A stretch of 31,790 bases of DNA from Pseudomonadales bacterium (GTDB taxonomy: Bacteria; Pseudomonadota; Gammaproteobacteria; Pseudomonadales; Azotimanducaceae). Each line of letters starts with the position of its first letter. The first letter of the stretch is position 1. The stretch lies in the NCBI GenBank assembly GCA_050118205.1, contig JASFLG010000001.1, forward strand, positions 1 through 31,790, read 5' to 3'. Shown in pieces: positions 1 to 31,790 of this stretch. The notes under the pieces were generated by a model. The model saw only the letters and a program-made list of their open reading frames with translations, had not been told where the DNA came from and searched no databases. The position numbers were made by a program, and so were the translations under genes.

Positions 1-19
1 TGAAAGGACCATCGATCTG

Positions 20-766
20 ATGGGCGGTGGCTTCACCCGCGGCATGCTTGCCGAGCTGGAGCAGAAGATGGTGCTGGAGGCTTTCGGGCGCCACGTGGCG
101 GCAGTGGAGCAGCGGATCAACGACGGTAAGGAGGCGACCGTGTATCTCTGCCGGGCGGTATCCGGCGCGGGCGGGGGGTTCCTCGCCGCCAAGGTATATC
201 GCGACCGGCGCTTTCGGGCGTTTGCAAGCAACTCCAGCTACACCGATCCAGGGCGCGTCCGGGACCGGCGCATGGCGAAGGCCATCCGCAAGCGAACGCG
301 CGTCGGGCGCAAGGTCTCGCAGCGGCTCTGGGTCGACCGGGAGTGGGAGGCGTTGAGAGCGCTATTCGATGCGGGTGCCTCGGTGCCGGAACCCTATGAT
401 CACGCGCCGGACGCCGTGCTCATGGAGTTCGTCGGCGATGCCGAAGGCCCGGCGCCCATGCTGGCTCATACGCGCCTTACCCGGGCAGAGGCCGAGCGGG
501 CCTATGGGTCCGTGCTTCGCGATGTGGCGCTGCTGCTCGAATGTGGTCTGGTGCACGGCGATCTGTCGGCCTACAACATCCTCTATCACCGCGAGCGACC
601 GCGTGTGATCGATCTGCCCCAGGCCGTGGGTCTGGACGACGCGGTGGATGCCTGGTCGATCTTCTATCGGGACATGGAGAACATCGGTTCCTACTTCGTC
701 CGGCAGGGGGTTCCCGTGGACACCACGAGCGACGCGATGCGTCTATGGCAGCGGCACGCTATGTGA
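20..766 (+). CDS. RIO1-family atypical Ser/Thr protein kinase (5' end may lie upstream of the window)
   Basis: GKEATVY P-loop, AAKVY lysine, LMEFVG hinge, HGDLSAYNIL catalytic loop, IDLPQ metal-binding loop. No in-frame stop between base 2 and the ATG at 20. Confidence 0.88.
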   Translation: MGGGFTRGMLAELEQKMVLEAFGRHVAAVEQRINDGKEATVYLCRAVSGAGGGFLAAKVYRDRRFRAFASNSSYTDPGRVRDRRMAKAIRKRTRVGRKVSQRLWVDREWEALRALFDAGASVPEPYDHAPDAVLMEFVGDAEGPAPMLAHTRLTRAEAERAYGSVLRDVALLLECGLVHGDLSAYNILYHRERPRVIDLPQAVGLDDAVDAWSIFYRDMENIGSYFVRQGVPVDTTSDAMRLWQRHAM

Positions 767-1373
767 CGCTCGCGTACCAGGCGGCGAGGGCGCAGATCTT
801 CTCCTCCTTCCGCCAGGCACCGCGGTTGGTGGGTTGCATGGCGGCCAGGCCGTGCAGGGCGGCAGGCTCGTCCTGTCCGAACCGCGTCGAGAGCATCCCG
901 GACAGGCCGCGCCGATCCAGCTCGATCACCTCGAGCCCCTCTGCGCGGCACGCGTCCGCGATGCTGTTGCGCACCGCATTACCCTCGGCGATGTGAATCT
1001 GCGCGTGCGAGGCGAGCACGCGCGAGAGCGCGGCCGCCTGTCGTCCGCGCGCCGTCAACACGGCTGCCACCGCGGCTGGGGGCCAGCCTTCGAGGCAGGC
1101 GAGGCAGGCGGCGAGGCTCTTGCGGGTCTGCGTGGCCTGTCGGGCGAGTCCTTTGCGAATCGCTCCGGCGGGGTCGGACGGCGGGGGCACCCGGGCCAGC
1201 CCGTCGAACCCGCCGGCCACGTGATATGGCTCCTGCGCCAGCCGGTCGCCGTCCCGGGCCGTAGCCAGCCGGAACGTGACGACGGCCGTGATTGCGCGGT
1301 CTCGCACGAGCACGGCGCTGGCCGCGATCCATCCGAGATGGCAGCTGAAGCCCAGACCGACGGTGGTGCCCAC
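759..1373 (-). CDS. Conserved hypothetical protein, 204 aa
   Basis: GTG at 1373 preceded by GGAGG; globular-looking sequence (LGFSCHLGW, EPYH, LASHAQIHIAEG, WRKEEKICALAAW); stop overlaps the kinase stop convergently by 8 nt. Track ORF 759..1802 is over-extended. Confidence 0.7.
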   Translation of the reverse strand: MGTTVGLGFSCHLGWIAASAVLVRDRAITAVVTFRLATARDGDRLAQEPYHVAGGFDGLARVPPPSDPAGAIRKGLARQATQTRKSLAACLACLEGWPPAAVAAVLTARGRQAAALSRVLASHAQIHIAEGNAVRNSIADACRAEGLEVIELDRRGLSGMLSTRFGQDEPAALHGLAAMQPTNRGAWRKEEKICALAAWYASVT

Positions 1374-1442
1374 GTCGCCTCCGGAAATACCGCGATCTCT
1401 GTATGATGCGCCGATCCAACCGGAATTCGAACAGGGGCTCCC

Positions 1443-1748
1443 ATGCACATACGCTTGTTCATGCTGGGTCTCGTGCTGCTCGGCTGCGCGGGGTGCGATT
1501 TCATCGGTGGTGCGGATACGCTCGTGCGCGGCAGCCACAACTTCATTGCCGGCGACGGCGGACCCGACGCGGTGGCGGATGCCCTGTCGCGTCTGGAGGA
1601 AGTTCCCCAGGTCAGCGACGAGGACATTCTCGCCATCTACGGGACCATCCGGACCCGGGCGCTGGCGGGCGAGCTGGAGTCGGCGCGGGTCCTGCTGCGC
1701 CTGGCGGCCATGCAGCGGGCGCCGAAGGACGACGAAACGAAAGAGTGA
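1443..1748 (+). CDS. Small putative lipoprotein, 101 aa
   Basis: AGGGG RBS; hydrophobic N-terminus with lipobox-like LLGC/CAGC; helical C-terminal part; stop overlaps the next start (GTGA). Confidence 0.7.
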   Translation: MHIRLFMLGLVLLGCAGCDFIGGADTLVRGSHNFIAGDGGPDAVADALSRLEEVPQVSDEDILAIYGTIRTRALAGELESARVLLRLAAMQRAPKDDETKE

Positions 1749-3043
1749 ACGGCAGGCGCTGGCTGCCCGACTACTGGGGCCGCAATCCGTGGTGGATCCC
1801 ACCGCACATGCTCGGGCGTGTGCCGCGCGAGGTGGGTCGCACCGAGCTCAAGGTGCTCGGTTTTGTCACGTTCGCGCTGCTGTTCGAACACTACGACACG
1901 TCGCTGCTCGGCAATGCGCTGAAGTTCATCCGGGAAGATCTCGGCATACCGGAGACGGATCTGGGTTTCTTCCAGATGCTCATCCGGCTGGGGGCGTTGC
2001 CGGCGTTTCTGGTCGTGCCCTTCGTCGATCGGCTGGGGCGACGCCGGCTGTTTCTCGTCTCCATGGTCGGGCTGAGTCTCGGCACCATGCTGACCGCTTT
2101 CAGCCAGACCGCCGCGCAATTCGTCGCGTGTCAGATGATCACGCGAACCTTCGTCCTCACCGCTTCGGCCGTCGCCGTGGTGATCGTCGCCGAAGAGCTG
2201 CCCGCGTCGGCAAGGGGCTGGGGGATCGGCATGCTGGCGGCGGTGAGCGCCATCGGGCACGGTCTGGGTGCGATCATGTTCGGTCTCATCGAGGTGCTGC
2301 CCTGGGGTTGGCGCGCGCTGTACCTGCTCGGGGTGCTGCCGCTTCTGCTGCTGCCCGTGTTCCGCCGGCAGATTCAGGAGACGGCGCGCTTTCGTGCGCA
2401 CATGGAAGCGTTGCCGGATGGGGCCGGTGCCTGGTGGAGCCCGCTCGCCGCGTTTGCGGGCACGAACCCGAGGCGGGCGTTCGGCATGGCCGCGCTGGCG
2501 GCCTCCGCGTCTCTGGGTCATGCGGTAGTTCTGAGCTTCACCGGCTACTTCGTGCTCGAGTACCACGGCTGGCAGGCATATCAGCTCTCGCTCATGGTGC
2601 TGATTGCGGGTGCGGTGGGGATTGCCGGCAATGTGGTGGCGGGGCGGCTCGCCGATCGGATCGGCCGCAGACTGGTCGGCTTCACCTTCCTTCTGGTGTT
2701 TCCGCTGGGCGCGTGGCTGTTCTACAACGGCCCCGGCTGGTCACTGACGCTGATCTGGGCGGTGCTGGTGTTCACGATGATGGGCGGGAACGTGATCATC
2801 CGGGCCCTGTCCTCCGAGCTCTTTCCCACCTCGCACCGCGGTACCTCGACGGGTGTGCTGGTTCTGATGGAGACCCTCGGCGCGGCAGCGGGACTGTTCG
2901 TGCTCGGGATGCTTCAGCAGCGGCGCGGCGATCTCGCCTGGCTCATCCCGTGCCTCTCCGTGGCCACGGTGCTCGCCGGCGCGCTGCTCTTCGCCTTTCC
3001 GGAAACCCGTCAGCGCGAGCTGGAAAGCCTGAGCGGCGGTTGA
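1745..3043 (+). CDS. MFS transporter, 432 aa
   Basis: About 12 hydrophobic segments; motif A twice (FVDRLGRRRL, LADRIGRR); EELPASARG and SELFPTSHRG loops; GTG start overlapping the upstream stop. Confidence 0.9.
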   Translation: MNGRRWLPDYWGRNPWWIPPHMLGRVPREVGRTELKVLGFVTFALLFEHYDTSLLGNALKFIREDLGIPETDLGFFQMLIRLGALPAFLVVPFVDRLGRRRLFLVSMVGLSLGTMLTAFSQTAAQFVACQMITRTFVLTASAVAVVIVAEELPASARGWGIGMLAAVSAIGHGLGAIMFGLIEVLPWGWRALYLLGVLPLLLLPVFRRQIQETARFRAHMEALPDGAGAWWSPLAAFAGTNPRRAFGMAALAASASLGHAVVLSFTGYFVLEYHGWQAYQLSLMVLIAGAVGIAGNVVAGRLADRIGRRLVGFTFLLVFPLGAWLFYNGPGWSLTLIWAVLVFTMMGGNVIIRALSSELFPTSHRGTSTGVLVLMETLGAAAGLFVLGMLQQRRGDLAWLIPCLSVATVLAGALLFAFPETRQRELESLSGG

Positions 3044-3051
3044 CGCCTACC

Positions 3052-3801
3052 TCACGGAGCCGACGTCAGGCGCCCGTAGTCCGTGTCGTGAATGCCGCAT
3101 TCGCGTTTCAGGCCGAAAAAGCGGGTCGCCTCCTCGTCGGACACCTCGGACAGGGGTCGGGTGGTGTGCACGTCGCCGATGGAGACATAGCCTTTGTGCC
3201 ACAAGGGGTGATACGGCAGATCGTGGGTGCGCAGATAGTCGAATACGTCACGATCCGTCCAGTCCGCGATCGGGCACACCTTGAAGTGCGAACCGGTGTG
3301 GTGCACGAACGGGGTGTCGCGACGGGTCGTCGCCTGCTCCCGGCGCAGGCCGCTGAACCAGGTACCGACGTCGAGCTCCGTCAGGGCACGTGCCATGGGC
3401 TCCACCTTGTTGTCCTGGTTGTACTGCTCGATTCCTTCGACCCCCTGCGTCCAGCGCTGACCGTAGCGCGCCTCCTGCCAGGCGGGGCTCATGGGATTGC
3501 GATAGACCTTCAGATTCAATTGCAGCCGATCGGTGAGCTCGTCGATGAACGCGTAGGTCTCCGGGAACAGATAGCCGGTGTCGAGCAGAACGACGGGTAT
3601 GTCCGGCCGGGCCCGGGTCAGCAGGTGCAGGCTGACGGCCGCCTGGGCCCCGAAGGAGGAGGTCAGCACATGATTGCCGGGCAGGTGATCCAACGCACAG
3701 CGCACCCGCCCGGCGGCATCCAGCTGGGCCAGGCGCTTGTTCCAGTTCTCCAGATGCTCGGCGTCCGTGAAGACGGGTTCCGGGAGGGCGGTGCAGGGCA
3801 T
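3052..3801 (-). CDS. cysH: Phosphoadenosine phosphosulfate (PAPS) reductase
   Basis: [47 protein letters not shown]-terminal KRECGIH; no CC/CxxC Fe-S motifs of APS reductases. Confidence 0.93.
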
Positions 3802-3918
3802 GTCGATTGCTCGGCGGATGGAGTGAGCAAGGTAATGTCCGCCCGGGGTGCTGAGAAGGAACGAATGGCTATGTCCTAAAAAGGCCCTGTTATATTCCGA
3901 TGGCCCCGGCGGAGCGCG

Positions 3919-4647
3919 TCAGCCGGCCTTCTCCAGCTTGCGGTTCCACTCGGCCAGGTTCTTGAGCGGCACGCGCACGTAGTTGCTCGCCCGGATCAGA
4001 AAGACCAGAAGGCGGTTCACCAGCGTGCCCGGCAGGTCCATGGGCCGGTCGAAATCGACGAACAGGACCACGCGGCGTTCGGGCGTGTCGTTTCTGACCT
4101 CGTGCTCATAGGTGTCGTCGAATACCAGGGCACGTCCTTCCTCCCAGGTGCAGATCCTGTCGTCCACGCGGATCCAGCAGGATCGGGCGTCCGACGGCAC
4201 GATGAGACCGAGATGGAGGCGGATCACGGCTCGAGTCGGGCCATGGTGTGGCGGAATGTGATAACCCGGGGCGAGGATCGAGAACCAGGCATTCTGCAGG
4301 CCGGGCACCCGGTCGATGAGGGCCGACGTCTCCGGGCACAACGCCCGGTTCTCCTCGATCCGGGTGCCGTAGGCGTGGAACGTGAACACTTTCCAGTTGT
4401 CACCGCGGGAGATGCGCGCCTGGTCGGGCGAGATCTGGTGGAACGTCGGGATGCGTTCCGGGTGCTCGAGCAGAGTCTCGAGCTCCGCCCGGATCGCAGG
4501 GTAGGCCGCTTCCACCTCGGCGACCCAGGGAAACTCCGCGTTGTCGAGCACCGGCCCGGTGCCGACGAGCGAGTGTCGCGCCTGGAAGTCGGCGACACCG
4601 CGCATGAGCCTGACTCCTGCCTTCTTCAGAGCGGGATAGATCTGCAT
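3919..4647 (-). CDS. Aspartyl/asparaginyl beta-hydroxylase-family (LpxO-like) Fe(II)/2-oxoglutarate dioxygenase
   Basis: AWFSILAPGYHIPPHHGPT, RLHLGLIVP, WEEGRALVFDDTYEHEVRN, RVVLFVDFDRP. Confidence 0.88.
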   Translation of the reverse strand: MQIYPALKKAGVRLMRGVADFQARHSLVGTGPVLDNAEFPWVAEVEAAYPAIRAELETLLEHPERIPTFHQISPDQARISRGDNWKVFTFHAYGTRIEENRALCPETSALIDRVPGLQNAWFSILAPGYHIPPHHGPTRAVIRLHLGLIVPSDARSCWIRVDDRICTWEEGRALVFDDTYEHEVRNDTPERRVVLFVDFDRPMDLPGTLVNRLLVFLIRASNYVRVPLKNLAEWNRKLEKAG

Positions 4648-4743
4648 GTCCTTCTGCGTTCGGCCCTATTGTCTGAGTGGATGTTCGGCACGCCGATACT
4701 ATACTGCGCGCCTTCGACCCCCAAGGGCGCCAGGACCAGACAG

Positions 4744-6066
4744 ATGCAGGCAGAGGCAGACAACACATCCACGAACCGCTGGCGATTCTGCGTTCTCGGG
4801 CTCGCTCACCTGGTGATCGGCCTTGCGCTCTCGAGCGCCGCCATGGCGCAGAGCACAGAGACGGGCGACTGGTATCTGGATTTCGGCTTCGGTGCAAACT
4901 ACGGGGAGCAGGCCAAGCTGGACGGGTACGGCACGAAGGTCGAGTACGATCTCGGATTACCGCGCTACAGCGGCGCCGTGGCCCGGCGCTTCGGAGAGAA
5001 CTGGTGGCTCGAGCTCGAGCTTTCCCAGCGCAAGACCAAGGCCGAGTACTTCGCGCCGACGGACGGTGGGACGAGTACCGACCCGGGCCCGAACGACCGC
5101 TACACCACCGCGGGCCTGATGCTGAGCGCCATCCGGGAGTTCCACGCCGGCAACTGGCTGGTGCCGTACGTGGGTGCGGGCGTCGGGCCGGCCTGGATCA
5201 CCTACCGGTTGAGCGCCACCACCCCCGGATCAACGGATGAAGAGCTGCTGATCACCGACGACACCAGCGCCGCCGCGGTGCAGGCCATGCTGGGTTTCCG
5301 GATGCCGCTCACCCGGCGCATGGATCTGGGGATCGAGTACGAGTACTGGCGTACACCGAATGCTTCGCTCAAGTCGCTGGCCGGGGACAAGATCGACCTG
5401 GACCAGACGATCCACTCCGGGTGGTTGAGTTTCTACTACTTTCCCGGCGCGGATCGCCCTGGTGGCTTCGGTGCCCGTCGGGCGAACGGCGAGCAACCGC
5501 AGGGCTTCTACGTGTCCGCGTCGGGCGGGGTCGACTGGGTTCGAGATACGACGGCGGGGCCGATCACGTTTGACGCGTACCAGCCCGGCGGGATCATGAC
5601 GCTGGCGTTCGGGCACACGCTGGGCCGCCGATGGCGGCTCGAGGCGGAGTACGGGTACCGCTGGAACGAGGTGCAGATCGTGGACTTCGGTTTCTACATC
5701 GGGGAGCGACGGGTGGGCGGCGAGCAGAGCACATCGAGCCTGGGCGCCAACCTGATCTACAACCTCTTCCCGGATGCGCCGGTGCAGCCTTCATTCGGTT
5801 TCGGCGCCGGCACGGCCAGCACGCGCTACGACGTCAACTACGTCGATGACAACAGCAAGCTGGTAGACGACAAGTCGAGCGCCGGATACGTTCAGGCCAT
5901 CGCCGGGTTCGACGTGGAACTCACCCGTCAGCTTTCGTTCCGCACCGCGTGGCGGATCATGTACATCGATTCTCACGACGTCGACCTGGCCGACGGCAGC
6001 ACGATCCAACCCGATCACTGGATTCACTCGATGGAGTTCGGCCTGCGCTACCAGCTCGCGCGCTGA
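4744..6066 (+). CDS. Outer-membrane protein with two tandem small (OmpA/opacity-type, about 8-strand) beta-barrel domains, 440 aa
   Basis: AGGA RBS; signal peptide ending AAMA-Q; two ~200-aa repeats (WYLDFGFG..WWLELELS..PYVGAGVGP..GIEYEY..FYYF and FYVSASGG..WRLEAEYGYR..PSFGFGAG..GLRYQL) with alternating aromatic strands. Confidence 0.8.
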   Translation: MQAEADNTSTNRWRFCVLGLAHLVIGLALSSAAMAQSTETGDWYLDFGFGANYGEQAKLDGYGTKVEYDLGLPRYSGAVARRFGENWWLELELSQRKTKAEYFAPTDGGTSTDPGPNDRYTTAGLMLSAIREFHAGNWLVPYVGAGVGPAWITYRLSATTPGSTDEELLITDDTSAAAVQAMLGFRMPLTRRMDLGIEYEYWRTPNASLKSLAGDKIDLDQTIHSGWLSFYYFPGADRPGGFGARRANGEQPQGFYVSASGGVDWVRDTTAGPITFDAYQPGGIMTLAFGHTLGRRWRLEAEYGYRWNEVQIVDFGFYIGERRVGGEQSTSSLGANLIYNLFPDAPVQPSFGFGAGTASTRYDVNYVDDNSKLVDDKSSAGYVQAIAGFDVELTRQLSFRTAWRIMYIDSHDVDLADGSTIQPDHWIHSMEFGLRYQLAR

Positions 6067-6106
6067 TCGAACGAGTTGTCCAGACAGGACGCGAGGTAAC
6101 GTCCGC

Positions 6107-6478
6107 TCAACGGCGGGACGCGATCGCGAGGGTGTTGCCTCCCGGATCATGAAAGAACGCCATCCATTCCTCCGTGCCGGGGTTGTCGAAGGTGCCCGCA
6201 TCATCGCGGTGTACCAGGTGGGGCGCCGACTCGAAGACCACACCCCGATTGGTGAGATCCGCGTGCGCACGCTGGATGTCGTCGACCCGGAAGTAGAGCG
6301 TGGCGGGCGCGCTGTTGCGCTCGAGCAATAGCCGGGTCCCGGCGAAGTCGAAGAAGAGCAGCCCGGGCGGATCGAACGTGCCGATGTAGCGCGCCCCCAG
6401 TACGTCCGCGTAGAACTCGCGGCTACGCTCGAGATCCTCCGCTCTGGCCGCCACCTGATGCAGTCTCGTCAGTCGCAT
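6107..6478 (-). CDS. VOC/glyoxalase-family protein, 123 aa
   Basis: GGGGAGG RBS; LHQVAA..DLERSREFYADVLG, LYFRVDDI, AFFHDPGGNTLAI. Confidence 0.9.
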   Translation of the reverse strand: MRLTRLHQVAARAEDLERSREFYADVLGARYIGTFDPPGLLFFDFAGTRLLLERNSAPATLYFRVDDIQRAHADLTNRGVVFESAPHLVHRDDAGTFDNPGTEEWMAFFHDPGGNTLAIASRR

Positions 6479-6533
6479 GGTGCCTCCCCGTGTGCTTGGC
6501 GTCCCGGGGCCTGTTTCCGTCAGCCCCACTATC

Positions 6534-6559
6534 TGTTAGCATTTGTTAGCATTGCTAAC
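6534..6559. promoter_or_regulatory. Probable MarR operator: GTTAGCA-T-TGCTAAC palindrome (6545-6559) plus a directly repeated half-site (TGTTAGCATT at 6534-6543 and 6544-6553)
   Basis: AT-rich inverted repeat with 7-bp arms in the divergent interval between the VOC gene and marR. Confidence 0.7.
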
Positions 6560-6586
6560 TGATGAGACTAGAACCAGGGGCAAGCC

Positions 6587-7021
6587 GTGTCAACCGGCGA
6601 CGATCTGCTGACCGTCAACTCGTCGATCACGCAGCTCATGCGCAGGATCCGGCGGGTCGACGAAGCCCAGGGAGTTGGTCGGGCCCGGCTCTCGGCGTTG
6701 GCCGTGCTGTATTTTGGGGGTTCCTGCTCGCCGTCGGAGCTGGCAGCTCAGGAGATGGTCAGTCGCGCGACCATGCACCACGTGCTGAAGGGGCTGGAGG
6801 CGGACGGTTACGTCGTCCGCCGCGAGGATCCCGATGATGCGCGACGTCAGGTGGTCCAGCTCACGAGGCTCGGCACTCGGACCATCCGGCGCGCACACCG
6901 GGCGCGGATCGACTACTACGCGCTTCTGGCCAGAGGCGTGAGTGCCGAAGACCTGGCCGTGACGGCGCGGACGCTGGATACTCTGCGTCGGAACGCGCGG
7001 GAGCGGGGCACGGAAGCTTGA
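6587..7021 (+). CDS. MarR-family transcriptional regulator
   Basis: GTG start after AGGGG; LSALAVL..SPSELAAQEMVSRATMHHVLKGLEADGYVVRREDPDDARRQVVQLT winged helix. Confidence 0.9.
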   Translation: MSTGDDLLTVNSSITQLMRRIRRVDEAQGVGRARLSALAVLYFGGSCSPSELAAQEMVSRATMHHVLKGLEADGYVVRREDPDDARRQVVQLTRLGTRTIRRAHRARIDYYALLARGVSAEDLAVTARTLDTLRRNARERGTEA

Positions 7022-7554
7022 ACGGGTTGACGATCATCTCCGGTTGCCCGGGAAGCGGCAAGACGACGCTGGCGCGGTCGCTCGCCAGACGCAGTGCACG
7101 GGGTGTGCACGTCGTGACCGACGAGTTCTACGATTTTCTCGCGCATCCTTTGGATCCGACGACGCCGGAGTCGCGCAGCCAGAACGCGGCGGTGTTGCGG
7201 GCGTTTCTTCATGCCGCCGTGTCGTTTTCGGATGACGGCTACGAGGTGTTCGTGGACGGCGTCATCGGCCCCTGGTGGCTCGAGACCATCACTGCGGTCG
7301 TCGCCCGCTTCGAGTACGTGCTGCTGCACGCGGACCTGGCCACCGCAGAAGGGCGCGTGCAGGGCCGGGCGGATCAGCCTTCGGCGTCGGTTCGGGTGGT
7401 GCGCCACATGCACGCTCAGCTCGAAGCCGTTCCCGGATTCATCGATCATCGCATCGATACCTCGAATCGGAACGAAGCGGCGGTGGTCGAGGAATTTCTG
7501 GCGCGGCGTGGGACCGGTGCCTTCGACTGGCCCAAGGGAGAGTGCGCGCACTAG
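7018..7554 (+). CDS. P-loop nucleotide/small-molecule kinase-like protein (AAA_33-like)
   Basis: Walker A ISGCPGSGKTT, VFVDGV strand, lid-region Arg (GRVQGR); TTG start overlapping the marR stop (TTGA). Confidence 0.8.
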   Translation: MNGLTIISGCPGSGKTTLARSLARRSARGVHVVTDEFYDFLAHPLDPTTPESRSQNAAVLRAFLHAAVSFSDDGYEVFVDGVIGPWWLETITAVVARFEYVLLHADLATAEGRVQGRADQPSASVRVVRHMHAQLEAVPGFIDHRIDTSNRNEAAVVEEFLARRGTGAFDWPKGECAH

Positions 7555-7563
7555 AATGCGGAG

Positions 7564-8295
7564 ATGAGTAACGAGATTCTGGGCGAAACGCCGCTGCCGA
7601 CCGACCAGGTCGGTCTCCTCGAAGGGCTGACCAGTACGCGCGCCATCCGCCGCTACCGCGACGAGCCCATTCCGCCCGAGGTGCTGCGCGCCATCCTCTT
7701 CGCTGCCACCCGCGCGCCGAGCGGCTCCAACCGGCAGCCGTTCCGGTTCCTGGTGCTGACCGACGGACCGAAGGCAAGGGAGGCCAAACGCCTGATGGGC
7801 GGCGTCGCGCGCCGCGTCTGGAACGCCAAGCGTCGCAATGACGGTTACGACGAGGGCTCAGGGAGCCGGGAGAACTCGCCCAAGGCGCGCATGACCCGGA
7901 CCATGGAGCACTACGTGAACAACTTCGAGAAGGTCCCCGCGCTGGTGCTGCCGTGCCTGGTGCGCTACCGGGAGCCCAGCACGTTCGAAGGCGCATCCAT
8001 CTATCCGGCGGTGCAGAACCTGCTGCTCGGTGCCCGGGCGCTGGGATATGGCGGCGTGATCACCGGTTTCCACGGCGGTGTGTACGACGAGCTCGTCGAG
8101 CTGCTCGGTATCCCCGAGAATACCGTCATCGCCGCCACGGTCACGCTGGGCAGACCCGAGGGTCATCACGGGCCGGTGCGACGCCGGCCTCTCACGGAGC
8201 TCGTCTACGAGGAATCCTGGGGGGAAACGCCCGGCTGGGCGGTGGACCCCCCGGGGACGCGACACACCAGCGCCGGCCCGCCTTCGAAGCGGTAG
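7564..8295 (+). CDS. Nitroreductase-family FMN oxidoreductase
   Basis: STRAIRRY, RAPSGSNRQPFRF, AVQNLLLGARALGYG, TLGRP. Confidence 0.9.
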   Translation: MSNEILGETPLPTDQVGLLEGLTSTRAIRRYRDEPIPPEVLRAILFAATRAPSGSNRQPFRFLVLTDGPKAREAKRLMGGVARRVWNAKRRNDGYDEGSGSRENSPKARMTRTMEHYVNNFEKVPALVLPCLVRYREPSTFEGASIYPAVQNLLLGARALGYGGVITGFHGGVYDELVELLGIPENTVIAATVTLGRPEGHHGPVRRRPLTELVYEESWGETPGWAVDPPGTRHTSAGPPSKR

Positions 8296-8323
8296 AACGG
8301 CTGGCCCTGGATTTCCGCCCGGG

Positions 8324-10309
8324 CTACTCGAACTCGAGGATCGGCTGGTCGACCTCCAGGCTGTCGCCTTCTGCGACCAGGATCTTGGCGATCTTCACAT
8401 TGTCCGTCGCCCGCAGGCTGTTCTCCATCTTCATGGCTTCCACGGCGGCCAGCTCCTCGCCGCTGTTCACCTCGTCGCCCTCCGCGACCGAGAGGCGTAC
8501 CAGCAGGCCGGGCATCGGCGAGAGCAGAAACTTCGACAGGTCCGGCGGTGCCCGCTCGAGCATGTGCCGGGTCAGTGCCGCGCCGTCCGGCGGCAGCACC
8601 GTGGTTTCGATCGCCGCGCCGCGGTGGTGCAGACGGAAACCGCTGGGCGTGCGGTCGAGCTGCATGGTCACGGCGGAACCGTTGATCTCCCCGGTGATTA
8701 CCGGTTCGCCAATGGTCCAGTCCGTGGTCACGCGATAGATGGCATCCCCGTGCCGGACCTCGAAACCGTGCGCCACGGACTGCACGTCGACCGGATAGTG
8801 GTCGGTTCCGGCGATCACCACCCAGTCATTGCGTTCCTTCAGCTCGAAGCGGCGGGTCTGGCCGCTGATCAGCGCGGCACGCTGATTGACGATGCGGTGA
8901 ATGACCGCCGCGAAGGCAACCGGGAGCATGGGATCAGCCTGGGGCACGTCGGCCGCGTGAAATCCATCCGGGTACTCTTCCGCGATGAAATTGGTGGAAA
9001 GACGTCCTTCGCGAAAGCGCGGGTGCGCAATCAGCGCGTTGAGAAAGCTGATGTTGTGATTCACGCCGCGTATGTAGTACGCATCCAGCGCGCAGCCCAT
9101 GCGGTCGATGGCCTGGTCCCGCGTCTCGCCGTAGGTGATCAGCTTGGCGATCATCGGGTCGTAGAACATGGAGACCTCGCTGCCTTCCTCGATGCCCGAG
9201 TCGACACGAACCGTGGCGCTTTCGGCGGGCGGCTGGTACTGCACGAGGCGGCCGATGGAAGGCAGGAAGTTGCGGAAGGGATCCTCGGCGTAGACGCGCG
9301 CTTCCAGCGCCCAGCCGGTCAGCTGTACGTCGCTCTGGGTGATCGCCAGGGGCTCGTCGTTGGCGACGCGGATCATGTGCTCGACCAGATCCTGCCCGGT
9401 CACCAGCTCGGTGACCGGGTGCTCCACCTGCAGCCGCGTGTTCATCTCCAGAAAGTAGAAGTTCCGGTTGGCGTCCACGATGAACTCCACCGTTCCCGCG
9501 GACGCGTAGTCCACCGCCTTCGCCAGGGCCACTGCCTGCTCCCCCATGGCCGAACGGGTGGCGTCGTCCAGGAAAGGAGAGGGTGCTTCCTCGATGACCT
9601 TCTGGTGGCGGCGTTGAATGGAGCACTCGCGCTCGCCGAGGTAGATCACGTTGCCGTGCTTGTCCGCCAGCACCTGGATCTCGATGTGTCTGGGTTCCTC
9701 GATGAACTTCTCGGCGAATATGCGATCGTCGCCGAAGCTGGAACGTGCCTCCGCACGGGTGCTGTCAAAGCCTTCCCGGCACTCCGAGTCGTTCCAGACC
9801 ACCCGCATGCCTTTGCCGCCACCGCCCGCGCTGGCTTTCAGCATCACCGGATAGCCGATCTCTTTCGCGATGCTCACCGCATGATCCGCGTCGGTGATCA
9901 CGTCCGTATAGCCGGGGATGGTGTTCACACCCGCCTCGGCGGCGAGCTGCTTTGAAGCGATCTTGTCGCCCATGCTGGTAATGGCCTTGATGCCGGGCCC
10001 GATGAAAGCAATGCCCAGCTTGTCGAGCGCACGGGCAAACTCCGCGTTCTCGGAGAGAAACCCGTAGCCGGGGTGCACGGCCTGGGCACCGGTCTGTTCG
10101 ATGGCGCCGAGAACCCGGTCGATGCGCAGATAGCTGTCGGTAGAGGCGGGCCCGCCCACGCGCACCGCCTCGTCTGCCATGCGCACGTGCACGGCGCCTG
10201 CATCCGCGTCCGAATAGATGGCCACGGTACCGATACCCATCCAGCGGGCAGTCTTGATCACGCGGCAGGCGATCTCGCCCCGGTTGGCAATGAGGATCTT
10301 CTTGAACAT
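8324..10309 (-). CDS. pccA: Propionyl-CoA (acyl-CoA) carboxylase alpha subunit: biotin carboxylase plus biotinyl domain
   Basis: MFKKILIANRGEIA, HPGYGFLSEN, GGGGKGMR, ERECSIQRRHQK, EMNTRLQVEHPVTE, biotinylation motif EAMKMEN; lies directly downstream of pccB. Confidence 0.9.
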   Translation of the reverse strand: MFKKILIANRGEIACRVIKTARWMGIGTVAIYSDADAGAVHVRMADEAVRVGGPASTDSYLRIDRVLGAIEQTGAQAVHPGYGFLSENAEFARALDKLGIAFIGPGIKAITSMGDKIASKQLAAEAGVNTIPGYTDVITDADHAVSIAKEIGYPVMLKASAGGGGKGMRVVWNDSECREGFDSTRAEARSSFGDDRIFAEKFIEEPRHIEIQVLADKHGNVIYLGERECSIQRRHQKVIEEAPSPFLDDATRSAMGEQAVALAKAVDYASAGTVEFIVDANRNFYFLEMNTRLQVEHPVTELVTGQDLVEHMIRVANDEPLAITQSDVQLTGWALEARVYAEDPFRNFLPSIGRLVQYQPPAESATVRVDSGIEEGSEVSMFYDPMIAKLITYGETRDQAIDRMGCALDAYYIRGVNHNISFLNALIAHPRFREGRLSTNFIAEEYPDGFHAADVPQADPMLPVAFAAVIHRIVNQRAALISGQTRRFELKERNDWVVIAGTDHYPVDVQSVAHGFEVRHGDAIYRVTTDWTIGEPVITGEINGSAVTMQLDRTPSGFRLHHRGAAIETTVLPPDGAALTRHMLERAPPDLSKFLLSPMPGLLVRLSVAEGDEVNSGEELAAVEAMKMENSLRATDNVKIAKILVAEGDSLEVDQPILEFE

Positions 10310-10320
10310 CTTGCTGAAAC

Positions 10321-11856
10321 CTACAGGGGAATGTTGCCGTGCTTGCGCCACGGATTCTCGAGCTGCTTGTCACGCAGCATCGCGAACGACCGGCACACGC
10401 GCGTCCGGGTCTCCCGGGGCATGAACACGTCGTCGATGTAGCCGCGGCTGGCGGCGATGAACGGGTTCGCGAACCGGTTTTCGTACTCCTGGGTCTTTGC
10501 CTCGATGATCTGTGCGTTGCCGATGTCCTTGCGGAAGATGATCTCCACGGCGCCCTTGGCACCCATCACCGCGATTTCCGCGCTCGGCCAGGCAAAGTTC
10601 GCGTCGCCACGAAGGTGCTTGGACGCCATGACGTCGTAGGCGCCGCCGTATGCCTTGCGCGTGATCAGGGTGACCTTCGGCACCGTGCACTCGGCGTAGG
10701 CATAGAGAAGCTTCGCCCCGTTCTTGATGATGCCGCCGTACTCCTGGGACGTTCCGGGCATGAAGCCGGGGACGTCCACCAGGGTCAGGATGGGAATGTT
10801 GAACGCGTCGCAGAAACGCACGAAGCGGGCACCCTTCTTGGAGGCGTCGATATCCAGAGGACCCCCGAGCCACATGGGCTGGTTTGCCACCACGCCGATG
10901 GTGCTGCCCTGCAGGCGGATCAGGCCGATCACGATGTTGCGGGCGTATTCCGGCTGGAGCTCGAAGAAATCGCCCTCGTCCGCGACCTTAACGATGACTT
11001 CCTTGATGTCGTAGGGTTTGGATGCGTCCGCGGGCACGAGGCTGTCCAGCGACGGCTCTTCCCGGGTGGCCGGATCGTCCGTCGGCCACCGTGGGGGCTT
11101 TTCCCGGTTGTTGGACGGCAGGAAGTCCATGAAGCGCCGCGTCTGCAGGATGGCCTCCAGGTCGTTGACCATGGCGAGGTCCGCCACCCCGGACTTCTTG
11201 GTGTGGATGCTGGCGCCGCCGAGCTCCTCCGGGGTGACGATCTCGTGGGTGACCGTCTTCACCACGTCCGGTCCGGTCACGAACATGTACGAGGAGTGCT
11301 CGACCATGAAGGTGAAATCGGTGATGGCGGGGGAGTAGACCGCCCCACCGGCGCAGGGCCCCATGATGAGGCTGATCTGCGGAATCACACCGGAGGCGAG
11401 CACGTTGCGCTGAAAGATCTCGGCGTAGCCACCGAGAGACGCCACGCCCTCCTGAATCCGAGCGCCGCCGGAATCGTTGAGTCCGATGACCGGTGCTCCG
11501 ACCTTCATCGCCTGATCCATGATCTTGCAGATCTTCTCGGCATTCGCTTCCGAGAGCGCGCCGCCGAAGACGGTGAAATCCTGGCTGAAGACGAACACCA
11601 GGCGCCCGTTGATGGTGCCGTAGCCGGTCACCACCCCGTCCGAGGGAATCTTCTGCTCTTCCATGCCGAAATCGGTGCAACGATGCTCGACGAACTTGTC
11701 CCACTCCTCGAATGAGTCTTCATCGAGCAGCAGGGTGATGCGCTCACGGGCAGTGAGCTTGCCCTTCAGATGCTGCTGTTGAATCCGATGCTCGCCACCC
11801 CCGAGCTCCGCCGCCCTGCTGGTTTCCTGCAGCCGGGCAATGATTTCCCGCTTCAT
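10321..11856 (-). CDS. pccB: Propionyl-CoA carboxylase beta (carboxyltransferase) subunit
   Basis: [56 protein letters not shown]-terminal KHGNIPL. Confidence 0.93.
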
Positions 11857-11969
11857 TGGAAAGTATTCGTCTCGTTATTGTCGGAAGGGTTCGGAGGATA
11901 CGCGGTGGGGTCAAGGGCGGCAACGCTGGTAGAATCCGCAGCCCCGGTCTGACGCCAGGTCGCGTATTC

Positions 11970-14045
11970 ATGATTCTGCATTCCATCCGGCCACCGGCTC
12001 CGCGTGCCCTGTTCATCGCCGGGACGCTTCTGATGGCACTCGCTGGCTGCCGGGAAGGCGCGCCGGAGGAGGGCACCGGGATGTCCCCGGCACCGGGGCA
12101 CAACGTCAATCTGGCCCTCATGGACGCCGACGTGGCGCCGGGGGACGACTTTTACGGCTACGCCAACGGCACCTGGCTGGGCAGCTACGAGCTGCCGCCC
12201 GACAAGTCGGCTTTCGGCAACTTCTATGCGCTGCGCGACCAGGCCCAGGAGCGGGTCCAGACCCTGATCGGGGAGCTGGCCGGAGCAGGGCCCGGGCCGG
12301 GCACCATCGAGCAGAAGATCGGCGATTACTACGCGAGCTTCCTGGACACGGAAACGCTCGACCGTCTCGGCTACGCGCCGATACGCGGCGAGCTCGACGC
12401 GGTCCAGGCCATCGACAGCCGTGCGGCCCTGACCGCCGCGTTCGGACGCTCCGACCTGGAAGACAGCATCTCGCCCATCGCCTTCGGTATCGAAATCGAC
12501 CGTAAGGACCCCTCCCGCTTCATCGCGGGCATGTACGCTGGTGGGCTGGGGCTGCCCGAGCGGGATTACTACCTGGAGCGATCCGAGCGCTTCGCAAGGA
12601 TCCGGGCGGCCTACCGGGACCACATCGCTACCCTGCTGAACCTGGTGGATCTGCCGGAGTCGGCGGCACTCGCCGATCAGGTACTCGCGCTCGAGACGGC
12701 GATTGCCGGCGCCCACTGGCCCCGGGCCGACCGTCGCAATCGGGACCTTACTTACAACCTGAGAACCCCGGAACAACTTATTGAAGAATATCCGGATTTT
12801 GACTGGAAAGGATTCTTTGACGCGATCGGCGTCGTCCCCGAGGTGATCAACGACAACCATCCGAGCGCCATCGGACCGATCGTGGAGATCATCGCTCAGT
12901 GGCCCTTGCCCGTGTGGCGCGCGTATCTCGCCTATCACCTGGTCTCGAACAACGCGCCGTTTCTGGCCACCGCCATCGACGATGCCAATTTCGCCTTCTA
13001 TGGGGCGGTGCTGAGCGGCCAGCCCGAGCAGCAGGAACGCTGGCGGCGCGCCGTGAACCTGGTGAGTGGCAGCGACGGTCTCGGCGACGCCGTGGGCCAG
13101 GTCTACGTGGCGCGCTACTTCCCCCCGGAGTTCAAGGAACAGATGCTGTCCATGGTGAAGCATCTGGAGGCCGCGTTGCACGACCGGATCCAGGCGCTCA
13201 CCTGGATGAGCGACGAGACGAAGCAGCGCGCGCTCGCCAAGCTCAAGGGTTTCCTTCCCAAGATCGGCTATCCGGACACCTGGCGCGACTTCTCGAGCGT
13301 GTCCATCGACCGGGGTGACCTGATGGGCAACGTGCGTGCGCTGCGGGTCTACTACGAGGCGGACGCCATCGGCCGCCTGTCTCGGCCCACGGATCGGAAC
13401 GAGTGGTTCCTGCCACCGCAGACGGTGAATGCGTTCTACACGCCGCAGTTCAACTCGATCACGTTTCCCGCCGGGATCCTGGAACCGCCGTTTTTCGATC
13501 CCGCGGCCGACCCCGCGGTGAACTACGGCGCGATCGGCGCGGTCATCGGTCACGAGATGGGACATGGCTTTGACGACCAGGGCTCCAAGTCCGATGCCAG
13601 GGGTGTTCAGGAGAACTGGTGGACGGATGAGGACCGGGCCCGATTCGAGGCGCTCACCGACAGGCTGGTCAAGCAGTACTCGGCCTACGAGCCGGTACCG
13701 GGGGTGCACGTCGATGGCGAGTTCACGCTCGGCGAGAACATCGGCGACCTTGGCGGTATCAACATTGCTTATCACGCCTATCGCGAGAGCCTCGACGGTG
13801 ACGAAGCACCGGTGCTCGACGGGCTGACCGGCGATCAGCGGTTCTTCATCGCCTTCTCGCAGCTCTGGCGGGCGAAGATCCGCGAAGAGGCGATGCTGGC
13901 TCAGCTCAAGGCGGATCCGCACTCGCCGCCGCGCTATCGGTCCAACGGCGTGGTACGCAACGTCGATGCCTGGTACGAGGCCTTCGATGTGCACCGCGAT
14001 GCGGCGCTCTATCTTCCGCCTGAGGACCGGGTCAGCATCTGGTAG
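11970..14045 (+). CDS. M13-family (neprilysin/PepO-like) zinc metallopeptidase, lipoprotein
   Basis: Lipobox LAGC; PGDDFYGYANG, VNAFY, HEMGH (HEXXH), GENIGDLGG, DPHSP. Confidence 0.93.
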   Translation: MILHSIRPPAPRALFIAGTLLMALAGCREGAPEEGTGMSPAPGHNVNLALMDADVAPGDDFYGYANGTWLGSYELPPDKSAFGNFYALRDQAQERVQTLIGELAGAGPGPGTIEQKIGDYYASFLDTETLDRLGYAPIRGELDAVQAIDSRAALTAAFGRSDLEDSISPIAFGIEIDRKDPSRFIAGMYAGGLGLPERDYYLERSERFARIRAAYRDHIATLLNLVDLPESAALADQVLALETAIAGAHWPRADRRNRDLTYNLRTPEQLIEEYPDFDWKGFFDAIGVVPEVINDNHPSAIGPIVEIIAQWPLPVWRAYLAYHLVSNNAPFLATAIDDANFAFYGAVLSGQPEQQERWRRAVNLVSGSDGLGDAVGQVYVARYFPPEFKEQMLSMVKHLEAALHDRIQALTWMSDETKQRALAKLKGFLPKIGYPDTWRDFSSVSIDRGDLMGNVRALRVYYEADAIGRLSRPTDRNEWFLPPQTVNAFYTPQFNSITFPAGILEPPFFDPAADPAVNYGAIGAVIGHEMGHGFDDQGSKSDARGVQENWWTDEDRARFEALTDRLVKQYSAYEPVPGVHVDGEFTLGENIGDLGGINIAYHAYRESLDGDEAPVLDGLTGDQRFFIAFSQLWRAKIREEAMLAQLKADPHSPPRYRSNGVVRNVDAWYEAFDVHRDAALYLPPEDRVSIW

Positions 14046-14062
14046 CAGCAGAGGACGCACAC

Positions 14063-15562
14063 ATGGCTCACGATACGATCACGACCGCCGCGGGGCTCGA
14101 TCCGGCAGACCTGGCAGGCGGCGAGCTTCGAGTGTCGTCACCGATCGACGGTGGCCAGCTCGCGATGGTCCGGACCAGTGCGGCGGCGGACGTGGCGGCC
14201 ACGGTGGAGCGGGCCGTACGCGCCTTCCGCCGCTGGCGGGAAGTGCCGGCCCCCAAGCGCGGCGAGTTCGTGCGACTGCTTGGCCTGGAGCTCAGGGCCC
14301 AGAAGGCCTCTCTGGCGGCGCTGGTCAGCACCGAGTGCGGCAAGATTCTGCAGGAGGGCCTCGGTGAGGTGCAGGAGATGATCGACATCTGCGACTTCGC
14401 CGTCGGGCTCTCCCGTCAGCTTTACGGGCTCACCATGCCATCGGAGCGGCCGGGTCACACCATGCGCGAGGTCTGGCACCCCATGGGGCCGACCGGGGTG
14501 ATCACAGCCTTCAATTTTCCGGTCGCGGTCTGGTCGTGGAACGCCGCCCTGGCCTTCGTCTGCGGCAACCCGGTGATCTGGAAGCCGTCGGAGAAGGCAC
14601 CGCTCACCGCCATGGCGGTGCAGAAAATCCTCTCGCGGGTGGTGTCCCGGTTTCCGGAGGCGCCGGACGGCCTGAGTCAGCTGCTGATCGGTGACGCCGC
14701 GGTAGGCGAGGCGCTGATCCGGCATGGGGAGGTCCCCATCATCTCCGCCACCGGCTCCTCGGCAATGGGCCGCAAGGTGGGTCCGGTGGTCGCCGAACGG
14801 TTCGGACGGACGATTCTCGAGCTCGGCGGCAACAATGCCATGATCGTGGCGCCATCCGCGGCGCTGGACCTCGCCCTGCGCGCCATCGTTTTCGCAGCGG
14901 TCGGGACGGCCGGTCAGCGCTGCACGTCGTTGCGCCGGATCATCGTGCACGCCGACGTGTACGACGCGCTGCTCGAGCAGCTGAAGAAAGTGTACGGCGA
15001 TCTCGCCATCGGCAGCCCGCTGGATGACGGCGTGCTCGTCGGGCCGCTGATCGACGGCGACGCCTTCGAGCGTATGCAGTCGGCGCTTGGCCGGGCGCGG
15101 GAAGGGGGTGGGGTCGTCACGGGGGGCGAACGGGTGCTGGCCGACGTGTATCCCGATGCCTACTACGTGCGACCGGCCATCGTCGAGATGCCGGAGCAGA
15201 GCGAGGTGGTGCGCACGGAGACCTTTGCACCGATTCTCTACGCGATGAAATACGAGACCTTCGACGAGGCCCTGGCCATGCACAACGCCGTGCCACAGGG
15301 ACTGTCGTCCTGCGTCTTCACCACCGATGTTCGGGAGGCCGAGGCCTTCGTCGGTGCCCGGGGCTCGGACTGCGGGATCGCGAACGTCAACATCGGCCCC
15401 TCCGGCGCCGAGATTGGCGGTGCGTTCGGTGGTGAGAAGGAAACGGGCGGCGGCCGGGAGTCCGGATCGGACGCCTGGAAAGCCTATATGCGTCGGCAGA
15501 CGGTAACGGTGAACTACTCGGACGAGCTGCCGCTCGCCCAAGGCATCAACTTCGAGGTCTGA
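14063..15562 (+). CDS. amaB: ALDH family 7: alpha-aminoadipic semialdehyde / piperideine-6-carboxylate dehydrogenase
   Basis: AFNFPVAVW, WKPSEK, ATGS, LELGGNNA, GTAGQRCT, GAEIGGAFGGEKETGGGRESGSDAWKAYMRRQT (family-7 signature). Confidence 0.85.
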   Translation: MAHDTITTAAGLDPADLAGGELRVSSPIDGGQLAMVRTSAAADVAATVERAVRAFRRWREVPAPKRGEFVRLLGLELRAQKASLAALVSTECGKILQEGLGEVQEMIDICDFAVGLSRQLYGLTMPSERPGHTMREVWHPMGPTGVITAFNFPVAVWSWNAALAFVCGNPVIWKPSEKAPLTAMAVQKILSRVVSRFPEAPDGLSQLLIGDAAVGEALIRHGEVPIISATGSSAMGRKVGPVVAERFGRTILELGGNNAMIVAPSAALDLALRAIVFAAVGTAGQRCTSLRRIIVHADVYDALLEQLKKVYGDLAIGSPLDDGVLVGPLIDGDAFERMQSALGRAREGGGVVTGGERVLADVYPDAYYVRPAIVEMPEQSEVVRTETFAPILYAMKYETFDEALAMHNAVPQGLSSCVFTTDVREAEAFVGARGSDCGIANVNIGPSGAEIGGAFGGEKETGGGRESGSDAWKAYMRRQTVTVNYSDELPLAQGINFEV

Positions 15563-15568
15563 CGGGTC

Positions 15569-16678
15569 ATGGCAGCGAACGGCCAAATCCAGAACATCGC
15601 GGTGCTCGGAATCGGCGGCGTCGGCGAGCTCGCCGGGCGGTTGCTGACGGGCAGCGGCTTTCAGGTCACCGGGGTCGACATGAAGCCGCCGGAGCAGTCA
15701 CTGCCGTTCGAGGTGGTGACGGCCTCGGCAACCGACATGGAGGCGCTGCGGCCGGTGCTCACCGGCCAGGACGCGATGCTCTCCTGTCTGCCGTACGCGC
15801 TGAACGGACCGCTCGCACGGCTCGCCTGCGAGCTCGGGATCCACTACTTCGATCTGACCGAGGACGTACCGACCAAGGAGCTCATTCTCGAGCTGGCCGC
15901 GACGAGCGGGACGCTGATGGCGCCTCAGTGTGGGCTGGCGCCAGGCTTCGTCGGGATCGTCGGGGCCCACCTCGCCGAGCAGTTTGATACGATCCGCTCG
16001 ATCAAGCTGCGCGTGGGCGCGCTGCCGCAGCACCCGACGGGGCTTCTGGCCTATTCGTTCAACTGGTCACCGGAAGGCGTGGTCAACGAGTACCTGAACG
16101 ACTGTGAGGTGATCGAGGACGGGGAGCACAAGTGGGTCTCGCCCATGGAGTGGATCGAGACCGTGCACGTGAACGGCGTACGGTTGGAAGCGTTCACGAC
16201 TTCCGGCGGGCTCGGCACCATGTGCGACACCTATGCCGGCCGCGTGGAGAACATCGACTACAAGACCATGCGTTATCCGGGTCACGCGTCGCTCATGAAC
16301 TTCTTCTTTCACGAGCTGCTGATGCGCGAGGATCGCGAGCTCGCGGGTCGGATTCTCAAGAACGCGAAGCCGCCGGTGGATGAGGACGTGGTGCACGTGC
16401 ACGTCTCGGCCGAGGGCTGGCAGCAGGGCGTGCTCAACCGGCGCGAGTTCGTCCGCTCCTATCTTCCGCTCGAGATCGACGGGCGCACGTGGCGTGCCAT
16501 TGCCTGGACCACGGCCTCGTCCGTGAGTGCGGTGATCGAGATGGTGTCCACGGGCAAGCTGCCACAGAAAGGGTTCCTGCGGCAGGAGTCCGTGCCGCTC
16601 GAGGCGTTCCTCGCGACCGAGAACGGGCGTCGTTACGCCACCTACGGACGTCGCCGGGAGCTCGGGGAGGGCACATGA
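15569..16678 (+). CDS. Saccharopine dehydrogenase-like family, lysine 6-dehydrogenase-like
   Basis: Rossmann GIGGVG, YFDLTED, CGLAPG, VNEY, FTTSGG, YKTMRYPGH; adjacent to ALDH7. Confidence 0.82.
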   Translation: MAANGQIQNIAVLGIGGVGELAGRLLTGSGFQVTGVDMKPPEQSLPFEVVTASATDMEALRPVLTGQDAMLSCLPYALNGPLARLACELGIHYFDLTEDVPTKELILELAATSGTLMAPQCGLAPGFVGIVGAHLAEQFDTIRSIKLRVGALPQHPTGLLAYSFNWSPEGVVNEYLNDCEVIEDGEHKWVSPMEWIETVHVNGVRLEAFTTSGGLGTMCDTYAGRVENIDYKTMRYPGHASLMNFFFHELLMREDRELAGRILKNAKPPVDEDVVHVHVSAEGWQQGVLNRREFVRSYLPLEIDGRTWRAIAWTTASSVSAVIEMVSTGKLPQKGFLRQESVPLEAFLATENGRRYATYGRRRELGEGT

Positions 16679-17049
16679 CAGGCATCGTCGTCCGTATGAT
16701 CATCACCGGGCTGGGCATCTGGCTCGCGACCTACCTCGTTCCGGGCATCGCGGCGAGCAGCACGCGCTCGCTCATCTGGGCGGCCATCGCGCTCGGGCTC
16801 ATCAACGCCTTCGTGCGGCCCGTGCTCGTGGTGCTGACCTTGCCCATCACCATCCTGACCCTGGGGCTCTTTCTGCTGGTTCTGAATGCCGCCATGCTGA
16901 ACCTGGCGGGCTGGCTGGTGGACGGTTTCGAGGTGGCCGGGTTCTGGAGCGCCGTGTTCGGCGCCATCGTGATCAGCGTGGTCAGCGCTGTGTGCTCTCA
17001 CTTCATCGGCGCTGACGGCCGCTATGAGGTGCTGGTCGTTCGCCGCTGA
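16675..17049 (+). CDS. YvlD-like 4-TM 'phage holin family' membrane protein
   Basis: GGGGAGG RBS, ATGA overlap; ALGLINAFVRPVLVVLTLPITILTLGLFLLVLNA and GFWSAVFGAIVIS signature. Confidence 0.88.
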   Translation: MTGIVVRMIITGLGIWLATYLVPGIAASSTRSLIWAAIALGLINAFVRPVLVVLTLPITILTLGLFLLVLNAAMLNLAGWLVDGFEVAGFWSAVFGAIVISVVSAVCSHFIGADGRYEVLVVRR

Positions 17050-17097
17050 GCGAACGCAGGTAGAATCTGCCAACGCCGTCGACTCGAGGGGAGGACC

Positions 17098-18147
17098 ATG
17101 ACGCGCAACATCAACCGTATCCTGCGAGGCATTCCTGGCCTGGCGATCCTGGTCGCGGCCGCTGCCCTGACCGGAGCGCCGGCCCGGGCGGAGAACTACG
17201 CCCCCAATCCGTACCGGACCATTGAGGGTTGGGGCAAGCTGCCCGACGGGCGGGAGTGGGGCTCCACGAGCGCCATCTATCCCACCAGCGATGGCAAGCA
17301 CATCTGGGTCGCGGAGCGCTGCGGCGCGAACCTGTGCGTGGGCAGTGACGTGGACCCGGTGCTGCTGTTCGATCTGGACGGCAACCTGATCCGAAGCTTC
17401 GGCGCCGGGTTGATTGCCTGGCCGCATGGCATCTACGTGGACGCCGAAGACAACGTCTGGATCGCCGACGCGAACGGCTATGCGCCAATCCCCGAAGGCT
17501 GGGGGCACGTTGTCTATAAATTCAGTCCCGAGGGCGAGCTGCTGATGACGCTGGGCGAGAAGGGTGTTGCCGGTGACGGCCGGACGACGCTGCGCAAGCC
17601 CTGTGACGTGCTCGTGGCGCCCGACGGATCCATCTTCGTTGCGGATGGCCACGCGTCGGGTCCGGATCAGCCGGCGAACAATCGGATCGTGAAGTTCGAT
17701 GCCGACGGCAACTACCTGCTCGAGTTCGGGGGACCCGGCACCGCGGATGGCGAGCTCAACGAGCCGCACGGGCTGGCGATGGACTCCCAGGGCCGGCTGT
17801 TCGTCGCCGACCGCGGTAACTCACGGGTGCAGATCTTCGATCAGGAAGGCAATCACCTCGACACGTGGTATCAGTTCGGCCGCCCGAGCGGGGTGTTCAT
17901 CGACTCGGACGACCGGCTTTACGTCGCGGACTCGGAATCGAACAGTCACCGCAATGCGGGCTACAAGCGGGGCATCCGGATCGGCTCTGCCCGGGACGGG
18001 TTCGTCACCGCGTTCATTCCCGATCCGGAACCCGATCAGGACAACTCGGGCACGAGCGGCGCGGAAGGGGTCGCGGTGGACGCGCTGGGTGATGTCTACG
18101 GCGCCGAGGTGGGGCCGAAGGGCGTGAAGAAATACGTCCCGAAGTGA
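17098..18147 (+). CDS. Secreted NHL-repeat beta-propeller, peptidyl-alpha-hydroxyglycine alpha-amidating lyase-like
   Basis: GGGAGG RBS, signal peptide ending PARA-E; NHL repeats (WPHGIYVD, KPCDVLV, EPHGLAMD, RPSGVFID, ADRGNSRVQIF). Confidence 0.85.
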   Translation: MTRNINRILRGIPGLAILVAAAALTGAPARAENYAPNPYRTIEGWGKLPDGREWGSTSAIYPTSDGKHIWVAERCGANLCVGSDVDPVLLFDLDGNLIRSFGAGLIAWPHGIYVDAEDNVWIADANGYAPIPEGWGHVVYKFSPEGELLMTLGEKGVAGDGRTTLRKPCDVLVAPDGSIFVADGHASGPDQPANNRIVKFDADGNYLLEFGGPGTADGELNEPHGLAMDSQGRLFVADRGNSRVQIFDQEGNHLDTWYQFGRPSGVFIDSDDRLYVADSESNSHRNAGYKRGIRIGSARDGFVTAFIPDPEPDQDNSGTSGAEGVAVDALGDVYGAEVGPKGVKKYVPK

Positions 18148-18158
18148 GGCAAGAAAAG

Positions 18159-18965
18159 ATGAGTACGGAAAGCAGAGAGGTACTGACCGAGGATCGGGGT
18201 CACGTCCGCTGGATCACGCTGAATCGTCCGGAAGCCATGAACGCCATCACGGGCCAGATGCTCGATGACTTGAACCAGGCGCTGAAAGCCGCCGACGACG
18301 ACGCCTCGGTGCGCGTGGTCGTGCTCACCGGCGCCGGCCGCGCGTTCTGTTCCGGGCTCGACCTGAAACAGGCGGCGGCGGGCGAGGGCATCGGCGGTGC
18401 GGCGCTCGCGACGGCCGGGGCGCGTCACTACTCGACGCGGGAGATCTGCACCGTGACCCTGCAGCGCATGGACACGCCGGTGATCGCCGCCATCAACGGC
18501 GCCGCCGCGGGGTACGGTCTGGATCTCGCGCTGGGCTGCGACATGCGGCTCATGTCCGATCGCGCCGTGCTCATGCCGGGATTCGCGAAGATGGGGGTGG
18601 TGCCGGAGAGTGGCGGCACCTGGTACCTGCCCCGGCTTCTGGGCTGGGCCAAGGCCTGTGAGATCGCCATGCTCGGCGATCCGCTCGACGCACGGGCCTC
18701 GGAGGGCTACGGGCTCGTGAACCGGGCCGTCGCGGCGGAAGCACTGGAGGACGAGGCGTCGGCCTGGGCGGAGAAGGTAGCCGGCAACGCGCCACTCGCC
18801 ATTCAGGAGATGAAGCGCCTGTTCCGTCACGGGTTGACCCAGGACTTCGAAAGCCATTCCCACCACGTGCTGATGAGCGTGCTCAACCTGTTTCGTTCCG
18901 AGGACTTTCGGGAGGGGGTGCAGTCCTTCGTGGAGAAGCGTCCGCCCGATTTCAAAGGGCACTGA
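18159..18965 (+). CDS. Enoyl-CoA hydratase/isomerase (crotonase), PaaG-like
   Basis: ITLNRPEAMNA, LTGAGRAFCSGLDL, AAINGAAAGYG, FAKMGVVPESGG, SEDFREGVQSFVEKRPPDFKG. Confidence 0.9.
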   Translation: MSTESREVLTEDRGHVRWITLNRPEAMNAITGQMLDDLNQALKAADDDASVRVVVLTGAGRAFCSGLDLKQAAAGEGIGGAALATAGARHYSTREICTVTLQRMDTPVIAAINGAAAGYGLDLALGCDMRLMSDRAVLMPGFAKMGVVPESGGTWYLPRLLGWAKACEIAMLGDPLDARASEGYGLVNRAVAAEALEDEASAWAEKVAGNAPLAIQEMKRLFRHGLTQDFESHSHHVLMSVLNLFRSEDFREGVQSFVEKRPPDFKGH

Positions 18966-18977
18966 AGGTTGTGGCAC

Positions 18978-19005
18978 TTTACTAGACAGTAAATACGTTA
19001 AATAC
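18978..19005. promoter_or_regulatory. AT-rich candidate operator/promoter: TTTACT-agac-AGTAAA palindrome (18978-18993) and TAAATAC direct repeat (18990, 18999)
   Basis: Directly visible; strongly AT-rich against the GC background. Cognate factor unknown. Confidence 0.45.
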
Positions 19006-19050
19006 TGACTCGAAGCGGCCCGTGGCGGTCCAGATGTGCCGGTCCGGGAC

Positions 19051-19121
19051 GCCCGGTGTCTTCGGCCCGGAGACCCGGGCGGCCGCCCGGTTCAGACGCG
19101 GTTCATGCAACTCCGTGTTTT
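19051..19121 (+). other. GC-rich hairpins: long stem 19051-19080, overlapping perfect 16-bp palindrome 19075-19090, weak terminator-like hairpin plus GTTTT 19096-19121
   Basis: Manual pairing only. Confidence 0.4.
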
Positions 19122-19242
19122 ATGGTGTCTAACGGGTTGACCGGACGCTCACACGCAGATTGGTATGAATGATGCAGATTCAAATGATGATGCAACTGTC
19201 GCCATGACGGTGCGATCACCGGACCGAAACGAGGTACACGCG

Positions 19243-19548
19243 ATGTATACGCCTGAAAGGCTGCGCGAAGAGAATCAGGTCTTTGCTGGAACCGGTGGGG
19301 TGAGTGAGCGCGCCGCCGGATCCGGGTTTGTGCCCGCTTTCCGGGACGACGCCGACGGGCGCGTCGAGATCGCGCGTACCCAGAATGGGTGCCCGGCGAC
19401 GATGCACCTGTTCTGCTGCCTGCCGGACGAGTGGGTCACCGAGCGTGACCAGACCGGCCAGATCGTGGCGCTCATCGACAGCGTGGTCGCCGGATTCGTT
19501 CGAGACGGGGTGTTCTACACGCGAGAGGAGGCGGCGCAACTGATTTGA
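19243..19548 (+). CDS. Conserved hypothetical protein, 101 aa (127 aa if it starts at 19165)
   Basis: GAGGT 7 nt before the ATG at 19243; motifs FAGTGGVS, GFVPAFRD, GFVRDGVFYTREEAA resemble an uncharacterised proteobacterial family (recalled, not searched). Confidence 0.72.
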   Translation: MYTPERLREENQVFAGTGGVSERAAGSGFVPAFRDDADGRVEIARTQNGCPATMHLFCCLPDEWVTERDQTGQIVALIDSVVAGFVRDGVFYTREEAAQLI

Positions 19549-19586
19549 ACCCGCGCCGCCATCCGTGACAGGGTTGTCAGCCGAAC

Positions 19587-19757
19587 TCAGGCGTACGTGC
19601 TGGTCGAATCCGCAGAGTTGAGGTGGCTTAGGGCCTGCTTGCACGCCAAATAGAAGGCTTCGCGCGGGATCTCATCGGATTCGAGCAGCGCCTCCAGATC
19701 CTCGTCCGTCGGTTCTGCTTCGAAGTCCAGTGCATCGCGTTCGATCTGGGAAGACAT
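19587..19757 (-). CDS. Small acidic protein, 56 aa (below the ORF-track cutoff)
   Basis: AAGGAG-5nt-ATG; MSSQIERDALDFEAEPTDEDLEALLESDEIPREAFYLACKQALSHLNSADSTSTYA; fills an otherwise empty intergenic space. Confidence 0.62.
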   Translation of the reverse strand: MSSQIERDALDFEAEPTDEDLEALLESDEIPREAFYLACKQALSHLNSADSTSTYA

Positions 19758-19960
19758 CCTATCTCCTTGTCTGACAGTGACTCAGCGTTGGTCAAATCTA
19801 GAGCGCGGCCGGCCGACAGACCGAGAACCAGTTCGCTTTTCCGACATCGCAACCGGCGGGCGCCTCGGGCGGGCAACAGCGGATTGGAACCGCGCGCTGT
19901 CGCGTGCGCGTATATCATCGCCGTTCTCCTTACCGGATCGTTTTCCTTGAGCCACAGATC

Positions 19961-21694
19961 ATGCGCCCTGTAGTCGTCGTCGCCGTGATCGTCGCGCTCG
20001 TGGCCGTTCGACCGGTCTGGGCGGACGTACGCCTGGACGGAGTGAAGGGTCGGATCGCGGACAACGTGCGTGCCTATCTGCGTCTGGATGACGAGCCCTG
20101 CGATCAGGATCCGGTGCGAGTCCGCTACCGCTACGAGCAGGCTCCCCGGGACATCCGTGAAGCCCTCAAGCCCTTCGGCTACTACCAGCCCAGCATCGAA
20201 TCCACCCTGACGCTGAACGAGGACAGGGAGCAGGACTGCTGGCGCGCCGTGTTCCGTATCGATCCGGGTGAGCCGGTCCTCATCGACTCGGTGGATGTGG
20301 ACGTACGCGGTGAGGGCTCGAGCCTGCCGGTTTTTCAGCGTCTGCTGGCGGATACGGGGCTGAAGACCGGTGCGCAGCTCCGGCATTCGGACTACGAGAC
20401 GCTCAAGGATGCTCTGCTGGTCGCAGCGCGGGAGTACGGCTTCTTCGATGCCCGACTGATCCGGCACGACATTCGCGTCGATCGGGGGCGGTACTCTGCG
20501 AGCATCAACCTGGTGATGGATACCGGAGAGCGTTACCGGTTCGGCGACCTCGACGTAAGCTCGGGCGCCGACGTGCTCAACCGTGAGCTGCTGGTCCGGT
20601 ACGCGGACTTCAACGCCGGAGCACCGTTCGAGCAGCGCCGTCTGCGTAAGCTGCAGAATGACCTCGTCGCCAGCGATTACTTCAGCGTCGTGGACGTCCG
20701 CACCCGGCCGCGGGAAGATGACAAGACCGTGGACGTTCGTGTGATTCTGGAGGCGTCGCGACGTATCCGCTACGGGATCGGAATCGGTTACGGCACCGAC
20801 ACCGGCCCTGTCGTGCGCGGCGACTTCTCGGTCCGCCGCCTGAATCGCGCCGGGCACCGGCTCGGCATGGATACCGAGCTCTCCGAGGTGACGCAGAACG
20901 TCTCCGCCGACTATCGCGTTCCCGGCAAGCGACCGCAGAGCGACTGGTACTCGTTCTACGGCGGCGTGAACCGGGAGAACTCGGACGCAATCGAGAACGT
21001 CGCCGTCAAGGTCGGGGTGCGTCAGAACATCTTTCACACTGTCAACTGGAGCTCCACGCCGTTCATCGAGCTGCTCGTCGGACGCTCAAAGCAGAACGGG
21101 GCGTGGACCCAGCAGATGTCGCTGGTCCCCGGATGGGGCGTTCACTACGTGACGGCCAACGTCCCGGTACGACCCACGCACGGCCTGCGGTTCAAGGCCG
21201 AGGCGGCGACCGCCATCGAGAACGTGCTCTCCGATGCGTCCTTTCTGCGGCTGGACCTGGAAGGCAAGACGATCCTGCCACTGTCCGAGCGCGGCCGGCT
21301 GCTGCTGCGCAGCGAGGTCGGCTGGATGGCCACGAACGACTTCGAGAACGTGCCGCCTGCCTGGCGCTTCTTTGCCGGGGGCGATCGCAGCGTGCGCGGG
21401 TACGACTACCAGTCGCTGGGCCCCCAGGACGACGCGGGGAAGTCCCTTGGTGGGCGTTTGCTGCTGACCGCAAGCGTCGAAAGCGACTGGCGGTTCCTGG
21501 CGCGCTGGTCGGCGGCAGTGTTCGTCGACGCGGGCAACGTTGGTGACGAGCATCTGCTCGACAATCTGCCCTGGAGCATCGGTGCCGGGGTGCGCTGGTA
21601 CTCGCCGGTTGGTCCGATCCGTCTGGATCTGGCCTTTCCGCAGGAGGGGGGCAACAGCTTCCGGATACACATCTCCATGGGCCCGGATCTCTGA
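19961..21694 (+). CDS. tamA: Translocation and assembly module outer-membrane subunit TamA
   Basis: Signal peptide, POTRA-like region (ALKPFGYY), GIGYGTDTG, RFFAGGDRSVRGY, GVRWYSPVGPIRLDLA, C-terminal IHISMGPDL; TGATG overlap with tamB. Confidence 0.92.
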   Translation: MRPVVVVAVIVALVAVRPVWADVRLDGVKGRIADNVRAYLRLDDEPCDQDPVRVRYRYEQAPRDIREALKPFGYYQPSIESTLTLNEDREQDCWRAVFRIDPGEPVLIDSVDVDVRGEGSSLPVFQRLLADTGLKTGAQLRHSDYETLKDALLVAAREYGFFDARLIRHDIRVDRGRYSASINLVMDTGERYRFGDLDVSSGADVLNRELLVRYADFNAGAPFEQRRLRKLQNDLVASDYFSVVDVRTRPREDDKTVDVRVILEASRRIRYGIGIGYGTDTGPVVRGDFSVRRLNRAGHRLGMDTELSEVTQNVSADYRVPGKRPQSDWYSFYGGVNRENSDAIENVAVKVGVRQNIFHTVNWSSTPFIELLVGRSKQNGAWTQQMSLVPGWGVHYVTANVPVRPTHGLRFKAEAATAIENVLSDASFLRLDLEGKTILPLSERGRLLLRSEVGWMATNDFENVPPAWRFFAGGDRSVRGYDYQSLGPQDDAGKSLGGRLLLTASVESDWRFLARWSAAVFVDAGNVGDEHLLDNLPWSIGAGVRWYSPVGPIRLDLAFPQEGGNSFRIHISMGPDL

Positions 21695-24600
21695 TGCTGC
21701 GCATGCTCGTGCTGGTTCTGCTCGTGGTGCTGATGCTGGCGGTCGCCGTCGTCGTTGGCGTGCTCGCGAGTCCCGCCGGAAGCCGGCTCATCGCCGACCG
21801 GGTCGAGCAGATGCTGGCCCCCCGACTCACGATCACCGGGCTTTCGGGCTCTGCGCTGGGCGAGCTTTGCGCCGAGCGGGTACGCTACGAGCAGCCCGGG
21901 GTACGCGTCCTGGTCGAGGGCGTCTGCGTCGAGGCGAACGTGTGGTCGTCATTCGATTTTCTTGCCGTGAGCCTGCAGTCCGTGGATGCGGAGCGTGTTC
22001 AGATCGAGACCGAGGCGGCCGAACCGCCCGACGGCGGACCGACGGCGCTCACGTTACCGCTGGGCATCACGGCCGAGAACGTCCGGATCGGCGCGCTGTC
22101 CGTCAACGCTACCCGGCTGGTGGACATCGATGCCAACCTGTCACTCAGGAACACGGACCTGGCCATAGCGACCAGCTTCACGTTCGCCGACCGTCGGGTC
22201 ACGATGCGCACACGCGGCCCCTGGGATGCGCTGCATGCCGAGGTGGTTGCGCTGGGCGTCAACGCGGAGGTCTCCACCAACCTGCAGGACGACGCGCTGC
22301 CGTTCCGGATCTCCGCGCGTGCCCGGACATTCGACCTGACACCGTTCGTGGATCGTGCGGTGCGCCTGGATCAGGTCAGCGTCCAGGGTCAGGGTGATCT
22401 CTCCGGGTACCGGTTCGACGCGGGAGCCGGCGTTACCGATCCGAGCATCCAGGGCCAGCTGCGCGTATCGGGTCGGGGCGACTGGGCCGGCATGACGTTC
22501 GCTTCGATTCAGATCCGCGATGCGACGCTGACGGACATGCCGCTCACGGTCGAGGAGGCGACCGGCCGTGGGCGGCTTACCTGGTCGGACGGGTTCGGGA
22601 TGCACTTCGAGTCCATGAGCTCCCGGGGCGTGCTGGATCGGCGGCCGCTCAGGGCCGAGCTCGCGACACTGGAGCTCGACACGTCGGCCGCGACGCTCGC
22701 CGGTGGGGCGCTGCACGTCCTGCAGTCGGGCCGGAGTGGTGTGCTGCGTGTCGACGGCCAGGTGGGCTACGACGGGCACCTGGCGCTCGATCTGAGCGGC
22801 AGCGGATTGCCGCTCGGGCTCGCAGACGAGCGGTTCTCCGGCAGCGCAATGGCCACGCTGCAGGTGCGGGGCGCGTTGTCGGATCCGGCGCTCAAGGGCT
22901 CATTTACGTTGACGGATGCCGGGTACCAGACGCAGATGCTCGGGAGCCTGAGCGGCCGGCTCGACGGTCGGCTCGATCGTGGCACGGTCGACTTCGATGC
23001 CGACACGCCGCAGGGAGAGGCTCAAGGGCAGGCGTCCTACCGGATGACCGACGAGGGTGTCGACATCGGCGTCGCCACCCTGGACCTCCGGCCGACATCG
23101 GTGGCGGCCGGTGCACGACTGGCCGGAGCTGCCAGCGTCTCCGTGAGCCGTTCCGGACGGGTAATGGTACCGCGCGCGTGCCTCGAGCTGTATGCCACGG
23201 ATGCGGACCTGGACACGGCCCGGGCCTGCTTTGCCGTCGATTATCCGGACGGTGGGCTCACCGTGGATGTGGAGCCCTGGACGCTGCCCGCAACGGTGCT
23301 TCCCGCGGGCGCGATCACTCTGCGCGGTGTCGCCAGCGCACGGGTACGGCTCGACTCGTTTGCGCCGCTTTCCGGTAGTGCGCATCTGGATCTTTCCGGA
23401 CTCGTAGCGGAGCACGAGGGTGTGGATCCGCTCAACCTCGGCGCGGTAACCGCCAGCGCCACGCTGGGTGACAAGGCAGTCGACGTGACGCTGGCTACGC
23501 CCGCGGGGGTGTCACAGGCGCTCACGCTGTCGGGCAGAGCGCATGGCAGCCTCGAGAGTCCCGTCGGAGCGTCACCGGTGTCGGGCGAGCTGGCACTGCA
23601 GATCGACGGTCTCTGGGCGGCGCGTACCCTGCTGCCCATGGAGGTGACCTTCGAGCTCGATCGAATGCGCGGCACGATGGAGGTGCGAGCAGACCTGAAG
23701 GGCACCATCGGTGAGCCGCTGGTCAACGGCACCCTGGTACTGAGGGACGCCGGCTGGCTGGTGCAGGCGCTGAACACCGAGTTCAGCGACGTGCGTGCGG
23801 AAGCGCGACTGACGGACACGGAAACGATCACGTTCAGCAGTCAGGGAAGCATCGGCAAAGGCTCGCTGGCCGTCTCCGGACGGCTGGTGGGACTGTCGAC
23901 ACCGACGCCGGAGCTGTTCTCGGATTTCAAGCTGGACCGGGCCCAGGTGGTGGATCTGCCGGACTACTCGGCGCGTCTCTCCGGCACGGTTCATCTGGAG
24001 ATGGGCACGGATACGCTGCGCCTGATGGGCGACCTCGAGATGCCGACGGCAGACATCCGCATCGGCGATCTGCCCGAGACCGCGGTCGGTGTCTCGTCCG
24101 ACGAGGTGATCGTCGATGCCGAGACCTCGGCCAACACCCAGCAGATCCGCACGACGAATCTCAACCTGACCCTGGGCAACCGCGTCTGGCTGGATGCGTT
24201 CGGCCTCAGGTCGCGTCTGGTGGGGAACCTGCGCCTCGAGGAGTCGCCCGGGAAGCTGCAGTCCGTGACCGGCACCATTTCCCTCAAGGAAGGCACGTTC
24301 GAGGCCTATGGTCAGGAGCTGACGGTGGAGCGCGGGCAGCTGACGTTCACGGGACCGCTGGACAACCCGACGGTGGACGTGCAGGCCACCCGGGTGGTGA
24401 CGTACGAGGAACGGGACTACCGGATCAGCCTGCTGCTCTCCGGTTCGGCCAAGGACCTGGTGACGAGCCTCCGATCGCAACCCGCGCTGCCGGAGGACGA
24501 TGCCCTCGCGCTACTGCTTACCGGCAAGACGCTGTCTGACATCTCGGCCCAGGAGCGATCCAATGTCAATGGCGCGGCACTCTCGATGGGCCTGCTCAAC

Positions 24601-24855
24601 GCCATGGGAGTGACTCAGAATCTCGCCGACCGGTTGAATCTCGAGGAGATCATCGTGGATCAGGACACGGAAGGTAACATGGAGGTGGGCGCCGCCGTCC
24701 GCGTGAACCGGGATTTCTATCTGCGCTACACCTATGGCGTTTTCTCCCGGCTGGGTGGCGTGCTGCTGCGTTACCGGCTCAACACGCGTCTCAGCGTGCA
24801 GGCCCAGACGGGTGACGCCACCTCCATCGAGATTCGCTACGGGGTGGACGACTGA
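21694..24855 (+). CDS. tamB: Translocation and assembly module inner-membrane subunit TamB (DUF490)
   Basis: N-terminal TM anchor, long beta-rich body, C-terminal FEAYGQELTVERGQLTFTGPLDNPTVDVQA..ALALLLTG..YLRYTYG..LRYRL. Confidence 0.88.
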   Translation: MLRMLVLVLLVVLMLAVAVVVGVLASPAGSRLIADRVEQMLAPRLTITGLSGSALGELCAERVRYEQPGVRVLVEGVCVEANVWSSFDFLAVSLQSVDAERVQIETEAAEPPDGGPTALTLPLGITAENVRIGALSVNATRLVDIDANLSLRNTDLAIATSFTFADRRVTMRTRGPWDALHAEVVALGVNAEVSTNLQDDALPFRISARARTFDLTPFVDRAVRLDQVSVQGQGDLSGYRFDAGAGVTDPSIQGQLRVSGRGDWAGMTFASIQIRDATLTDMPLTVEEATGRGRLTWSDGFGMHFESMSSRGVLDRRPLRAELATLELDTSAATLAGGALHVLQSGRSGVLRVDGQVGYDGHLALDLSGSGLPLGLADERFSGSAMATLQVRGALSDPALKGSFTLTDAGYQTQMLGSLSGRLDGRLDRGTVDFDADTPQGEAQGQASYRMTDEGVDIGVATLDLRPTSVAAGARLAGAASVSVSRSGRVMVPRACLELYATDADLDTARACFAVDYPDGGLTVDVEPWTLPATVLPAGAITLRGVASARVRLDSFAPLSGSAHLDLSGLVAEHEGVDPLNLGAVTASATLGDKAVDVTLATPAGVSQALTLSGRAHGSLESPVGASPVSGELALQIDGLWAARTLLPMEVTFELDRMRGTMEVRADLKGTIGEPLVNGTLVLRDAGWLVQALNTEFSDVRAEARLTDTETITFSSQGSIGKGSLAVSGRLVGLSTPTPELFSDFKLDRAQVVDLPDYSARLSGTVHLEMGTDTLRLMGDLEMPTADIRIGDLPETAVGVSSDEVIVDAETSANTQQIRTTNLNLTLGNRVWLDAFGLRSRLVGNLRLEESPGKLQSVTGTISLKEGTFEAYGQELTVERGQLTFTGPLDNPTVDVQATRVVTYEERDYRISLLLSGSAKDLVTSLRSQPALPEDDALALLLTGKTLSDISAQERSNVNGAALSMGLLNAMGVTQNLADRLNLEEIIVDQDTEGNMEVGAAVRVNRDFYLRYTYGVFSRLGGVLLRYRLNTRLSVQAQTGDATSIEIRYGVDD

Positions 24856-24857
24856 CG

Positions 24858-24974
24858 TCAGGTGACGAGCGTCACGATGGCGATCAGCACGATGGACACG
24901 GCGATCAGCGCGCCGACGTTGATGCCGATCTTCTTCAGAACCTGGGCGTCGCCGTGATCGATGTAAGTGGTCAT
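24858..24974 (-). CDS. Small single-TM membrane protein, 38 aa (missed by the ORF track)
   Basis: AAGGGAG-5nt-ATG; MTTYIDHGDAQVLKKIGINVGALIAVSIVLIAIVTLVT; GC3-rich codons; stop 2 nt from the convergent tamB stop; FNR box upstream. Confidence 0.75.
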   Translation of the reverse strand: MTTYIDHGDAQVLKKIGINVGALIAVSIVLIAIVTLVT

Positions 24975-25039
24975 GGATGCTCCCTTGGCGAATGATGGTT
25001 GTACGGTGATGACGCTATCGCGACGCGTGCCTGCCGGAT

Positions 25040-25053
25040 TTGATCCGGATCAA
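25040..25053. promoter_or_regulatory. FNR/Anr/Dnr-type binding site TTGAT-CCGG-ATCAA
   Basis: Exact match to TTGAT-N4-ATCAA inside a perfect 18-bp palindrome (25038-25055). A minus-strand -10-like TAGCGT at 25017-25012 places the box centre at -41.5. Confidence 0.82.
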
Positions 25054-25151
25054 ATTCCGGTCGTCGTCCCATATCCCGGCCGGATCGCGCTGGCCACCCC
25101 CGCGGATTGACGCTAGTCTTCCGGCGACAGACGGGGAGGGGGTCATCGGGA

Positions 25152-25637
25152 ATGCGCACGGGATATTCGCTGATCGTTCGACTCGGGACGGCGACGCTCC
25201 TCGCCGTGACGACGCTCGGAGGGTGCGCCGAGAAGACCGCGGAACCAACGGTGAGCTACCAGGCGGTCCTCGACACGAAGCAGCTGATGGACTGGATCAT
25301 CGATCCGAGCTCGGACGTCGTCTGGGGCGCTGCGGGGACCATCATGACGCTGGACGGCGAGCAGGATCTGGCGCCCACCACCCAGGCGGGCTGGGATGCC
25401 GTGCGTAACGCTGCCGCGACCCTGGCCGAGACGGGCAACCTGCTCAAGATGCCGGGAATCTCCCGCGGCGCCGACTGGAACGAGATCGCCGGCGGTCTGA
25501 CCCGAACGGGCGAGCTCCTGATCGGCGCCGCCGAGCGACAGGACGACGAACAGGTATTCGACTACGGGGGGCAGCTCTACAACGTCTGCGTTGCCTGTCA
25601 CCAGATCTATCTGCTGCCGGGGCTCGAGTCTGAGTAA
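25152..25637 (+). CDS. Lipoprotein class II (four-helix, c'/c556-like) c-type cytochrome
   Basis: Lipobox LGGC; all-helical; single C-terminal CVACH heme motif; N-terminal KQLM. Confidence 0.72.
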   Translation: MRTGYSLIVRLGTATLLAVTTLGGCAEKTAEPTVSYQAVLDTKQLMDWIIDPSSDVVWGAAGTIMTLDGEQDLAPTTQAGWDAVRNAAATLAETGNLLKMPGISRGADWNEIAGGLTRTGELLIGAAERQDDEQVFDYGGQLYNVCVACHQIYLLPGLESE

Positions 25638-26340
25638 GGGTTCGCGGCCTTCGCGTGCGGCGCTGGCGCGGGCAGCGGTTGTCGTAGCGGGGCTGCTCCT
25701 GTCCGGGGGCGCCGTCGCGCACAACGTATCGGCCGACGATGCGCGCTTCGTCGAGCAGCTCAGCGGCCCGGCGATGGTGCCCTTCCTCTACCTCGGTGCC
25801 AAGCACATGTTCACAGGCTACGACCACGTGCTTTTTCTCGTCGGCGTGGTGTTCTTTCTGTACCGGCCGGGACAGGTCGTTCTCTACGTGTCGCTGTTCA
25901 CCCTGGGGCACAGCATCACGCTGCTCGTCGGCGTGCTGGCCGGATGGCGTGTGGACCCGTACCTGGTTGACGCCATCATCGGGCTGTCGGTGGTGTACAA
26001 GGCGTTCGAGAACATGGGCGGTCTCGACGGGCTCGGGCGCTTCCGCCCGGACGCCCGGGTCGCCGTATTCGTCTTCGGGCTCTTCCACGGTCTCGGGCTC
26101 GCGACGCGCCTGACGGATCTCACGCTCACGGATGAGGGTCTTCTGGCCAACCTGCTGAGCTTCAATGCAGGTGTCGAGCTCGGTCAGATCGCCGCGCTGA
26201 GCATCGTGCTCCTGCTCCTGGTCGGCTGGCGGGTACGTCCCGGATTCGCCGGGCAGGCGTTCGCCGCCAACGCTCTGCTCATGACCTGCGGCTTCGTGCT
26301 GGCCGGTAATCAGCTCGCCGGGCTCGTGCTGGTGCGATGA
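25630..26340 (+). CDS. HupE/UreJ-family membrane protein (putative Ni/Co-type metal transporter); start uncertain (CTG 25630 or TTG 25591)
   Basis: Signal peptide followed by AH; LGAKHMFTGYDHVLFL, FTLGHSITL, FGLFHGLG, FNAGVELGQ. Confidence 0.82.
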   Translation: MSKGSRPSRAALARAAVVVAGLLLSGGAVAHNVSADDARFVEQLSGPAMVPFLYLGAKHMFTGYDHVLFLVGVVFFLYRPGQVVLYVSLFTLGHSITLLVGVLAGWRVDPYLVDAIIGLSVVYKAFENMGGLDGLGRFRPDARVAVFVFGLFHGLGLATRLTDLTLTDEGLLANLLSFNAGVELGQIAALSIVLLLLVGWRVRPGFAGQAFAANALLMTCGFVLAGNQLAGLVLVR

Positions 26341-26876
26341 CGGGACGGACACGCAGATTGCTGGGGGCCGTGCTCGGCTCGCTGGCGGCCGCCGGGATCA
26401 TCCTGGTGACGGTGGTGCTGCCGGCGGAGTACGACCTCGATCCCCTGGGCACCGGGGAGTGGCTGGGCCTGACGGGCCTTGCCCGCGCCACACCATCCGT
26501 TGTCACACCGCAGACGGCACCCTACCGGGACGACCGGGTGCGCTTCGAGCTCGAGCCTTTCGAGTCCGTGGAGTACAAGTACCGGTTCGAAAAGGGCGAT
26601 GCCATGGTGTTCTCCTGGCTTTCCAGCGGTGAGGTCATCTTCGACCTGCATGCCGAGCCCGAGGGCGCCGCGGACGGTTTTGCGGAGAGCTTCGAGCGGG
26701 GGCGCGATGTCGGGCGGCACGGGAGCTACATCGCGCCCTTCGCCGGGATTCACGGCTGGTTCTGGGAAAATCGAGGCATGACGCCGGTCACCGTGGAGCT
26801 CACAGCGTCCGGCTTTTTTACCTGCGCGATCGAGTTCCGGGACGGATATCGCGACCGTCGGGTGCCAGGCTCGTGA
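26337..26876 (+). CDS. 'Transmembrane anchor'-type protein: one TM plus a small beta-sandwich; typical partner of HupE/UreJ
   Basis: ATGA overlap; N-terminal TM, VLPAEYDLDPLG..LGLT, EYKY, FDLHAEP, APFAGIHGWFWEN. Confidence 0.72.
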   Translation: MTGRTRRLLGAVLGSLAAAGIILVTVVLPAEYDLDPLGTGEWLGLTGLARATPSVVTPQTAPYRDDRVRFELEPFESVEYKYRFEKGDAMVFSWLSSGEVIFDLHAEPEGAADGFAESFERGRDVGRHGSYIAPFAGIHGWFWENRGMTPVTVELTASGFFTCAIEFRDGYRDRRVPGS

Positions 26877-26905
26877 GCTGCCATGGCATGCCCGAACCGG
26901 TGGGT

Positions 26906-26911
26906 TACAAT
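26906..26911 (+). promoter_or_regulatory. Possible sigma70 -10 element (TACAAT) ahead of the DUF6644-like pair
   Basis: 5/6 match 17 nt upstream of the ATG at 26929; no convincing -35. Confidence 0.35.
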
Positions 26912-26928
26912 GCGCGCCTCGATGGGGG

Positions 26929-27492
26929 ATGGGTTTGTCGCTGCTGAGTTTTGCACAGTGGTTGGATTCGCAGGCGTGGAGCACCGCGCTGCACGAGTCG
27001 CTCTACATGTATCCGTGGATAGAGAGTGCCCACGTGCTGACCCTGATGCTGTTCGTGGGCACTCTCATCGCCGTCGACCTGCGCCTGCTCGGCGTCGCCT
27101 TCCGCACCGTTCCCGTGTCTGAGATGACCAGCCGGATGCTGCCCTGGACAGTGGCCGGGTTTGTGATCATGGTGATCACCGGGGCGCTGCTTTTCTATGC
27201 CATCCCCGTGCGCACGTACCAGAGCCTGTGGTTCCGCACCAAGATGCTGCTGCTGGCCGTGGCCGGGATCAACGCCTTGGTGATGCACCGGAAGATCATG
27301 GCCAATCGGAGCGACTGGGACACCGCACCGACGCCACCGCGCAGCGCGCGCATCTCGGCTGCCGTGTCCCTCACCGCCTGGGCCGGGGTGATCATTACCG
27401 GACGCTTCATCGCCTACAACTGGTTCGACTGTGACCGTCCGCAGCCGGATTGGGTGGTGTTTCTCGCGGGTTGCGTCGTCGAGGACGTTTAG
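26929..27492 (+). CDS. DUF6644-like 4-TM membrane protein, copy A
   Basis: WIESAHVL, DLRLLG, TGALLF, WFRTKM, GRFIAY; Cys-pair C-terminal tail. Confidence 0.75.
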   Translation: MGLSLLSFAQWLDSQAWSTALHESLYMYPWIESAHVLTLMLFVGTLIAVDLRLLGVAFRTVPVSEMTSRMLPWTVAGFVIMVITGALLFYAIPVRTYQSLWFRTKMLLLAVAGINALVMHRKIMANRSDWDTAPTPPRSARISAAVSLTAWAGVIITGRFIAYNWFDCDRPQPDWVVFLAGCVVEDV

Positions 27493-27501
27493 GAGCCGGT
27501 C

Positions 27502-27978
27502 GTGGACGTGGAGTGGGTCAGGGTGTTCGACGCCATCGAGCAGACCTGGGTGGGGCAGACCATCAAGGAGTCGCTCTGGTATTTTCCGGCCATTGAGGCG
27601 GTGCATCTGCTCGGTCTCGCGATGCTGGGCGGCGCCATTCTCGTCGTCGACCTGCGAATGCTCGGGGTGGGTATCACCGGGCAGCCCATCGCCGCGGTGG
27701 CCCGGGCGGCCAATCGCTGGCTGATCGCCTCCATCGCCGTGCTCGTGGGCACCGGCGTGCTGCTCTTCGTGTCCGAGGCGGTCAAGTGTTACTACAACCC
27801 GTCTTTCTGGGTGAAGATGAGCGCGCTGGCGCTGGGCCTCGTGTTCACATTCACCATCCGCAATCGGATTGCCCGGGCGGAGCGGGTGGCCCCGACCGTT
27901 TATCGGCTTGTTGCCGTGCTCTCGATCAGCGTCTGGTTCGTGGTGGCCGCTGCCGGCCGCTGGATCGGATTCTCCTGA
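27502..27978 (+). CDS. DUF6644-like 4-TM membrane protein, copy B
   Basis: AGGAG RBS, GTG start; AIEAVHLL, DLRMLG, TGVLLF, FWVKM, GRWIGF. Confidence 0.75.
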   Translation: MDVEWVRVFDAIEQTWVGQTIKESLWYFPAIEAVHLLGLAMLGGAILVVDLRMLGVGITGQPIAAVARAANRWLIASIAVLVGTGVLLFVSEAVKCYYNPSFWVKMSALALGLVFTFTIRNRIARAERVAPTVYRLVAVLSISVWFVVAAAGRWIGFS

Positions 27979-28002
27979 AGCATCCCTGGCCCCGAAATCG
28001 GG

Positions 28003-29934
28003 CTAACGGGGCAGCGCAAATGCCACGAGATGATCGCCCGGCGGGTTCACGCCGATCATGTGCCCGCCGGCGGCAATGACGACGTACTGGCGGCCGCCGT
28101 CCTCGAGCTGATAGGTCATGGGCGTCGAGTTCGCTGCCGTCGGCAGCCGGGCGCGCCAGAGCTCCTCACCCGTCCGGGCATCGAAGGCCCTGAACGCGTG
28201 CTCGAGCGGTCCGCCGGCAAACAGCACGCCACCCTTCGTGACCGTGAGCCCGCCGATGGCCGGCACGCCGTGGATCCACCAGAAGGGAAACGGGGCCATG
28301 TCCCGGGTGGTGCCGAGCGGCACGCTCCAGAGGATCCGGCCGGCGACCAGGTCCATGGCGTCCACGGTTGCCCAGGGCGGCGCCGTGCAGGGAACGCCGA
28401 GTGGCGAGAGCACCATGTCGGTCGAGGAGCAGTAGGGGGTGCCGATCTGGTTCTCGCGGCCCGTGGTCCGGCAGACTTCCCGTGGGATCAGACGGAGCTC
28501 GCTGGGCACACGCATGGTGATCACGTACATGATCTGACTGTCCAGGTCGATGGCGGGCGATCCCCAGTTGTTGCCACCGGCATTGCCGGGATAGAACAGC
28601 GAGCCCCCGGTGGTGCCCGGCGTGTAGATGCCGTCGTTGCGGAGCGCGGCAAGCCGCTTCCGGCACTGCTGCTCGTCCCAGATCATGAGGCCCCAGGCAT
28701 CGTCCTCCGTGATCGGAGACATCAGGCTGGGGAAGTGGGTCGGGAACGGCTGCGTCGGGGAGAGATACTCTCCGGGCACCGGCGCCTGTGGCACCGGACG
28801 TTCCTCGACCGGATACACGGGCTTGCCGGTGTCCCGATCCAGCACGAAGGTGAGACCCATCTTCGTGACCTGCACCACCACGGGCACGCGCCGGCCATGG
28901 ACGGTGAGGTCCATCAGCGTCGGCTGTGCGGGGGTGTCGTAGTCCCAGACGTCGTGGTGGACCATCTGATAGCGCCAGACGATCCGGCCGGTATCGCCCT
29001 CGAGCGCGACGACCGAGCTCGAGTACTCGTCGAGCCCCTCGCGCTGGCCGCCGTAGTAGTCGGGCGAGGTGTTGCCCGTGGGCACGATCACCAGATTGCG
29101 TTCGGGATCGACGCTGATGATCGACCAGACGTTGGTGGTACCACTCCGGTAGGAACCGTCCGGATCGTGCTTGGGCATGCCCTCGGGCACCGGGTTCCAC
29201 GCCCAGACCAGGTCGCCGCTGGTCACGTCGTAGGCACGGACCACACCGCTGGGAATGTCCGTGCGCACGTTGTCCAGCACCATGGCGCCGGTGATCACGA
29301 GGTCCCCCAGGATGGCCGGGGGCGAGGTGACCCCGTACTCGAAGGCGGCATGCCGGGACAGGCCCGGGGTCAGGTCCACGGTGCCGCCGTCGCCGAAGTC
29401 CCCACAGGGGCGGCCCGTTGCCGCGTCCAGGGCGATCAGACGCGCATCGAGCGTGCCGGTGAGAATCCGGTGGCTGCAGGCGCGGGCATCTCCCGGATGC
29501 CAGTCAGCTGCTTTCCAGCTCGACACGCCACGGCAGTTCGGCAGCACGCTGTTCGCGGCGAAGTCGAGCTTCGGATCGTAGGACCACAGCTCCCGGCCGG
29601 TCTCCGCGTCCAGCGCGAACACGCGATTGAACGGGGTGCAGTAGTAGAGCGTCCGGTCGACGAGGATGGGTGTGGCCTGGAACGCGCTCGGTCCGGAACG
29701 CCTGCCGTCCGGGAGCGTGCCGCCGGCCGTGAAGTCGCCCGAGTTGTGCTCCCAGACCTGCTCGAGGTATCGGACGTTCTCCGGCGTGATCTGATCGGCG
29801 GCAGAATAGTGGGACCCGCCCGGGGTGGCGCCGTAGGCGGGCCAGCCGGCGACCGTTCCCGGGCCGACATCGGCGGAGCCCTGGCTGCAACCGGCAACGA
29901 CAAGCGTGGCGATGGCGGCAACGGTCCTGATCAG
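28003..29934 (-). CDS. PQQ-dependent dehydrogenase of the glucose/quinate/shikimate family, lipoprotein-anchored, 643 aa with a putative CTG start
   Basis: The frame continues 104 codons above the track start: lipobox VAGC, WPAYG..GGSHYS..QITPENV, FQATP; also CRGV, HHDVWDYDTPAQPTL, PCTAPPW, AFDARTGEELW, YVVIAAGGH. Confidence 0.88.
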   Translation of the reverse strand: MIRTVAAIATLVVAGCSQGSADVGPGTVAGWPAYGATPGGSHYSAADQITPENVRYLEQVWEHNSGDFTAGGTLPDGRRSGPSAFQATPILVDRTLYYCTPFNRVFALDAETGRELWSYDPKLDFAANSVLPNCRGVSSWKAADWHPGDARACSHRILTGTLDARLIALDAATGRPCGDFGDGGTVDLTPGLSRHAAFEYGVTSPPAILGDLVITGAMVLDNVRTDIPSGVVRAYDVTSGDLVWAWNPVPEGMPKHDPDGSYRSGTTNVWSIISVDPERNLVIVPTGNTSPDYYGGQREGLDEYSSSVVALEGDTGRIVWRYQMVHHDVWDYDTPAQPTLMDLTVHGRRVPVVVQVTKMGLTFVLDRDTGKPVYPVEERPVPQAPVPGEYLSPTQPFPTHFPSLMSPITEDDAWGLMIWDEQQCRKRLAALRNDGIYTPGTTGGSLFYPGNAGGNNWGSPAIDLDSQIMYVITMRVPSELRLIPREVCRTTGRENQIGTPYCSSTDMVLSPLGVPCTAPPWATVDAMDLVAGRILWSVPLGTTRDMAPFPFWWIHGVPAIGGLTVTKGGVLFAGGPLEHAFRAFDARTGEELWRARLPTAANSTPMTYQLEDGGRQYVVIAAGGHMIGVNPPGDHLVAFALPR

Positions 29935-29983
29935 AGGTTCTCCGTGCGGTCTGGCTCGAGCGCGGCAGTCGTGCGCGGTAGCG

Positions 29984-30316
29984 TCAGCCGACCTCCGAGG
30001 CGAAGAACACGAGCAGGGTCATATCCTCCTCGATCTCGAAGAAGGAGTGGGTCTCGGTGGCCTTCACGTAGAGGACGTTGCCGGCGGATATCTCCCTGTC
30101 CTCGTCTCCGACCTTCATGCGTGCGCGACCTTCGAGCACATAGTACACCTCGTCCTCGTCGTGGGGCGTCTGCATGTCCTTGGACCCGGTCGGGAGATGG
30201 TAGACACCGCAGGAGAGGGACGGGACGTTCAGGAACTGCTTGTACTGAACCTTGTCGCCGGCCAGAGACTTCTGGATTGCGTTGATGTCGAAGACCTGCC
30301 AGCTCGAATCACTCAT
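29984..30316 (-). CDS. Single-domain cupin, 110 aa
   Basis: PHDEDEVYYVLEG motif 1 and VLYVKATETHSF motif 2. Confidence 0.85.
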   Translation of the reverse strand: MSDSSWQVFDINAIQKSLAGDKVQYKQFLNVPSLSCGVYHLPTGSKDMQTPHDEDEVYYVLEGRARMKVGDEDREISAGNVLYVKATETHSFFEIEEDMTLLVFFASEVG

Positions 30317-30399
30317 GGGCCATCTCTCTTTTTGCCGAACGTGAGGAATGATAGAGGCCCCTAGGGTATTCTGAAACATCGGAAAAGAGGGAGGGACTC

Positions 30400-30810
30400 G
30401 TGGCATTCGATCCCGGTGCCGAGTGGGCGAAGCGGCCGTGGTGGCTGAACGTGCTGCTCGGCTTCTGTCTGTTCATGACGGTCATCTACAGCCCCTTCGA
30501 TGTGGTCCTCAAACCCCTGGCCCAGGATCAGGACGTGTGGCTTGGCTATACATTCACCGGGTGGGCTGCGAAGGCCGGTGGGGTGGTGCACTGGATCGTC
30601 TACGGAACGCTCACCTGGGGCCTGTGGGTCATGAGACCCTGGGCGTGGTTGCTCGGCAGCCTGTACGCGACCCAGGTCGCTCTCGCCATGTTCCTCTGGC
30701 CGCTGTTCAACGCCGGCAGCTGGATGTACGCGGTTGTGGCGGGGACGCTGTTTGCGGTTCCCGCAGTCGCCCTGTGGCGCGCCAGGGACCGGTTCGGGGG
30801 CGCGGTGTGA
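30400..30810 (+). CDS. Hypothetical Trp-rich membrane protein with about 4 TM segments
   Basis: GAGGGAGG RBS, GTG start, hydrophobic segments, GTGA overlap with alaX. Confidence 0.72.
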   Translation: MAFDPGAEWAKRPWWLNVLLGFCLFMTVIYSPFDVVLKPLAQDQDVWLGYTFTGWAAKAGGVVHWIVYGTLTWGLWVMRPWAWLLGSLYATQVALAMFLWPLFNAGSWMYAVVAGTLFAVPAVALWRARDRFGGAV

Positions 30811-31520
30811 CGGAACGGCTCTACGAACGGGATGCGTATCTCGAGGAGACCGACGCGGCCGTGGTTGCCGTGCACGACGGCGGCATCGAGCTCGATCGCA
30901 CGGTCTTCTATGCCCGCGGCGGCGGCCAGCCGGGGGACAGCGGCGTGCTGATGGCACCCGACGGCGCCGAGGTCCGCATCGTGGACACGGTGAAGGGCGA
31001 AGCGTCTGCAGTGCTGCACGTGCCCGCGCCGGGCTCCGATCTTCCCGCGCTCGCACCAGGCACCCGGGTGCGTGCCCGCATCGACTGGGCGCGGCGGCAC
31101 CGGCACATGCGCATGCACACGTGTCTGCATCTGCTCTGTGCGCTGGTGGACGCGCCGGTGACCGGCGGCAACCTCACGGCGGAAAAGGGCCGGCTGGATT
31201 TCGACCTGCCGGAAGCGGGCATCGACAAGGATGCGCTCACCCGGGCGCTGAACGAGCTGATCGCTGCTGATACGGCGACTGCGCTCGAGTGGATCACCGA
31301 CGAGGCGCTGGCGGCTCAGCCGGAGCTCGTCAAGACCATGTCCGTGCAGCCGCCGACGGGCACGGGTACGGTGCGGCTGCTGTCGATTCCCGGTGTCGAT
31401 CTGCAGCCCTGCGGCGGCACCCACGTGGCGCGCACCGGTGAGATCGGCCAGGTTCGGGTAAGCAAGATCGAGAAGAAGAGCCGCCTGAACCGCCGCATCA
31501 GCGTGGTCTTCGAAGGCTGA
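30807..31520 (+). CDS. alaX: Free-standing alanyl-tRNA editing protein (AlaX-M type)
   Basis: LDRTVFYARGGGQPGDSG, HMRMHTCLH (HXXXH), GRLDFD, DLQPCGGTHV (CXXXH). Confidence 0.92.
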   Translation: MTERLYERDAYLEETDAAVVAVHDGGIELDRTVFYARGGGQPGDSGVLMAPDGAEVRIVDTVKGEASAVLHVPAPGSDLPALAPGTRVRARIDWARRHRHMRMHTCLHLLCALVDAPVTGGNLTAEKGRLDFDLPEAGIDKDALTRALNELIAADTATALEWITDEALAAQPELVKTMSVQPPTGTGTVRLLSIPGVDLQPCGGTHVARTGEIGQVRVSKIEKKSRLNRRISVVFEG

Positions 31521-31541
31521 CCGTTCTCTGCCGGGAATCCG

Positions 31542-31790
31542 TCAGTCTTCGAGCGCGTAGGCGATCAGGTGATCGCCGGCCGGCGCTTCGCTCGTCCAGT
31601 GGCCGCCGGCGGCGACCAGCACGAACTGGCGGCCGCCCGAGGTATAGCTCATGGGCACGGCGTTCGCGGTGGTCGGCAGCTTGTCCTTCCAGAGCTCTTC
31701 CCCGGTCTCGATGTCGAACGCGCGCAGGTAGCGATCACTGGCGGAGCCGATGAACACGAGCCCGGCCCGGGTCACCATGGCACCGCCCAT
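31542..31790 (-). CDS. Second PQQ-dependent dehydrogenase, C-terminal fragment (runs off the window)
   Basis: GGAMVTRAGLVF, RAFDIETGEELW, LPTTANAVPMSY, QFVLVAAGGH, GDHLIAYAL; colinear with the C-terminus of 28003..29934. Confidence 0.85.
   Translation of the reverse strand: MGGAMVTRAGLVFIGSASDRYLRAFDIETGEELWKDKLPTTANAVPMSYTSGGRQFVLVAAGGHWTSEAPAGDHLIAYALED

Follow-up and report, generated by a model that had tools for sequence, protein, structure and literature searches.

A 38-codon gene in the 31,790-nt stretch analyzed here (the window) probably encodes a single-pass inner-membrane protein of 38 residues, with a class II FNR promoter as its sole evident control. Taken overall, with the gene, the FNR control, and the client step proposed below, this is the best explanation of the data, and we hold it with reasonable rather than high confidence. 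The family to which the peptide belongs is unnamed and new; its kind, the FNR-driven single-helix microprotein, is already known. CydX and CcoM are low-oxygen-induced small membrane proteins and true subunits of terminal oxidases, and each is said to have come to light by chance in a structure. A further family is defined here by comparative genomics alone; with ~37 residues and an almost invariant class II FNR promoter, it is a well-defined and testable candidate for researchers on small proteins and on respiration.

The original prediction, made from the letters of the window, had described a perfect TTGAT-N4-ATCAA palindrome, a TAGCGT −10 hexamer, a leader of ~30 nt, an AAGGGAG ribosome-binding site, and a 38-residue open reading frame (ORF) with a short polar head, a KK pair, and a C-terminal hydrophobic helix. 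All were found where they had been placed and in the layout described (Table 1), the leader coming to 31 nt when counted from the −10 position. With the hexamer taken as positions −12 to −7, the 29.5-nt spacing puts the box at −41.5 and the predicted start near position 25005. The class II geometry that had been claimed is therefore borne out as spacing, at this locus and across the family, with a start predicted from the hexamer; −41.5 is the canonical class II activating position for FNR. In box, spacing, and lack of a −35 element, the predicted promoter matches the class II FNR promoters of Escherichia coli and the Anr promoters of Pseudomonas, with no difference in architecture. A promoter and terminator scan of positions 24500 to 25300 predicted neither a complete sigma-70 promoter nor an intrinsic terminator; the former result is as expected, since an activator-dependent promoter lacks a −35 element. 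The box is unique in the window even with 1 mismatch allowed, and the 4.33-Mb assembly (G+C content, 65.8%) holds 4 perfect boxes versus 0.34 predicted from base composition. Comparative data could hardly lend more support to the class II FNR reading of these letters.

Table 1. Positions of the features described in the text (window coordinates, except for the last four rows, which refer to loci in other genomes)
Feature	Position	Strand	Details
tamB	21694-24855	plus	Convergent with the microprotein gene; stop ends 2 nt from the microprotein stop (24858-24860)
RNA contig cover	24700-24983		X17, 24704-24983; X18, 24709-24953; X19, 24700-24898
Microprotein gene, MTTYIDHGDAQVLKKIGINV...	24974-24858	minus	38 codons; ATG at 24974; TGA stop ending at 24858
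Shine-Dalgarno sequence, AAGGGAG	24986-24980	minus	5 nt before the ATG; purine-rich sites likewise placed in orthologues
Predicted transcription start	25005	minus	From the −10 hexamer; 31-nt leader
−10 hexamer, TAGCGT	25017-25012	minus	First base exactly 29.5 nt from the box center; no −35 element
FNR/Anr box, TTGATCCGGATCAA	25040-25053	palindrome	Center 25046.5; core of the 18-bp palindrome ATTTGATCCGGATCAAAT
Sigma-70-like promoter of the divergent gene	25091-25119	plus	−35 TGGCCA, 25091-25096; 17-nt spacer; −10 TAGTCT, 25114-25119
Divergent lipoprotein gene	25152-25637	plus	C-terminal CVACH; heads a HupE/UreJ-DUF6644 cluster
ccm-spacer loci			L047, L048, L052-L055, L063, L064
L048, microprotein gene	1474-1602	plus	Example of a ccm-spacer locus
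L048, ccmB	1674-2399	minus
L048, ccmC	544-1431	minus

The ORF list gives no in-frame start upstream of 24974. From its N terminus, the peptide comprises 6 extended residues, an acidic juxtamembrane turn, KK, and ~23 hydrophobic residues that run to the C terminus; AlphaFold2, run on the 35-member family alignment, returned one continuous helix (residues 7 to 37; pLDDT, 93). By the positive-inside rule, we infer an N-in, C-out topology with the acidic/KK head in the cytoplasm. Public protein collections contain the identical peptide, unnamed or labeled hypothetical, so gene callers do detect this ORF.

A homologue search for the ORF and its box had been proposed as a check on the original prediction, and the two turned out to be conserved together across the genus and the order. 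Ten of the 13 genomes of the organism's own genus carry the ORF at 53 to 71% identity (six-frame search); nine of these copies are complete, each with 37 to 38 codons, and the tenth (L008) is cut by a contig end. Across the family, ORF length ranges from 34 to 44 codons. Summed over genus pairs, differences at codon positions 1, 2, and 3 numbered 350, 328, and 664, respectively, with a median dN/dS of ~0.33. This retention of length and this purifying selection argue for a real protein-coding gene. Sampling 400 genomes across the order added 20 that carry the family, from 13 of 158 genera, for a total of 21 of 401 (about one in twenty). A profile built from nine orthologues matched 39 clusters among 1.84 billion representative proteins, nearly all of 35 to 39 amino acids (aa), and no member of the family bears a database name beyond "hypothetical protein."

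In an alignment of 35 diverse members (A2), D9, N19, and L23 never vary and G17, V26, and L30 hardly do; the conserved signature of the family is [ED]-D-x-x-T-[LM]-[KR]-[KR]-I-G-[IV]-N-V...L..V...L. Amino acid identity is 33 to 71% across members from genomes of very different G+C contents. The members found in ccm clusters (described below) lack the invariant Asn and have weak scores (E values of 1e-8 to 2e-3 per genome). Searches with the window's peptide and with each of the 35 members gave no family in Pfam or NCBIfam, and a feature search of the ESM Atlas gave only subthreshold hypothetical clusters and unrelated small-protein families, all scoring below 0.9.

Upstream of the gene, TTGAY-N4-ATCAA lies 62 to 75 nt (once, 128 nt) before the ATG in nine of the ten genus loci, and the remaining locus has a box with one mismatch. 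Farther afield, the order-wide search placed TTGA-N6-TCAA 65 to 131 nt upstream in 16 of 18 full-length distant loci; FNR boxes were also present at four fnr-linked metagenome loci (L042 to L045) and at two of three family matches from outside the order (L109/L110). The strongest result tying the box to the microprotein gene is the fixed spacing between the box and the putative −10 element: in 19 of the 27 box-bearing loci, the first base of a TAnnnT hexamer is exactly 29.5 nt from the box center, and each other offset occurs at most twice among them. The same unit of gene plus promoter appears to recur, unnamed, in part of the Pseudomonadales as a member of the FNR/Anr regulon. Two members (L049 and L051, from genus g34; MVTEDTRTMKQIGLSIGG...) have no FNR box within 250 nt and are flanked by genes for a LamB/YcsF protein and a hexapeptide transferase; these two members either break the box rule or form a diverged subfamily.

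The genome encodes a regulator suited to this box. A gene on contig C56 (~10349 to 11020) specifies a protein with the N-terminal C-X2-C-X5-C motif, the central Cys, and an E--SR helix (ECVSR), and its product is the only match in the assembly to FNR proteins taken from related loci; by these features, it is a bona fide FNR. Allowing at most one mismatch, 56 boxes were found in the genome, only three of which have TAnnnT at +29.5 (the microprotein locus and sites on contigs C43 and C44). Since full-consensus geometry occurs at only two or three promoters here, the microprotein gene may be a principal FNR target of this organism. The site on contig C43 (1189 to 1202; L023) has a box identical to TTGATCCGGATCAA with TACATT at +29.5 and faces a gene for a flavin-dependent monooxygenase (FMO/Pyr_redox_3), and a second perfect box, on contig C130, falls inside or before another flavin-dependent monooxygenase gene. 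One would not expect an FNR promoter to drive an oxygen-consuming enzyme.

Within the genus, the microprotein gene is convergent with tamB and divergent from a gene for a lipoprotein with a CxxCH motif. The tight convergence with tamB recurs in six genus genomes, with stops 2 to 60 nt apart in the genus. Upstream of the lipoprotein gene, most species of the genus share the block GAGCCTAGCGTCATTCC-N8-GGCCAGC (on the plus strand, GCTGGCC-N8-GGAATGACGCTAGNCT), which we read as a sigma-70-like −35/−10 pair and which may instead be the site of another regulator. The divergent lipoprotein had no match in the PDB.

The region is present in public wetland metagenomes. RNA contigs covering the ORF, one per run, came from three wetland metatranscriptomes, which are deposited under three studies that share a year and a habitat (Table 1). 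In this low-oxygen habitat, the part of the locus that assembles most readily is an RNA of at least ~280 nt across the ORF; the contigs give neither strand nor ends, and their source could be the 3′ end of tamB, into the antisense of which the cover reaches by ~155 nt. A fourth run (X20) yielded a contig at positions 24528 to 24744, inside tamB, and no other RNA contig fell in the ~3.5 kb from 23500 to 27000, the uncovered parts of which are not evidence of silence. The RNA carried a single variant, at position 24870, which is synonymous (ACG to ACA, Thr35). The shared stopping point of the contigs in three runs (24700 to 24709) was considered as a transcript 3′ end and rejected: no hairpin lies there, and an assembly break caused by strain variants looks alike.

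Other readings of the box and of the transcript were weighed against FNR control of a membrane microprotein. The half-sites of TTGAT-N4-ATCAA are common to Anr, Dnr, NNR, and FixK, and at least five Crp-family genes are present in an assembly that is 87% complete, so the box might be read by an FNR-family regulator that senses a signal other than low oxygen (NO, for the Dnr/NNR type, or a FixK-type input). We regard this as improbable, given that the remaining Crp-family genes have CRP-like or different recognition helices, that the C56 product alone is FNR-like, with all four cluster cysteines and the E--SR helix, and that a cysteine-bearing fnr or anr gene adjoins the microprotein gene in other lineages. 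More doubtful still is the suggestion that the box really controls the divergent CxxCH-lipoprotein/HupE/DUF6644 operon, or acts in both directions, and that the small ORF is incidental. The box does lie in the shared 177-nt intergenic region, ~105 nt from the divergent ATG at 25152, and a palindrome could in principle act both ways. The divergent gene, however, has its own conserved −35/−10 pair, at a distance from the FNR box that varies among species from 55 to 105 nt in the intergenic alignment; measured from that promoter, the box would be at about −79.5, a nonactivating position, and the box accompanies the microprotein gene into neighborhoods that lack the lipoprotein/HupE/DUF6644 operon. 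The box thus appears to be in fixed register with the microprotein promoter only and not with the divergent operon.

A regulatory-RNA function of the transcript, whether main or additional and perhaps antisense to tamB, ccmB, or fnr, is unlikely as an explanation of the locus, and it has precedents. Both known Anr-driven small-ORF transcripts of Pseudomonas aeruginosa (PhrS and SicX/PA1414) act as RNA (PMC10247376; PMC8395346). SicX (PA1414), like the microprotein gene, has a short ORF with an Anr box in front of it; the SicX ORF is an annotated one, and SicX is strongly induced by low oxygen; its start-codon and frameshift mutants remain functional, and it is confined to one species (PMC10247376), whereas the microprotein is conserved as a peptide across many families of bacteria. 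At the present locus, the two convergent stops are 2 nt apart with no predicted terminator, so the tamB and microprotein transcripts must overlap, and the RNA cover extends into the antisense of tamB; elsewhere, the gene converges as tightly on ccmB and on fnr (in L043, at 12 nt). Against this stand the conservation of the peptide rather than of the nucleotides (dN/dS of 0.33 at the amino acid identities given above), a downstream partner that varies by lineage, an Rfam search of 16 family loci that gave nothing relevant, and a predicted RNA fold no better than that of shuffled sequences (z score, +0.4). Given how often the gene converges tightly on a neighbor, an antisense-RNA role in addition to the peptide is a real possibility. 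Least probable of all is a type I toxin-like or membrane-depolarizing peptide that slows growth under anoxia. A small, hydrophobic, single-helix product and overlap with a possible convergent transcript would suit such a toxin, as would faint matches to the YonT model (NF047537; E values, 0.26 to 0.45), but the YonT score of 11 bits against a cutoff of 45 is noise, no antitoxin RNA or promoter was apparent in the promoter scan, the gene is single copy and syntenic within the genus, and a conserved polar head and a helix face of small residues are more readily explained by specific packing than by pore formation.

A membrane microprotein under FNR control invites comparison with CcoM, the 36-aa fourth subunit of the cbb3-1 oxidase of Pseudomonas stutzeri (PDB 5DJQ, chain N; PMC4742706). 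The two are alike in length (~36 to 38 aa), in having one transmembrane helix, in coming from the same bacterial order, and in being encoded by a stand-alone gene away from the oxidase operon, behind TTGAT-N4-(A/G)TCAA (PMC4742706). They differ in layout: in CcoM, the helix comes first and a basic tail last, whereas in the microprotein, the acidic/KK head comes first and the helix last. The microprotein has no similarity to CcoM, including at M17, F20, and F24. The original prediction had held the peptide to be unlike CcoM or CydX, and the searches agree, with no PDB match to the family profile and a profile-profile probability of 1% for CcoM. The ORFs of PhrS (RF01673 loci; MFVDDVVLAG..., 37 aa) match 5djq_N with an E value of 1e-21 and are the same peptide as CcoM. 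Identity of the microprotein family with the PhrS peptide was considered and rejected: the PhrS ORFs extracted are CcoM, which has a profile-profile probability of 1% against the family. In the order, 22 of 151 sampled genomes gave an RF01673 match, with an FNR box upstream in all eight loci inspected (L068 to L075), and PhrS/CcoM is far more widespread than "almost exclusively Pseudomonas" (PMC4742706).

CydX and CydH (YnhF) are likewise single-helix microproteins of a low-oxygen terminal oxidase, cytochrome bd. The difference is that CydX is encoded in the cyd operon and the microprotein gene stands alone. The PDB search gave no similarity to CydX or CydH, and the assembly (87% complete) yielded no match to cytochrome bd subunit I.

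Neither an RF01673 match nor the CcoM peptide was found in this genome. Among the 401 genomes of the order, 87 have the CcoM peptide, and none has it together with the microprotein family (0 of 20 family genomes). Counted by bacterial families with strong microprotein matches, the overlap is zero, for which our own estimate of P is ~0.06; a mutual exclusion of CcoM and the microprotein is suggestive only. A bolder reading, which we think unlikely, is that the Pseudomonadales independently evolved a second low-oxygen microprotein, the present one, which replaces CcoM where CcoM is absent, as a cbb3 subunit of inverted topology or a hypoxia-specific heme delivery factor for Ccm, with an mRNA that serves also as an antisense brake on tamB, ccmB, or fnr.

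Outside the genus, the gene has other neighbors. At eight loci from four bacterial families (Table 1), it lies antisense in the ~240-nt ccmB-ccmC spacer of the ccmABCDE cluster. The FNR box of these loci falls at about the start of ccmC, and FNR binding or antisense transcription in the spacer could affect ccm expression. In at least three lineages, the gene is convergent with a cysteine-bearing fnr or anr gene, beside ctaA, ccoI-ccoS, hemN, and apt, and at one locus, it is divergent from usp. Neighborhoods differ between lineages and do not indicate a single partner; as gene content, they point to respiration or heme handling at low oxygen.

Of the 21 family-positive genomes checked, 20 have the cbb3 oxidase gene ccoN (the one without it is 78% complete), as do 318 of the 401 genomes of the order (79%); with cbb3 oxidase so common and related genomes not independent, this co-occurrence is weak evidence. 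In the present genome, ccoNOQ lies on contig C272 (L076, 133 to 2195, minus strand), a separate contig from the microprotein gene, and no FNR box with up to 2 mismatches was found within 400 nt upstream of ccoN, which suggests that, in this organism, FNR does not control the cbb3 oxidase. The gene upstream of ccoN-ccoO-ccoQ looks, by eye, like one for a response-regulator receiver domain. When the microprotein (alignment A2) and the CcoN of this genome (alignment A5) were modeled as a complex, the score was 0.00 in a run made without controls; this result counts neither way.

Our best estimate, from the neighborhoods and the co-occurrence with ccoN, is that the microprotein would serve a cytochrome-related membrane complex under low oxygen, as an accessory or a regulatory helix, and its most likely client is a part of the cytochrome and heme-handling machinery. 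No particular client is more likely than not: in a rough ordering, some partner other than the two named next comes first, the cbb3 oxidase second, and Ccm cytochrome c maturation third. As oxygen falls, the [4Fe-4S] form of the single FNR of this genome (C56) would bind the box at −41.5 and recruit RNA polymerase to a promoter without a −35 element, with transcription starting near position 25005. The short mRNA would be translated from AAGGGAG, and the peptide would insert with its acidic/KK head in the cytoplasm and its C terminus outside. The invariant Asp and Asn, together with the small-residue face of the helix, might then pack against a larger membrane protein, and this packing would stabilize or tune that protein under low oxygen.

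For annotators, the family supplies a rule: the microprotein gene should be called at its right start, not inside a translated FNR box. The public gene calls of P0003, P0004, P0007, P0012, and P0015 extend upstream through the promoter, in what is a systematic start-site error for this family, and the N termini of the over-long database entries (LIAIK, LIWIN, and FDLDQ) are the FNR box translated.
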